From contig CAVYRH010000004.1 of the NCBI GenBank assembly GCA_963770835.1, forward strand, positions 192,001-256,000: 64,000 nucleotides of DNA, read 5' to 3'. A program made the position numbers and the translations under genes. A model generated the notes under the pieces. That model was given only the letters and a program-made list of their open reading frames with translations. It was not told the DNA's origin and did no database searches. This document shows, piece after piece, positions 1 through 64,000 of the stretch (position 1 is the first letter of the stretch; each line of letters begins with the position of its first letter). Origin of the DNA: an uncultured Pseudomonadota bacterium. Its GTDB lineage: Bacteria > Oederibacteriota > Muellerivitia > Muellerivitales > Muellerivitaceae.

Positions 1-303
1 AAAAAGCGGGGGTCGATGTGGTGGCCGTACCGGATTTCGCCTGGGGCTCGGGCGGGCTTCATTGCCAAATACTGCATTAACCGGCCGCTGAAAAAACAGT
101 CGTACCGCAAAGTCGCCTTTATCCCCTTCCAACCTCCTTATAAAACTAGAAAATTGATTTCAGGAAGGTCTTTCATCCTCGGCGAAAGGCCTTTTTCTGG
201 TCGGTGTTCAAAGTGACATTTGGAAGACCGGGGGATATAATTTGCCAACTATTTACGGATGAATGCCTTCCACCCTTTTTCTCGGTTTAACAAGGAGACT
301 TTT

Positions 304-1155
304 ATGAAAAGTATTTTGATCTTTGCACTTTTCCTGGCTTGGGCCCCACTTTTGTGGGCCGATCAACCCAATCCCCCACTGGTTCCCGTCCCAAGTGGCG
401 AAGACACACTGCCTCCGCCTCTTGACCAGATGACCCCCGTAACCGTTCCCTCCCTCCCTGGAAATGAAAACACAAAGTCCGAGCCTCCGGAAAAAGTGGC
501 TCCGCCGCCGATGGTTCCACCCAAATCGGCGGTTTCGGCATCGACTCCCGGGCCAACCATTCAAAGTCCAGTTCCCGAAAAGGTTTCCTCGAATACGGTG
601 ATTTCAGCAGGGGCCCTCACGGATTATTTTCCAGTCCATGAAGGCGCCAAGTGGAACTACGAATACTTGAAACCGGCTTCCGGCGAAACCGCCAAGGGAA
701 CCTATTCAGTTCAATGCACCGAGGCCAAGCAAATGCCGAATGGAACGGTACGCGCCGTTTTTGAGACCACAGAGAACGGTCAAAAGGCGCAGGATCACTA
801 TTCGTTTTATGACAATAAGATTGAGCACATGGGCGAAGATGGCCAAACTTCGACGGGTGACTTTGTGTTTAAGATCCCCTCCGCCGGTGGTAGCTCCGCT
901 TGGTTGGTAACGGAAAAAGACGGGACGGTCCACAAATCCAAGGCCGCCTTCGGCCAAGCCCAGGTTTATCAGAAAACTTATCCTGATTGTGTGGTGGTTA
1001 CGGAAAAAGTCGTTAAGGGCGGCAAAACGGCCAATACTGTCATTTATTATTACGCCAAGGGAACCGGCCTGGTGGCCGTGGAGGTTTATTCGCCGAAGAT
1101 GAAGCTGGTCCAGGACAAATCCGTCGCCCTCGTGAGCGGTTCCGGCTCTCATTGA
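304..1155 (+). CDS. Secreted hypothetical protein with Pro-rich N-terminal linker and beta-rich C-terminal domain
   Basis: AAGGAG RBS before ATG 304; signal peptide MKSILIFALFLAWAPLLWA; Pro-rich segment; DYFP..G.KW.Y and YYAKGTGLV motifs typical of DUF3108/TapB-like beta proteins. Confidence 0.7.
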   Translation: MKSILIFALFLAWAPLLWADQPNPPLVPVPSGEDTLPPPLDQMTPVTVPSLPGNENTKSEPPEKVAPPPMVPPKSAVSASTPGPTIQSPVPEKVSSNTVISAGALTDYFPVHEGAKWNYEYLKPASGETAKGTYSVQCTEAKQMPNGTVRAVFETTENGQKAQDHYSFYDNKIEHMGEDGQTSTGDFVFKIPSAGGSSAWLVTEKDGTVHKSKAAFGQAQVYQKTYPDCVVVTEKVVKGGKTANTVIYYYAKGTGLVAVEVYSPKMKLVQDKSVALVSGSGSH

Positions 1156-1563
1156 AAAAATCGGGAGATCGACCCAGTTTTTGAATTCCCAAGGGTTTTG
1201 GTATTAAAATTGTGGTGAGTTTTGTTTTGGCCCTCAATGGGTTGTAATTCCCCCGAAAAACTGGAAACAAAATCCTTCCTCGGAGTTCCTTGCCGGTAAA
1301 ATCCCTTAAAATAGTTGCAGTTACTCGGTTTCTACGGGTATCATGCTTCCCCTGGCCTCCATCCAACTCATGTTTTTCCCCCGATTGGTAAGTTTACCGA
1401 GGCTCTTTGAACCAAAGAAATAGGGTATGAAGCCCGTTACCCTGCGTGCGTTGCCGTCTTTTTATTCCGCCCTGGGGGTGGAATTCATGGGGGATCCAAC
1501 GGCCCACGTTTTTTGTATCGGGAAATTTAAGGCAATCCCAAATTTTGAGGAGGAAGTACTTCA

Positions 1564-3388
1564 ATGGAAAATGAAATTATCGTCGGTATCGGTGGGGCAG
1601 CCGGAGACGGTGGCGCATCCACCGGGGACAACCTGGCTTTGGCCAGCGCCCGGCAAGGTCTTTTCGTGTACGTCTATACGAGCTATCAATCCCTGATCCG
1701 CGGCGGCCACTCCTGGATACGCCTCCGGATTTCCAGCAAGAATGTCACCAACGTCGGCGACCAAGTGGGCGCCATGATCGCCTTGAACCAGGATTCGATG
1801 GACCGCCACCTGCAGGAATTGACAACCGGCGGCATCTGCGTTTACAACGGCGATAAGGTCAAGCCCGGCAAGGCCCCCGAGGGCGTGCAGCTGTGTCCCT
1901 TGCCCGTGTTTGAGCTGGCGGGCAAGGATGCCCTTCCGATCATGCAGAACACTGTGGCCTTGGGCGCCCTCACCGGTCTCCTGGGATTGGAATTTTCGTC
2001 CCTTTCCTCAGTCTTCGAACACACCTTTAAGAAAAAACCCCAGGTCGTCAAGGCCAACATCGATGCCGCCAAGGCTGGCTACGATTTCGCGGTGAAGACC
2101 TACAAGAAAATCGCCAATCCCCTCGGCAAAACCCCGGCCAAGCTTGCTATGGTGCACGGCAACAACATGTTCGGCCTCGGCGCGGCCAACGCCGGCTGCA
2201 AGGTTTATTGCGCCTATCCGATGAGCCCGGCCACCGGCATCCTTCATTGGATGGCGGGACACGGCAAGGACTTGGGGATCTGCGTTCGCCAAGTGGAGGA
2301 TGAAATCGGCGTCGCCAACATGACCATCGGCGCGGGCCAAATGGGCGTGCGCGCCATGTGCGCCACATCGGGCGGCGGATTCGCCCTCATGACCGAAGCC
2401 ATCGGCATGGCCTCCATCATGGAAATTCCGGTCGTCATGATCAACGTCATGCGCGGCGGACCTTCCACGGGGCTTCCCACCAAGCAGGAACAAGGTGACC
2501 TGAACCAGGCCATCGGGGCCTCCCAGGGTGATTTCCAGCGCGTGATCATCGCCCCCACCTCCATCGCGGACTGCTACTCCACTATGGAAGAAGCCTTCAA
2601 CTTACGCCGAGAAATTCCAGATGCCGGTCCTCATCCTTTCCGACCTCCTGATGAGCGAGGGCCACATGACGCTGGAAACCTCCTTCCTGGACCGTGAGTT
2701 CAAGATCGACCGCGGCGAGATGATCTTCGAGGACGACGGCAAGCCGAAGAGCTACCTTCGTTATAAGGACACCCCTTCGGGCGTTTCGCCCCGGGCCATC
2801 CCCGGACTGTCAAACCACCTTTACGTCTCCGCTACCGACGAGCACGACGAGGACGGGGTCACCATCTCCGACGTCTATACCGATCCCGTCACCCGCAAGA
2901 AGGTCGTGGACAAGCGCGAGCGCAAAATGCAGGGAGTCCTGGCCGCTTTGCCTAAGCCTAAATTGGAAGGATCGGCCGACGCCGACACCGTCATCGTGAC
3001 TTACGGCTCCACCTACGGGGCCGCCAGCGAGGCCGTCGAGCGCATGAACAAAGAGGGCGTGAAGTGCAGCCACCTTTCGGTCAAGTACCTGGTTCCTTTC
3101 CAGGAAAAGGAAGTTACCGCACTTTTGAAGGGTAAGAAAAACATCATCGTGGTAGAAATGAACAAATCGGGCCAATTCGCCCGCCATTTGCGCGCCGAAA
3201 CGGGTATCACGTCCACCGGCAACGTCCGCAAGTACGACGGCGAGCCGTTCGAACCCAAGCATGTCGTCGCGGGCATCAAGGAAGTCTTGAAGGGCAAGGC
3301 GGTCGTCGAGTCCGAGTCGTTGGAACCGGGCTGGCGCACGCCGCATCCTCCGGGACCGGGAGTCATGGCTACTTCGTCGACGCATTAA
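1564..3388 (+). CDS. korA: 2-oxoacid:ferredoxin oxidoreductase alpha subunit (fused gamma-alpha), split by a +1 frameshift near 2605
   Basis: GGAAGDG, YPMSP, EDEI, ATSGGGF, RGGPSTGLPT motifs in ORF 1564-2697; continuation in ORF 2621-3388. Removing one base at about 2605 restores EEAFNLAEKFQMPV. Confidence 0.92.
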
Positions 3389-3394
3389 CAAAAG

Positions 3395-3446
3395 GTAGGG
3401 GCGGGCCTTCGTGCCTACCCTGGGCAGGCGTGGGAGCCTGCCGTAC
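3395..3446. repeat. GTAG-type REP doublet (REPIN-like)
   Basis: GTAGGGGCGGGCCTTCGTGCCTACCC followed by an inverted imperfect copy GGGCAGGCGTGGGAGCCTGCCGTAC, between korA and korB. Confidence 0.65.
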
Positions 3447-3493
3447 GAAAATCATCCGTCCCCTTCCAGGGGGACCACTTTTAGGAGGAAATT

Positions 3494-4390
3494 ATGGCGA
3501 CAGCAGTAGCAGCAGCACCCAGGGACGCGAAACTTTATAAGCCGGAAATCCCGCCCGATTGGTGTCCGGGCTGCGGGGACTACGGGGTCTTGACCGTCCT
3601 CCAGCGCGCCTGCGGCGAGCTAGGGATCCCCAACGAGCAATTGATGGTGGTGTCGGGCATCGGATGCTCGTCCAACCTGCCGGGTTTCTTCCGGTCCTAT
3701 GGCATGCATTCCCTGCACGGCCGTTCCCTGCCGGTGGCTACCGGCGCCAAGATGGGCAACCACGACATGACCGTCATCGCCTGCGGCGGCGACGGGGACG
3801 GCTATGGCATCGGCCAAGGCCATTTCATCCATTCCATGCGCCGTAACGTCAACATGACCTATATCGTCATGGACAACGAAATCTACGGATTGACCACCGG
3901 TCAGACTTCGCCGACTTCCGAGCCCGGCATGAAGACCAAGTCCACTCCTAACGGAAATCCCGAGGGGCAGTTGAACCCGATCGCCTTGGCGCTGGCCGCC
4001 GGCTGCGGGTTCGTGGCGCGTGGATTCTCCGGCGACATCAACCACCTGAAGAGCCTCTATACCCAGGCCATCCAATATCCTGGCTTCGCTCTGATCGACG
4101 TCTTCAGCCCCTGCGTCACCTTCAACAAACAGAATACCTTCGGTTGGTTCAAGGAACGCGTGTACAAGCTGGAAGACAAGGGCCACAATCCCACCGATTG
4201 GGCTTCGGGCATGGAGCGCTCCAAAGAATGGGGAGCGCAGATTCCCATCGGGGTCTTCTACAAGAATCCGAATCCCCAACCTTCGCTCGACGCGGCAGAT
4301 CCGGCCCTGCAGGACGCGGGCTTGTCCAAAACGAAGAAGCTGGGTTTAACGGCGGAACAGCGTAAAAAGCTGATTGAGGAGTACGTATAA
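3494..4390 (+). CDS. korB: 2-oxoacid:ferredoxin oxidoreductase beta subunit (TPP-binding)
   Basis: WCPGCGD, SGIGCS, HGR, GDGDG...N TPP motif, YGLTTGQTSPT, SPCVTFN; AGGAGG RBS. Confidence 0.95.
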   Translation: MATAVAAAPRDAKLYKPEIPPDWCPGCGDYGVLTVLQRACGELGIPNEQLMVVSGIGCSSNLPGFFRSYGMHSLHGRSLPVATGAKMGNHDMTVIACGGDGDGYGIGQGHFIHSMRRNVNMTYIVMDNEIYGLTTGQTSPTSEPGMKTKSTPNGNPEGQLNPIALALAAGCGFVARGFSGDINHLKSLYTQAIQYPGFALIDVFSPCVTFNKQNTFGWFKERVYKLEDKGHNPTDWASGMERSKEWGAQIPIGVFYKNPNPQPSLDAADPALQDAGLSKTKKLGLTAEQRKKLIEEYV

Positions 4391-4430
4391 ATCCGGTACT
4401 CGGCCGTCAGTAAAAACTAAACATGACAGC

Positions 4431-4473
4431 GAAAGGCTCTTCTTTCCAACAAAGAAGGGCCTTTTCTTTTTTT
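4431..4473 (+). terminator. Intrinsic terminator after korB
   Basis: GAAAGGCTCTTCTTT-ccaac-AAAGAAGGGCCTTTT stem followed by T-tract. Confidence 0.75.
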
Positions 4474-4638
4474 GAGGGGTTTGGTTAAATACTTCTGTTA
4501 AATCCACCCCCCGGAGTACCTGTTGCCCGTCAGACCAAAACGGGTGTCCTTCATGGGATTCAGGACACTAGGTCTGAGGGCGACAAAAACATTTGAGCTT
4601 TGGAAGCCCCATCTCAAATGTATAATAAAGGATTTGCC

Positions 4639-5082
4639 GTGCCTCATGTGATTCTCGACAACTGTATCGGCTGCACCCTTTGCGCGGTGAAATGCCCCAC
4701 TGAGGCCATTGCCGGCGAAAAGAAATCCATTTTTCATATTGATCCAGCCCTCTGTATCGACTGTAGCGTGTGTGGTATCTATTGCCCGGTTGAGGCCATC
4801 GTGGACGCGCGGGGGGAGACGGTTAAGAAGATCAAGCCTCTGGAGATCCCCAAGGCCAAGGTGGACCCCGATACCTGTACGGCCTGCGAGTTTTGCGTGG
4901 ACGTCTGCCCCTTCGACTGCATTTCCATGCAGCCCCGTAACGACCATCCCGAATTCTTCAAAATCGCGGTGGTGGACGAGAAAAAATGCGTCAGCTGCAA
5001 GCTTTGCGAGACTGTCTGCATCAAGGGCAGCATCACGGTAGCCCGGCCGGCGGAACTGATGAGTTATCAGCCCCACCGCTGA
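4639..5082 (+). CDS. Polyferredoxin with four [4Fe-4S] motifs
   Basis: CIGCTLCAVKCP, CIDCSVCGIYCP, CTACEFCVDVCP, CVSCKLCETVCI; likely GTG start at 4639 after AAGGA. Confidence 0.9.
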   Translation: MPHVILDNCIGCTLCAVKCPTEAIAGEKKSIFHIDPALCIDCSVCGIYCPVEAIVDARGETVKKIKPLEIPKAKVDPDTCTACEFCVDVCPFDCISMQPRNDHPEFFKIAVVDEKKCVSCKLCETVCIKGSITVARPAELMSYQPHR

Positions 5083-5132
5083 GGCAATGAAGCCGCGGAT
5101 TCAAGGTTGAATTTCGTAATGTTAAGTCGAGG

Positions 5133-5163
5133 AAACGAACCTCCGGTTCGTTTTCTTTTTTTT
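5133..5163 (+). terminator. Intrinsic terminator after ferredoxin
   Basis: AAACGAACC-tcc-GGTTCGTTT then T-run. Confidence 0.6.
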
Positions 5164-5271
5164 GCGCCTATTAATCCGCTTTTATGATGCCTGTCATAAA
5201 GGGGGAGTATTTACATCCGATAGAGTCGGGACCGGTTCAACCGGCCCGGTGGGATTGAAAGGGGAAGTACC

Positions 5272-6261
5272 ATGGCGGAAGAAGTATTTGACCTCATCAT
5301 TATCGGTGCCGGACCCACGGGGATGTTCGGGGGCTTTTACGCGGGTCTAAGGGGCATGAAATTCAAGATCATCGATTCCATGGAAGCTTTGGGGGGTCAG
5401 GTTTCGGCCATGTATCCGGAAAAGGACATCTTCGACGTGGCAGGTTTTCCCCGGGTCTCCGGCAAGCGCCTCGTGGCCGACTTGGAGGAGCAATTGATAC
5501 GCTTCAAACCCCAGGTGATCTTAGGCGAGAAGGTGCTCAAGCTCAACCGGCGGATGGACAACGTTTTCGAGCTCACCACCGACAAGGGCGGCAAGCATTA
5601 TTGCAAAGCGGTCGTCTTGACGCTGGGCATGGGATCCTTCACTCCCAAAAAGCATCCGAACGCCGAGCTTGTTCCCTTCGAGGGCAAGGGCGTGCAATAT
5701 GGCGTCCTGTCGCTGGACCCCTTCAAGGGCAAACGCGCCCTGATCGTCGGCGGCGGCGACTCGGCCCTGGACTGGGCGCTCATGCTGGAGCCCATCTGCG
5801 ACAAGGTCACCCTTATCCACCGGCGCGACGAGTTCCGCGCCCACGAGGATTCGGTCAAGAAGCTCAAAGCCTCCAAGGTCGAGATCAAGCTTTGGTACGA
5901 GTTGAAGACCGTGCGGGGCAAGGACAAGGTGCAGGAGGCGGTCATTTATGAAAACCACACCATGGCCGAGGAAGTCCTGCCGATGGACTTCGTGGTGTTG
6001 AACTTTGGTTTCCAGGCCTCCCTTTCCTTCCTCAAGGACTGGGGATTGACCTTGGAAAAGAACAAAATTCCCGTGAACCAGAAAATGGAAACCAACGTGC
6101 CTGGCATCTACGCGGCGGGGGACATCGTGACCCATCCGGGAAAATTGGACCTGATCGCCACGGGCTTTGCCGAGGGCGCTACGGCCGTCAATTTCGCTAA
6201 GACCTATATCAACCCCAACGAAAGGGCCGAACCGGGGCACAGTAGCAGCTTGAAATGGTGA
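5272..6261 (+). CDS. Ferredoxin-NADP+ reductase, thioredoxin-reductase-like (YumC type)
   Basis: GAGPTG FAD motif, GGQ..AMYPEK.I.DVAGFP, GGGDSALDWA, HRR, YAAGD, C-terminal GHSS; lacks the TrxR CxxC. Confidence 0.9.
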   Translation: MAEEVFDLIIIGAGPTGMFGGFYAGLRGMKFKIIDSMEALGGQVSAMYPEKDIFDVAGFPRVSGKRLVADLEEQLIRFKPQVILGEKVLKLNRRMDNVFELTTDKGGKHYCKAVVLTLGMGSFTPKKHPNAELVPFEGKGVQYGVLSLDPFKGKRALIVGGGDSALDWALMLEPICDKVTLIHRRDEFRAHEDSVKKLKASKVEIKLWYELKTVRGKDKVQEAVIYENHTMAEEVLPMDFVVLNFGFQASLSFLKDWGLTLEKNKIPVNQKMETNVPGIYAAGDIVTHPGKLDLIATGFAEGATAVNFAKTYINPNERAEPGHSSSLKW

Positions 6262-6326
6262 GACGAAGAGCGAGAAACTAAAACTAATTATCCTCACTTC
6301 TATCTCCTAACAACAGGGAGGCTCAG

Positions 6327-7091
6327 TTGGCAAACACGGACATTCGAACCCAAAAAGGGCTGGGAGTCACTTTGCGAACCGACAATTGGTTTGGCGAGCC
6401 TTTGGCCATCGCGGCGGGCCTGATCGCCTTCGTTATTTATATGACCTACGCGGCCTTCACCCCCTACGGCCCCGCCGGCCAGGTTTGGTACAAGTGGGGT
6501 TCCTATATTTCCCCGGCTTTCTCCCCTTATATCAATCCCTCCTGGTATAAATGGTCTCCCGCCATCCTCATCCTTTGGGCGCCTGCGGGTTTTCGGGCCA
6601 CTTGTTATTACTTCCGTAGGGCCTACTACCGGGCCTTTTTCCAGGACCCACCCGGTTGCGCGGTGGGCGAGGAATCCCGCGAGTACAAGGGTGAGACGGC
6701 CTTTCCCTTTATCCTGCAAAACCTACACCGTTATTTCCTTTATTTCGCCATTCTGCTAGTCATCAATCACTGGTTTGATTTGGCTGTGTCCTTCACCAAG
6801 GAGGGACCAAAGGATTATTACGTCGGGATGGGCACGGTTGTTTTGGCGATTGATACGGTGCTTTTGACCCTTTATGTGGGAAGCTGCCACGCTTGGCGCC
6901 ACTTGATAGGCGGTAAAGAGGACTGCTTTTCCGCCTGCCCTTCCTACCGCTACAAAATCTGGTGCCAGGTTTCCAAGTTCAATGAGAAACACGGCCTTTG
7001 GGCCTGGTTGTCCCTTTTCACCGTGGGCTTCGCGGACCTCTATGTGCGCATGGTGGCCATGGGCATTTGGACGGACATCAAGATATTTTAA
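6327..7091 (+). CDS. Succinate dehydrogenase membrane anchor, type-F/mycobacterial Sdh1 (Rv0249c)-like
   Basis: FRATCYYFRRAYYRAFF.DPPGCAV, LQNLHRYF, SCHAWRH, H..WAW.SL..V..ADLYVR; directly upstream of sdhA. Confidence 0.85.
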   Translation: MANTDIRTQKGLGVTLRTDNWFGEPLAIAAGLIAFVIYMTYAAFTPYGPAGQVWYKWGSYISPAFSPYINPSWYKWSPAILILWAPAGFRATCYYFRRAYYRAFFQDPPGCAVGEESREYKGETAFPFILQNLHRYFLYFAILLVINHWFDLAVSFTKEGPKDYYVGMGTVVLAIDTVLLTLYVGSCHAWRHLIGGKEDCFSACPSYRYKIWCQVSKFNEKHGLWAWLSLFTVGFADLYVRMVAMGIWTDIKIF

Positions 7092-7096
7092 AAATA

Positions 7097-7191
7097 CTCG
7101 CCGCAAAGACGCAGGGGCACAGAGTAAAGGAAAAGATTTTTTTAATCGGTTTCTTTCGCCGCTCCCTGTGTTCCTGTGCCTCTGTGGCGAG
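7097..7191. repeat. Long imperfect intergenic palindrome
   Basis: CTCGCCGCAAAGACGCAGGGGCACAGAG ... CCCTGTGTTCCTGTGCCTCTGTGGCGAG. Confidence 0.6.
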
Positions 7192-7211
7192 AATCTTTCG
7201 AGGTGACGAGT

Positions 7212-9092
7212 TTGAGCGATAACTACCAAAGTTTCGAATACGACGTTCTCGTGATCGGCGCCGGTGGGGCGGGCTTGCGCGCCGCCATCGAGGCCTCAGC
7301 GGCGGGATGCAAGACCGGCCTGGTCTGCAAATCCCTCCTGGGAAAGGCCCACACGGTCATGGCCGAGGGCGGCATCGCGGCGGCCCTGGCCACGGTGGAT
7401 TCGCGGGATTCCTGGAAACAGCACTTCTGCGACACTTTGATCGGCGGCAACTTCGCCAACCACTGGAAGATGGCGGAGATCCACGCCAAGCAGTCGCCGG
7501 ACCGCGTGCGGGAGCTGGAAAAATGGGGCGCGGTGTTCGACCGCACCACCGACGGCAAGGGAAACATCAACGTCCGCCATTTCGGCGGGCACACCTACAA
7601 GCGCCTGGCCCACGTTGGCGACCGCACGGGGTTGGAGCTAATCCGCACCCTGCAGGACAAGGGCGTGCATTCCGGCATCGACGTGCACATGGAATGCACC
7701 ATTTATTCCCTCCTTAAGGACGGCGACCGCATCGCCGGAGCCTACGGTTATTTCCGTGAAACAGGCCGCCCCGTCCTTTTCAAAGCCAAGTCCATCATTC
7801 TTTCCACGGGGGGCATCGGAAAACTTTACTCGGTCAATTCCAACTCCTGGGAATGCACAGGCGACGGTTTCGCGCTGGCCTACCTGGCCGAGGCCGAGCT
7901 GGCCGACATGGAGTACGTTCAGTTCCACCCCACGGGCATGGTCTGGCCCGCTTCGGTCAAGGGCCTCCTTATTACCGAGGGCGTTCGGGGCGAGGGCGGG
8001 GTTTTGAAGAACAATAAGGGCGAGCGGTTCATGTTCAAGTACATCCCCCCCAAGTACCAGGGCAAGTACGCCGACACCGAGGCCGAAGCCAACGCCTGGT
8101 TCCAAAAGGTAGTGGTGGAGGGCCAGAAGGAAGAAAACGTCAAGGAACGCAAGCCTCCCGAACTCATGAGCCGCGACGTTACGGCGAGAGCCCTTTGGAC
8201 TGAGATCAAGGAAGGGCGGGGAACGGAACACGGCGGCGTGTACCTGGATATCGCCTCCCGCCGGACCCCCGAGGACATCAAGAAAAAACTCCCTTCCATG
8301 TACCACCAGTTCAAGCAGCTGGCGGACGTGGACATCACCAAGGTACCCATGGAAATCGCCCCCACCTGCCATTACATGATGGGCGGCATCAAGGTCGATC
8401 CCGAAACCCAGATGTCCAACGTGCCGGGCCTTTTCGCCGCGGGCGAATGCTCGGCGGGCATGCATGGCAGCAACCGCCTGGGCGGAAATTCCCTTTCCGA
8501 CCTCGTGGTTTTCGGCAAACTGGCTGGGGAAAACGCGGCGGCTTTTGCCAAGAAAAACGGCGCCCCGAAGATCAACGATGCCGTCTTCACCGACTTGAAC
8601 AAGGAAATGAACCGTCCCTTTGAGAACGTGGGAGGGGAAGTATCCTACGCCATCCTGGCCGACCTCCAGAAGGCTATGGAAAAAGGCGCGGGCATGTACC
8701 GGGAAGAAGCTCTGCTGGAAGGCTGCATCAAGGATTTGGCTTCCCTTCGGGAACGCCTCAAGAAGGTTTCCGCCGAGGGCAACCGCATATTCAACCCCGG
8801 CTGGCACGTGGCGCTGGACTTAAGGAACATGCTCGTCGTGGGCGAAGCCATCGCCCGGGCAGCCAAGGAACGCAAGGAATCCCGCGGGGGCCATACCCGC
8901 ACCGATTACAGTACCTATTCGAAGGATTTCGCCAGGAAGCGCGTGGTTGTGCGCCAGAAGGGCGAGTCCATGGAAGTGGCACAGGAAGACCTACCCCAGG
9001 TTCCGGCGGACCTGGAAGCGGAGCTGGTGAAGGAAGGGTTTTTGAAGGCTGAAATTTTGAAACAAATCCGAGGAGAAGCCCCAGCGCATTAA
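7212..9092 (+). CDS. sdhA: Succinate dehydrogenase/fumarate reductase flavoprotein subunit
   Basis: GAGGAG FAD motif, KAHTVMAEGG covalent-FAD His, QFHPTG, TEGVRGEGG, HYMMGG, HGSNRLGGNSL, ESRGGH; TTG start at 7212 chosen from GAGGTG RBS spacing. Confidence 0.95.
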   Translation: MSDNYQSFEYDVLVIGAGGAGLRAAIEASAAGCKTGLVCKSLLGKAHTVMAEGGIAAALATVDSRDSWKQHFCDTLIGGNFANHWKMAEIHAKQSPDRVRELEKWGAVFDRTTDGKGNINVRHFGGHTYKRLAHVGDRTGLELIRTLQDKGVHSGIDVHMECTIYSLLKDGDRIAGAYGYFRETGRPVLFKAKSIILSTGGIGKLYSVNSNSWECTGDGFALAYLAEAELADMEYVQFHPTGMVWPASVKGLLITEGVRGEGGVLKNNKGERFMFKYIPPKYQGKYADTEAEANAWFQKVVVEGQKEENVKERKPPELMSRDVTARALWTEIKEGRGTEHGGVYLDIASRRTPEDIKKKLPSMYHQFKQLADVDITKVPMEIAPTCHYMMGGIKVDPETQMSNVPGLFAAGECSAGMHGSNRLGGNSLSDLVVFGKLAGENAAAFAKKNGAPKINDAVFTDLNKEMNRPFENVGGEVSYAILADLQKAMEKGAGMYREEALLEGCIKDLASLRERLKKVSAEGNRIFNPGWHVALDLRNMLVVGEAIARAAKERKESRGGHTRTDYSTYSKDFARKRVVVRQKGESMEVAQEDLPQVPADLEAELVKEGFLKAEILKQIRGEAPAH

Positions 9093-9123
9093 TTTTTTGG
9101 TGTTTTGGCCAGGAGGTGTTGTT

Positions 9124-9615
9124 ATGGCTTCAAGTTCGCCCCAACCGCCTCCGCTTCGCGTTTGTGAGGTTTGTGGCCAGACAAGCGCACAAAAGATTTG
9201 TCCAAATTGCGGGACTTCGGCCGCTTTTGTGGGCTGGTTTACCCGCAAGGTAAAAGACAAGATAACAATCATCCTTTTATGGTTAGCATTAATTTTTGCT
9301 TGGATCGAATTGTTCGTCTTGATGAAGGTTGTGCCTACGTTTGCTGACGTATTTGCAAGTTTTGGCGCAAAGTTGCCAGGGCCAACTGTTATTTGGATTC
9401 AAATGAGCAATGGAGTGAAGTTGTTTAATTCTCCTTTTCTTATGTGGATTCCATTTGGGGCGCTTTACCTTTTGATTGTATTTCCATTTGAACGCTTAAG
9501 GATTTTTGGTCTCAAAACGGCAGTTGGGTTGTTTGTTTTTTCAATTTTATTTATTTTTTTTACCATTATTTCGTTGTTCATGCCGATGTTTGAAATAGGG
9601 AATGTCGTCAACTAA
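9124..9615 (+). CDS. Zinc-ribbon plus truncated PilC/GspF-like membrane protein (AT-rich)
   Basis: AGGAGG RBS; CEVC..CPNC; VVPTFADVFASFGAKLPGPT and C-terminal SLFMPMFEIGNVV resemble PilC/GspF TM segments. Confidence 0.7.
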   Translation: MASSSPQPPPLRVCEVCGQTSAQKICPNCGTSAAFVGWFTRKVKDKITIILLWLALIFAWIELFVLMKVVPTFADVFASFGAKLPGPTVIWIQMSNGVKLFNSPFLMWIPFGALYLLIVFPFERLRIFGLKTAVGLFVFSILFIFFTIISLFMPMFEIGNVVN

Positions 9616-9628
9616 AGGGTGGTATGAA

Positions 9629-10360
9629 ATGTCCAACATTCACATGAGGGTCTACCGGGGCAACTCGGAGGGCGGACAACTCAAAGACTACAACGTCGAA
9701 GTGGACGAAGGCATGGTGGTCTTGGACGCCATCCACCGACTCCAGGCCACCCAATCCTCCGACCTCGCCTGCCGCTGGAACTGCAAGGCCGGCAAGTGCG
9801 GAAGCTGCTCGGCGGAAATCAACGGTAAACCCCGTCTCATGTGCATGACCCGCCTGAACGAGTTTGAGGAGGGGGAAACTATCACGGTCGCGCCCATGAA
9901 AACTTTCCCCCTGATGAAGGACTTAGCCACCAATGTTTCCTGGAACTACGAGGTCAACAAGCGCATCCCGCCCTTCACGCCCAAGGACGGGGCCGACTGG
10001 CATTGGGAACAAAGGGACGTGGACCGCATCCAGGAATTCCGCAAATGCATCGAGTGCTTCCTTTGCCAGAACACCTGCCACGTCCTGCGGGAGCACGACA
10101 AGAAGACCGCCTTCGCGGGTCCGCGCTTCTTTGCCCGCATCGCCTCCCTAGAAATGCATCCCATTGACGCCCTGGATCGCACGGGGCTCTTGAAGGACCA
10201 GCAGGGCCTGGGGCTCTGCAACATTACCCGTTGCTGCACCGAGGTCTGTCCCGAGGACATCCACATCACGGATAACGCCATCATTCCCCTGAAAGAACGG
10301 GTGGTCGACAAGTATTACGACCCCCTAAGGCTCCTTTGGAACAAGGTGTTCGGAAAATAA
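9629..10360 (+). CDS. sdhB: Succinate dehydrogenase/fumarate reductase iron-sulfur subunit
   Basis: CKAGKCGSC...C [2Fe-2S]; CIECFLCQNTC; CNITRCCTEVCP. Confidence 0.95.
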   Translation: MSNIHMRVYRGNSEGGQLKDYNVEVDEGMVVLDAIHRLQATQSSDLACRWNCKAGKCGSCSAEINGKPRLMCMTRLNEFEEGETITVAPMKTFPLMKDLATNVSWNYEVNKRIPPFTPKDGADWHWEQRDVDRIQEFRKCIECFLCQNTCHVLREHDKKTAFAGPRFFARIASLEMHPIDALDRTGLLKDQQGLGLCNITRCCTEVCPEDIHITDNAIIPLKERVVDKYYDPLRLLWNKVFGK

Positions 10361-10647
10361 AAAATTTCAGAAGCCCTGATCTTGAATCGGCCATCCACTG
10401 GCGTCCCTGGTCGGTGGCCATCGTCCTGGCAATCTTCCTCGCTGTTTTTTCCCTCACCGAGTTCAACCTGCTTCAATGGTCTTTTTCAATTGAATTGGGC
10501 TGTGCCGTATTGTTCGTCTCAGCGGGATGGAATATCTACGTCCTGCTGCGGGCTCGATCGGGCGGGAAGCCGGGCTTGAATCCCGAAATCGCCGACGGCC
10601 TTCTTCTCGTAGGACTGATTTTGGTTTTCCTCGGAGCGTTTTTTTAA
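10336..10647 (+). CDS. Small membrane protein (about 3 TM); start uncertain
   Basis: Three hydrophobic segments; fills the gap between sdhB and the convergent gene. Confidence 0.5.
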   Translation: MEQGVRKIKNFRSPDLESAIHWRPWSVAIVLAIFLAVFSLTEFNLLQWSFSIELGCAVLFVSAGWNIYVLLRARSGGKPGLNPEIADGLLLVGLILVFLGAFF

Positions 10648-10704
10648 AACGAAGTTTGGGCTTCGTGGCCCTATGGGCGGGACCGGGGAGCCGCCACAGG
10701 CGGA

Positions 10705-12015
10705 CTAAACCTTCGCCGCGTTCAAGTCGGCGCAAAGAATGTAAAAGTCTCCCGTCGGATCCCCTACCACCATGGCCACAGTGACGCAGAGATGGCCGGA
10801 ATTCATCGATAAGTAAGGATCGGTGAGGTAGCGATGTTGGGTGGGGGTTGAAAGAAGGGCGTAGTAAATCTCCCTCAATGAGTGATCGCTGCCCTTGGGC
10901 GAGGGGTGAAAAAGGATGCCCTTGCGCTCGGGAATGTGGTATTGACTGCAAAGGGTCTCGGTGACTTGGATTCCCTCAGCGTTCAAAAGATAAAGGCACT
11001 CCAGTGATTGGAAATGAGGGAAAAGGGAAGGAAGTTCCGCCTCCCAATCCTCAACTGGCTTATTCGGAAGGCAGGCGGCGAGGGCCTCGGCGACCAACGC
11101 ACAACGGTTTTTCAGGCCCCGATCCTTATTGGCTTTTCCGGTCATTCGGCGCTTAAACCGGGAGGCCAGGAACTGCATGCGGGATTTTCGGTTGAGCATG
11201 AAGATTGTGTTTTTTTTGTAATTCTTGGAAAAATACCGGCCCTGGACCAAGTCGGTCCCAAACTCCAGGGCCACCAAGGCATCTTCCTCACTCTCGATCC
11301 CGCTCGCAACCACCAAAATGCCCAGCGAATGGGCTCTTTTCAAAATGTTCATGAAAATCGCCTGTTTCTCCTTGCTGTTCGCCAGACCCCGGACCAGGCT
11401 TTCCTTCACCTTCACCATGTCGGGGTTGAGCCGCAGGAGAATGTCCAGGTGCTGGGGGCTGCTGGTGACATCCTTGAGGGAGACCAGGAAACCGTAACCA
11501 CGCTGGCTTTCCGCGAATTTCCATATTGATTGAAAGTCCGCTTGACCTGTAAGGGCGATTTGCACCACGATCCGGCGGGGATCGAGGGACCACTCGGCGG
11601 CTTGCCGGAACCAATGGCCGGGTTCTTCCAGGGACTCCTCTAAGACGGAAGGTTCGGCATCCATGAACATCAGCAAATGCGGCGCCTGGGACTGGAGGGG
11701 GAAAAAAGTTTCAAGGGAATTTTGTAAGAAAAGGCGTTCCAGGGGCAGCCGAAGGTGGGAATCTGCCACGGTCATGGAACGGAATAGGTCCTCGGGTTCG
11801 AATAAACGGCTGGGGTCATCCGGATCCACGGCCCGGCGAACAGCCTCCAGGCCGATCACGCTCATTTTTTGAACCGATAGGAGGGGTTCGAAAAGGCAAG
11901 TGACGCTGCGCTGGTCTAAAATGTAAAAAGGATGGATGGGATAGGCGGCAACCAAGGCCTCTTCCAAAACTTCGTCCTTGCTTAAATCCTCCAGCTTCGG
12001 CAGTTCCAAAATCAT
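10705..12015 (-). CDS. Degenerate EAL-domain protein with C-terminal YkuI_C/Cache-like domain
   Basis: FEPL..EAVRR, QGRYFSK retained; DDFG replaced by KDVT, EGVE by SGIE; C-terminal YLL..EGIQ...DHSLR..Y...TDPYLS..SG..CVT. Confidence 0.8.
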   Translation of the reverse strand: MILELPKLEDLSKDEVLEEALVAAYPIHPFYILDQRSVTCLFEPLLSVQKMSVIGLEAVRRAVDPDDPSRLFEPEDLFRSMTVADSHLRLPLERLFLQNSLETFFPLQSQAPHLLMFMDAEPSVLEESLEEPGHWFRQAAEWSLDPRRIVVQIALTGQADFQSIWKFAESQRGYGFLVSLKDVTSSPQHLDILLRLNPDMVKVKESLVRGLANSKEKQAIFMNILKRAHSLGILVVASGIESEEDALVALEFGTDLVQGRYFSKNYKKNTIFMLNRKSRMQFLASRFKRRMTGKANKDRGLKNRCALVAEALAACLPNKPVEDWEAELPSLFPHFQSLECLYLLNAEGIQVTETLCSQYHIPERKGILFHPSPKGSDHSLREIYYALLSTPTQHRYLTDPYLSMNSGHLCVTVAMVVGDPTGDFYILCADLNAAKV

Positions 12016-12062
12016 GTCTCAACCTCCCCGATCCTTCGTTAAGCTGACCCAGGGCTTGAATG

Positions 12063-12079
12063 TGCAATGGATATGCCAA
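12063..12079 (-). promoter_or_regulatory. Sigma-54 (-24/-12) promoter of the EAL gene
   Basis: Minus strand TTGGCATATCCATTGCA fits TGGCAY-N5-TTGCW with exact GG-N10-GC spacing, about 50 bp upstream of the ATG. Confidence 0.75.
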
Positions 12080-12463
12080 GAAAAACATTATGAAGAAATC
12101 GTTTGTCGGATCTTCAACGAGGACAATTCCGTGGATCCCAAAGGACCGTGAAGTTTGCGGAGTTTAAAATTTTGAAAGTAAAATCGTTTGGCTTGTCGGA
12201 AAGGAAACAATGAAGGGATTTTTCATAAAACTGAAACGTTATCAGAGGAAATTATTCAAGATTTGAAAAGATTTTAGGCGGGCCGCCGAATATTTATACA
12301 TCCGTCAGATTAATTCGCCTAGGAAGCGGCTGAATTATAGGTCTATTTGTTCCACCCCGTGACGGGAAATCGGGAACAGGCTGAAATTTTTTAATATTAA
12401 AATTTGGACCGAAAAAATTTTGAAGAAAACCCTAGTGAGTCTTCCGGGGGATTTTAAATCCGG

Positions 12464-13744
12464 CTAAGGGCGGAGGTTGGCTCCGGACCGGTAAACCGAA
12501 ATACTCCTCAATGGTTTGCCATCCTTGTAAAAAATAACAAAATACTTCCCGATGGGCATGTCCCGTCCCTGGTTGTCCTTACCGTCCCAAGTCACCCAAC
12601 TTTCCCCTTCACCAACGATCTTCTTATCAAAAATCAGCCGCAAGGGATCGCCCCTTTCGTTCACTACCTCAAGTTGGTATCGCCCGGCGCCGTCCTCAAA
12701 GGTCACGTAAATCTCGACCGGGGGGGTTTGAAAAACAATGGCTTGCGCCTTCACCAAGGGGAGAAGCCAGGTGGGGATGGGCGTGGGTTTTGGTGGGACG
12801 GGCGGCGGAACGGGCGTCCAAAGGGCGTGGTGTAGGGGAGTCCAAGTGGGGGTGGGACGCACCCAAACGTAAGTAGATGTGGGTCGGACCCTCACCCGCC
12901 GCACTGTGGGGACCGCCCGCACCGGCCTGGGGGTCGGAAGGGGTGTCGGGGTAGCGCGGCGCCGGGGCCGGAGGGTAGGCGTAGGAGAAGGTGGCAAAGG
13001 CGTTGGAGTCCATGTTGGAATCGCTGTTGGAATGAAGGTGGGCGTGAAAGTCTTGGTAGGGGTGAAAACTACGATGGGCGTCGCGGTGGGAACCCAAGCG
13101 GGCAGTTGGGCGATCTGGCGCCAATAAAGGATGCCGCAGGCGCTGGTGGGCCCCGACCCAACGGCGGCACCGTCATAGGAAACATAGTGAATGACGAAGC
13201 CGGTTAAGGCGTCGGTGATCTGGGCGCAAGTCCATGTAGTGGTGGTGACAGGCTCTCCGGTCAGGGTGAAGGGATTGGAAGCCGGGTTGTAATTCAAATC
13301 CGTCCAGCTATTTCCCCGGGGGTCCACAGGCGGTGGAGCGCCTAGGCCACATTTGGAACCCCCCGTGGGGTCCCAATAAAGGGAAACCCCCGACTTGGCG
13401 GGGTTTTCATTGTTAACCACGAAAGGTTTGCCGCCCGCGCAGTCCACCTCCAACTCCCAGGAGCTGAAAACCAGCACGGGATTGACGTTGGTGGTCTTAA
13501 GGGCCAGGCAAACCTGGGGGCCCCTGAGCATGGGAAGGGGGACATCCACGCACAAACTTTCCGGTTTGCAGCCGGTGCTCAGGTTGCAATAATCCTTGGA
13601 GCCCAGGAAGGATCCGTTCAACCAAACCAAGGTGGTGTCGTCACCCGACACGCAAACCCGAGCGCTGACCGGCGCGCATTGGCCCAAAACGTAAAGAGGC
13701 CGCATCAGGCCTGTAAGAAGGACAATCCATAGGAATTTTTTCAC
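12464..13744 (-). CDS. Secreted protein: Cys-rich N-terminal domain, Pro/Thr/Arg linker, C-terminal FlgD-Ig-like domain
   Basis: GTG start giving MKKFLWIVLLTG signal peptide; WDGKDNQGRDMPIGKYFV FlgD-Ig signature. Confidence 0.8.
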   Translation of the reverse strand: MKKFLWIVLLTGLMRPLYVLGQCAPVSARVCVSGDDTTLVWLNGSFLGSKDYCNLSTGCKPESLCVDVPLPMLRGPQVCLALKTTNVNPVLVFSSWELEVDCAGGKPFVVNNENPAKSGVSLYWDPTGGSKCGLGAPPPVDPRGNSWTDLNYNPASNPFTLTGEPVTTTTWTCAQITDALTGFVIHYVSYDGAAVGSGPTSACGILYWRQIAQLPAWVPTATPIVVFTPTKTFTPTFIPTAIPTWTPTPLPPSPTPTLRPRRRATPTPLPTPRPVRAVPTVRRVRVRPTSTYVWVRPTPTWTPLHHALWTPVPPPVPPKPTPIPTWLLPLVKAQAIVFQTPPVEIYVTFEDGAGRYQLEVVNERGDPLRLIFDKKIVGEGESWVTWDGKDNQGRDMPIGKYFVIFYKDGKPLRSISVYRSGANLRP

Positions 13745-14209
13745 GGGTCCCCTTGGGTGAAGTTCTATTCTATCTGACTGATTCGCGCTGGGAGCTGAAG
13801 AAACAAAGAAACGCTGAAAGTTGTGGCAACTTTGAAAACGCTTCTGCGTTGGGTGTGGATGTTTTGTTTCGTGCGGCTTTGGAAGTAAAAGGGGAAATGA
13901 AATGCGGAAACATTCGAAGGCATCCCTCAAAGTTATCCCCGAAGTTGACGAAGACCCTGGCTTTCAATAATGGAAACGTCGTGTTGTGGTATGTACCAAT
14001 GGGATGACTGAAAGCGCCAGGAAAGGAGTCCAAAACCGCTCTAAAAAGTCCACCGGGGCGGTTTAATATTAAGATTGGGTTATTTTCGGCCAAAATCGGG
14101 GGCTTTTAACCGGGGTTATCCATCCGTGTAACTCCACAGAAATCTCCTACCTACATAGTCCTCCCGCCGCATCCGTTAAGCCGCACCATAACCACTCGGG
14201 AGGCCATTT

Positions 14210-15703
14210 GTGGAAATATTCGGGCAACATTTAGGTTTGGGGCATGTTATTTTCCTACTTTTCGCGTTGGGGTTGGCGCTCAGCTTCGAGTTCGTCAACG
14301 GCTTCCACGATACAGCCAACGCCGTGGCCACTGTCATTTACACCCATACGTTGAAACCTTGGATCGCGGTGGTCTGGTCCGGCTTGTGGAACCTCACGGG
14401 CGTTTTGACTTCCAGCGGCATGGTGGCCTTCGGGGTCATCGCCCTTTTACCCGTGGAATTGGTTATCCACGTAGGTTCGGCCCCGGGCTTCGCCATGGTC
14501 TTCTCCCTGCTCATTTCCGCCATTATCTGGAACGTGGGCACCTGGTATTTCGGCCTTCCGGCCTCCAGCTCCCACACTCTCATCGGTTCCATTATGGGTG
14601 TGGGTCTGGCCAACGCCATGATGTCCCCCGGCCATGTTTTCGGTGAGGGGGTCAACTGGGCCAAAGCCAAGGATGTCGGGATGGCACTTCTCGTCTCCCC
14701 GATTGTCGGTTTTGTCTGCGCGGGCCTGCTTCTTTTGATCTTCAAGGCGCTTATCAAGCGAAAAGACCTTTACGAATCCCCCAAAAAAGACGCTCCACCC
14801 CCCCTCTGGATTCGAATCCTTCTCATTCTTACTTGTACGGGAGTCAGCTTCTCCCACGGTTCCAACGACGGTCAAAAGGGTATGGGACTCATCATGCTGA
14901 TCCTTATCGGCGTAGTCCCGGCCACCTTCGCGGTTAACCTAGACACCAGCCAGCAGGCCCTCCTGGATCTCGCAGCCACCACCCAAACCATCTCCTTCCA
15001 AATGGACAAGCACTCCCCCGGCGCGGCCATGGCGGGCGGCCCGGTGGCGGACCAGATGATTTCCGACTACATTAAAGCCTCGGGCAAAATTTCAAATGAC
15101 ACCTTCGCTGCCATCGGAACCAAATGCAGGGAAATTTCCGCCGAATTGGAAGGTAAGAAAAGCCTGAATGAACTCTCGGAAGACGGCCGCAGGGGCCTGC
15201 GAAATGACCTTTACCTGACATCGGAAGCCTTAGGCAAAGCTTTGAAACAGAACTTGTTGACCGATCCAGCAGAACAAAAGTCGGTTAAGGATCTGAAAGG
15301 ACACATGGACAAACTCACTAAGTTCATCCCGGTCTGGGTGAAATTCGCCGTGGCCTTGGCTCTGGGATTGGGGACCATGATCGGCTGGAAGCGCATCGTG
15401 GTGACGGTGGGCGAAAAAATCGGGAAAGCCCATTTGACCTATGCACAAGGGGCCTCGGCAGAACTGGTGGCCTTTGCCACCATTCAAGCGGCGGACATTT
15501 GGGGCCTACCTGTCAGTACAACCCATATCCTCTCTTCCGGCATCGCCGGCACCATGGCGGCCAACCGGTCGGGGTTGCAGTCGAAGACCCTGATGAATAT
15601 TCTCATGGCCTGGGTCCTCACCCTGCCGGTTTGTATGCTCCTGGGTGGCGCTATCTTCGCCTTCACCTTGAACGTGGTTTTCCACGCGTTTGGGATTAAA
15701 TAA
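14210..15703 (+). CDS. pitA: Inorganic phosphate transporter, PiT family
   Basis: NGFHDTANAVAT, PASSSHTLIGS, HGSNDGQKGMG, PVSTTH. Confidence 0.93.
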   Translation: MEIFGQHLGLGHVIFLLFALGLALSFEFVNGFHDTANAVATVIYTHTLKPWIAVVWSGLWNLTGVLTSSGMVAFGVIALLPVELVIHVGSAPGFAMVFSLLISAIIWNVGTWYFGLPASSSHTLIGSIMGVGLANAMMSPGHVFGEGVNWAKAKDVGMALLVSPIVGFVCAGLLLLIFKALIKRKDLYESPKKDAPPPLWIRILLILTCTGVSFSHGSNDGQKGMGLIMLILIGVVPATFAVNLDTSQQALLDLAATTQTISFQMDKHSPGAAMAGGPVADQMISDYIKASGKISNDTFAAIGTKCREISAELEGKKSLNELSEDGRRGLRNDLYLTSEALGKALKQNLLTDPAEQKSVKDLKGHMDKLTKFIPVWVKFAVALALGLGTMIGWKRIVVTVGEKIGKAHLTYAQGASAELVAFATIQAADIWGLPVSTTHILSSGIAGTMAANRSGLQSKTLMNILMAWVLTLPVCMLLGGAIFAFTLNVVFHAFGIK

Positions 15704-15844
15704 GGCTCGAAAATTCTCTTGAAATCCGGGTCGAGGGGGAAAAAAGGGCGCGGGAAGGACCCGAAAGCCTCTCCACGCCTCAGCCTGGCGGGGCAGGCGA
15801 TTAACTTCATTTCCTTGGTGGAGCATCTCCCTTACGGCGCCAGC

Positions 15845-16072
15845 ATGCTACAGGAAAAAAAGGTAGCACGGGGCGCCATGGGTTTTGGAATCCTGGTCAT
15901 GGCCGTTGGGGCCGCCATCTTTACCATCGGCTGGTGGCAAAAATGGACCTGGCTCGTCGAGACCGCTTTTTTTATCACGTTGGTAGGCTGGATGATGGTC
16001 ATCCTGGGGTTCGCCTTCGGTGTAGTGGGATGGGCCGCCCGGACCCTCCCATTTAAAATCCGTGGGAAATAA
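15845..16072 (+). CDS. Small 2-TM membrane protein
   Basis: Two long hydrophobic helices with a basic C-terminus. Confidence 0.55.
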   Translation: MLQEKKVARGAMGFGILVMAVGAAIFTIGWWQKWTWLVETAFFITLVGWMMVILGFAFGVVGWAARTLPFKIRGK

Positions 16073-16185
16073 AAGAAAATTGACCTCAGCCTTGAACCCG
16101 TTGATTGAGAGGCCCCAACATCCTTAGCCGGCAAGGGATGGTGTTATAATGGACCTTCTATTGATCTTGTGAGAGGCCCATCTGC

Positions 16186-16413
16186 TTGAAAAAGAGACTC
16201 CACATAACCCTGTTTTTTAGCGCAACTGCCCTTTTGATGGGTTTGCAATCCTGCAACACCAACAACAATAACCCAACGGTCCCCGCGCCTTTGCCGACGA
16301 ATACCTCGACTTTTACCGTTACTCCCACCCACACGATCACGAATACCCCTACCCCTAGGCCCACCCATACCCCAACCCAAACTCCGACCTCCACTCCCAC
16401 CGCGACCCCTTAA
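16186..16413 (+). CDS. Mini-lipoprotein consisting only of a Thr/Pro stalk
   Basis: GAGAGG RBS, TTG start, signal peptide with lipobox LQSC, then (TP)n; TGTTATAAT extended -10 at about 16142. Confidence 0.65.
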
Positions 16414-16495
16414 ATTTAAATAAGGCGCGCATCGCCAACCTTTTCTCCCTAAACCCCATCTGACGGAACTTTTTAAAGGCCACCCCATCCCCGGC

Positions 16496-19400
16496 TTAGT
16501 GACGGACTAGCAGCTTGGCGGTTTTATAGCCCACATGCCCATTGGGCCCCTCCACGTCCACGACCGCGATATACAGCCCGCTGGCCATTCCTCCCGCGTT
16601 CCAAACCGCCTGATCCGCTCCAGTGCTCCCTTGGGTAGTCCCCACCAGTTCACCGGCCACGTTGTAAACCCGCACTTTGAGGGTGAATCCCTGGGTTGAA
16701 TTCACCGTGAAGACCGCCGTAGTTTGCCCTCCCGCCAGCACATTGGGCTCCACCAGCAGTTGCCCGGGGACCATTCCCCTTGAGCCGTCCATCACTGATA
16801 CCTGGCGAGTGACAACCTGGTCATTGGGCCCGCTCAGCCAGGAAGCTTCCACGTAGTATTGGCCGTTCGTCACCATGCCGCCCTGGTCATTGGTGCCGTC
16901 CCAAACCAATGTCACGCTTCCGCCGGAAACAGACACATTGATGGTGATTTGCGACGATGAGGTGGAAGAGGCCGAGACGACACCGGGCGCGACCGTATTG
17001 GAGGATAAGTCCAAGGACTGGATGGTGCTGTTGGAGTTCGACACGATTCCCTGGTAGAGGTGTTTCACGATCTCACCGGCCTCGTTATAAACGGCGACTG
17101 AAAGGGTGGAGAGGGAGCGGTTGACGCTGACGTTCTGGGTGACGGAGGTGACAACACCCAAAGAATCGGTGCTTTGGACCTTGATGAAATACTGGCCGCT
17201 GGTGACCTCCGTGCCATTCTGGGCCGTGCCATCCCAGGAAGCCACCGTCGCATCGAGGATGGAGACGGAAGTGGAAGAAACCTGGTTGGTCAAGGACATG
17301 GAGGAGAGTTGGAAGGAGGAGATGGTTTGGGCGAAGTTCTGGACCAGGAGGGTTTTCACCAGTTCACCCGCCGAATTGTAGACGGCGACCTGGACGGTGA
17401 TGGGGAAAATTACCGTCACCGGCGCGGTGACGGACTGGGGCTGTCCTCCCGTCTCTTGCACCTGGGCGTTGTTGAGGAGGACGGTTTGTTCCACCAGGCT
17501 GGAAGAAATGGTCACGGTGTAGGGAAGCTGGTAGACGCCGGGGGCCAGGGAAGGGAAGGCCCAGGTGAGGACGGGGCCGGTTTGACCCATGGTTTCGCCC
17601 GCCACGGCAGGCGAGGGTTGGCCCATCCCCGCGAAAACCACCTGCGCGGGCAGGGTATCCGTAACTTGGACGTTGGAGGCTGTGGAACCCGAGACGGTCA
17701 GCAGGATCCGGTAAACCACGGTATCACCGGGATGGGCTGTGGTTTCGGAAGCGATCTTTTGGATTTGGATTCCCGGAGTGGGGGTCGCCGTGTTGGTGGG
17801 CGTGGAGGTATAGGTGGAAGTGGGAGTGAAAGTGAAGGTGAGGGTCGGTGTAAAGGTGTCAGTGGAAGTGGGCGTAAGCGTAGTGGTGGAGGTCGGTGTA
17901 AAGGTCGATGTCCGGGTGGGCGAGTCCGTCGGCGTCGAGGTGGCGGTCATGGTTGGCGTAAGGGTGGGTGTGGAGGTGTCCGTAACCGTCGCGGTTGGGG
18001 TCGCGGTGAAGGTTGAGGTTAAGGTGGATGTGACGGTGGCCGTTGGCGTGGCAGTCGAGGTCAAGGTAGCGGTGGAGCTGGGGGTGAAAGTTGGGGTGGC
18101 CGTAGGAGTGGCCGTTTCCGTAGACGTGAAAGTGAGGGTGGGCGTGGAAGTCGCCGTAAAGGTGGGCGTGGCGGTGGGCGTAGAAGAAGGCGTGGTGGTG
18201 GGGGAATTCGTCGGCGTATCCGTGGGAGTGGAGGTGGGCAGGGGGGTTGTGGTATTCGTGGGCGTGTTGGTGGCCGTGGCGGTGGAAGTGTTGGTGGGAG
18301 TTAAGGTGGGTGTGGAGGTCGGCGTCGCGGTCGCAGTGGATGTGGGAGTGGCTGTGGGGGTGTAAGAGGGGGTTGGGGTCATCGTGCTAGTGGGGGTGGC
18401 CGTCGGGGATGGGGTCGGGGTATGGGTGACGGTATTCGTGGCAGTGGCTGTCGCAGTGTTGGTCGGAGTTAAAGTCGGCGTCGTGGTCGCCGTGAAAGAA
18501 GGTGTCGAAGAAGGCGTAGGCGTGGGGGTATTCGTCGGCGTATTCGTGGGGGTGGAGGTGGGCAGAGGGGTTGTGGTGTTCGTGGGCGTGTTGGTGGCCG
18601 TGGCGGTGGAAGTGTTGGTGGGAGTTAAGGTGGGTGTAGAAGTCGGAGTCGCTGTGGCGGTGGAAGTGGGGGAATCCGTGGGGGTACGGGTAGCTGTCAG
18701 TGTCGTGGTGTTCGTCGGAGTGGCCGTCGGGGACGGGGTAGGGGTGTTGGTGGCGGTATTTGAAGGGGTATTGGTCGCGGTAAAGGTGGAAGTCATCGTT
18801 GCCGTGGAAGTGGCCGTGGAAGTGGGCGTGGAGGAAGGCGTGGCGGTGGGGGAATTGGTCGGCGTATTCGTAGGGGTGGAGGTGGGGATGGGCGTTGTGG
18901 TGTTTGTGGCCGTCGGGGTAGCTGTGGCAGTGGCGGAACTGGTCGGGGTCAGGGTGGCCGTGGCGGTTGAAGTATTCGTCGGCGTGTTGCTCGGCGTGTT
19001 GGTTGGTGTGTTCGTCGGGGTGGCCGTAGGGCTGTTGGAAGGGGTTGGGGTGGGCGTGTTGGTCGGAGTGTTGGTGGGCGTATTGGTCGTGGTGGCTGTG
19101 GGGGTGTTGGTGGGTGTATTGGTGGGAGTGTTGGGCAGGGTGTTGGTCGGAGTGTTGGTGGGGGTATTGGTTGGAGTGGCCGTGGGGGTGTTGGTTGGCG
19201 TTAAAGTCGGCGTATTGGTGGGGGTTGGGGTATCGGTGACTGTCGGCGTGTCCGTGGGCGTGGCCGAGGGGGTGTTGGTGGGCGTGCAGGTGTATCCCAC
19301 GTTATTGGTCACGGCGTTGGATAAGAGAGTGGAAGGCTGGGTCTCAAAATTTTCCTCCTCGGCGATATTGGTCACAACCCCGGAACAGGTTCCCGCCGGC

Positions 19401-20953
19401 AGGGCTCCGACGGTGACACTGAAGGAAAGGGTTCCCGAAACGCCCGCTGCCAGGTAGTTGATCTGCCAGAGCAAATCCTGCCCCACCAGGGCGGTGACAG
19501 GCTGGTAGGGATTGCTGGTGACCGAATTGGAAAGAAGGTTTGTCCCGGTCGGGATCGTGTCGTTGATTACAACGCCGTCGATGGCGGAGGTGCCGGTATT
19601 CTTATAGGCCAGGGTGTAAGTGATGGTCTGTCCCTGGTTCACCTGGCCGGCCGGGTTGTTGGACTTGGCCAGGGTAATGCTGGGGTTGGGGCAGGAAATC
19701 CACTGGGGACAGTCGAAGTAGCCCCATCCATAATGGCCGCCTTCGCCGCAGTCATATTCGCTCACGACGATGGTGCATTGCTGGCCCGCGTATTGGCACA
19801 GGTTGAAGGTATAGGGGGTCCAGGGAAAAACCCCCCAGTTCGTCCCGTTGGAGGGGTTCACCTGGCAGCCGCCCGCCGCGCCGACCGTTCCGGCGTTGTT
19901 CCCCACCAAGCCGTCCAGGGTCACCAGGCCCGACCCGACCAGGTACTGCCAATTGAGCAGCAGGTCGTAAACCTGCAGGCCGCCCGCGCCGCATTGGCCC
20001 CCGCCGATATAAACCTGGACCTCCAGGTAGGCGTCGTCGTTGGGGTTGCCCGGATTGTTGAGGTAGTGGTAATTCTCGAAAACACCCGCCAGCTCAAACG
20101 ACAGGCAGCAAGAACCGTTGGTTGGAACCGTTGAACTGGTGCAGACCCGGGCGTAATCGCCATGGTTCGTGTCCCCCCGGCCCGAGAAAAGCTGGTAGGC
20201 GCTGGGCTGGCCGGCCGGGACCGTGTTTAGGAGCCCGTTCGAGTTGGGGGCTATCCCGGGACCCACGGGGACGGCCACCGGGTTGCATGCTACGTTGGCG
20301 CCCGTATTAATAAGGGAGGTCCAATTCGTAAATTCGCTTGAACAGGCATTGGGCCAGGGGATGGGAGTGAAAGTCGGCGTAAAAGTGGAGGTGGAAGTAA
20401 AGGTTGGCGTGGGAGTGTGGGTGAAGGTTGGAGTGAAAGATGCCGTCGGGGTAGAGGTGGGCGTGGCCGTATCGGTCAGGGTGAAAGAGGAAGTGGGCGT
20501 GGAAGTGGAGCTAAGGGTGGCCGTACTGGTAGGAGTGAAGCTGGCCGTCGGCGTGAAGGTTGAAGTCGGAGTGGAGGTGCCTGTGTTTGTCGGTGTCACC
20601 GTCGGGGAATTGGAGGCTGTGGGAGTGGGTGTGGCGGTATTCGTGGGAGTGACCGTCGCGGTGTTGGTTGAAGTCGGAGTCTGCGTTGAAGTTGATGTGG
20701 AAGTGGGACTGGGGGTAGCCGTGCCGGTCGGGGTGTCAGTGAAGATGGCCGTATTGGTCAGCGTGAATGTGAAGGTCGGAGTGGGGCTGGGCGTGTCCGT
20801 TGGGGACGCCATGGGCGTCGAGGTTGAAGTATCGGTGGGGGAATCGGACGGGGTTAAGGTCTGGGACCTCACCGGCGCGACCGCGAGGAAAGCCAGGGTC
20901 GTCAAGATCCATAAGACCGATCTTACTGGGGACAGTTGTATCATCTCCGACAT
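16496..20953 (-). CDS. Giant secreted surface protein: Thr/Pro stalks, Cys-rich jelly-roll-like domain, two DUF11-like domains, two FlgD-Ig-like domains, T9SS-CTD-like tail
   Basis: AAGGA RBS before ATG 20953; signal peptide; long TxTx repeats; [18 protein letters not shown] (DUF11); WDGT..G..VT.GQY twice; terminal EPN..VYNVAGELV..ASGLY..KLLVRH. Confidence 0.85.
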   Translation of the reverse strand: MSEMIQLSPVRSVLWILTTLAFLAVAPVRSQTLTPSDSPTDTSTSTPMASPTDTPSPTPTFTFTLTNTAIFTDTPTGTATPSPTSTSTSTQTPTSTNTATVTPTNTATPTPTASNSPTVTPTNTGTSTPTSTFTPTASFTPTSTATLSSTSTPTSSFTLTDTATPTSTPTASFTPTFTHTPTPTFTSTSTFTPTFTPIPWPNACSSEFTNWTSLINTGANVACNPVAVPVGPGIAPNSNGLLNTVPAGQPSAYQLFSGRGDTNHGDYARVCTSSTVPTNGSCCLSFELAGVFENYHYLNNPGNPNDDAYLEVQVYIGGGQCGAGGLQVYDLLLNWQYLVGSGLVTLDGLVGNNAGTVGAAGGCQVNPSNGTNWGVFPWTPYTFNLCQYAGQQCTIVVSEYDCGEGGHYGWGYFDCPQWISCPNPSITLAKSNNPAGQVNQGQTITYTLAYKNTGTSAIDGVVINDTIPTGTNLLSNSVTSNPYQPVTALVGQDLLWQINYLAAGVSGTLSFSVTVGALPAGTCSGVVTNIAEEENFETQPSTLLSNAVTNNVGYTCTPTNTPSATPTDTPTVTDTPTPTNTPTLTPTNTPTATPTNTPTNTPTNTLPNTPTNTPTNTPTATTTNTPTNTPTNTPTPTPSNSPTATPTNTPTNTPSNTPTNTSTATATLTPTSSATATATPTATNTTTPIPTSTPTNTPTNSPTATPSSTPTSTATSTATMTSTFTATNTPSNTATNTPTPSPTATPTNTTTLTATRTPTDSPTSTATATPTSTPTLTPTNTSTATATNTPTNTTTPLPTSTPTNTPTNTPTPTPSSTPSFTATTTPTLTPTNTATATATNTVTHTPTPSPTATPTSTMTPTPSYTPTATPTSTATATPTSTPTLTPTNTSTATATNTPTNTTTPLPTSTPTDTPTNSPTTTPSSTPTATPTFTATSTPTLTFTSTETATPTATPTFTPSSTATLTSTATPTATVTSTLTSTFTATPTATVTDTSTPTLTPTMTATSTPTDSPTRTSTFTPTSTTTLTPTSTDTFTPTLTFTFTPTSTYTSTPTNTATPTPGIQIQKIASETTAHPGDTVVYRILLTVSGSTASNVQVTDTLPAQVVFAGMGQPSPAVAGETMGQTGPVLTWAFPSLAPGVYQLPYTVTISSSLVEQTVLLNNAQVQETGGQPQSVTAPVTVIFPITVQVAVYNSAGELVKTLLVQNFAQTISSFQLSSMSLTNQVSSTSVSILDATVASWDGTAQNGTEVTSGQYFIKVQSTDSLGVVTSVTQNVSVNRSLSTLSVAVYNEAGEIVKHLYQGIVSNSNSTIQSLDLSSNTVAPGVVSASSTSSSQITINVSVSGGSVTLVWDGTNDQGGMVTNGQYYVEASWLSGPNDQVVTRQVSVMDGSRGMVPGQLLVEPNVLAGGQTTAVFTVNSTQGFTLKVRVYNVAGELVGTTQGSTGADQAVWNAGGMASGLYIAVVDVEGPNGHVGYKTAKLLVRH

Positions 20954-21306
20954 TTCAGTCCTTCTTTCGGATTCTAAAAGCCTCTCTGAAACGGGCCTGT
21001 TGATTGAACGGAATCGGGGGTGTCCAGCGGCAACCAGACGGGCGATTAGGAGGAACAAATGGAAAGATATTTTCTTTTGTTTTTTGCATTAGATAGTTCG
21101 AAAAACCACCAAAGTAATGTGGAAATTCTTCCAACATTCCCTTTTAAATGGGAACGCCCGGAATGGACGCGAATAGGGAATGACGCGATTTCATTCTGAA
21201 ATCTTCCCGTCTTTCTGGTTTCCAAAAACGCCTCCTCCATTCGGTTCGCCGGAAATTTTCCGGTGGACACGGAAAAGGGTGACATTTCGACTCTCTCCCC
21301 TAAATG

Positions 21307-21323
21307 AGCACGTTCAATGCCAG
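21307..21323 (-). promoter_or_regulatory. Possible sigma-54 promoter upstream of the giant surface-protein gene
   Basis: Minus strand CTGGCATTGAACGTGCT with GG-N10-GC spacing; about 350 bp from the start. Confidence 0.45.
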
Positions 21324-21632
21324 TTCAAAGCGAGTCATGTTTCAAAAAAGAAAATTTGTCCTGGGAAGCGGGTGGAGTAAAACGAGTAAAAATGTCTTAA
21401 ACACGTCCGAGTTGTATTTTTTTTGAAAAAGATAACGGCAAATTAATTTGGACGGGAAATTCCTCCTTTTGAAACCGATTGAAATTTTTACATCCGCCGG
21501 TTTTTTTAACATCCCACAGGTGGTATCTAAGAGAACTAGTAGAAAAACCCCTTAAATCGGTTATTTCCCCCCGAATCCGCCTTTATCGTGTTCATCGGTG
21601 TTTCACTGACCCCATTTTTGCCTGGGTTTGGT

Positions 21633-24464
21633 TTAATGCCGCACCACCAGCTTGGTGGTTTTGTAGACGACATGCCCATTTGGCCCCTCCAAGTCCACCA
21701 CGGCGATATATAACCCGCTTGCCATTCCCCCCGCGTTCCAAACCGCCTGGTCCGCCCCGGAAGGCCCCTGAACCGCCCCCACCAGTTCGCCAGCCACGTC
21801 ATAAACCCGCACCCTCAGGGTGAAACCTTGGGCCGAATCCACCGTGAAGACAGCGGCTGTTTGTCCGCCGGCCAGTACATTGGGCTCCACCAACAGCTGA
21901 CCCGGAACCATCCCCCGGGATCCGTCCACCACCGATACCTGCTGGGTGACGACTTGGTCGTCCCCGCCGTTCAACCAGGAGGCTTCCACGTAATATTGGC
22001 CGTTGGTCACCATGCCGCCCTGGTCATTGGTGCCGTCCCAGGCCAGCGTCACGCCGGCCCCGGCCATGGCGACCAAAACCGTAATGGACGAGGAGGAAGG
22101 AGAAACGGTAGGGGAACCAGGAGTAACCACGGTGGAGGACAAAACCACGGACTGGATGGTATTGCTGTTGCTTGGCACGATCCCCTGGTAAAGATGTTTC
22201 ACCACTTCGCCCGTCTCGTTGTAAACGGCCACGGAGAGGGTGGAAAGGGATCGGTTGACGCCGACGGTCCGGGTGACGGTGGTGACTACGCCGAGGGAGT
22301 CGGTGCTTTGGACCTTGATGAAATACTGGCCGTTGGTGACCTCCGTGCCGTTCTGGGCCGTGCCGTCCCAAGTTGCCACCACGCCAAGGATGGAGACGGC
22401 GACGGAGGAAACCTGGTTGGTCAAGGACGTAGAGGAGAGTTGGAAGGAAGAGATGGTTTGGGCGAAGTTCTGAACCAAGAGAGTTTTCACCAATTCACCA
22501 ACCGAATTGTAAACCGCGACCTGGACGGTGATGGGAAAAACCACAGTGACCGGCGCGGTGACGGACTGCGGCCGGCCACCGGAGAAGACTACTTGGGCAT
22601 TGTTTAAGAGCACGGTTTGCTCCACGAGGGTGGAGGAGACGGCGACCGTATAGGGCAGCTGGTAGACACCGGGGTTCAAGGAAGGGAAAGACCAAGCGAG
22701 GACAGAGCCGTTTTCGCCCATAGCCTCACCCACCACGGAAGGCGAGGGCTGGCCCAGGCCCAAGAAAGCAACCTGAGCGGGCAGGGTGTCGGTAACTTGG
22801 ACGTTGGAGGCGGTGGAGCCGGAAACGGACAGGAGGATTTTGTAGGTGAGGGTGTCCCCCGGGTGGGCGGAGGTTTCGGAGGCGGATTTTTGGATTTGGA
22901 TGCCGGGCGTGGGGGTGGAAGTGTTGGTGGGAGTGGGCGTAAAGGTGAAGGTGAGGGTGGGGGTGAAGGTATCCGTGGGAGTGGGCGTGAGCGTGGGTGT
23001 GAAGGTGGGTGTGAAGGTCGGGGTTTTCGTGGGAGTGGCGCTTGGAGTGGGCGTATCGGTATTCGTGAAGGTATAGGTGGGTGTAGGGGTTGGGGTGTTT
23101 GTGGGTGTAAGGGTTGGGGTGTTGGAAGAGGTGTTGGTGGGGCTGTTGGTCGGGGTGTTGGTGGAGGTAGAGGTGTCCGTCATGGTGGGCGTGGATGTGG
23201 AAGTGGCCGTGGCGGTTGACGTTGGGGATAAAGTGGGAGTCCAGGTTAAGGTCACGGTGGGTGTTAAAGTGACTGTGAAAGTATTGGTGGCAGTGCCGGT
23301 ATTGGTGCTCGTGGCCGTGGCGGTGAAGGTCGGCGGACAGCCAACGACCGTATTCGTAACGGCGTTGGAGATGAGCCCGGCGGTTTCCAGGTCGGACTCA
23401 ACGGCGGTGTTGGGGATGTCCCCACAAGTGGAGCCAGCCACCACCTGGAAGGAGACGGTCCCGGTGTTGCCCGGATAAAGGTATCCGACGTCCCAAATCA
23501 GGTCATTGCCGATCATGGCGGTGGCGGGGATGCTGGGACTGCTCCCCATGGACCCGGGGACGAAGGCCGTGCCCGTAGGGACGGTATCGTTGATCACCAC
23601 TCCGTCGATGGGCGAGGTGCCCGTATTGGCGTAAGACAAGGTATAGGTGATGGTTTGGCCCTGGTTTACCTGGCCCGTAGGGCTATTGGCCTTAGTGAGG
23701 GTAATGCTGGGGGAGGGACAGACCCCCCAACTGACGTCGTCCAAATAGCCCAGGCCGAAATGCCCTCCCGCCACGCAGTCGTAATCGGTGACGCGCAATG
23801 TGGCCTGCTGGCCCGCGTATTTGCAGAGGTTGATGGTGTATTGGGTCCAGGGAAGGTAGCCGAAATCGTTGCCGCCATCATTGCCACCCCCCCCACCGCC
23901 TGCGTCCTGGCAGAAGCCGGTGTTTCCGACTCCCGTCAAGCCATTCACCACCACCTGGCCCAAGGTATTGGACCAGGTGTAGCGCAAGCTGGCCACCGTC
24001 GTGCCCCCGACGAGGACTTCCACTAAAAGATAAGTGTCCCCAGCCAGGTCGCCTTGCAAGTAATGGTGGTCCTCAAAAACAGCGGCGAACCAGAAAGAAA
24101 GGCAGCAGGTACCGTCAGTCGGCACCGTATCGGTTTGATAGATCTGGGCCCAGTCGGCGTGGTTATTGTCGCCACGGGCCGAAAAGAGCTGGGCGGCGTA
24201 GTTGCCGGTGTGGACCTGGTTCAAACCGGCGGGGGCCAGGGGGCCGGCGGAATCGGGCGCGACGCCCACGGGAACCACGGTGACACTGGGCGGGGCGCAA
24301 ACTACGTTGGGGCCCGAGGCGATCGCGGTGGTCCAGCCGGTCAGGTTGCCCGTTTCAAAACCGGGGTTCACCCAGGCTTGCGCGCTGGAGAAACCCGAGG
24401 CCGTGAAGAGCAATGGCAATAGGAAGGTTCGCGAGGAAGAGAAAAGACTCATTAGTTTTGACAT
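21633..24464 (-). CDS. Paralogous secreted surface protein (CBM-like N-domain, DUF11-like, Thr/Pro stalk, FlgD-Ig x2, T9SS-CTD-like tail)
   Basis: Signal peptide; [12 protein letters not shown]; same architecture and near-identical C-terminal region as 16496-20953. Confidence 0.85.
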
Positions 24465-25008
24465 ATCCCTGCGCCTCGGCGTTTAACAAATGGTTTTTTC
24501 AAAAAAGTTAAGTTTGTGATTATGAGAATTTTTTTTGGACCAACATCACTGGCTATTGCGACCCTACCACCGGAAAATGAAAGAGTACAAGCGGCCATTC
24601 CAAAATTTTACCGGGAAGTAAAAATATTTTTGCATCCAGGGAGTTAAACGAAATGGAGTGCCGTAGATTTGTCCGAAATTTTTTTTGACCCTGATCACGC
24701 AGTAAAACGAAAGTAAATGGCGTGCTTAACGATTTTAGAAAAAACGATACCGGTTAATTTTCGAAAAAAACGTTTTCGGATTTTTTCTCCGCGAACAGCC
24801 GGCAAAAAATCGAAAGTTAATCGCCTTTAAATCGGAGTGCTGCGAAAATTATTTCACTGGTTTTTTAATGACATGATGGGAAGGATTCCTTTGGGTGGCG
24901 GCATAATTCACCGATTTTTAATGGGTAATTTCCCGTTGACGGAAACTAAGGGTTGACACGAAGATAAAAGCCGAAAGATCGGCCCTTCGGCCCATTAGGA
25001 GAAAGTCC

Positions 25009-25419
25009 TTGGCGGGTTATTCCCAAACACCCCTTCTGAAGAAACTTGGGATCAAAGGCGAGTTCCGCATGGCTGTCCTTAACGCCCCCCAGGACTATTT
25101 CAAATGGTTGGGCCAACTGCCGCCGGGCGTCCAAGTTGTTTCTTTTCCCAAGGGAGAAATGGATTTCATCCATTTTTTTACCAAGAACCGCAAGGAATAT
25201 GAAAAGAGATTGGTGGACTTTAAAAAAGCCGTAGCGCAGGACGGTATGATCTGGGTTTCCTGGCCCAAAGCGGCCTCCAAAGTGCCAACGGACGTGACGG
25301 AAAAGGTGGTACGTGAATACGCCTTAAAGATCAGCCTGGTGGACATCAAGGTCTGCGCGGTGGATGAAACCTGGTCGGGTTTGAAACTGGTGATTCCGGT
25401 GAAAGACCGTAAAAAATGA
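25009..25419 (+). CDS. DUF3052 family protein
   Basis: MAGYSQTPLLKKLGIK, WVSWPKAASKVPTD, LVDIKVCAVDETWSGLKL; AGGAG RBS with TTG start. Confidence 0.85.
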   Translation: MAGYSQTPLLKKLGIKGEFRMAVLNAPQDYFKWLGQLPPGVQVVSFPKGEMDFIHFFTKNRKEYEKRLVDFKKAVAQDGMIWVSWPKAASKVPTDVTEKVVREYALKISLVDIKVCAVDETWSGLKLVIPVKDRKK

Positions 25420-25518
25420 ACGAGGCCCTATCGCCAATTGGACTTAGGCTTGGCAATATCAATTGTTGGTCGGCAATCGGGGATTGTTCTTTGTTAGCCT
25501 TGATTTATTGATTTTCTC

Positions 25519-25945
25519 AAACTTACACTCAAATGCCGTTAGATATTTGGGTGTAAGTTTTTTTGGTTATGGAGTGTATTTATGTTTTTTCAAAAAAACA
25601 AAAAGGCCGCACCCACCCGTTTATCCTTTGGGAGAACAAACCGCTTCAGCTTTAGACTAAAGACTTCGAAGCCACGGAGAGAGTTGTGACTTTTCCTTTC
25701 GGAAGGTGCGGTTAAATTTAATTTAAAAACGAAGGGATAGATTTCAAGGGGGAGGGGGGAGAACCGCAAAATTTTCAAAGGGAATAAAAACCCTCAACTG
25801 CCGCCAGGCAGTTGAGGGTTTTTATTTGGAAATGGAGTTTATTTACAATAAAAAAGGCCGCACGCTCCGGAATTCCGGAGATCAGGGGCTCACCCAGTTT
25901 TTAGTGGTAGTGGCCCGTACTCTGATGGACTGTGCGACCTTTTTT
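25519..25945. ncRNA. Candidate tandem structured non-coding modules (two copies)
   Basis: Each unit: long hairpin + TTTGGnnATGGAGTkTATTTA + AAAAAGGCCGCAC...GTGCG multibranch stem; units offset by about 260 bp. Confidence 0.4.
25783..25826. terminator. Perfect 20-bp bidirectional terminator-like hairpin
   Basis: AATAAAAACCCTCAACTGCC-gcca-GGCAGTTGAGGGTTTTTATT. Confidence 0.75.
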
Positions 25946-26165
25946 CATTTTCTCCCATCCTTCGATGGGTACAAGTGGAATCTTGAAATCCCGGATTATT
26001 TTTAGCGCATAAAGCAGGCCAGTAAAAAAGAACCGGCCGAAAAATAAAAAACGCTTTTTTAACAGGCTGGGAAAAAATAGAACAATCTATTTTCAAAACA
26101 ACGCTTTTGTAAAAACGTTTGAAATTAAAGATAAAAGTGTCCTCCGAAAACCTCCCGAAGTTTGC

Positions 26166-28388
26166 GTGGGAGAACGATCTTTTTTGGGCTATAACTATTT
26201 GAGTTTTGTTGAGCATCCAAAGCGGCTAAGGAATTTTTTGGAATTTTTCAAAAACACCCAGGTGAAAAAAGCGGCTTTTCCGGCAGTGTTTGTTTTAGCC
26301 GCATTGGGCCAATGGTTCATGGCCCAAAACCAGGCAACGGCAACCGTTTTTCCGGCGCTGTTTTTTTACGCTTTCGCGCTTTATCTTTGGTTTCTCACTT
26401 TAAAAAAAGAGAAAACCGGACTCCTGGATGAAAAGCCCCTGACGGCCCGGCTGGAATGGGTGTTGTTTGGCTTTATCCTTTTAATAGCTTTTTTTTTAAG
26501 GGTTTATGAGCTTGATCAAATCCCTTCGGGCATCTACCTGGATGCCTCAGGGCCCGCCCTTTACGCCCTTAAAATGCTTCACGAGCATTTTAAGCCCCCC
26601 TTTATGCTTCCCGCCTTCGCGGCCAATCCTTCGTATTTGGTGTATCTTTTGGCAGTTTGGTTCCGTTGGTTTTCCCCGACCCAGGTGAACCTGTTCCTGT
26701 TTTACGTTGTTTTCGCCATGGCCGCTTTGCCTTTCATTTATTGGACTTTTCGCCAATTGGCAGGCCCCCAGTCCGCTCTTTTAACCGTTTATTTCATCGC
26801 CGTCATGCGGTGGCACATGGTTTTCAGCCGAATCGGCTTTCGGGGAATCCAGGTTCCCTTTTACATGTTTGGAACCCTGGCGTTTTTTCTCTACGGTTTA
26901 AAACTCAAGAAAGGTTGGCCTTTTTTCCTTTCCGCGCTGTTTTTAACAGGCGGGTTATACACTTATCAATCCTTTAAAGCATTCCCTTTAATGATGTTGA
27001 TCCTGTTGGTTTACGAGCATTTCAAAAACCCCAAAACGCTGAAAGCCCTGGCGGTTCCCCTCCTGGCATCGGCCGCTTTGTGCGGTTTCTTCACGGTTCC
27101 CTTACTCCATTACTGGAACCAGCAGGGCAGCCTGGGAACCCGGGAATCGCAGATTTTTATCGGGAAAGAGGTGGTCCAGGAGAAAAGCCTGCGGCCCTTG
27201 GCGGAGAAAGCCCTGCAAACCGCCTTGATGTTTAACCGAAAGGGCGAAGAACAACCGCGGCATAATTTCAAAGATCACCCAATCCTCGACGATGTCACGG
27301 GGCTCTTTTTTATTTTGGGTTTTTTCCTCGCGCTTTGGAAATTCCGGCAAAAGCCTTATTTTTACGCGGTTTGCGGCTTTTTCGTCATGAGCCTGCCCGG
27401 CCTGCTTTCCAGCGAGGAAACCCAATCTCATCGGATGCTGGGCGCCCTCCCTTTCGCGGCTTTTTTCGCGGCCGGCGCGGTTTTAACCTGGCGCAAGGGC
27501 ATGGCCGAGCGTTTTCCTTCCTTTCGTCCCTGGGTTAACGGCCTCGTGATGGGGCTTCTGATTTTCGCGGCCATCGAAAATATCAAAACTTATTTCGTGG
27601 ACCAGGCAGGGGATTATGACTGTTGGAGGGATTTCAACATCGAGGCTACGACCGTTGGGAAAACCGTCGTCCAGCACCCGAACACGGTCTTTTACCTGGC
27701 GCCGGCCTTTTACGACCATTTCACGGTTCAATACCTGGATTATTTCGAGTCCAACCGCGTCCATTTACTGGATTTGGGGGAAATGAACCATCTACCTCTG
27801 GATACCCGCCTTTCCAAGATTTGCTTCGTCCTGGACGAGGGAAAAAGTCCGACTTTGGCCTTTTTGAAAGGCCTCTATCCTCAGGGACAGGAAGAGCCTT
27901 TTAAGGACCGGTACGGGAAAACACTCGCGTTTTTTTATTACGTTTCGGGCCAGGTAAAACCGATTTCGTTTCAAAAGGGCCTCCAAAGATGGGAAAACCC
28001 TAATGAAAACTCTCCCGACTTGGTCTCCACCGGACTTGTACAAGACCCCCTCATTAATTTCACTAATATCGGCGATTTGGGGGTCAGCCATCCGCCGGTT
28101 TTGGCGGTTTGGAAGGGGAAAATTCGTATACCGGCAACGGGTTCTTACGGTTTTCTCATTCTCACCCAAGATAAAGGAGAATTGGATTTGGATGGCCGGA
28201 AAGTGGTGGAGAACCTTCAAGGTGGGGAAGAAGTGATCCGCTTGACGGCAGGGTGGCATTCCGTCGAGCTAACCTGCCAGAGGGACAATAACCCGGATGT
28301 GGCCCTGGATTTCCACCTTCTCTGGAAAAAGCCCGGTAACCTCAACTATGAAGTCGTTCCGAATTCGGCTTTCGGGAAAATCCGATAA
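26166..28388 (+). CDS. GT-C fold (GT39/ArnT/PMT-like) glycosyltransferase with C-terminal PA14 domain; start uncertain
   Basis: LRVYELDQIPSGIYLD loop, WHMVFSRIGFR, many TM helices; WKGKIRIPATGSYGF...LDGRKVV...LTAGWH...LLWKKPG..EVVP (PA14). Confidence 0.8.
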   Translation: MGERSFLGYNYLSFVEHPKRLRNFLEFFKNTQVKKAAFPAVFVLAALGQWFMAQNQATATVFPALFFYAFALYLWFLTLKKEKTGLLDEKPLTARLEWVLFGFILLIAFFLRVYELDQIPSGIYLDASGPALYALKMLHEHFKPPFMLPAFAANPSYLVYLLAVWFRWFSPTQVNLFLFYVVFAMAALPFIYWTFRQLAGPQSALLTVYFIAVMRWHMVFSRIGFRGIQVPFYMFGTLAFFLYGLKLKKGWPFFLSALFLTGGLYTYQSFKAFPLMMLILLVYEHFKNPKTLKALAVPLLASAALCGFFTVPLLHYWNQQGSLGTRESQIFIGKEVVQEKSLRPLAEKALQTALMFNRKGEEQPRHNFKDHPILDDVTGLFFILGFFLALWKFRQKPYFYAVCGFFVMSLPGLLSSEETQSHRMLGALPFAAFFAAGAVLTWRKGMAERFPSFRPWVNGLVMGLLIFAAIENIKTYFVDQAGDYDCWRDFNIEATTVGKTVVQHPNTVFYLAPAFYDHFTVQYLDYFESNRVHLLDLGEMNHLPLDTRLSKICFVLDEGKSPTLAFLKGLYPQGQEEPFKDRYGKTLAFFYYVSGQVKPISFQKGLQRWENPNENSPDLVSTGLVQDPLINFTNIGDLGVSHPPVLAVWKGKIRIPATGSYGFLILTQDKGELDLDGRKVVENLQGGEEVIRLTAGWHSVELTCQRDNNPDVALDFHLLWKKPGNLNYEVVPNSAFGKIR

Positions 28389-28393
28389 GGGCG

Positions 28394-29365
28394 TTACTTC
28401 GAGTCGGCGGGCGGGGCGGGGTTTTCCTCCACCGGCTTTTGGGTTTCTTGAAAAAGAAAAAGGGTCCCCCAGACCTTGCCCGAAAGGGTGGTACCGGAGG
28501 CGCTGTCCAGACGGAACCGCTTAGGTTTATTGTTCCAAACGATGTCCACATATTCCCGCTTGAGTTCCTTCCGGTCCTTTAGGGATTGGGCCATCCTCGC
28601 GCCGATTTCCCCCAGGGCGTTCTCCTTAAAAAGGTACAAATTAGTCAGGGATTTGGGGTTCATCTCCAGGATTTTCCCGACGGGCGCGTTGACGAAAAAA
28701 ATGTTTCCATCCGTGGAAACGGCCAGCGCCCCAATGGGAAGTGAATCCAAAACGTTCTTCAGAGTGGCCGCGTATTCCAAGGCCATTTGGTCGCCTTCCT
28801 TCACCCTTTCGGACAAAAGGCGCGCCTTCCGGACTAGGTCAGTGATTTCCTTTTCCTCTTGGACGGTCCGGAAGGCCAGGTAGGCCGAATGGATGGAAAC
28901 CACGAAAAGCAGGGCGCAGGACAAAAGCAGGAAGGGGTCCATGTAATTGAAGTTGTCGCTTTTGACGTAAACCAAGTAAATGTAGAGGGCCACCACCGCG
29001 ATGGCCACGAAGAGGCTTCGCCCCACGGACTGGCTCAAGGCCGAAATGAAAAAGGTGAGGAAGGTCAGGATGAGAAGGTTGGTCTCGAAGCGGTCGAAGA
29101 GATAAAGCCCGGCCAGGAGAAAGACGAAGTCCATGGAAAAGACAATGTATTGGAAGCGCACCTTCCCAAAGACATCCTCCTTCAGGAAATAAAAGGGGAG
29201 AAAAGTAGCCGCCAGGGCCAGGGCATAGGCCAGCACGGTGATTTTTTGATCCGGGTGGGCCTGAAGGAAAAGGAAGGCAAAACAATAAAGCGTGAGCGCC
29301 AGCAACAAGCGGATCAAGAAGATGTTCTTCTTGACGCGGGGTGTGGCTTGTTGGATTTCACTCAT
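28394..29365 (-). CDS. Membrane sensor protein with PAS domain and no output domain
   Basis: 5-6 N-terminal TM helices, coiled coil, NVLDSLPIGALAVSTDGNIFFVN PAS start, ends shortly after LFLFQE. Confidence 0.7.
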   Translation of the reverse strand: MSEIQQATPRVKKNIFLIRLLLALTLYCFAFLFLQAHPDQKITVLAYALALAATFLPFYFLKEDVFGKVRFQYIVFSMDFVFLLAGLYLFDRFETNLLILTFLTFFISALSQSVGRSLFVAIAVVALYIYLVYVKSDNFNYMDPFLLLSCALLFVVSIHSAYLAFRTVQEEKEITDLVRKARLLSERVKEGDQMALEYAATLKNVLDSLPIGALAVSTDGNIFFVNAPVGKILEMNPKSLTNLYLFKENALGEIGARMAQSLKDRKELKREYVDIVWNNKPKRFRLDSASGTTLSGKVWGTLFLFQETQKPVEENPAPPADSK

Positions 29366-29462
29366 GGGGGGTTGAAAACCTTTTTTTATTGCCACAAAAT
29401 CCACGGAAACATTTTTAAATGTCAAAGTGCCGTGGATTCCATCATAAGGCGGGCCAATTTCC

Positions 29463-30399
29463 ATGCAAAGCCAAAAGACAACCTATCCCCCCAGTGTGTG
29501 GCTGGCCCTGGCCTTGGTCTATCTCGTTTGGGGTTCCACCTATTTGGGCATTCACTTCGCTATCCAGTCCATCCCTCCCTTTCTCATGGCGGGAGCCCGC
29601 TTTTTAACCTCCGGCCTGATCCTTTTCGGCTTCGCCGTTTTATACGGCCTGGCTTCCTCCAAGGGATTTCCCCGGATCACCTGGGGCCATTGGAAGTCTT
29701 CCGCCGTCATCGGTTTTTTCCTGTTGCTCATCGGCAACGGCGGCGTGTGCTGGGCCGAACAAAAGGTGCCCTCCGGCATGGCGGCCCTCCTCGTGGGGAC
29801 GGTGCCCCTTTGGATGGCACTCTTGGAATGGACCTGGAAAAAGGGGTCAAGGCCGGGGCCCCAGGTTTGGATCGCCTTACTGCTGGGGTTCACGGGGATC
29901 GCCGTCTTGGTTCTGCTCCGGCCCGGGGATGGGCCCTTGCGGGTGGACCCCCTTTGGGCCCTCTTGCTGGTGGGAACCTCGCTGGCCTGGTCCTGGGGCT
30001 CCCTTTACGTCCGGTCCGCGTCGCTCCCTTCCTCCGCCCTCCTCGCCACGGCCCTGGAAATGATCGCTGGGGGCTTTCAGCTATTGGTGGCTGGGTTCCT
30101 GCTGGGGGAACCCAGCCGGTTCCACTTCTACCAATTGACCACCTCCTCGGTAGAGGCCTGGGTTTACCTGACGCTGGTGGGTTCGCTGATCGGTTTTACC
30201 TCTTAATATTTGGGTCCTGCAAAAGGCCACGCCGGGCTTGGCCTCTACTTATGCCTTCGTGAACCCCGTCATCGCGGTCTTCCTGGGCTGGCTTTTGGCC
30301 GGGGAGGCCCGCTCGCCTTCCCTTTCCCTGGCGGCGGCCCTGATCGTGACGGCTGTCATCCTGATCACCCGCGCCTCCCCCCGAAACCGGGGGAATTGA
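29463..30399 (+). CDS. EamA/DMT family transporter (YedA-like), +1 frameshift near 30205
   Basis: VYLVWGSTYLGI, PPFLMAGARF; removing one A at TCTTAATATT restores GFTSYIWVLQ..STYAFVNPVIAVFLGW to TGA 30399. Confidence 0.85.
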
Positions 30400-30481
30400 G
30401 CGGTTTTTAATTCCCACGGTTTCCCCGGCATTTCATTAAAATCCCTCCAGGTTGATAACTCGAAAGACTGGCGGCTTTCCC

Positions 30482-31753
30482 ATGGGCGAAACCATCTCGA
30501 ACATCGCGGTCATCGGCGGCGGCGCGGCGGGGTTGACGGCCGCCTATCTGCTCCAACAACATTACGTGGTCACCCTCTATGAAAAGAACAACTACGCGGG
30601 AGGGTACGCCAATACCGTTGTGATCCCCAACGGGCCGGATAAGGGAAAGCCAGTGGATACGGGTTTCACCCTGCTGAACGACCAGACCTATCCCACTTTT
30701 CGCCGGCTATTGAACCGTCTGGGGGTTGCCATCCGTCCCAGCGAATTTTCTTTCGGCTATTGGGACGAGAAGAGCGGGCTGCAATACGCGGCTACCGGCC
30801 CCAACGGCTTTTTCGCCCAGAGGTCCAACCTATGGAATTCCGCCTTCTGGAAAATTCTCCGCGAGTGGGTGTGGTTCAAGCGCCGGGCTTGGCGGGACAT
30901 GACCACGGGGAAACTTGATTCCCTTACCCTGGGGGAATACATCGAGCAGGGGAAATTTTCCGAAGGGTTCTCAAGGGACTGCCTTCTTCCCCTGGGATCG
31001 GCCATCTGGTGCACCTCCGTGAGGGAAATGAAACAGTTTCCCGCGGCCATGTTCGCAAGAGTTTTGGAGGGTTTTGGTTTTTTGGGCCAATCCCGCCGAC
31101 TTCAGTGGCAGACCGTGGAGGGGGGGAGCCACAACTACGTCAAGGCCATCGTGAGAACATTCAAGACGCGGGTCCGGCTGGGCGACCCCGTGGAGGAAGT
31201 GAAACGGAAGAAGGAACAGGTTTTGGTGCGCACCCGGGCCGGCCAGGAACAGGCTTATGACAAGGTAGTATTGGCATGCCACGCGGACGAGGCCTTAGGG
31301 CTTTTGGCCGACCCCAGCGAAGAGGAACAAAAACTTCTTTCGGTATGGAACTACCAGAAAAACAACGCCGTCCTCCACACCGACCGGGACGTCATACCGC
31401 CCCTTAAAAACGCCTGGGCCTGCTGGAACTATGTGCGGGAAAGGGACGCCACGCTGCCCCAGCCTGTTTCCATGACCTACCACATCAACCGCTTGCAGGG
31501 GCTGGAGTCCCAGGAACCCTATTTCGTGACCTTGAACCGGGTACGGCCCATTCCCGAAAGATATATCCTCAGGGAAATGTATTACACCAACCCCACTTTT
31601 ACGATGACAGCGGTCGAATCCCAAAAGGAGCTGCCCCGCCTGAATGGGGCCAACAATACCTATTATTGTGGCAGTTACTTTGGAGACGGCTTTCATGAGG
31701 ATGCGGTGAAATCGGCCGTGGCGGTGGCTCAATGCTTTGGCATCGATTTATGA
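30482..31753 (+). CDS. FAD-dependent oxidoreductase (COG2907 / amine-oxidase-like)
   Basis: IAVIGGGAAGL, VDTGF....TYP.F, LHTD...P....W.CWNY, GSYFGDGFHEDAV. Confidence 0.85.
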   Translation: MGETISNIAVIGGGAAGLTAAYLLQQHYVVTLYEKNNYAGGYANTVVIPNGPDKGKPVDTGFTLLNDQTYPTFRRLLNRLGVAIRPSEFSFGYWDEKSGLQYAATGPNGFFAQRSNLWNSAFWKILREWVWFKRRAWRDMTTGKLDSLTLGEYIEQGKFSEGFSRDCLLPLGSAIWCTSVREMKQFPAAMFARVLEGFGFLGQSRRLQWQTVEGGSHNYVKAIVRTFKTRVRLGDPVEEVKRKKEQVLVRTRAGQEQAYDKVVLACHADEALGLLADPSEEEQKLLSVWNYQKNNAVLHTDRDVIPPLKNAWACWNYVRERDATLPQPVSMTYHINRLQGLESQEPYFVTLNRVRPIPERYILREMYYTNPTFTMTAVESQKELPRLNGANNTYYCGSYFGDGFHEDAVKSAVAVAQCFGIDL

Positions 31754-31814
31754 GGGAACTCCAACGAAAAACTGTCGGGGACTGGTAAAGGCCTGTCGAA
31801 ATCTTATGATTAAC

Positions 31815-31836
31815 TGTGGGAATAATTAATCCCACA
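31815..31836. promoter_or_regulatory. Operator-like inverted repeat upstream of the desaturase
   Basis: TGTGGGA-ATAATTAA-TCCCACA. Confidence 0.35.
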
Positions 31837-32126
31837 ATACCCTGAAGACCATCTCCCATTGGGAGGGGTTGGCGGTGTTGCCACAATGTATGGATTTTTG
31901 CCGCTTCAACGGGGCAAGGAACCCACCCAGAGGCTGTTTTAAGGTGATAACGCTCCACCCCCGGGGTATAATTTCGTTGGGAATGAACGTCTTCCAAAGG
32001 CGCGCTTTTCCTGCGGCGGCGGCCCGGTTTTTCGTATGGCAGGCGGTTCTGACAAACTCCCTTCCCTCTGCGCTTCAATCGGCGCTGGCCCGTCCAAAAT
32101 CAAATTTTTGAGAGGTGTTTTTCCTT

Positions 32127-33122
32127 ATGCTACCAGCTGATGCCGAACCAATAACAATCCAATCCCTAACCCAACCCATCCTCATCCAAACCCCAACCCA
32201 ACCCGCCGCCGACGCGGATACCCGCCGGAATTTCCTCCGAACTTTCACCAAGGACGAGCAAATCGATTGGGGCGGCAGTATTCCCTTTTTCGGCGTGCAC
32301 GTCATCGGCCTCCTGGCTTTCCTCACCGGAGTCAGCTGGGCCGCTATCCTCATGTGCCTCTTCATGTACTATTCCCGCATGTTCGCCATCACGGGGATCT
32401 ACCATCGGTACTTCTCCCACCGCACCTACAAAACCAGCCGGTTCTTCCAGGCCGTCATGGCCTTCTGGGGCACTTCCTGCGGCCAGCAGGGGCCCCTTTG
32501 GTGGGCCGCCCATCACCGCCATCACCATAAATACTCGGACATGCCGGAGGATATCCATTCACCCGGTTTGCGGGGCTTCTGGTGGTCCCATTGGGGATGG
32601 ATCCTCTGCAAGCGCTACGCGGACACCAATGAGCTTGCGGTCAAGGACTTGACCAAGTATCCCGAGCTCAAATTCATCAACAAGTACCATGGATTGGCCC
32701 CCTTCATCCTGGCCACGCTCATCTTCTTCTTCGGCTCTTTCCTCCAACACGCGGCCCCGCAATTGCACACCAACGGCTTACAGATGATGTGCTGGGGCTT
32801 CTTCACTTCCACCACCCTGCTTTACCACGGCACCTTCACCATCAATTCCCTTTCCCACGTTTTCGGGAAAAAGCGGTTTGAAACCGGAGACGACAGCAAG
32901 AACAATTTCATCCTGTCGTTGATCACCATGGGGGAAGGGTGGCACAACAACCACCATAAGTTCCCTTACGCCGAGCCGCAGGGCATTTACTGGTGGGAAA
33001 TCGACATGTCACATTATGTCCTGAAGGTGTTTTCCTGGTTCGGCCTGGTGTGGGATATTCAAACCCACCCCAAGGAACTCTTTGCCGCTGCTAAGAGCCT
33101 GAAGAGCGAAGCGGCCGCGTAA
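32127..33122 (+). CDS. Acyl-CoA (delta-9-type) fatty acid desaturase
   Basis: His boxes HRYFSH, HHRHHH, GEGWHNNHH; WWEID. Confidence 0.93.
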   Translation: MLPADAEPITIQSLTQPILIQTPTQPAADADTRRNFLRTFTKDEQIDWGGSIPFFGVHVIGLLAFLTGVSWAAILMCLFMYYSRMFAITGIYHRYFSHRTYKTSRFFQAVMAFWGTSCGQQGPLWWAAHHRHHHKYSDMPEDIHSPGLRGFWWSHWGWILCKRYADTNELAVKDLTKYPELKFINKYHGLAPFILATLIFFFGSFLQHAAPQLHTNGLQMMCWGFFTSTTLLYHGTFTINSLSHVFGKKRFETGDDSKNNFILSLITMGEGWHNNHHKFPYAEPQGIYWWEIDMSHYVLKVFSWFGLVWDIQTHPKELFAAAKSLKSEAAA

Positions 33123-33147
33123 CAAGCGCCGTCCAAGTTGATCTCGA

Positions 33148-33180
33148 AAGGGGGGCGGGAAATCCCGCCCCCCTTTTTTG
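33148..33180 (+). terminator. Intrinsic terminator after desaturase
   Basis: AAGGGGGGCGGGA-aa-TCCCGCCCCCCTT plus T-run. Confidence 0.8.
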
Positions 33181-33227
33181 TTTTGGAGTTTAGGGATTAA
33201 TATGATTTAAAGAGCGGGAGTGTAAGC

Positions 33228-33683
33228 GTGAACCTTTATTTGATCCTGAAGTTTCTGCACGTGGTTTTCGCGGTGGTGGCGGTGGGGTTCAACCTCAGCT
33301 ACGGTTTTTGGCTGGCCCGCGCCCGCAAGAACCCTGAAAATCTGCCGTTCGTGCTGAAAAACATCAAGGTCATGGATAGCGCCGTTGCTAACCCCGCCTA
33401 TATGGGTTTGGGAATTACCGGACCCCTCATGGCCTGGTTAGGCGGCTATTCCTGGCATTCTTTTTGGATATGGATGTCGGTTCTGCTTTTAGTCTTGGCC
33501 GCGATCCTGGGCATCGTGGTTTATTCCCCCCTCCTCAAAAACCAGATCCGGGCCTTGGAAACCCAAGGCGCGGATTCGGCCGAATACAAGGCGCTGGAAC
33601 TTAAAGCCACCCAGCTCGGCTTTGGGCTTATCGCAATCGTAGCGATCATCATCTTCCTGATGGTGACCAAGATCCAATTTTAA
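33228..33683 (+). CDS. DUF2269 family membrane protein
   Basis: LKFLHVVFAVVAVG N-terminus, 4 TM, C-terminal FLMVTK. Confidence 0.8.
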   Translation: MNLYLILKFLHVVFAVVAVGFNLSYGFWLARARKNPENLPFVLKNIKVMDSAVANPAYMGLGITGPLMAWLGGYSWHSFWIWMSVLLLVLAAILGIVVYSPLLKNQIRALETQGADSAEYKALELKATQLGFGLIAIVAIIIFLMVTKIQF

Positions 33684-33720
33684 TCCCCACTTTAAAAAAT
33701 CCACCTCAAAGATAAATTTT

Positions 33721-35562
33721 TCAGCAGCACCCATACTCCGGCATTTCGTGGCCCTTGTGCGAGGAGTCGTGCACGGCCTTGGGGTGCTTCTTCTTCACTA
33801 AAATCTGGTACCAGCGGTGGAAGGATTCCCACAAGATCACGACCGCGCAAAAGAGGATGACGCTCGTCACCGCGATATTGATCCAGGCGTTAAAGGACTT
33901 TTGGGGGTCGGCGGCCAAGAGATAGTTGTTGTGGATGATCAAAACGCAGGCGGTCAAGGTGGTGACGCAAACAAACAGCATGGGAACAAGGGTAAACCAG
34001 GCGTATTTAACCCTGCCGGAATTGATGATGGCGCTGGTGGCCACCGCCAGGGCCACCCCCGCGAGAAGCTGGTTGGCGGCCCCGAACATGGGCCAGATGG
34101 TGCTGACGTTGCCGGTCCAAAGAAGGTAACTCCACAGGAAGACCACCAGGGCGGTGCATAAGACCGTGCCGGGCACCCAATCGGTTTTCTCCACGGGTTT
34201 CCAGAACCGGCCCAGGAATTCCTGCATCAGGAATCGGGCCACGCGCGTTCCCGCGTCGATGGTGGTGAGGATGAAAAGAGCCTCAAACATGATCATGAAA
34301 TGGTAGAAGTAATCCATCAGGCCCTGGAGGCCCGGGATGCCCGAGAAAATCTGCGCGAAGCCCACGGCCAGGGAGACCCCGCCCCCGGTGCGCCCCACTA
34401 GATTCTCGCCCACCGCTTGGCTGAGCTCCTGCAAATGGACCGGATTCAGGCCGAGCGCGGCGAACTTCTCCGCGGGAAGGTTGATGGCGAAATAGTCAGC
34501 GGGGAATAGGGAACAGGAAGCCAAAAGCGCCACGATGCCCACCAGGCCCTCCATCAACATGGCCCCGTAGCCCACGAACCTCGCCTCCGATTCCCTGTCC
34601 AGCATCTTGGGGGTCGTGCCCGAGGCCACCAAGGCATGGAAACCCGAAATGGCCCCGCAGGCGATGGTGATGAAAAGGAAGGGGAATAACTTCCCGGGAA
34701 TAATGGGCCCCCCGCCGTTGTCATAGGCTGTAAAAGCCGGCATTTGAAGGTAAGGATGGACCAGGATGATGCCCAGGACCAGGCCGCCAATGGTGCCGAT
34801 CTTCATGTAGGAGCTCAAGTAGTCCCGGGGAGCCAGCAGCATCCAGATCGGAAGGACCGAGGCGACGAAGGCGTAGAGGCTCAAGAGAACAATGATCTGG
34901 TTCCGGGGGAAGGTGAAACAAGCCGCCAGGGCCGGCGGAAGGAACTTGCCGAAAACAACCGCCAGGAACACCAGGGTGACCCCAATGAGGCTGGCCTCGC
35001 CAATTTTCCCGGGCCGGATGCGGTGCATCCAAAAGCCCACCAAAAGGGCGATAGGGATGGTCATTCCAATTGAGAAGGTTCCCCAAGAGCTCTCCTTCAG
35101 CGCGCCCACCACCACGATCCCCAAACCCGCCAGGGCCACGACCACGATGAAAAAGATGGCGATGGAACCGACGGCCCCCGCCAGGGGGCTGATCTCATGC
35201 CGCGCGATTTCCGCCAGGGATTTCCCCTTGCGGCGGATGGAGGCCACCAGGATCATGAAATCCTGCACCGCCCCCGCCAGGCAAACGCCGATCAAGAGCC
35301 ACAGGAAGCTCGGCACGTAGCCGAACTGAGCGGCCAGGACGGGGCCGATCAAGGGGCCCGAACCCGCAATGGCCGCGAAGTGGTGGCCGAAGACCACCCA
35401 TTTGTTGGTGGGATGGTAGTTCTGGCCGTCTTTCAGGCGATGGGCGGGGGTGGTCCGCTTGTCATTGAGGGCCACCACCTTCAAGGCCAGGAAGCGGCTG
35501 TAAAAGCCATAGGCCGCGGCCATGACCAGGAGGGCGGGAAGGATCAGCCAAAGGACGTTCAT
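33721..35562 (-). CDS. cstA: Carbon starvation protein A (peptide/pyruvate transporter)
   Basis: FGHHFAAIAGSGPLIGP, APRDYLS, TIACGAISGFHAL..SGTT, WPMFGAANQLLA. Confidence 0.93.
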   Translation of the reverse strand: MNVLWLILPALLVMAAAYGFYSRFLALKVVALNDKRTTPAHRLKDGQNYHPTNKWVVFGHHFAAIAGSGPLIGPVLAAQFGYVPSFLWLLIGVCLAGAVQDFMILVASIRRKGKSLAEIARHEISPLAGAVGSIAIFFIVVVALAGLGIVVVGALKESSWGTFSIGMTIPIALLVGFWMHRIRPGKIGEASLIGVTLVFLAVVFGKFLPPALAACFTFPRNQIIVLLSLYAFVASVLPIWMLLAPRDYLSSYMKIGTIGGLVLGIILVHPYLQMPAFTAYDNGGGPIIPGKLFPFLFITIACGAISGFHALVASGTTPKMLDRESEARFVGYGAMLMEGLVGIVALLASCSLFPADYFAINLPAEKFAALGLNPVHLQELSQAVGENLVGRTGGGVSLAVGFAQIFSGIPGLQGLMDYFYHFMIMFEALFILTTIDAGTRVARFLMQEFLGRFWKPVEKTDWVPGTVLCTALVVFLWSYLLWTGNVSTIWPMFGAANQLLAGVALAVATSAIINSGRVKYAWFTLVPMLFVCVTTLTACVLIIHNNYLLAADPQKSFNAWINIAVTSVILFCAVVILWESFHRWYQILVKKKHPKAVHDSSHKGHEMPEYGCC

Positions 35563-35631
35563 GAGGGCTCCTTGAAGGGAATGAACTCTTACCATAAACG
35601 ATGGTAAAACCCCCCGTCAACCTGAGTGCGG

Positions 35632-36954
35632 TCAGGTTTTTGTTTTCGGCATAAACCGCTTACGGGCCCACTCGTAAAAGGATTCTTTGTCCAGGGGCCG
35701 GGCCACCAGCTCGGCGGCCAGGGCGGAAAGCATGATGGGGAAGATGGCCACGTGGTGGTCGGTCATTTCCACCACCAGCACGAAGGCCGTGAAGGGCGTA
35801 CGGGTGACGCCGGTCAAAAAGCCCGCCATACCCAGCAGAATCAGCAGGTTGGCCGAGCCGGTGTGAAACAGGGAATCCAAAACCGATCCGGTGCAGGCCC
35901 CGGCGGCCAGGGCCGGCGCGAAGATGCCCCCCGCAGAGCCGGAAACGTAAAAAACTAGGGACCCGATGGCCCTCAGGAAGGGAAGATCCCAGGTGGATTT
36001 TTCCCCCTTGAACAGCAGGGTGTTCATGACTTCCAAACCCGATCCGCCGGCTTGGGGGTTCAAAAAAACCAGCCCCGCCATGAAAAGACCGCAGGCTATT
36101 ACTAAGATTGCCCATTGGACCTTGGTTTTCAGCCGCTCCCGCCAGGTGAGGAGCCACTTGATACCCATTCCATAAAAGGCCCCAAAGGCTCCGCTCACCA
36201 GGCCCACCGCCAGGGCGATCCATAATATGGAAATCGGCACGTTCCCGATCTGGGGATAGCCCAGGTAAAGGTAGCTTCCGAAAATCCACTGGGACACCAG
36301 CCCGGCAATGATGATGGAACTGATGAGCACGGTGCGGAACCGGCGGAAGTGGATGGACATCTCCTCGATGGCGAAAACGATGCCGCCCAGGGGGGTATTG
36401 AAGGCGGAAGCCAGCCCGGCGGCGGCACCGGCCACAATCCAGGCCGAGGAATCGGATTCGGAGCGGAAGCGGCGGAAAAAGCGGCCCACGCCGTGGAAAA
36501 TCCCCGTGGAAACCTGGATAGTGGGGCCTTCCCGGCCAGTAACGGCGCCCCCCAGGGCGGCCAAAAGGGAGCTGGCGATCTTTACGGCCACCGCCTTGAG
36601 GGAAAGGAGCCGGTCCACCCATTTCTTGTCCCGCTTGTAATTTAGGTCGTTAGCAGCCAGGACCTGGGGAATGCCGCTGCCGGTAGCCTCGGGCGCGAGG
36701 AAAACCACCAAGGCCCAGGAAACCAAAAGACAAAGGGGCGTCCAAATCCAGACGGCTTGGGGATGGGAAGCGATGACCGCTCGGTAGGCAGTTTCAGTCA
36801 TTTTGAAAAGCCAAGCGTAAGTGACACAGGTGAAGGCGGCCAGGAAGGCCGAAATCCAGAAGGCCAGGGTTTGGAGATGGTCGCCGTAAGCCAGGAAGGT
36901 TTGGACCATCCGCTTCAGTGGCACCAGCGAAGGCCGGGGGGACTTTCTTTTCAC
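35632..36954 (-). CDS. ClC family Cl-/H+ antiporter
   Basis: GSGIP, GREGP (gating Glu), FNTPLGGIVFAIEE (proton Glu), GIFAP, terminal Tyr. Confidence 0.92.
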   Translation of the reverse strand: MKRKSPRPSLVPLKRMVQTFLAYGDHLQTLAFWISAFLAAFTCVTYAWLFKMTETAYRAVIASHPQAVWIWTPLCLLVSWALVVFLAPEATGSGIPQVLAANDLNYKRDKKWVDRLLSLKAVAVKIASSLLAALGGAVTGREGPTIQVSTGIFHGVGRFFRRFRSESDSSAWIVAGAAAGLASAFNTPLGGIVFAIEEMSIHFRRFRTVLISSIIIAGLVSQWIFGSYLYLGYPQIGNVPISILWIALAVGLVSGAFGAFYGMGIKWLLTWRERLKTKVQWAILVIACGLFMAGLVFLNPQAGGSGLEVMNTLLFKGEKSTWDLPFLRAIGSLVFYVSGSAGGIFAPALAAGACTGSVLDSLFHTGSANLLILLGMAGFLTGVTRTPFTAFVLVVEMTDHHVAIFPIMLSALAAELVARPLDKESFYEWARKRFMPKTKT

Positions 36955-37084
36955 TTCGAAACCTTTCCTCCGAAATGGCGATCCAAGCGGAGAGGGATTC
37001 TACAGAATAAAAGGGGCAAAAAGATAGCTGTACGCAGGGGAAGCCCCCTTTTCTTTTGAGCAAGGATTCGGCTAGAGTAAACCT

Positions 37085-37867
37085 ATGGCCGACGAAAACC
37101 TAACCAGCCCAATCCTTTCAACCCAACCCAAAGGTTGGGTGCGATGCCTTTCCCTTGCGGGTTTCCTGTTTGCCCTTGCGGCGGTCCTTCTCGCGGTTTT
37201 TTCAGGGTTCGGAACCAAATGGGGCTGGTGGGATTTCCGGCTTGGGTTGAAGCTTTTCTTGTATTCCGCTGGGGCGGGAGCCGTGGGGCTGGTTCTTTCC
37301 ATCGTGGGCTTAAGTCTTTTCAAATACAGGGGTGCGGGACTTTTGAAATATGTCTTGGGAGCCCTCTTGAGCCTTCTCATCACGGGTAATTTTTTGGTGC
37401 GGTTTCACTTCGCCAAACAGGTCCCCCCCATCCATGACATTACTACCGACACCCAGAATCCGCCCCTGTTCGACGACACCCTCCTGGCGCTGCGCAAAGG
37501 TGCCCTGAACCCACCCGAGTACGGAGGCCCCTCCGTCGCCGAACAGCAGCAAAAGGCCTATCCCGATCTTAAGCCGGTCGTTTTGGAGAATTCCCCGGCC
37601 AAGGTTTGGGAAGCCTGCCTGGCCGCGGCAAAAAAAATGGGATGGGACATCGACGCCATGGATGAAGCCCGCGGGCGCATTGAAGCCACGGATACCACTT
37701 TCTGGTTCGGCTTCAAGGACGACGTCGTGGTGCGGGTGACACCGCAGGGGAGCGGAAGCCGCGTGGATGTCCGGTCCGTCTCCCGGGTGGGAAAAGGGGA
37801 CGTCGGCACCAACGCCAAGCGCATCCGCCGTTTCCTGTCCCAAGTGCGGTCGGCCTTCGGAGCCTAA
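37085..37867 (+). CDS. DUF1499 domain membrane protein
   Basis: PPIHDITTD..NPP, IEATDTTFWFGFKDDVVVR, DVRSVSRVGKGDVGTNAKRI. Confidence 0.88.
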   Translation: MADENLTSPILSTQPKGWVRCLSLAGFLFALAAVLLAVFSGFGTKWGWWDFRLGLKLFLYSAGAGAVGLVLSIVGLSLFKYRGAGLLKYVLGALLSLLITGNFLVRFHFAKQVPPIHDITTDTQNPPLFDDTLLALRKGALNPPEYGGPSVAEQQQKAYPDLKPVVLENSPAKVWEACLAAAKKMGWDIDAMDEARGRIEATDTTFWFGFKDDVVVRVTPQGSGSRVDVRSVSRVGKGDVGTNAKRIRRFLSQVRSAFGA

Positions 37868-37870
37868 AAC

Positions 37871-38224
37871 TTGGTCCGGGTGAAGCGAATGTACCTTCCC
37901 GTGGGAAAAAAGGACGGCCAGCGATTCCTTGCGGACCGCTTTTGGCCCCGGGGCGTGAAAAAAGAAAAAACCCGGCTTTCGACTTGGATGCGGCAGATCG
38001 CGCCCAGCGAAATCCTACGCAAATGGTTCGGCCACGATCCCGAAAAATGGGGAGATTTCCAGAAACGCTACCGTTAGGAATTGGTGGGCCATGGGGAATT
38101 CCTCAAGGCCCTTCTTCAAACCGCCCGCAAAGGTAAGGTGACCCTTCTTTTCGCCGCTAAGGATGAGAAGCACAACAACGCCGTCGTGCTAAAGGGTTAT
38201 TTGGAGCACCGGTTGAAATCGTAG
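37871..38224 (+). pseudogene. DUF488 (YeaO-like) gene interrupted by an in-frame TAG at 38075-38077
   Basis: KRMY...DG.R.L.DR.WPRG.KKE...APS..LRKWFGHDPEKW..F..RYR* then in frame EL...VTLLFAAKDEKHNNAVVLK.YL to TAG 38224. Confidence 0.8.
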
Positions 38225-38229
38225 GTTTT

Positions 38230-39822
38230 TCAATTTGGGGAAGGATTACCAAGGGATATCCCTTCCCGGTTCAGGCGGCCGTTTTTCAAGATGAAAAAAT
38301 AGAATCCGTCATGGGCTTCGGGCCCGTCCCAAGGTTTGTAATTTTTTTCCATCCAGGGGCGCAAAGGTGTTTCCATCCAAAACCGAAGGTCTTCCCGCGA
38401 GGAAGGCTTGCCGACCACGAAAACCTCGGGTGGTGAGGCTTGTAGTTGTCCCAGAGTTTTAAGAGTGTAGTTCTGCCGGTGAGGGCCCTCGTAAAGGGGA
38501 GCGGAATAAAAGATCCCAGGGACCGGATCATGGCCACTGTAAAAATAAAGCTCTGTGGCCCATCCCCATTGGTAGAAGGATTCCCCGGGTTTCAGAAGGG
38601 TTCCCAAGCGCTCTCCCCACTCCCGTGTTTGGATGCATGAGGGCCCGCCAAACTTGGCGATGGACCATTCTTCTGCCGAGTGACGGTAAAAGGGGCCCTC
38701 GTGAAAGGCCAGCCAACCCAGCAGGATCAGCCCCGGAAGGAAACGCCAACGTCTCGAACGAAGGAAGGCGGATTTTTCCAACCCGGCGACGGCCCAGGCC
38801 GCCCCTAGTATTACCGGCGGGAAATACAGTTGGTAGTGGTGGGAATAATAAAAACCCGACGCGACCACCATCGCCAAGCTGGAAAGGGTTAAGGCTGTCC
38901 AAAGGGACCATGTAAACCGGTGAAGGCTTTTGGAAAGAAAATACAATGCCACCCCCCAAGCGAAAATTCCCAATGGCCAAAGAAAGGCGGTACAAACAGG
39001 AAAGAGATCGGACAGTCCCAACTGGCTAAGATGGCTCCAACTGGTCTGGGAAACCCAAAATCGGTTAAAATCCACTAAAATCCAAACCATATCCCGGAGC
39101 CTTCCCTGGACCAGGAAATAACCCAGAAGAAGGGCCCAAACCAGGGCTACCGCCGAAAAAACCTCCGCCATTTGGAGGACCGCCTGTCGGCGAAAAGCCG
39201 GGTTCCGCCACGAGTGGAGGACATGGGTCAGGCCCAGGAGAGGGAGGGTGATCAGGAGCGGTTGCTTGATAAAACTTCCTAAGGCGAAAAGAAGACCGAT
39301 TCCCGCCGCACGGTAAAGCCGTGGGGAATCGGGCTTTAACCCCAGCCAAAGCCAGAAAGCGGCCATCAGGAATAAATTCATGAGCAATTCGGTGCTGGGT
39401 TGGTTGGCTTGAAGAAAAGGGTCGCCTGAAACGATCGCGAAGAACAATGCGGCCCAAAGTCCCGCCCGTTGGCCGAAACCTCCAGCGGACCCCGCGAAAA
39501 AAAAAGCACAGAGAAGCACCATGGAGGCAGTCAGGTTGAGCGCAAAGATGCCAGAGGGTCCGTAACCGGCCAGCATTTCACCTACCGCATAGGCCGCATA
39601 CAAACCGGGGGGCTTGTTGTCCCAAAGGTCGCTGTAGAGGTCTCGGCCTTGGAGCATTTCATGGGCGGCGACCGCATAGGTTGCCAGGTCCGTCTCCAGG
39701 GGTTCGGAATAGGTATGAAGCCGCTCAAAGAAAATAAGGAGTCCCGCCGCCAGGAGGACCAAGGGAATCACCCATTTTTCAAAGGGGGCTGGAAAAGGAA
39801 TGAAACCTCCTTTTTTTTTCAC
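38230..39822 (-). CDS. GT-C fold (GT39/ArnT-like) membrane glycosyltransferase
   Basis: DLATYAVAAHEMLQGRDLYSDLWDNKPPG loop, TE, KQ, YSHHY motifs, multiple TM helices. Confidence 0.8.
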   Translation of the reverse strand: MKKKGGFIPFPAPFEKWVIPLVLLAAGLLIFFERLHTYSEPLETDLATYAVAAHEMLQGRDLYSDLWDNKPPGLYAAYAVGEMLAGYGPSGIFALNLTASMVLLCAFFFAGSAGGFGQRAGLWAALFFAIVSGDPFLQANQPSTELLMNLFLMAAFWLWLGLKPDSPRLYRAAGIGLLFALGSFIKQPLLITLPLLGLTHVLHSWRNPAFRRQAVLQMAEVFSAVALVWALLLGYFLVQGRLRDMVWILVDFNRFWVSQTSWSHLSQLGLSDLFPVCTAFLWPLGIFAWGVALYFLSKSLHRFTWSLWTALTLSSLAMVVASGFYYSHHYQLYFPPVILGAAWAVAGLEKSAFLRSRRWRFLPGLILLGWLAFHEGPFYRHSAEEWSIAKFGGPSCIQTREWGERLGTLLKPGESFYQWGWATELYFYSGHDPVPGIFYSAPLYEGPHRQNYTLKTLGQLQASPPEVFVVGKPSSREDLRFWMETPLRPWMEKNYKPWDGPEAHDGFYFFILKNGRLNREGISLGNPSPN

Positions 39823-39896
39823 TGCCCTAGTTTATTCCCAAAATAAGTCGATTCAAGAATTATAAACCTGCAGATTTGGGGTGAAGGGGAGGATTT

Positions 39897-41621
39897 TTAA
39901 AGGGCGCGGGGGATGGTGAGGGTGAAACAGCTTCCCTTGTCCGGCGCCGTGGTGGCGGTAATGTCCCCGCCCTGGGATTTCATGAAATGCTTGGCCACAT
40001 AAAGCCCCAAACCCGCCCCCGAGCGGCCCGCTTCCTCGCCTAAGACCCGTTTTTGGGTGAAAAGCTGGGCCAAGGCGGCCTCGCTGATGCCCCGGCCGGT
40101 GTCCCGGACCTTCAAAAGAACCACCCGGTCCTTTACCTCTGCGGTGAGGGTGATGCCGCCCTTGTCGGTGAACTTGACGGAGTTATTCAGCAGATTGCGC
40201 AGGGTTTCCACCAGCTTGTCCCGGTCCGCCAGGACGTCGGGGCAGGTGGAAAGGCCCTCCAGCTTGAGGGTGAGGCCCTTGCGGGCCATGATGTCCTCGT
40301 AATCCCGGAGGGCCAAAGCCACGATTTCCATCAGGGCCTGTTTTTCCAAAACGGCCTCGGTCAGGCCGCGTTCGATTTTGGAGAGGTTCAGGAAGTCCGA
40401 GATCAGCCGGTAGTTGTTCATGCCGATTTCCCGCATGTCCATCAGGTAATCGGACTGTTTGGGGGACAGCTCGCCAGCCAGGCCTTCCAGCATATTCTCG
40501 ATGTAACCGTTGATCTCGCCCACGGGGGTTTTCAGCTGGTGGGAGGCCACCGAGATGAGGCTTTGTTTCATTTCCTCCACGTGGCGGCGCTCGGTGATGT
40601 CGCTGAAGATGGCCAGGGCATATTGGAGCTCGCCCTTCATGCCCACGACCGGTGTGCCCCAGATCTGCAGGGGGATAATGCGCCCGTCCGGGAGGTGGAT
40701 CTCCAGGTCCTCGATGGAGGATTTCTCCCCCTTGAGGGCTTTTCCGATGGGGATTTCACCGGCAGGGTAAGGTTCATCCGTGCCCGCCCGGAAAGCCTTG
40801 AAAAGCGCGCTCAATTGGCTGGGATCGGTTGATTGGACGATGCCCCGGCCCAAAAGTTCCCGGGCCTTCTGGTTGGCATAAAAGGGCTGCCCGTCCTTGT
40901 CCAGGACGAAGATCCCCAGGGGCACGGCCTCCAGGAATTGGAAAAGCCGGTATTCGTTGAGCTGCAGCATTTCCTGCGCCCTTTCCCTTTTTTGGATCTC
41001 CCGCCGCAGGGCCAGGAGCATTCCAAAGGCAAAAAGGATGGAAGTGACCCCCCCGAATATGAGGATTTCCAGGGCTAGGTGGGCGTTGGCATCCTCCTCT
41101 TCCCGGCGTTTCACCAGAAGGTTTTGTTCCTCCACAATCATTTGGGAAGTGAGCTTGTCGATGGTTTCGTTGATTTGGAGGTTCTGGGGGTCCTTGAAGC
41201 GGGACATTGTCTCCGCAAAACCCTTGGCCCCGCCGGTTTGGAGGAGAGCTGCATTGTCCAGGCGATTTTGAAGCAGGGGGATCAGTTTTTTGAAGTTTTC
41301 CTTCTGCTGGGGATTGTCCGAGGTCATTTTCTGGGTTTCTAAGGTCTCGGGCATTACCAGGTTCATGCTGGCTTGGGCGGATTTCAAGAAAACGGAGTTT
41401 TTGGAAATCATGTAGGCCCGGTAGGCGGACTGGGCCTTCTTCAAATCCGCGTCGAACTTGTGAATGTGGGAAATTACGTCGGTGGTGTGGTCCACCAGGA
41501 TGTCGCTGTCCAGCATGCGGTTGATGCTGACATAGGAAATTGTCCCGAGTCCCAGGATGACCGCGGTCAGGATTCCGAAGCCGAGGTAAAGTTTTCTTTT
41601 AAAGGGGAGGGCCATGGGCAT
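39897..41621 (-). CDS. Sensor histidine kinase (CHASE3 - PAS - HisKA - HATPase)
   Basis: TM-periplasmic helical domain-TM; PAS; SHQLKTP H-box; NLLNNSVKFT, DTGRGI, GAGLGL. Confidence 0.9.
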   Translation of the reverse strand: MPMALPFKRKLYLGFGILTAVILGLGTISYVSINRMLDSDILVDHTTDVISHIHKFDADLKKAQSAYRAYMISKNSVFLKSAQASMNLVMPETLETQKMTSDNPQQKENFKKLIPLLQNRLDNAALLQTGGAKGFAETMSRFKDPQNLQINETIDKLTSQMIVEEQNLLVKRREEEDANAHLALEILIFGGVTSILFAFGMLLALRREIQKRERAQEMLQLNEYRLFQFLEAVPLGIFVLDKDGQPFYANQKARELLGRGIVQSTDPSQLSALFKAFRAGTDEPYPAGEIPIGKALKGEKSSIEDLEIHLPDGRIIPLQIWGTPVVGMKGELQYALAIFSDITERRHVEEMKQSLISVASHQLKTPVGEINGYIENMLEGLAGELSPKQSDYLMDMREIGMNNYRLISDFLNLSKIERGLTEAVLEKQALMEIVALALRDYEDIMARKGLTLKLEGLSTCPDVLADRDKLVETLRNLLNNSVKFTDKGGITLTAEVKDRVVLLKVRDTGRGISEAALAQLFTQKRVLGEEAGRSGAGLGLYVAKHFMKSQGGDITATTAPDKGSCFTLTIPRAL

Positions 41622-41636
41622 TCGCAGTTGGAGCGC

Positions 41637-41966
41637 TTATTTTTCCTTCACGACAGCGGCCGTCCCATAGCATAGCACCTCGGTGATGCCCTGCATGATC
41701 TCCGTGGCGTCGTAACGCACACCGATAACCGCGTTGGCGCCCAGCTGTTCGGCGTGTTCCACCATCATTTCAAAGGCTTCCTCCCGCGCCTTTTCGCAAA
41801 GGCTGGTGAAGATGGTGATGTTGCCCCCGAAAAAGGCCTGGATGCCCGCGCCGAAGTTGCCGATGACCGAGCGGGACCTTACCGTGATGCCCCGCACCAC
41901 GCCCAAGTTTTTCGCGACCTTGAAGCCTTCCAGCTCGAAAACGGTGGTCGTCATGTCGTGTTTCAT
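41637..41966 (-). CDS. YbjQ/UPF0145 family protein
   Basis: [42 protein letters not shown]. Confidence 0.9.
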
Positions 41967-42042
41967 GGAACCCTCCCCCATAAAGATGGGCCATGATAGT
42001 ACAAACGGCAATCGCCATCCGACAGCAAAATGTTCAAAAATC

Positions 42043-43791
42043 CTAAATCTGGATGATTTTATTTTTCCGATCCAGGTAGTCCTTCAAAACGTACTGGGTC
42101 AGCTTGTCCGGGGCGGGATAGATGAGGCGGCCCTTGTTGACGCGGTGCATCTTCTCCAGGAACTCTCCCTCGCCGAAATAGCCCGTGTCGTACTCATTGC
42201 CCATCATGAAGGTGTTGATGGTGATGTTCTCGTCGGTGACGGCCTTTACCTCCCGCAAAGTGCGTTGGTAGGTGCGCTCATTGGGAGGATAAGTGAGGTA
42301 CAGGAAGGAACCGTCATAAAAGGCCGTGGGGGCGCCGTCGGTGATTAAGAGGATGCTGCGGTTCTTGGTGTCGGAATTGGCCAGGAGAACCCGGGCCAGT
42401 TCCAGCCCCTTCTGCAAGTTCGTGAAATGCTCGGGGATCATGTCCCGGCTACGCTGGTCGACTTCCCTGGAAAAATCCACGCGCATATTGATCGCCCCGC
42501 CCATCACGCTGATGGGCTTGGGGGCAAGCTCCGGGATGGCGCCCACGGAGACCTGTTTGGCGAAGGTGGAAAAGCACACGAAGTACAGTTTGTCCTCGGG
42601 ATACTCGGTGCGGATGAGGGCGTCCAGCGCCAGGGCCAGCTTCTTGGCGTTGTAAAAGCGGCCAAAGCGGGCCATGGAGCCCGACTGGTCGATGAGCATG
42701 ACGATGGCCGAGGAGGCCGCGCCCTTGGTCTGGTGCACCATGAAGTCCCGGCTGTCGATCTGGATGCGGCCCTGGGCGCCCCCGCCGGGCGCGCCCGCCT
42801 GCCGGATGGCGGAGTTCAGGAGGCTGGAGGGCAAGTCCAGGTTGGTCAGGGAATCCCCGAACTCGTAAGGCTTGGTGACCGTCATTTCCACGTTGCCGTC
42901 GCCCGTGTAGGTGGCGTGGTGGCGGCCCAGGCCGTCGGTGAAGAGGCGGGAGAAGACCTCCTTAAGCGCCTTCTCGCCGATCTTGCGGGCGGCCCCGGGC
43001 GTGATCTTGTAGATGTCCGTCTCCTCGTCGTAATCCACGTCGCCGGTGGCCTTCAGGGCCTCGGTAAACTGTTGCCGAAGTTCGTCGCGTTTGGCGGCCA
43101 GGGCCTGGGCCGCTTCCTTGCCCAGGATCTGCTCCAAGGTCTCCACTTCCATATTGAAGAGGTCGCCATATTCCAGGGCGTCCTTCAACTGCTGTTCCAG
43201 GGATTCCAGGGCATCCAACTTTTCCTTCATCCGCTCCGCTTCCGGCGGGGTGGGGGTTTTGGGGCCCGTGAAATCGTGGCGGTTGTAAAGCTCCGAGAGG
43301 GAATTCATGCTTTGGACGAGGTAGTTCAACTGTTGCAGGAGCTCGCGGGCCTTATCGGCGGTGTCGTTCCGCAAGCGGGAAAGCTGCCAGTCGAGGGTGT
43401 AGAGGGCGGAGGGGTTGCGGGTTTGAAGGGCCTCCTCCAGCTTGCGGGAGAGGTCCTTGTCCTTCAGCTTGGCGGCCAACTGTTCCAGCTCCATACTTTT
43501 GCGGCGGATTTCCTGTTCCAACTCGTTCAAGAGCTTGTCTAGGCGGTAACCCTCGAGGATCTCCTTCTTCTGCTTCTCCAGTTCGTCCAGGTAACCCTTA
43601 ATCAGGTCTTCCAGGCCGCTGGTTTTGAGGAACTGGTTGTAGGGGATTCCCTTTTCCTGCAGGTGCCGCAGGGCCTCGTCGAAGGTGACGTGGTACTGCA
43701 TCATCAGTTCCTTCACGGCGTTGACCAGGTCCTCAATCGTGAAAGGGGGTTTTTCGGGTTCGTGCCATTCGGAATAATCGTGGGTGATCAT
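42043..43791 (-). CDS. VWA-domain protein (partner of the AAA+ ATPase)
   Basis: Long helical N-region; [33 protein letters not shown]. Confidence 0.85.
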
Positions 43792-43811
43792 GACAACCTC
43801 AAAACCAGTTG

Positions 43812-43914
43812 AACCACCAAGGCACCAAGACACCAAGAACAGCAAAAGATAAGATGAATCTTGGAATGTTTAACCATTTTAAGTCTTTCTTGGTGACTTG
43901 GTTTCTTGGTGGTT
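43812..43914. repeat. Intergenic palindrome built from CACCAAG repeats
   Basis: AACCACCAAGGCACCAAGACACCAAGAA ... TTCTTGGTGACTTGGTTTCTTGGTGGTT. Confidence 0.65.
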
Positions 43915-45337
43915 AACTCTTCTTTTTGGGTGTGCCGGATGTCTGGTAATCCATCATCTCCCCCACTTTAGTGCGGGAAAGCCGGCCCGAGAGGTGCAAC
44001 CCCTCGAGCACGAATTCCACGCAGGAAGCCTGGTAGGCCTCCCCGTTCTTGCCGGTCAAATGGTGCACGGGCTCCCAAATTTGCGGCAATTGGGAAATGA
44101 CGTTCTTGTAGTCGGAGGAAGGCGTCAGTTCCGAAATCCGCACGTGCTTTTCGCCGCTCAGGTCGGGGGCGGTCAACTCCAAATGGCCCTTTTCCATATA
44201 TTCCTTAAAGACCTGGGCCACGGCTTTGTCCATGATCTTGCCGAAAACCTGGAACTCGGTGACGGTCTCCTCGCGGAAGGGGTCCAACTCGATCTTGCCC
44301 GCCGAGGAGGTGTAAAGGTAGTTCAGGTCCGACATGCGGGGAACGGCCTCGGCCTCCCCCAGGATGACGGCGCGACGGCGGGAGTTGGCGATCATGGTCT
44401 CGTAGTTGGCGATGGAAAGCCGGGCCGACACGCCCGACTTCTGGTTCACATAGGGGCTCTTGCGCGCCTCCATGGTGATCTGCTCGATAATGTCGGTCAT
44501 GAAATCGGGCACACAAAGCTTGATCTCCCCGTCGGCTGGCACGCGGGCTTCCTGTTGGATGATCTTGATACCCAACTCCCGCGTGAGGGGGTAGTGGGTG
44601 CGGATTTCGGCGCCGATACGGTCCTTTAACTGGGTGATGATCTTGCCCGCCCGGGTGTACTCCTCCGGGTTGGCGGTGAAAAGGAGGATCAAGTCCAGGT
44701 CGAAGCGGATGGGATAGCCCCGCACTTGGATGTCGCGTTCCTCCAGGATATTAAAAAGGGCCACCTGTACCAGGTATTCCAGGTCGGGAAGCTCGTTCAC
44801 GGCGAAGATGCCCCGGTTCATGCGGGGGATCAGGCCGAAATGGATGGCTTCCTCGGAAGCCAGGGGGTTCCCAGCCGCCACCTTGGCGGGGTCCAGGTCG
44901 CCGATCAGGTCCGCGATCTTGGTGCCGGGGGAAAGGCGCTCGCCGTAGCGTGCCTCCCGGCCGATCCATTCGATTTCCAGGTTGTCCCCGTGCTCGGCCA
45001 GCTTTTTGCGGCAGGCCGCGCAAATGGGGTGGTAGGGATGGTCGTGGATCTCACAGCCCCGCACGATGGGCATTTCCTCGTCCAAAAACCGCACCAGCGA
45101 CCGCATGAGGCGGCTCTTGGCCTGGCCCTTTTCCCCCAGGAGCACGATGTCGTGGTGGGAAAGCACCGCGTTAGTCAGCTGGGGAACGACGGTCTCCTCG
45201 AACCCATGGATTTGGGGAAAAAGGGGCTCGCCGGAGCGCAGTTGCTTGAGGACGTTGCGCTCCAGCTCTTCTTTCACGGAGAAATCGGCATAGCCGGAAG
45301 CGCGCAATTCTTTTAGATTCGTCGGTTTGGACGGCAT
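43913..45337 (-). CDS. AAA+ ATPase, Mg-chelatase ChlI-like (Rv0958-like)
   Basis: GEKGQAKS Walker A, FAVNELPDL Walker B, TANPEEYT.AGKIITQLKDR, SGVSAR. Confidence 0.85.
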   Translation of the reverse strand: MPSKPTNLKELRASGYADFSVKEELERNVLKQLRSGEPLFPQIHGFEETVVPQLTNAVLSHHDIVLLGEKGQAKSRLMRSLVRFLDEEMPIVRGCEIHDHPYHPICAACRKKLAEHGDNLEIEWIGREARYGERLSPGTKIADLIGDLDPAKVAAGNPLASEEAIHFGLIPRMNRGIFAVNELPDLEYLVQVALFNILEERDIQVRGYPIRFDLDLILLFTANPEEYTRAGKIITQLKDRIGAEIRTHYPLTRELGIKIIQQEARVPADGEIKLCVPDFMTDIIEQITMEARKSPYVNQKSGVSARLSIANYETMIANSRRRAVILGEAEAVPRMSDLNYLYTSSAGKIELDPFREETVTEFQVFGKIMDKAVAQVFKEYMEKGHLELTAPDLSGEKHVRISELTPSSDYKNVISQLPQIWEPVHHLTGKNGEAYQASCVEFVLEGLHLSGRLSRTKVGEMMDYQTSGTPKKKS

Positions 45338-45445
45338 AGGTTCCTTCAATCGAGGGTGGAAATAAAGCCAAAAACCTTTTGAACAGCAAGGCCCAACCGC
45401 AACCTTTTTATCTTACGGGCTGGAAAGCATCCGAAGCAAGGGCCC

Positions 45446-47275
45446 TCAGGGAATCACCCCCGCGGCCCGATAAACCCTCCAGATGCCGGTTAAGGAGGGA
45501 TGGCCGTTTGAAGGGCAGTCTTGGAAATGCCTCAGGCGAAGGCCCGTGAAAGCCAGGGGGGAGGAATTCCGAAGGACGGCGGAGTTGATTTCCAGGACGA
45601 TACCCGATTTCCGGAACAAAAGGGAAGGATCGCGGGAAAGATAGTAGCGGTGGAAGGCTCCGTTAAAGTAAGAGAAGGCCACGGGCCTTTCGCCCGCGCT
45701 TTTATCCACAATCTCGGAGGCCGCCTGGGCGATCCGGGTGAAATGGTCGGGAAAGGAAAGCGGGTCGGCGGCCAATCCCAATTCGGGATAATTTTTTTCG
45801 GTTTGGGCCACGCCCCAGGTTTCAAACAAGGTGAAGGACGGGATCATTTTAACGTCCGGCCGCTGGCCAAGCACCTCCCGCAGGTAGTACAAGGAAAAAT
45901 AATCCTCATCCCCTTCGGCGAAAAAAACGGAATTCCGGGGAATGGACTTCAAAAGATTTTCGCCGTAATCATAGGCGAGGGTTTGTTTTTCCTGGCTTAC
46001 CCTGCCCCAACCCTGGATCACCATCAGGCATGGCACCAAGACCAGGACCCAAAGAAAAGAAGGCCTTGGCCGGGTGGAAGTGGTAAGGAGGGATGCCAGG
46101 AAGAGAATACCCGCTCCGGTGAGGAAGGCCGTCATCCAGTTGAGGGGCAAAAGGAAGTTGTCCAAAATCCATTTTTGATCGGGGTCGTCCTGGATAAAAA
46201 GGGTGGAAAGGAGCGCCAAAAGGAGGACTAAGACGGAAGCCAGGAGGAACAAAAGGATTTTCCTTTCCCCGGACCGCCACCAGGCCCAGGCGCCCAGAAT
46301 GGCGAACATGAGGGCGATGAGCCCCATATCCTCCCAGAGGTGGGAGGGAATGTGGGAAACCTGGGCCCGGCCGATGAGGCCTAAAAGATGAAAGAACTGC
46401 CCGGGTGAGGAAGTGCCGTCAAACACGTGGACCAGTACTCCCCAGATCCCCACTTCGCGGTCGGCCACGTAATGCCGCGACAGGTCGGCGGCGAAATTGC
46501 CCCAAGTGTCGGGAGCGCCCAGGTTGAGGACGGGATGGAGGTGAGCCCGCAAGGGCAGGTAGAGAAGGGGTGAGACGCCCAGGAGAAGAAAAACCAGGGA
46601 GCGGGCCAAGGGGGGAACGAGACGTTGGAGTTTGAAAGGCTTGGCAATCGAAAGGAAAAAGAAAACCAAAAGGCCAGGCAGCAATAGGGCCTGGGTTTCC
46701 CAATGGTTGGAAAGGCCCAAACCCACCAGGAAAACGCTAAGGAGCGGCCACCGATATTTCCGTGAAGCCGAACTTTCAAAACGAATCAGACAACCCAGCA
46801 GGGCCAGGCAAAGACAAGCCGCCAGCAGGTAAATGCCCCCTTTGGCCCCCAGGGCGTTGCGCCAAAAAGTAGGGGAGAAGGCCAAAAAGAGGGGGGCAAG
46901 GCAGGCGGCCCCAAGGGTCCATCCTTTTGCCGGGGAATCCTTTTGAATCAAGGGGAGAAAAGCCAGGAGGTTCGCCGCCAAAAAGCAAACCGCCAGGGAG
47001 GCCAGGAAGGCGGAAATCAAATTGATTCGGAAGGAAGGGCATCCCAGGGGAAGAAAGCCTGGAATCCTCATCAGCAAGGCGGCCAAGGCATAGCCGGGGG
47101 GATGCTGGAGACCAAGGGTGATACCGGCCGTAACCGTCTCGGCCGAATCGTCATTGGGGAAGGCGGGATTGAGGGTGAGAAGGTTAACCCCGAAGCAAGC
47201 CAGGAAAAGAACCGCAAGCCACAACCCCGGGTCAGTCCCAGAACCCTTTTTTCTATTTGGAAGCTGCTGTTTCAA
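45446..47275 (-). CDS. DUF2723 / TMEM260-like GT-C protein O-mannosyltransferase candidate
   Basis: DDSAE...LGLQHPPGY, RINLISA, LSNH, LYLPLRA..P..N.G.P, GDEDYF.L.Y...V...RPDV. Confidence 0.82.
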   Translation of the reverse strand: MKQQLPNRKKGSGTDPGLWLAVLFLACFGVNLLTLNPAFPNDDSAETVTAGITLGLQHPPGYALAALLMRIPGFLPLGCPSFRINLISAFLASLAVCFLAANLLAFLPLIQKDSPAKGWTLGAACLAPLFLAFSPTFWRNALGAKGGIYLLAACLCLALLGCLIRFESSASRKYRWPLLSVFLVGLGLSNHWETQALLLPGLLVFFFLSIAKPFKLQRLVPPLARSLVFLLLGVSPLLYLPLRAHLHPVLNLGAPDTWGNFAADLSRHYVADREVGIWGVLVHVFDGTSSPGQFFHLLGLIGRAQVSHIPSHLWEDMGLIALMFAILGAWAWWRSGERKILLFLLASVLVLLLALLSTLFIQDDPDQKWILDNFLLPLNWMTAFLTGAGILFLASLLTTSTRPRPSFLWVLVLVPCLMVIQGWGRVSQEKQTLAYDYGENLLKSIPRNSVFFAEGDEDYFSLYYLREVLGQRPDVKMIPSFTLFETWGVAQTEKNYPELGLAADPLSFPDHFTRIAQAASEIVDKSAGERPVAFSYFNGAFHRYYLSRDPSLLFRKSGIVLEINSAVLRNSSPLAFTGLRLRHFQDCPSNGHPSLTGIWRVYRAAGVIP

Positions 47276-47433
47276 AAGGCCGCCTTGTTTGGAAATCCAA
47301 GGCCATTATAAACGTTGGAAAGGGCCAGCCGGTTTTTGATCCAAGGGAGGGTTGAAAAAAGGCGAATCTTCCCTGAGATTCAGTTAAAATAACTTTATTC
47401 CCTTCAACGACACAATTTCTTCAAAGAGACCCC

Positions 47434-49048
47434 ATGCCCGACCTGATTGAGACCCCAAGACAGGCTTTTCTTTCCGCCGAGCCTAAAGTGACCCTGGTCA
47501 ACAGCTTCGCCCGGCCCTTCGACAACGCCGTGGCCACGGCCCGTACCTGTTATTCCAGCAAGGGTATCATCACCGCCGAGCAGGTGGCGGGGGAAGGGCT
47601 GGACGAGGAGAAGCGCGAGGAACGCCGCCAAAAACGCGACGATCTGGCCCGGTCCATCTACAAGGCGGGCCACCACACCACCCTGCAGCACGCCCATTTC
47701 CAGTTCGCCCTGGAGAACGTCTCCCGGCAGTTCATCTGGAGTTTCCTGCACAGCCATCCCTTCTACAACTCCGAGCAGGTGTCCCAGCGCTACGTGACGG
47801 TCGACCCCACTCAGATTGGCCATGCCCCCCTTGTCGCGGGAGGCGGCCAAGGTCTACCAGTGCAGCCGTTGCCTTCCAGACCCAAGCCTATCAGGACCTC
47901 ACCGAAAACCTGAAGCCGCTGGTGGAGCGGGAATACCTGGCGCGGTTCAAGCACGCGGACCCCAAGGGCAAGAAGGTCGCTCGCTGGCGGTCCAGAAGAA
48001 ATCCCAGGAAGTGGCCCGGTACGTCTTGCCCGTGGCCACCTTCGCCTATCTTTACCACACGGTCTCCGGCCTGACCCTTTTGCGCTATTGGAGGCTTTGC
48101 CAGACCTTCGACGCGCCCCTGGAACAGCGGTTGGTCATCGGGAAGATGGTCGAGGAGGTTTTGAAGGAAGCGCCCGACTACAGGGCCATCCTGGAACAAC
48201 CGCTGGACTTTCGAATCCACTCCCGAAGCCCAGATGTACGAGAACCTTCCACGCCACCGCCGCCACCCATAAGGCTTTCCGGGAGGAGTTCGACGCCTCC
48301 CTGGAAGGGCGCACTTCCAAGCTGGTGGACTATTCCAAGGAAGGGGAGAAGATGCTGGCCTCCGCCGTGCGGGAAGTTTTCGGCCTGCCCTCCTCCGCCC
48401 TCTCGGATGACGAGGCCATCGCCCTGGCCCTGGACCCCGCCAAGAACAAGTACCTGGGCGAAACCCTGAACGTCACCACCCACAGCAAGCTTTCGCGGGC
48501 GCTCTTCCATCCCCATTACACCTTCCGCAAGAAGATCTCCCACACAGGGGATTCACAGGACCAGCGGCACCGCATGACGCCCGCTTCCCGGCCCATCCTG
48601 CACGCCCTGACCCTGGACGAGCCCGATTACCTTGTTCCGGTGCTGTTGAAGCAGGACACCGGCCCTGGAGAAGGAATACGGCGAGATCATGAACCGGACC
48701 TGGGAAGCCATCGGCCAACTGCGGAAGATGGGTGTTTCCGACGAGTTCGCGGCCTATCTGCTGCCCAACGCAGTGTCGGTGCGCTTCACCGAATCGGCGG
48801 ACCTCTTGAACCTGCACCACAAGCACGCCATGAGGCTTTGCTACAACGCCCAGGAAGAAATCTGGAAGGCCTCGGTGGACGAGGCCCAGCAGGTGCGGGA
48901 AGTCCACCCCCGCATCGGAAAGTGGCTCTTGCCGCCCTGTGGCCTAAGGGCCTTCGCGGGGACGCTCCCCAAGTGCCCCGAGGGCGACCGCTTCTGCGGC
49001 GTGGTGGTCTGGAAGAAGGATTTGAAGGAGTATCAGAGGGTCATTTAA
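47434..49048 (+). CDS. thyX: Tandem-domain FAD-dependent thymidylate synthase (ThyX-like), broken by about 6 frameshifts
   Basis: ARTCYS, GHHTTLQH..F...VSR, EQVSQRY, EVARYVLP; second domain QRHR, YLLPNA, RLCYNAQEEI; coding signal hops frames near 47817, 47862, 47985, 48212, 48242, 48661. Confidence 0.8.
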
Positions 49049-49074
49049 AGTCTTCGACGATCAGGAGGGACGGG

Positions 49075-49581
49075 ATGAAAAGATATCTTCCCTTTGTGGT
49101 TCTCCTGTTGCTCTTTTCAACCGCCTTGCCCGTCCTGGCGAAAAAGAAGAAAACGCCTACCCCGACTCCCACAGCAGTTCCCGCTGTTTCCCCCAACTTG
49201 GCCATGATGCAGAAGTCCCTGCGGTTTTATGTTTATGAAAAAAGCAGCGACGTGGTATCGGACGTCAGCGGGCTTTTCGATTCCAAGGCCCAGAAGATCA
49301 CCCTGAAGTGCGAATTAAAGAACCAGACGGGGAGGGAAATCCACGGAGTGCGGGGCACGATCTGGTTCACGACCCTCTTCGGGGAATACATCGCGAACGT
49401 TTATATCGAATCCACCACCGTGATTCCCCCTGGGGAAGTGGTGGGGGTCAATTGGGATATTCCCACCGACCGTCTCATGCCCGAAACCTTCGACAAGCTC
49501 AAAAAGGCCAAGCTGGATCAGGTAAAACAAACCTGGTATCCCAGCATGATCGTCTTCACTGACGGGACCATCCTTAAGTAA
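49075..49581 (+). CDS. Secreted hypothetical protein with a short TP linker
   Basis: AGGAGG RBS; signal peptide MKRYLPFVVLLLLFSTALPVLA; Ig-like beta-rich body. Confidence 0.75.
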   Translation: MKRYLPFVVLLLLFSTALPVLAKKKKTPTPTPTAVPAVSPNLAMMQKSLRFYVYEKSSDVVSDVSGLFDSKAQKITLKCELKNQTGREIHGVRGTIWFTTLFGEYIANVYIESTTVIPPGEVVGVNWDIPTDRLMPETFDKLKKAKLDQVKQTWYPSMIVFTDGTILK

Positions 49582-49598
49582 CAAAACAAAAACCATTC

Positions 49599-49680
49599 AG
49601 CCACGGATGCACACGGATAAGATTTAAATCCAAAGAATTTTGTTTTCATCATCCGCGTTAATCCGTGTGCATCTGTGGCT
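49599..49680. repeat. Intergenic palindrome
   Basis: AGCCACGGATGCACACGGAT ... ATCCGTGTGCATCTGTGGCT. Confidence 0.65.
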
Positions 49681-49737
49681 AAATAGTCTTTGGAATTCGG
49701 TATTGATTTGTTTTGATCCGTGGCTACAATCCTGGCC

Positions 49738-50466
49738 ATGAAACCTTCCCGGTTGGCCCTTTTCGATATCGACGGCACCATCCTCACCACCGTGCGCAAG
49801 GCCTGGGAGAATCCCTTCAAAGATGCCATGGAGCAAGCCTTCGCTGACGAGGGTGATCCCCACCCGATTGATACAAGCAAATACCGCCCTGGCGGAAAAA
49901 CCGATACCCAGATCATCTATGAGATCCTCGGCCAAAACGGGATTGAGGAAACGCGGATCGGACGGCTACTTCTCAAAATCAAGGCCAAGTACCTGGCGCT
50001 CCTCAAGGAAGTGATCGGGGAGAGTCCCGATTACGTGACCCTAAAGCCCGGAATCCAAGAGCTCTTAGCCGAGTTACATACCCATCCGGATGTTCTTTTG
50101 GGCCTTCTAACCGGTAATTTCGAGGAGGGGGCCCGTATCAAGCTGGGGGCTCACGGATTGAATCAATACTTCAGCTTTGGCGCTTTCGGGGATGCCGCTC
50201 GGCAAAGGTCCGAGCTTCCTCAGAGGGCCGTGGATGCCGCCAAGCATCACAAGGGCCATCATTTCTCGGCGAAGGAAATTGTAATTATTGGGGATACTCC
50301 CAATGACATCCATTGCGGGCGGCACTTGCAGGTGCGCACGATCGCCGTTGCCACTGGGCCGTTTACCCTGGAGCAATTGGAAGCCGAGAAGCCGGATTTC
50401 GTTTTTGTTAATTTTTTGGACAAGGAAAAAGTCATTTCCGCCATCCTGGATCATCTGCCGCATTGA
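49738..50466 (+). CDS. HAD-superfamily hydrolase
   Basis: LFDIDGTI, LLTGN, IGDTPND. Confidence 0.9.
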   Translation: MKPSRLALFDIDGTILTTVRKAWENPFKDAMEQAFADEGDPHPIDTSKYRPGGKTDTQIIYEILGQNGIEETRIGRLLLKIKAKYLALLKEVIGESPDYVTLKPGIQELLAELHTHPDVLLGLLTGNFEEGARIKLGAHGLNQYFSFGAFGDAARQRSELPQRAVDAAKHHKGHHFSAKEIVIIGDTPNDIHCGRHLQVRTIAVATGPFTLEQLEAEKPDFVFVNFLDKEKVISAILDHLPH

Positions 50467-50590
50467 CATTAATATTTCGCTGGATAAACCGCTTTCCCTA
50501 GCCAGGTTCCCGTTTCTTTGTAACCTTTCCCAACCGTCCTTGTATTTATCAAGCACACCGCTTGTTCAGAATACGGGGAGGTTTTTCACC

Positions 50591-51280
50591 ATGAAGAAGG
50601 CCTATTATTTCGCCGCTTTAATCCTGATTGCCGCCGGTTCGATGGTTTTGACCGGTTGTCCCAACAATAGTTACAGCCCCAGTTCCCCCATGTACCCGAC
50701 CAACACGCCGGTCCCATCCGGCCCCACGGGAACCCCCACTGGAACTCCGACAAAAACCGCCACTGGGACCGTCACGGGAACCCCTACGAATAGTTCCACT
50801 CCCACTTTGACGGGAACCCCCACACAAACGGCTACCGTAACCCCCACGGCGACCATTACCGACACACCTACAGTGACCAACACCGCGACCATCACCAATA
50901 CCCCGACTGCCACCCCCACCGCCGCACCCGTTACCATCACGGTTTCAGAAGCTTCCTCAGGCTTGGACGTCACGGGGTACATTTATACGTCGTCCAGCGG
51001 AACCAACGGCACAGGAGGCCTTCTCACGCTCACGGCCAATGTGGGCGATACCATTACGTTTGATTCACTAGCCGCCACAGGGTTTCATCCGCTTTATTTC
51101 GACAACGGATCAACCACTTGCATTTTTACCGGCGCCACTTCCAGCCAGTCCTATGTCTTTCCGGCGGCGGGAACCTATTATTTCCACTGCGGCAACCACG
51201 CCACCAGCTGCAGCCGGGGCAATGGGGCCTGCGGCTCCACCAATTGCAACGGCATGGCGGGCGTGGTGACAGTCAACTAA
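50591..51280 (+). CDS. Lipoprotein: Thr/Pro stalk plus cupredoxin (type-1 Cu)-like domain
   Basis: Lipobox VLTGC; VGDTITF, HPLYF, F.AAGTYYFHCGNH...MAGVVTV. Confidence 0.8.
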   Translation: MKKAYYFAALILIAAGSMVLTGCPNNSYSPSSPMYPTNTPVPSGPTGTPTGTPTKTATGTVTGTPTNSSTPTLTGTPTQTATVTPTATITDTPTVTNTATITNTPTATPTAAPVTITVSEASSGLDVTGYIYTSSSGTNGTGGLLTLTANVGDTITFDSLAATGFHPLYFDNGSTTCIFTGATSSQSYVFPAAGTYYFHCGNHATSCSRGNGACGSTNCNGMAGVVTVN

Positions 51281-51300
51281 CCCTCTCCTACTGGTTTTTG

Positions 51301-51334
51301 GGGTCCCCGGCCGTCCACCGGGGGCCTTTTATTT
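51301..51334 (+). terminator. Terminator-like hairpin
   Basis: GGGTCCCCGG-ccgtcca-CCGGGGCCT then TTTATTT. Confidence 0.55.
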
Positions 51335-51356
51335 AGTTTTTTGATTTGGGGGTCGC

Positions 51357-52985
51357 ATGAGAAAAAATTTTTTATTCATCATTTGGATGCTTGTGGTTAT
51401 TTCAGGCGGCTTAACGGGTTGTCCCACGCGAAGCATCAACATCCCCACCCAGCCGATAGTCATGACGAACAGCCCTACACCTAATATTCCAACGGGTACT
51501 CCCAGCCTGACGTTCACGGCCACGGTGCCGGGGACTTCCACCTTTACCCGGACGAATACCCCCACCGCTTCGTCGACTTCCGCAAGCACCGGAACGTCGA
51601 CGGCAACCCTCACGCCGACTTTTTCGCCCACGGCCAGTCCCCCCACCACCCCGACAGCTACGATTCCGCCCGCCAATACTTTCACCAATACCCCAACGTC
51701 GAGCCCCACCGATACCCCGTCAGCTGTTTTTACTCCCACCTCCACACCGACTTCAACCATGACGGCTACGGAAACAAATACTTTCACTGTCACAAATACA
51801 CCCACTTCCACGGCTACCCTGACATCGACCAATACCCCGACGACCACCAATAGCTTTACCGCTTCGGCCACTTCCACCAATTCCGCCACCAGCACCGCCA
51901 CCGCGACCGTCACCGACACCTCCACCGTTACGAATACTCCGACCGATACCCCTACCGCAACGCAAACGGCCACGGGTACGAATACCTTTACCGTAACCGA
52001 CACACCCACTTCCACGGCGACCCCAACCCCGACCAATACCTTCACCGTCACCAATACCCCGACGGCCACCAATAGCTTTACCGCTTCGGCCACTTCCACC
52101 AATTCCGCCACCCGCACAGCCACTGCGACCGTTACCGGCACCCCGACAGGGACTTCCACCGCAACGACCACGGCCACGGGCACTTCCACCTTTACCGCAA
52201 CGGATACTCCCACTTCCACGGCTAGCTCGACGCCGACCAACACCTCTACCGTCACCAATACACCGACGGCCACCGGGACCTTTACGGCCTCGGCCACTTC
52301 AACCGACTCCGCCACCCGCACGGCCACTGCGACCGTTACCGGCACCCCGACAGGGACTTCCACCGCAACGACCACGGCCACGGGCACTTCCACCTTTACC
52401 GCAACGGATACTCCCACTTCCACGGCTAGCTCGACGCCGACCAAGACCTCTACCGTCACCAATACACCGACGGCCACCGGGACCTTTACGGCCTCGGCCA
52501 CTTCAACCGACTCCGCCACTGCTACTCCTACCCGAACCACCACGAATACGCCGACCCTTACCCGCACTTCCACATCCACCTTGACCCCCACCTCCACAGC
52601 GACCTCCACGGCCACGGCTACGGTGACTTCCACGCCCACCGCCCCCTCATGGGCCAATACGATATACCCGCTGTTTTCAAGCTCCACCTGCTTCACCTGC
52701 CACGCCAACGGCGCGGCTTCCGGCGGAATGAACCTGGGCAGCCCGCCATCCGCGGCCACTGTTTACGCCCTCTGGGTCGGCACGGGTTCGGGGGGCACGG
52801 CCAGCACAACCAACAACTGCGGGATCACCGATTACGTTTCGCCCGGCAATCCAAGCGCCAGCTTGGTCCTCCAAAAGTTGAACGGTTCCTGCGCGCCTCA
52901 AATGCCGGAGACGGGGGCGCTTTTCACGGCGGCCCAAATCGCCGAGTTCACCGCTTGGATCAACGCGGGAGCGCCCAACAACTGA
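51357..52985 (+). CDS. Lipoprotein: about 400-aa Thr-rich stalk plus monoheme c-type cytochrome (planctomycete cytochrome C-like)
   Basis: Lipobox LTGC; IYPLF...CFTCH...GGMNL...V.PGNP..S.V..K.....MP...I..WI.AGA. Confidence 0.82.
52105..52518 (+). repeat. Near-perfect 204-bp tandem duplication in the stalk coding region
   Basis: CCGCCACCCGCAC... unit at 52105 recurs at 52309; more diverged 222-bp-spaced copies at 51849 and 52071. Confidence 0.85.
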
Positions 52986-53124
52986 CTGTTCCCGTTTCTA
53001 CCTGATGGATGGAACTCATTGAATTCAGTCTTTTTACGGCACCCGCGCCGTTTTCCCGGGAACTTCTCTTAATAGGCTTGTATTTGCCTTCCCCTCTTTT
53101 GTATAAAGCCAAAGAGGGAACTTC

Positions 53125-53715
53125 ATGAAGAAAGCCGCTTATTCCACCGTTTTTATCCTGCTTGTCGCCGGTTCCACGGTAATAACCGGCTGTCCCAGCA
53201 AAACCTCAGTGAGTCCCACGTCCCCCGGCGCCCCGACCAATACTTTCACCCCCACTGCGACCCCCACGCCCACCGGCCCCACTTCCACACCGACCACCAC
53301 GGCCACCAACACCCCTACCGCTACCATTACCAATACGCCAACTCTTACCCCGACCGCGGTGCCGGTTACCATCACGGTCAACACCCAATCCAGCGGTGAT
53401 AATCCCCAGGGGTACATTTACGTTTCTTCCGTTGGCACCAACAACACTGGGGCGGGCGGCTTGTTGAGCCTAAGCGCCCACATCGGGGACAGCATCATTT
53501 TGCCCGCCAATGGCACCCATCCCCTTTGGTTCGATAACGGAACGTCTACCTGCGTGGTGACGGGTGGGGATACCAGTGGCCCGGTCACTTATACGTTTCC
53601 TTCAACCGGAACCTATAATTTCCACTGCGGCAACCACGGGGGATGCACTCCCAGCGATGGAGCCTGCGGGCTGTCCACCTGTTCGGCCATGGTAGGTGTT
53701 GTCACCGTCAACTAA
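53125..53715 (+). CDS. Lipoprotein: Thr/Pro stalk plus cupredoxin-like domain (paralog of 50591-51280)
   Basis: Lipobox ITGC; IGDSI, HPLWF, FPSTGTYNFHCGNH...MVGVVTV. Confidence 0.8.
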   Translation: MKKAAYSTVFILLVAGSTVITGCPSKTSVSPTSPGAPTNTFTPTATPTPTGPTSTPTTTATNTPTATITNTPTLTPTAVPVTITVNTQSSGDNPQGYIYVSSVGTNNTGAGGLLSLSAHIGDSIILPANGTHPLWFDNGTSTCVVTGGDTSGPVTYTFPSTGTYNFHCGNHGGCTPSDGACGLSTCSAMVGVVTVN

Positions 53716-53735
53716 GCCGGGTTTATTCCCTCATC

Positions 53736-53769
53736 GGGGCCCCGGGACTTTCCGGGGCCTTTTTTGTTT
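53736..53769 (+). terminator. Intrinsic terminator
   Basis: GGGGCCCCGGGA-ctt-TCCGGGGCCTT plus T-run. Confidence 0.7.
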
Positions 53770-53859
53770 CGGCGGGAACTCAAAACCTTCTTGCAAAAAG
53801 CCTCCCCGGCCTGGAAGATACGCAGCGAACCTTTTCGAAACCAATCTCCGAGGAAACCT

Positions 53860-54687
53860 ATGAAAATCCACCTGGCCCACAGCCCCGACGCCGACGATGC
53901 CTTCATGTTTTATGGCCTGGCCAAAAACAAGATCGACACCGAAGGCATCGAGTACGAGCACGTCCTGAAGGATATCCAGACCTTGAACGAATGGGCCCGG
54001 GAAGGCCGTATGGAAGTAACCGCCATCTCGGCCCACGCTTACGCTTACGTGAAGGACAAATACGCCATCCTGACCCACGGGGGAAGCATCGGGAAGAATT
54101 ACGGGCCGATGATCGTGGCCAAAGAGGACCAACCCATCGAAAGCTTCCGGGGCAAGAAGATCGCCATCCCTGGAAAGCTCACCAGCGCTTACCTGGCCTT
54201 TAAGCTTTGCCTGCCGGACTTCCAGGAAGTCATCGTGAACTTCGACCAGATCATGGACGAGGTGGCGAAGGGGACGGTGGACGCGGGGCTCATCATCCAT
54301 GAAGGGCAGTTAACCTATAAGGAAAAGGGCCTGTACAAAATCATCGACATGGGGGAATGGTGGTTCCAAAAGACGGGAATGGTGCTTCCCATGGGGGTCA
54401 ACGCCATCCGCCGGGACCTGCCGGAGGACGTGAAGAAAAAGGTTTCCAAACAACTGAAGCAGTCCATCCAGTATTCCCTCGACCACCGGGACGCGGCCCT
54501 GGACTACGCCCTGGCCTTCGGGCGCGGCTTATCCCGCGACGTGGCGGACCGCTTCGTGGGAATGTGGGTCAACGACCGCACGGTGGACATGGGCGAGGAA
54601 GGGCAGAATGCCATCCGGGAATTCTTGAAACGGGGCGAAGAGAAGAAGCTCATTCCGGCGGTCGGTGAGATTGAATTCGTGAACTGA
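53860..54687 (+). CDS. mqnD: 1,4-dihydroxy-6-naphthoate synthase (futalosine menaquinone pathway)
   Basis: AHSPDADDAFMFY, DIQTLN, YGP, TSA.L, FDQIM, GLIIHEGQLTY, LPMG.N. Confidence 0.88.
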   Translation: MKIHLAHSPDADDAFMFYGLAKNKIDTEGIEYEHVLKDIQTLNEWAREGRMEVTAISAHAYAYVKDKYAILTHGGSIGKNYGPMIVAKEDQPIESFRGKKIAIPGKLTSAYLAFKLCLPDFQEVIVNFDQIMDEVAKGTVDAGLIIHEGQLTYKEKGLYKIIDMGEWWFQKTGMVLPMGVNAIRRDLPEDVKKKVSKQLKQSIQYSLDHRDAALDYALAFGRGLSRDVADRFVGMWVNDRTVDMGEEGQNAIREFLKRGEEKKLIPAVGEIEFVN

Positions 54688-54737
54688 AAACTTATTTTGG
54701 ACTGACAAAATGACGGTGTTAAAGAAAAGGTTTTTTT

Positions 54738-55511
54738 GTGAACCGTTCGGAATATATAGCTAAAGCGATTGTTGAAAAAATCACTCCTGGTTGTCGGATG
54801 GTTTTTAAGGAAACTCAATCAAACGGTGAATTCGATTTCGATCTTCATTGTAACGAGCAAATCGACTCGGTTGAAGTAACAACTTCCACTGATCAAAGGT
54901 TACGGGAAACCCTTGCCGCGATTGAAGTGGAAGGACAATTTGTTCCGCTAAAAAGATGTCAAAAGGATTGGATCATCCATCCATTGGCATCCGCAAACAT
55001 TAAAAAAATCGTGAAAGAAGTCGATGCTTACCTCGTTGCAATTGAAAATGCCGGACTAGTTTTTTTTAGTTCCATCGATAGGGCTACGTGTTCTTCGGTC
55101 GACCGCATTTATGAAGACCTTCGCATAGAGGGTGGGTCAATTACCCATTGGAAGCCACCAGGACCGCGAGTTTGTATCAGTAGACCAGGCGGCGGAGGCG
55201 AGTTAAAAGTCGACGATTTTTATCGGGTGATAAAATTAGAGACCGATAAAGAAGACAACCGTAAGAAACTTGGGAAAGCCAAAGGAAAGAAACACCTTTT
55301 TATATATGTCGACCCACGAAATTATAAACCTTGGGTAGAGTTAGTAGATCTAGAACCTTCAAGTCAATGTCCAGACCTACCTGACGAAATAGATGTGGTA
55401 TGGGCTACTTCAGAAGGTCGTTCCAAGGATGAATTTGTCGTTTGGAAGGGCGAGAGGAATGGGGTTTGGAAAAAGTTTCCAGAGATGAATATTCCGAACA
55501 AGCGGGAATAA
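54738..55511 (+). CDS. AT-rich hypothetical protein, possibly horizontally acquired
   Basis: 257-aa open frame with codon usage visibly different from neighbours; D-x9-11-EVT segment reminiscent of PD-(D/E)xK folds. Confidence 0.6.
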   Translation: MNRSEYIAKAIVEKITPGCRMVFKETQSNGEFDFDLHCNEQIDSVEVTTSTDQRLRETLAAIEVEGQFVPLKRCQKDWIIHPLASANIKKIVKEVDAYLVAIENAGLVFFSSIDRATCSSVDRIYEDLRIEGGSITHWKPPGPRVCISRPGGGGELKVDDFYRVIKLETDKEDNRKKLGKAKGKKHLFIYVDPRNYKPWVELVDLEPSSQCPDLPDEIDVVWATSEGRSKDEFVVWKGERNGVWKKFPEMNIPNKRE

Positions 55512-55563
55512 AATTACGGTAAAGACGAAATCATTTATTCGTCAAACAAATGTTCGAAAAGAG

Positions 55564-55647
55564 AAGGCCGGTAATTGGTCCCTTTATGTGGCCGAATGCG
55601 CCGACGGGTCCTACTACACCGACATCACCATCGAATTCGTGAGTTAG
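55564..55647 (+). pseudogene. 5' remnant of a GIY-YIG nuclease gene
   Basis: Translates WSLYVAECADGSYYTDI versus WNLYIAECADGSYYTGI in the intact gene at about 57946. Confidence 0.7.
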
Positions 55648-57872
55648 TCCCGCCCATCTTGAAGGTTTTTAAAATTGTCCTTGGCTGGGGTTTTATCAAG
55701 GGGGCAACCCATCGCTTTTTTGAAATCCGCCCGCGCCTTTTCTCTTTGTCCCAAGATAACTTCCAGGCTTCCCCTCTCGTTGTAGAAATAAGCGTTGGGG
55801 TATCCCGTCGCCAGGCCCCGGTTTAAAGCCGCGAAGGCCCCTTCGAAATTCTTCAAGCCCAGCCGGTTGCCGTAGGCCGCATCGCTGTTATAGCTGTTAA
55901 AAACCTGCTCCCAAAGGCAGGATTCCAGGAAGGGATCGCCTTCGGCCAGGGGTTGGGCGTCCAATAGCACTTCGCGGACATCATCATAAGACTGCCCTTC
56001 CCGGCGATTCATCAGCACCGAAACCGCCTTTAAAAAAACGCCGTTCACCACACTCCATTTGGCCAAGGTTCCCCGGTTTTCATCTGAGATGGGCACGATT
56101 TCCAACATCAATCCGCCGTCCTCTCCCTCGTGCCCGTTGGAAAGCCAAGTCCCGCGTCCCTCTGGGAAGCGTTTTTCAAGAAAGGGCAGGTAATGAATGT
56201 TACAGATCCAAGCGGCCCATCGAACAGATGCCGAATCCAGCCCCGGATTGAGGACCGCGTTGAAGGGAGTGGAAGCCACCGTCAGGGATTGGTCGGTCCA
56301 ATTAGGTTGGAAGGCGGTAAAGATAAGTCCGGGACCCTCTTTTCGGGCCTGCGCCTCCAAAAGGGGATAGGCTCGGGAATATTCCAGGGACTTCCCGTTA
56401 ATGGGCCAAGGGCCACGGGGGCTGGACCAAAGGAGATGGTAGGAAAAGAAAAGATGGTAGCCATCCAAAACCACGGAAGCCAAAAGGAAGAGGCTGATGA
56501 TTTTTCCACGGTTCAAGGGAGGTAGGGAACCCGCGAGGGCCTGAAGACCCACCGTGGAGCAAAAAAACATGACGGGAAGGCATTGAACCACCCGGAGGGA
56601 ATTGACGGAATAGGTTAAAACTCCCGGCAGGAGGAAGAGCGCCAGGGCCATCAGGGTGAAGAAGCCGGTTTTCCGCGATTCGGCCCGTAACAAGCCGGCC
56701 AAACCGATCCAACACAAAGCGGCCCAAAGGGGATTGAGCAATCCGCCCCAAGTGGAAGTGTAAAAGTAATTATTCAGGTCGCCCCACAGCAGGGCTCCCA
56801 GGTACCGGAAGGGGGACAGGAACAAGGTCAAGCCTCCCCCCGGCCGGGAAAGAGGCCAATGGACCGCCAGATAGCTTCCATATCCGTTTTGGATCATGGC
56901 CCAGGCCAGTGGAATCAGGCTTGCCAATAGGGCGGCGCTAAAAATCCAAAAAGGCCTGTGGATCTTCCGATTTTTCCAAAACACCACGCCCGCCGTAAAA
57001 AGCGCCACCGGAGCCCAGGAAAGGTAGGTGTAAAAGCCGGTACCGGCGAGGAGTCCCAGGATAAGGGCGGCCTTCCCTTCTTTGCCCTCACGGGCACCCC
57101 AGAAGCGCCCCAATGCGGCGAGGGTCAGGCAGGCCCAGGGGAAGACTAAAACGGCGGGATGGGAAAACCGCCCGAGGAAAAGCGGCCAAAACCCCAGTCC
57201 CAAGAGGAAGGCCAGGAGGAAAGAAAGAGATTTGGAAAAATACCTTTTGGATTCCCGGTAGGCAAAAACGAAGGGCACTAGGGAAAGAAGGGCGGGGAGC
57301 AGCCAAATACTGAAAAGGGATGGGCCTAAGACCCTGAACAAACCCGCCTCGAGCCAAAAGTAAAAGGGTGGCATCTGGCTGCAATAGGAGAACATTCGCC
57401 ACTCCCAATGCCGGGAGAGTTCCATGGCGATGAAAGCATGAACACCCTCATCCACGCCGGGCCAGACGCTCAGGCTCGTCAGTCCGTAAAGACGGAATCC
57501 CAAAGCCAAAGCCGCAAGTAGAAACCAAACCGGCCAACCGGGCACCTTGAAAGTTTCCTGACGGTATAAGGGAACGCTTCCACGGGGGAGAGCCTCGAGG
57601 GCGGTCCAAACCAAAAGCAAGAACGGGAGGGCGACCAGGAAAAGCCCAGACCAAATTGAGGAAACAGTGGAAAGGTTCGCGAAAGATAAAAGAAGGTGGC
57701 CGGCCAGGAGAAGGAAGAAACAAACCCAAAGCAACTGAGCGTTCCAGGAAAGTTGGAATGTAGAGCGGTTTTGAGGGTTCTTTCCCAAAAAAACCCTTTC
57801 GTTTTTCAGTGATGGGAGAATCGAAAACGTGAACTTCTTTGGCATCTTATCGTAAAATCTTTTGAGGGTCAT
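55644..57872 (-). CDS. GT-C fold (GT39/PMT-like) glycosyltransferase with a TPR-like tail; start uncertain
   Basis: FRLYGLTSLSVWPGVDE acidic loop, PPFYFW, many TM helices; AYFYNERG.LE..LG..EKARADFKKA TPR-like. Confidence 0.78.
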   Translation of the reverse strand: MTLKRFYDKMPKKFTFSILPSLKNERVFLGKNPQNRSTFQLSWNAQLLWVCFFLLLAGHLLLSFANLSTVSSIWSGLFLVALPFLLLVWTALEALPRGSVPLYRQETFKVPGWPVWFLLAALALGFRLYGLTSLSVWPGVDEGVHAFIAMELSRHWEWRMFSYCSQMPPFYFWLEAGLFRVLGPSLFSIWLLPALLSLVPFVFAYRESKRYFSKSLSFLLAFLLGLGFWPLFLGRFSHPAVLVFPWACLTLAALGRFWGAREGKEGKAALILGLLAGTGFYTYLSWAPVALFTAGVVFWKNRKIHRPFWIFSAALLASLIPLAWAMIQNGYGSYLAVHWPLSRPGGGLTLFLSPFRYLGALLWGDLNNYFYTSTWGGLLNPLWAALCWIGLAGLLRAESRKTGFFTLMALALFLLPGVLTYSVNSLRVVQCLPVMFFCSTVGLQALAGSLPPLNRGKIISLFLLASVVLDGYHLFFSYHLLWSSPRGPWPINGKSLEYSRAYPLLEAQARKEGPGLIFTAFQPNWTDQSLTVASTPFNAVLNPGLDSASVRWAAWICNIHYLPFLEKRFPEGRGTWLSNGHEGEDGGLMLEIVPISDENRGTLAKWSVVNGVFLKAVSVLMNRREGQSYDDVREVLLDAQPLAEGDPFLESCLWEQVFNSYNSDAAYGNRLGLKNFEGAFAALNRGLATGYPNAYFYNERGSLEVILGQREKARADFKKAMGCPLDKTPAKDNFKNLQDGRD

Positions 57873-57921
57873 GCTGTTTTCATGGCCACAGAGGGTAGAT
57901 TCAACCGGCGAAGGAGGGGTT

Positions 57922-58350
57922 TTGGGAAAGAAACCCAAGGGCGAATGGAATCTCTATATCGCCGAATGCGCGGACGGATCCTACTACACGGGAATCGCCA
58001 AGGATGTGGAAAAGCGCATGGAAGCCCACAACTCCGGCAAGGGTGCCAAGTACACTTCCACCCACCGGCCGGTGAAGCTGGTATTCCAGGAACCCCAAGC
58101 GGATTACTCGGCGGCCCTGAGGCGCGAGTACCAGGTCAAAACCCTTCCCAAGGATCGGAAGATCCGGTTTGTCCAAGGGGAAAAACTCATAAAACCGCCG
58201 AAGAAGGCGAAAATGAGTTTTCAAAAAAACCAAAAAAGAAAGAAACAGTTAACCCGGAAGAAACCCGAAAAAAGAGCCGGCCATAAGACTCCAAGACCTG
58301 GGATTCCCCCAATCGTTCAGCGGCAGGTTCGAGCCCCTTTTTCGGCTTGA
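57922..58350 (+). CDS. GIY-YIG nuclease (UPF0213/YazA-like) with basic tail
   Basis: LYIAECADGSYYTGI, R...HNSGKGAKYT..RPV.LV, A.RRE..VK; GGAGG RBS with TTG start. Confidence 0.88.
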   Translation: MGKKPKGEWNLYIAECADGSYYTGIAKDVEKRMEAHNSGKGAKYTSTHRPVKLVFQEPQADYSAALRREYQVKTLPKDRKIRFVQGEKLIKPPKKAKMSFQKNQKRKKQLTRKKPEKRAGHKTPRPGIPPIVQRQVRAPFSA

Positions 58351-58403
58351 ATTAGGTATGATCTTTTCCGCCGTGACGCTATCGAAGGACCACAGGGGGA
58401 AAC

Positions 58404-58931
58404 ATGATGGAAGACAACCTAAATTCAGGCGAAGAAACCAAACCCAGGCCGCCTTTGACCATGGTTCAGAAAGGAACCCTTTACGCCGTTGGTGTTCTCA
58501 TCCTGATGGGGGCCGCCTTCTTCGCGGGGCGTTATTCGGCCTTGATGAAACCCGCGGCGTCCAATCCCTTCACTCAGATGCCCACACCCCAGCCCTTGGG
58601 CACTCCGATTCCGGTTCCCGAATCCGTCCTCACCATGATCAATTTCACCGGCGTCTCGGAAGCCAAGAAAGCCGAAGTTTTAGCCAAATTCAACAGCGAA
58701 TACTGTCAGTGCAATTGCAAGATGACGGTGGCCACCTGCATGGTCCGGGATCCCGGCTGCCCTTTCTGGAAAGACCACGTGACCCAGTTCCAAAAGGCCC
58801 TGGGCAACGGTAAGAAGCCCAACCTCACCCAGGCTCCCATGCCAAGCCGCATCCTACCGCCCTCCAATGGCCTTGTCCTGCCGCCCGGAAACTCGAACGG
58901 GTTCACCATGCCGTCGCAAACGGGAAAGTAA
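58404..58931 (+). CDS. Membrane-anchored protein with a CxCxC-x6-C-x6-C motif
   Basis: One N-terminal TM; YCQCNCKMTVATCMVRDPGCP. Confidence 0.7.
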   Translation: MMEDNLNSGEETKPRPPLTMVQKGTLYAVGVLILMGAAFFAGRYSALMKPAASNPFTQMPTPQPLGTPIPVPESVLTMINFTGVSEAKKAEVLAKFNSEYCQCNCKMTVATCMVRDPGCPFWKDHVTQFQKALGNGKKPNLTQAPMPSRILPPSNGLVLPPGNSNGFTMPSQTGK

Positions 58932-58960
58932 AGCCGGAAGGGCCCGGGGGTAAGAAAGCC

Positions 58961-59746
58961 ATGACCCAAAATGTCTTGGAAGTGGGCGCGGCGCTTGTAT
59001 TCAAGGACAAGAAATTCCTCATCACCCAGCGCAAGGACGACGACTCCTTCGGAGGCTACTGGGAGCTGCCCGGCGGCAAGAAGGAACCCACTGAGTCCCT
59101 GGAAGAATGCGTCATCCGGGAACTCAAGGAAGAGCTGGATATCGAGGTGGAGATCCGCCACTTTTTCCGGATCCTCACCTACCACTACCCCCAACGCTCG
59201 GTGCGGCTCAATATTTTCTTTTGTTCTCACAAGGGCGGCGAGCCCAAGACTATCGAATGCCAGGCCCTTGCCTGGGTGGACCCCAAGGACCTGCCCAGCT
59301 ATAAATTCCCCGATGCCGACCAAACCCTCATCCATGAACTGTCTCAAAGGAACGATTGGGACTCCTACCTGGACGGCCTGAAATACCCCCATGAATATCT
59401 GGAAGGTATCCGCCTTTTTAACGCGGGGGACTATTTCGAGTGCCACGAGATGCTGGAGGATATCTGGCATCCCGCCCAAGGGCAGCAACGCCTTCACTAC
59501 CAGGCCCTCATCCAGGCCGCCATCGCGCTGGAACATTTCCGGAAAGAGAATTGGAACGGTGCCATGGGGCTCTACGAAAAGGCCTGCGAGAAATGGGCCC
59601 AATTGCCGCCCGAGTACATGGGGGTGGATTTAAAAGGGCTAAAAGGGAAGTTGGACGTCTTTTTCGGGCAGGTTCGAAAAGCCGGCCCCGGCGGCATGAA
59701 GACCGTGGACATGGGCTTGGTGCCTCCAATTCCTCCGCCTCAATAG
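58961..59746 (+). CDS. MutT/NudG-like NUDIX hydrolase fused to a DUF309 domain
   Basis: WELPGGKKEPTESLEECVIRELKEEL Nudix box, FPDAD; GIRLFNAGDYFECHEMLEDIW...YQALIQ.A (DUF309). Confidence 0.88.
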   Translation: MTQNVLEVGAALVFKDKKFLITQRKDDDSFGGYWELPGGKKEPTESLEECVIRELKEELDIEVEIRHFFRILTYHYPQRSVRLNIFFCSHKGGEPKTIECQALAWVDPKDLPSYKFPDADQTLIHELSQRNDWDSYLDGLKYPHEYLEGIRLFNAGDYFECHEMLEDIWHPAQGQQRLHYQALIQAAIALEHFRKENWNGAMGLYEKACEKWAQLPPEYMGVDLKGLKGKLDVFFGQVRKAGPGGMKTVDMGLVPPIPPPQ

Positions 59747-60798
59747 TGGTAACAAATCCCTAGGCCCGCATCCATTCCGGTGTAGTCGATGTTGATGGGC
59801 TTGGCTCCGGCTGTCCCGGTGGGTACGGCATAGGCCCCTGTGTTATCCGAAATCAAGACGGACTGCTGCTGGGTCCCGTCACTATAGGTGACCATCCCCT
59901 CAATATTCCCCGTGGTGGCATAACGGCCCCGGAGGTAAAGACCGGCGGAAACTTGGTCTCCCACCGCGATATCCCAACCGAGTCCCAGAGTCCCCCCGTA
60001 TCCCAAACCCGCCATTTCCCCGGATTGCAGGGTCACGGCATTCTGCACATAACTGAGTTCGGCGATGGTGGCGTAAAAGCCAGCACCGGCGCCGGCCCAA
60101 AGCCGGGTACTGCCCAACTTGAAATAATGGTAATACTCCGCCTGGATGGAAATCATGCTGGGTTGGATGGAGCCTTTCAACTTGTAGTCGTAATTATCAT
60201 TGGCCGAAGCCTGGTAACCGTTGAGGGAAGCCCCGTCGAAGGCCACACCCCAGGCGTTATAAGTGTCGAGCATGAAACCCACTTCCAGGCCTACCAGCGG
60301 CCCGAAACCATCCACGCTGGCGGAAGCATGGCCGTACTGGGCGGTGTAATAGGTTTGGAAGGCCGGGGCGGCCTTGGGTAAGTCTCCCAAGCTGGCCGAA
60401 ATGAAACCTGTATGCAGTTTCACCCAGATGTCATAGTCCCGGAAGACGCGGGGGTAAATGTCGTTCCTCTCCGCCTCCCAAATCATTTTCGCCCGGATAC
60501 CCTCCGCCAAGTTCCAAAGCTGGGGATTATCGGGATGCCACCGGAGGCTTTGGTCAAAGGCGGGAAGGGCCAGCATGGGCTGGTTTAAAAGGTAATAGTC
60601 GAAACCCAGGATCTGCCAGGCCTTCCAGTTTTGGGGGTCCAGCCGGACGGCGGCCCGGAGGTAAGGGATGGAATCCGTATAGTTCTTGTGGGCGTAAAAA
60701 TTAAACCCCGCCACATAATCGTCGTTGGAGGTTTCAGCCCAGAGAGGGCCGTAAGCGAGGGCGATAAGGAAAACCAAAACTATTCCGCGGGCGGACAT
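59740..60798 (-). CDS. TPR plus outer-membrane beta-barrel protein
   Basis: Signal peptide; A.RLDPQNWKAW..LG TPR; alternating beta-strands; terminal GLGICYHY. Confidence 0.75.
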   Translation of the reverse strand: MSARGIVLVFLIALAYGPLWAETSNDDYVAGFNFYAHKNYTDSIPYLRAAVRLDPQNWKAWQILGFDYYLLNQPMLALPAFDQSLRWHPDNPQLWNLAEGIRAKMIWEAERNDIYPRVFRDYDIWVKLHTGFISASLGDLPKAAPAFQTYYTAQYGHASASVDGFGPLVGLEVGFMLDTYNAWGVAFDGASLNGYQASANDNYDYKLKGSIQPSMISIQAEYYHYFKLGSTRLWAGAGAGFYATIAELSYVQNAVTLQSGEMAGLGYGGTLGLGWDIAVGDQVSAGLYLRGRYATTGNIEGMVTYSDGTQQQSVLISDNTGAYAVPTGTAGAKPINIDYTGMDAGLGICYHY

Positions 60799-60932
60799 GG
60801 ATTTCTCCATCAAGTCGGTTCAAACGGGTCCAGTATATCGGCGGGAACCCGCAAAGCCAGGCGGTTGGGGGGTAAAAACCGGTTGTTGGTTTCTTGAATC
60901 CCACCGGATGGGTGGCCTATTCGCCCTTGAAA

Positions 60933-61853
60933 TCAACCCTCCGGAACGCGGGTATTCCGGACCCACATTTGAAATTTGATCCGCTCCAGGGCGCTGTCCC
61001 GGGTGAAGGCCTTGAAGTCCGCCTCGGTCATCCGGCCCGCTTCCTCCCGGGTCAACTCCAGGACTTCCGGCCGGGGATGAAACGCCGCCTCCCGCCCGGC
61101 TGGAGCGTTGGTGTTGTAGGGGCAGGCGGTTTGGCACAGGTCGCAGCCCGCCAGGTAGCCGTGGAGCGCAGCGCCCTCCGGCAGGGCCGAGCGGTGCTCC
61201 AGGGTGAGGTAGCTGATACATTTGACAGCGTTCAAGAGGCCGGGTTCCTCCAGGGCCCCGGTGGGGCAGGCGTCCATGCAGGCCGTGCAGGTTTTGCAGA
61301 GGTTTTCCACCGGGGCGTCGGGGGCCAGCTCCACGTCCGTCAGGATTTCCCCCAGGAAGAGGAAGGAACCGAAAGCCTTGTTCAACAAAAGGGTGTTTTT
61401 GCCGATCCATCCCAGGCCCGCCGCCTCCGCGTAACTACGCTCCAGCACCGGGCCCGTGTCCACGTAGGCCTTAGCCTTCGCGCCAGGCGCCAGTTCCCCG
61501 CAGAGGTATTGCACCAGAACTTCCAGCTTTTCGCGCAGGACCTCGTGGTAATCCCGGCCCCAGGCATAACAGGAAATGAGGTGCTTTTCCAAAAGGGGAT
61601 AGTGTTCGGGCCGGGGGTTGTAGCTGAGGCCCACGCAAAAGACGGACTTGGCCCCGGGAAGAAGGGCCTGTGGGTCGCCCCTTTCCTCCTTACGCCGATC
61701 CAAGTATCCCATTTCGCCGGCATAGCCTTTCTTCAGCCAATCCAGGAAGGCGGGGTAACTTTCGGGCCGGACGGCGGGGGCCGCGCCGGACAATTCAAAA
61801 CCCAACTCGGCGGCCTTTTGCTTCAGCTTTTGGGTGCGCTCAAGGGCGTTCAT
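60933..61853 (-). CDS. queG: tRNA epoxyqueuosine(34) reductase
   Basis: YAWGRDYH, VDTGPVLER, GLGWIGKN, CKTCTACMDACPTGA, CISYLTLE, GCDLCQTACPYN. Confidence 0.95.
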   Translation of the reverse strand: MNALERTQKLKQKAAELGFELSGAAPAVRPESYPAFLDWLKKGYAGEMGYLDRRKEERGDPQALLPGAKSVFCVGLSYNPRPEHYPLLEKHLISCYAWGRDYHEVLREKLEVLVQYLCGELAPGAKAKAYVDTGPVLERSYAEAAGLGWIGKNTLLLNKAFGSFLFLGEILTDVELAPDAPVENLCKTCTACMDACPTGALEEPGLLNAVKCISYLTLEHRSALPEGAALHGYLAGCDLCQTACPYNTNAPAGREAAFHPRPEVLELTREEAGRMTEADFKAFTRDSALERIKFQMWVRNTRVPEG

Positions 61854-62389
61854 TGATTTTTGAAATGGACGTAAGTCTGCAGGGTTGCGCTGAGGAAGGA
61901 CAGGATCAAAACGAGCACCACCAATTGCCGCAAGTGGGACGCCACGACGAAGTAAATTCCAAAAGCCATTACCACCACCACCCAGGAAAAAATAATCCAA
62001 AACAACTCTTTCGAACCAGCGGAGGGATTATGGTGGTGTTTGACTTTCAGGGCGAATTGGACCGGCGTGAAACGCTCCCGGGTGCTGGTATTGTCCACCT
62101 GCCCGCCCAAAGTTTGCAGAAGGATGTCCACGAGAAAAACCTGAAGATCGGTGGCGGAAGGCGGAGCGTCATGGGGAACGGCGACCGTATAAAGGCCTTT
62201 GTCGGAGTCGAAAGACAGGAAACACTCTAATTCGGGAGGGCCCGGCTCAGCGAAACGGATCGCGTCCCATTGGCGGTCCTGGCCCTTTAAGTGGATCTCC
62301 ACGGGAATTCCCCGGCGATGGAGTTCCCCCATTAATTCAAAGGCCGAAGGTTGGAGTTTTTTCTCGGGGGTCAGGATGTATTCAGGCAT
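61850..62389 (-). CDS. Hypothetical protein with two C-terminal TM helices
   Basis: GGAG RBS; ATGA overlap with queG start (translational coupling). Confidence 0.7.
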   Translation of the reverse strand: MPEYILTPEKKLQPSAFELMGELHRRGIPVEIHLKGQDRQWDAIRFAEPGPPELECFLSFDSDKGLYTVAVPHDAPPSATDLQVFLVDILLQTLGGQVDNTSTRERFTPVQFALKVKHHHNPSAGSKELFWIIFSWVVVVMAFGIYFVVASHLRQLVVLVLILSFLSATLQTYVHFKNQ

Positions 62390-62418
62390 TGACGGCTCCG
62401 AAAAACGTTTTGGATTCG

Positions 62419-62455
62419 AAAAAAAAGCAGGGGCGAGGAGTCCCCGCCCCTGCTT
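62419..62455 (-). terminator. Intrinsic terminator after mtnD
   Basis: Minus strand AAGCAGGGGCGGGG-act-CCTCGCCCCTGCTT plus T-run. Confidence 0.75.
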
Positions 62456-62476
62456 GGAAATCAAAGCTGGAGAAAC

Positions 62477-62935
62477 TTACTTGGCGGCGGCCGCCGCCTC
62501 CCGGTAGACGGGCGTCCAACCGGACTGGTCCTTGAACAGGCGCATGCATTGGATCTTCTTCTCGTCCGTCAGGTAAAAGCGGTGGTAGCGGTTGGCCGGC
62601 ACCGAGATGAAGTCCTGGGGTTCCACGAGGACCTTCATCCAACGGTCGTCCAGGCTTCGGATCTCGAAAACGCCGGAGCCGGAAAGCACGAAGCGCACCT
62701 CGTCGTCGGTGTGCAGGTGCTCGCCCACGAATTTCTGGCAAAGGGCGTCGAAGTTGGGCATTTCGGCCCACATCTTCACCTGGTCCATGGTCACGTAGCC
62801 GTTGTCCTTCATGATCTGCTCCAAGGGGGGGGTGTAGGCGGCCTCCTCGGTGGGAAGCTGGCGGTAGGTGACGCCTTGGGCGTTGAGCTCCTGCGCGGAA
62901 ATATCCTTCCCCGTCTCCAGCCAAATAGCTTTCAT
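62477..62935 (-). CDS. mtnD: Acireductone dioxygenase
   Basis: EHLHTDDEVRF..GSG.F, VPA..YHRF, RLF...GW. Confidence 0.93.
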   Translation of the reverse strand: MKAIWLETGKDISAQELNAQGVTYRQLPTEEAAYTPPLEQIMKDNGYVTMDQVKMWAEMPNFDALCQKFVGEHLHTDDEVRFVLSGSGVFEIRSLDDRWMKVLVEPQDFISVPANRYHRFYLTDEKKIQCMRLFKDQSGWTPVYREAAAAAK

Positions 62936-62955
62936 TCTTCCTCCCCTTTAACAGC

Positions 62956-63058
62956 AGTTTTGAGTTTTAAGTGTTGAGTTCGAAGTTATCGTATGTTTTT
63001 TAATCGGAGATTAAAAAACTTCATAAAACTTAGAACTAAAAACTGCGAACTTAAAACT
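62956..63058. repeat. Inverted heptamer-repeat intergenic element
   Basis: AGTTTTG/AGTTTTA/AGTGTTG/AGTTCGA ... AAAACTT/AGAACTA/AAAACTG/CGAACTT/AAAACT. Confidence 0.6.
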
Positions 63059-63062
63059 TTTG

Positions 63063-63734
63063 TTACGTTTCTAAGGTGATACCAAGTTGCTTCATGCGGC
63101 CCGCGGCCTCGAAAAGGTAGTCGTAGCACTCGGCGTGGGTCTTGGCCTGTTTCCAATCCTTGCCCCAAACATAGACCCCGTGGCGCCGGACCAGCACCGC
63201 GTGGGACTTGGGGTTGTTTTGAATCGCCACGCCCAGGGAGTCGGCCAGGTCGCACTCGTAGGCGGTGTTCTCGATGATGGGGACTTCCAGGGTGTCGAAA
63301 GCGCCGTGGCCCTCGATGCCCTTCTGCATCTCCATGTTCTTGATCCTAAAGCGCTTGTCGAAAAGCATGGTGGCGGTGGCCGCGTTGACCGAATGGCTGT
63401 GCAGGACCGCGCCGGCGTTCCTTATTTTGTAAGCGTGCATGAAGAGGGGCGCGCATTGGGAAAGCTTGAAGCCGTTACCCGGCTCCTCCACGGCGTTGCC
63501 GTCGATGTCCAACACGAAGATGTCCCCGGGCTCCAGGCGTTCCTTTTGGACTGCGCTGGGGGCCATATAGATGAAATCACCATCCTTGATGGAGATTCCG
63601 CCGCCCGTGCCGGAGGCCCAGCCTAATTGGTAGAAATGACGACAGAGTTCACAGACCAACTCGCGGATTTTTGAGGAGGAGGCGGAAGAAACCGTTTTGG
63701 ATTTAGGATGTTTTTCGGACAAAATCGCTCTCAT
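63063..63734 (-). CDS. mtnB: Methylthioribulose-1-phosphate dehydratase
   Basis: LCRHFY.LGW.SGTGGGIS, APS.VQKER, SQC.PLF, GAVLHSHS, VPIIENT, VLVRRHGVYVWG, ECYDYLF. Confidence 0.93.
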   Translation of the reverse strand: MRAILSEKHPKSKTVSSASSSKIRELVCELCRHFYQLGWASGTGGGISIKDGDFIYMAPSAVQKERLEPGDIFVLDIDGNAVEEPGNGFKLSQCAPLFMHAYKIRNAGAVLHSHSVNAATATMLFDKRFRIKNMEMQKGIEGHGAFDTLEVPIIENTAYECDLADSLGVAIQNNPKSHAVLVRRHGVYVWGKDWKQAKTHAECYDYLFEAAGRMKQLGITLET

Positions 63735-63818
63735 TTGTGACTTAATTATCAGTTATCTTATTATCAGCGTCAAGAGGAAGCCCTTTTTGGCGCACGGTTG
63801 AGGCGAAGGAGACCGGGG

Positions 63819-64000
63819 ATGTCCTATTATCAATCCACCCATTCCATTTCAGTGGCCGTGCCGGCGGAAAAAATTTATGAGGCGCTCACCCATTGGGTCC
63901 AGCGGGCGGCCTGGCGGCACGGAATTGGGATCCAGTGGGAAGGGGAAAACCGGGCCTTCGTGGGCCAGAAGGTGAAGTTCAAGTTCAAGAACTTCTTGTT
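63819..64000 (+). CDS. SRPBCC/START-like protein, truncated by the window end
   Basis: AAGGAG RBS; MSYYQSTHSISVAVPAEKIYEALTHW. Confidence 0.55.
   Translation, partial: MSYYQSTHSISVAVPAEKIYEALTHWVQRAAWRHGIGIQWEGENRAFVGQKVKFKFKNFL

Follow-up and report, generated by a model that had tools for sequence, protein, structure and literature searches.

We put at about one in two (probability about 0.5) the reading that three predicted stalked lipoproteins encoded in the window, which is the whole 64,000-nucleotide stretch of DNA analysed, are interchangeable one-electron shuttles for a predicted haem barrel, induced under oxidant or metal stress by a SigF/NrsF-type system. The whole case for this reading comes from genomic data. 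The host is an uncultured soil bacterium with an FCPU426-family genome (labelled G000), and most of the stretch is covered, piecewise, by contigs from four soil metagenome runs, one of which is possibly the source sample. The features of the locus are as follows.

49720..50466, + strand: HAD hydrolase, left flank of an insertion slot and outside the system
50520..50547, + strand: ECF-type promoter-like site GTAAC-N17-GTAT, 71 nt 5' of the start codon of gene A
50591..51280, + strand: cupredoxin lipoprotein A (gene A), 229 aa, signal up to Cys23; Thr/Pro stalk of 89 aa (50660-50926); head (50927-51277) whose predicted Cu ligands are H166, C200, H203 and M222, with extra Cys at 177, 207, 214 and 219
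51300..51328, + strand: weak terminator-like hairpin 3' of gene A
51357..52985, + strand: cytochrome c lipoprotein, 542 aa, signal up to Cys22; Thr stalk of 405 aa (51423-52637); FoxE-like monoheme head (52638-52982) carrying C445xxC448H449, M516 as the predicted axial ligand and extra Cys at 488 and 512
51954..52519, + strand: tandem repeat in the long cytochrome stalk, 204-bp unit, 2.8 copies, 91% matches
53059..53085, + strand: doubtful variant site GGAAC-N17-TATTT 5' of gene B, with a PWM score of only 2.0 bits
53125..53715, + strand: cupredoxin lipoprotein B (gene B), 196 aa, signal up to Cys23; stalk of 56 aa (53194-53361); head (53362-53712) whose predicted Cu ligands are H132, C168, H171 and M189, with extra Cys at 143, 174, 181 and 186
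53736..53761, + strand: weak terminator-like hairpin 3' of gene B, ahead of the PF02621 gene
53860..54687, + strand: MqnD-like gene of menaquinone biosynthesis (PF02621), right flank of the slot and outside the system

The layout given in the preliminary description held up. The three genes are co-oriented and share a signal-peptide end (LTGC-P in A, LTGC-P in the cytochrome, ITGC-P in B), the lipobox having been called by regular expression and by eye. The stalks, put there at about 85, 400 and 50 aa, measure 89, 405 and 56 aa and consist of 38-43% Thr and 10-21% Pro. Each gene encodes one redox head of 115-117 aa, two with a predicted plastocyanin fold and one a FoxE-like CxxCH...MP monoheme; lipobox, stalk and conserved ligands can all be read from the sequence itself. 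The hairpins are called weak because they are no commoner than in shuffles (6 found, shuffle mean 8.2), and scans for sigma-70 promoters and terminators returned only chance-level matches.

Judged by their predicted ligands, the copper (Cup) heads are an unnamed subfamily, with a His-Cys-His-Met/Leu ligand set, a loop of 12-23 residues from His to Met in the parsed heads and four extra cysteines. Neither Pfam nor NCBIfam returned a family for any head of the window proteins or for the barrel. Run against the PDB, a profile of 21 Cup homologues matched cupredoxin domains of amicyanin, plastocyanin and NiR with E values down to 2e-5, in alignments that mostly end at the second His, and the amicyanin, plastocyanin and halocyanin models scored far under cut-off on the homologues. 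Heads A and B are identical at 62/114 positions. Of the two Cup heads, B was modelled with AlphaFold (pLDDT 81), which predicts a cupredoxin beta-sandwich; by Foldseek the model matched plastocyanin (E 2e-4), and plastocyanin was also its best VIA match (Z 7.9, rmsd 2.7, 87 aligned). No azurin was among the matches listed for the Cup profile or the head B model, the best being plastocyanin and amicyanin. With head B, an Atlas search gave leads below 0.9 only, all Copper-bind, and a scan of genome contigs gave one locus. We read the ligand set as an upstream His, a C-x2-4-H and a later axial Met or Leu: H52, C88 and H91 are invariant in 21/21 aligned heads, and of the 56 heads parsed out of 62 (6 unparsed), 51 have M as the axial residue and 5 have L. 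The Cys-to-Met span is 20-21 residues, and the His-to-Met segment carries three Cys in 55/56 parsed heads. The short His-to-Met loop typical of the plastocyanin, amicyanin and azurin subfamilies is absent, and ordinary cupredoxin matches mostly have 2-7 residues in the corresponding loop and no Cys. Four extra cysteines at fixed positions of exported proteins would suit two disulfides, and the predicted fold of the heads surrounds a type 1 Cu site whose long ligand loop would carry two disulfides.

The cytochrome lipoprotein contains a single CxxCH, and its head is predicted to be a His/Met monoheme matured by ResB and CcsA. CxxCH and MP are invariant in 10/10 aligned heads, and a distal Met and a class I helical fold are predicted. 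The nearest solved relative is FoxE (sequence E 7e-8; fold Z 6.7); Foldseek returned no match to the model at E 0.001, and the Pfam scores fell short of their cut-offs (PF07635 PSCyt1, 17.0 bits against 22; PF13442, 16.7 against 27). A cytochrome c maturation system, which the preliminary description had made a condition of its reading, is present as system II, with ResB and CcsA adjacent at G000:C4:509713-512899.

The likely outer-membrane partner of the heads, as gene linkage suggests, is a predicted haem barrel of about 365 aa with one CxxCH directly after the signal peptide and a porin-like barrel behind it. Its C12, C15 and H16 are invariant in 26/26, a conserved His lies near position 66, its Atlas neighbours (0.98-0.99) are named cytochrome c or porin, and PF13609 matches two distant homologues; hydrophobicity alternation is weak, and a PDB sequence search with the barrel gave nothing useful. 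Barrel and cytochrome genes are no more than 6 kb apart in 11/12 cytochrome-bearing genomes. The exception is the host's own genome, with the barrel gene at G000:C19:45074-46234, the sigma gene at G000:C26:658824-659387 and a second sigma gene on C19; there neither barrel nor sigma gene is linked to the window genes. Of 27 barrel genomes, 18 have some head at 6 kb or less from the barrel; a Cup head is near it in only 11/28. The grouping of the three genes recurs in part: cytochrome and cupredoxin genes are at most 6 kb apart in 6/12 cytochrome-bearing genomes, and the order Cup-cytochrome-Cup returns in G041 and G044. Among distant metagenome loci, 48 of the 51 with enough flank have a co-oriented cytochrome-head homologue directly upstream of the barrel, with a lipobox-like motif in 36 of the 46 checked; at these loci we found no Cup head nearby and no ECF16-consensus site. 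By estimate, some 2800 stored metagenome stretches match the barrel patterns. Plasmids yielded no distant homologue of the barrel, and genomes of other orders held it in 0/29. Among 30 same-family relatives, which are not independent of one another, Cup was found in 25, the cytochrome in 11, either in 27, the barrel in 25 and NrsF in 26. Three relatives (G009, G019 and G024; 85, 97 and 93% complete) gave no match to Cup, cytochrome, barrel or NrsF; two (G016 and G018) have heads and no barrel match, and one (G014) has barrel and head and no NrsF match. A complex prediction of barrel, cytochrome head and two haems scored 0.01 (controls not folded) and speaks neither for nor against the pairing.

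A GTAAC-N17/18-[CG]TAT site precedes gene A, the NrsF-paired ECF sigma genes and msrA. It was found at 11/11 sigma genes (10/10 in relatives, plus the host's own), 23/50 Cup, 5/15 cytochrome and 3/19 barrel genes, against a background of 50/4462 own genes; the head counts are in-sample, because the motif was derived from those same upstream regions. Out of sample, a site stands before msrA in 14/30 genomes and in 0/4 of those without NrsF (random windows, 1.6%), and gpx is a weak target (4/29). The msrA sites look like the GTAA subtype and may belong to a second sigma/NrsF pair. The site at 50520 has the second-best PWM score of the genome, and in G002 and G003 both of its boxes are conserved and the spacer differs; no such site was found upstream of the cytochrome gene of the window. 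The top own matches include Gpx, the third Cup, the barrel, an HMBD-SCO1 operon, AhpC/TSA and MsrA. Genome-wide PWM scores, taken at longest-ORF starts, do not rise above shuffles (7 against 5.0 at 15 bits), so it is coherence that supports the list of own regulon genes, and false positives must be expected in it. NrsF of G041 matches PF06532 at 68.8 bits (cut-off 26.8), and the host's copy is 67% identical to it with both Cys motifs kept. The system resembles the ECF16 SigF/NrsF regulons of Caulobacter, Brucella, Bradyrhizobium and Azospira, as described in parts of three accounts (PMC3511200, PMC8315932, PMC11626156), in its sigma gene followed by a two-Cys NrsF-family anti-sigma, its GTAAC -35 box and autoregulatory site, msrA as a likely target and its copper-related genes. 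The published consensus reads (T/C)GTAAC-N17-CGAA, and ECF16 regulons have Msr genes in common (PMC8315932, in part); here, unlike there, the -10 box is [CG]TAT or GTAA, not CGAA. SigF is described as controlling a Cu-stress core regulon and driving Cu-chelating bufferins (PMC11626156, in part). The parts of these three accounts consulted mention no cupredoxin, cytochrome or haem-barrel module.

The slot between the HAD and PF02621 genes varies in content among relatives. In G002 and G003, where no Cup head was found, a cytochrome head occupies the same slot behind the same promoter, with an N-terminus identical to that of gene A at 25/36 positions; by this comparison, copper and haem heads are swapped behind one promoter and signal peptide. 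The heads would thereby stand in for one another in the manner of plastocyanin and cytochrome c6, which substitute for each other. The preliminary description proposed carriers of graded reach and pointed to mqnD as the next gene; to the reading that the three form a fixed set, graded in reach and linked through mqnD to menaquinone synthesis, we give almost no credence. The genes are adjacent and co-oriented, and a head or barrel gene lies 5' of mqnD in 10/29 relatives. Against the tie, HAD and mqnD are direct neighbours, without a head gene between them, in 15/29 (4 uninformative), and mqnD is retained in the three genomes in which no heads were found; these junctions and genomes largely refute it, and a terminator-like hairpin separates gene B from mqnD. 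The naming of the next gene as mqnD stands as to its family, PF02621 (E 1e-75), and not as to the member, since the family holds both MqnA and MqnD; we take 53860-54687 to be MqnD from an N-terminal motif. Graded reach is unsupported because the stalk is a genome-wide chassis of freely varying length. Stalk length is not conserved among relatives and perhaps varies among strains too: two runs show the long cytochrome stalk with 18 nt inserted in frame, and one contig skips 426 nt of it in frame, where assembly collapse is possible. The genome encodes 98 Thr-stalked proteins, 35 of them lipoproteins and 63 CTD-tailed, with many head types; the stalk is a generic chassis and nothing special to these three proteins.

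The idea of tethered one-electron carriers from the preliminary description fared better, as folds, ligands, ResB and CcsA, cytochrome-Cup linkage and a likely barrel partner all fit. We propose that the three predicted lipoproteins reach the outer membrane, because none of them has Asp at +2 and LolA is encoded, and that they face outwards, at odds of about 60:40. The Cup head also caps proteins of 500-940 aa with T9SS-like tails in nine relatives (TIGR04183 above cut-off in G045, below in G004 and G020), and the genome has an SprA-like gene. By analogy, Laz of N. gonorrhoeae, which turned out not to be surface exposed (PMC6277709, in part), warns against too ready an outward placement. The heads would exchange electrons with the barrel haem, as gene linkage suggests; oxidation or metal binding at the NrsF cysteines would free the sigma factor, and heads, barrel and MsrA would be induced together, as the shared promoter suggests. 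In the weakest step we lean towards inward flow: the heads may strip electrons from surface Cu(I) or Fe(II), and the barrel may pass them to an aa3-type oxidase (COX1/COX2) or a CCP/MauG-family peroxidase, both candidate sinks encoded in the genome, limiting Fenton-type damage.

We regard it as unlikely that barrel and heads instead form a respiratory chain for extracellular electron uptake, like Cyc2-rusticyanin-Cyc1-aa3, with heads swinging in the periplasm and the stress promoter secondary. The set of monoheme barrel, cupredoxin and cytochrome does mirror the Acidithiobacillus chain (PMC13741234, in part). FoxE, the head's closest solved relative, is a putative iron oxidase, the genome has its aa3-type oxidase, and the distant barrel-cytochrome pair lacks the ECF16 site. 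Yet the barrel aligns (hhalign) with the genome's own protein that we take, from its motif, to be Cyc2-like over the haem motif only (17 columns, probability 26%), and the gene for that protein already sits in a separate cytochrome b/c operon. Moreover, the module adjoins an NrsF-paired sigma gene in 11/17 genomes with a close NrsF, and a 405-aa stalk would far exceed the width of the periplasm.

Still less probable is an account in which the Cup heads store copper or oxidise Cu(I), bufferin-like and SigF-controlled, with extra thiolate sites in the Cys-loop, and in which barrel and cytochrome are a separate pair sharing the regulon. The three loop cysteines, Cup copies that reach 7 per genome, the motif 5' of the HMBD-SCO1 operon, the distant barrels without Cup and the SigF-driven bufferins (PMC11626156, in part) speak for it. 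The four fixed cysteines, however, suit two disulfides (phytocyanins too are disulfide-bearing; PMC11077699, in part), and a sink would not account for the replacement of Cup by cytochrome in one chassis. The 98 stalked proteins, the varying slot and the host's own unlinked barrel would also fit a by-product of domain shuffling, with heads that each work by themselves on substrates in solution or at the surface, and with a barrel link that is historical. This we consider more improbable again, for barrel-cytochrome adjacency is kept across lineages, and the host's unlinked barrel, third Cup and gene A carry one promoter type, which just 2 of the 35 stalked lipoproteins have.

Laz reportedly has a low-complexity linker. 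The earlier remark that no such system had been described is too sweeping for single proteins, since Neisseria Laz is a lipid-anchored single cupredoxin, which shields the cell from H2O2 and passes electrons to cytochrome c peroxidase (PMC6277709, in part); for the module it stands, within a search of open-access literature that returned no account. Sequence supplements to Cyc2 or FeGenie could hold this barrel family. Unlike Laz, the heads here are, among the matches listed, nearest plastocyanin and amicyanin rather than azurin and have a long Cys-rich ligand loop, Thr stalks of up to hundreds of residues, the cytochrome swap, the haem-barrel link and a SigF-like promoter. With the A. ferrooxidans chain (PMC13741234, in part) the module shares a monoheme, predicted outer-membrane barrel with its haem motif after the signal peptide, and a cupredoxin and small cytochrome as likely partners; here these are predicted to be lipid-anchored on stalks and have a stress-type promoter, and the ligand loop is H-x17/18-M as against C138-H143-M148 in rusticyanin. 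FoxE of Rhodopseudomonas ferrooxidans SW2 (PDB 5mab) shares CxxCH...MP...W-I-x-x-G-A and has two haem domains, whereas a single domain ends the predicted stalked lipoprotein here. AcoP is likewise a membrane-tethered cupredoxin, with a C-X6-H-X4-M loop termed unusually long (PMC4059628, in part), and phytocyanins combine a disulfide-bonded type 1 Cu domain with a glycoprotein-like stalk and lipid anchor (PMC11077699, in part); the 20-21 residues from Cys to Met and the three Cys between His and Met set the present heads apart from both.

Monoheme barrels are usually taken as iron-oxidation markers. The barrel described here defines a second, apparently unnamed, barrel-cytochrome pair, with a stress-regulon tie in one lineage. 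A wider reading, tentative and on balance somewhat unlikely, is that a monoheme barrel and a lipid-anchored FoxE-like cytochrome make up an undescribed trans-outer-membrane module found across lineages, which in FCPU426 is SigF-type stress-controlled and fitted with arms and guards the cell against oxidants or toxic metals by extracellular electron transfer. Surface arms of up to about 100 nm would there swing heads bearing haem or long-loop, disulfide-stapled type 1 Cu. If so, electron transfer across the outer membrane would serve defence in addition to energy supply. The copper heads would also provide natural type 1 sites with a variable loop and either Met or Leu; the length of the loop is held to govern the geometry of such sites (PMC4059628, in part), a rule that heads this small make directly testable.

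The three open reading frames are as the preliminary description had them. Each encodes a lipobox-type signal peptide ending (L/I)TGC-P, followed by a stalk and a head of 115–117 residues.

50591-51280, + strand: gene A, cupredoxin (Cup) head, 89-residue stalk
51357-52985, + strand: cytochrome gene, 405-residue stalk
53125-53715, + strand: gene B, Cup head, 56-residue stalk
Left flank of the three: HAD hydrolase gene
Right flank of the three: PF02621 (MqnD-like) gene
G000:C19:45074-46234, outside the window in the same genome: own copy of the barrel gene (predicted haem-bearing outer-membrane pore)

Contigs of soil metagenome runs cover the region piecewise. The Thr-rich stalk is commonplace in this genome: a loose screen gave 145 Thr-rich ORFs, and under stricter criteria the stalk is found on 35 lipoproteins and on 63 proteins that have T9SS-like tails. 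Judged by eye from their tails, most stalked lipoproteins carry other kinds of head. The 405-residue stalk contains a 204-bp repeat, and in-frame length variants of it were seen in other contigs. Because of these variants, the abundance of the stalk genome-wide and the range of stalks on related heads in relatives (near zero to several hundred residues), the graded reach earlier ascribed to the three proteins is not a conserved design.

The window Cup heads match no Pfam model, and only 4 of 21 homologues match Cupredoxin_1. Both profile comparison and an AlphaFold model group them with plastocyanin and amicyanin. The predicted ligand His, Cys and His are invariant in the homologue alignment. 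The axial position holds Met in 51 and Leu in 5 of the 56 heads that could be parsed out of 62, after correction of 3 Leu calls to Met. What sets these heads apart is a long, Cys-bearing stretch of 12–23 residues that leads from the second His to the axial residue and contains three Cys in 55 of the 56; one further Cys follows the first His in 53, and we infer two probable disulfides per head. By comparison, the C-X6-H-X4-M loop of AcoP has already been termed unusually long (PMC4059628). The long loop occurs in 57 of the best 150 representatives, the remainder being mostly ordinary cupredoxins with 2–7 residues there. This Cup family is represented in 25 of 30 genomes of the host's taxonomic family, in the single sister-family genome (1/1) and in 1 of 29 beyond. 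The sole Cup head found outside the order (L124, G055:C162) has a thioredoxin-like gene, an integrase gene and a gene for a CxxCH-containing DUF3570 protein nearby. One strain contig has 8 differences in head B (window 53395-53616), 6 at codon positions 1 or 2 and none at ligand codons.

CxxCH and MP are invariant in the cytochrome-head alignment, FoxE is the best match by both sequence and fold, and the head is present in 11 of 30 relatives. Cytochrome c maturation, the absence of which was to count against the preliminary description, is present: the ResB and CcsA genes are adjacent in the genome.

The barrel gene recurs in head neighbourhoods, and 25 of 30 relatives have it. Its product starts EPY-x-A-x4-CxxCH and ends in an aromatic residue; no family was found for it in Pfam, NCBIfam or PDB, and its Atlas neighbours carry the names porin or cytochrome. 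With fragmented assemblies scored as misses, 11 of 12 genomes (our own being the exception) have a cytochrome head no more than 6 kb from the barrel, 18 of 27 have any head there and 11 of 28 a Cup head. Outside the lineage, 20 distant homologues were aligned and, of 506 metagenome loci, the 80 best were taken. In 51 of these the sequence extends 1.1 kb or more upstream of the barrel; 48 of the 51 show, immediately before the barrel gene and in the same orientation, a gene homologous to the window's cytochrome head, and no Cup head was found nearby. An Ig-like domain is frequent in these upstream cytochrome genes, and 36 of 46 have a lipobox-like motif. The barrel resembles Cyc2 in its architecture yet is not classed with it, since alignment with the genome's separate Cyc2-like protein is limited to the haem motif. 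That protein may be compared at G000:C4:648734-654446 (L041), where a small cytochrome c gene lies on one side of a Cyc2-like monoheme barrel, a gene for a cytochrome b-diheme c fusion on the other, and a diheme gene runs divergently; this locus is distinct from the stalked-head module. In distant lineages (L256-L258, L292, L309, L319, L323), a divergent gene beside the barrel-cytochrome pair ends in the same cytochrome domain and carries Ig, sometimes CHRD, domains. In our genome the barrel is followed by a PF21294 polysaccharide lyase 14 gene (G000:C19:43691-45061; L040:3692-5062), and similar genes, identified by eye (only our own copy was scanned), follow it in 8 relatives (L053, L056, L127, L133-L136, L140).

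A gene pair for an ECF sigma and an NrsF anti-sigma is found at many barrel loci; of 17 genomes with a close NrsF, 11 have it no more than 6 kb from the barrel. NrsF has a match in 26 of 30 relatives; in G009, G019 and G024, NrsF, the barrel and both head types are all without a match. The motif GTAAC-N17/18-[CG]TAT lies 50-110 nt upstream of the sigma genes (11/11) and, in relatives, of Cup (23/50), cytochrome (5/15) and barrel (3/19) genes, all in-sample counts. In our genome it precedes gene A, the third Cup gene and the barrel (background, 50 of 4462 genes). Out of sample, it precedes msrA in 14 of 30 (0/4 where NrsF is absent; random, 1.6%) and gpx in only 4 of 29. A matrix trained on the relatives gave 11 own matches of at least 15 bits (about 5 expected from shuffles), including Gpx, gene A, the third Cup, an HMBD-SCO1 operon, an AhpC/TSA protein, MsrA and the barrel; with longest-ORF starts, no genome-wide excess was found. 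The -35 box is identical to that described for ECF16/SigF, whereas the -10 box differs (PMC8315932, PMC3511200). The regulons described there respond to HOCl, ROS or heavy metals and have Msr genes in common, and in Caulobacter the Cu-stress core regulon is under SigF control (PMC11626156). The site is doubtful before gene B and absent before the cytochrome gene; as G041, G044 and G046 also have sites at the first gene only, these two genes would be controlled by read-through. An operon with the same motif (G000:C7:70078-73356, L149) encodes a Cys-rich small protein, an unnamed exported protein starting CACGCG, an HMBD protein, SCO1 and a Haem_bd cytochrome, and looks like copper handling. At G000:C26:656117-658124 (L128:4118-6125) lie genes for a periplasmic binding protein of the sugar type and an unnamed exported protein; the latter is 256-275 aa long, and both accompany the sigma/NrsF pair in many relatives.

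By the sorting rule of E. coli, the Pro at +2 of the three lipoproteins, along with the LolA of this genome, points to an outer-membrane location. In 9 relatives the same Cup head caps long proteins that have T9SS-like tails, and in G004 and G020 the gene for such a protein lies directly upstream of the barrel; together with a SprA-like gene in our genome (score below cut-off), this favours outward display. Caution comes from Laz, formerly thought exposed, which PMC6277709 describes as not surface exposed in N. gonorrhoeae.

We give a probability of about 0.5 to a reading in which the three proteins are tethered, carry single electrons to or from the haem barrel, can stand in for one another and are induced together with genes for repair and copper handling. 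The heads would pass electrons inward, the detoxifying oxidation of reduced metals feeding an aa3-type oxidase or peroxidase, and we lean towards this direction. Respiratory electron uptake through the same proteins is possible but clearly less probable, and use of the Cup proteins as a copper sink is doubtful. Domain shuffling without partnership is unlikely. The component parts are of known kinds; our literature search found nothing on the long-loop subfamily, the barrel-cytochrome pair or their place in a SigF-like regulon. The genome also encodes a quinol-type nitric oxide reductase (PF22085 + PF00115; G000:C3:385424-387685, L131).

In two relatives, G002 and G003, the gene that follows HAD shares its promoter and N-terminus (25/36 identical) with gene A but carries a cytochrome head, identical to the window's at 59-60 of 114-115 positions; no Cup heads were found in these two genomes. 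Cup alone occurs in 15 of the 27 barrel genomes, cytochrome alone in 2 and both in 10. The Cup-cytochrome-Cup order recurs in G041 and G044, and in G046 a Cup gene and an 827-aa stalked cytochrome fill the space between HAD and mqnD. A graded set linked to mqnD is very improbable. Of 29 relatives, 10 have a head or barrel gene ahead of mqnD, in 15 HAD abuts it without either, and 4 are uninformative; mqnD is thus a bystander. In G020 the Cup gene of this slot is split across two frames (L048:6960-7724). A gene at window 47434-49048, which we take to be ThyX-like, is split over several frames here, whereas relatives have it whole, with a length of about 535 aa; cytochrome bd subunit I (G000:C4:6987-8278) is likewise in pieces, and both are possibly assembly indels. 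After the PF02621 gene, a lower-GC stretch holds a 257-aa ORF without a family match (window 54738-55511).
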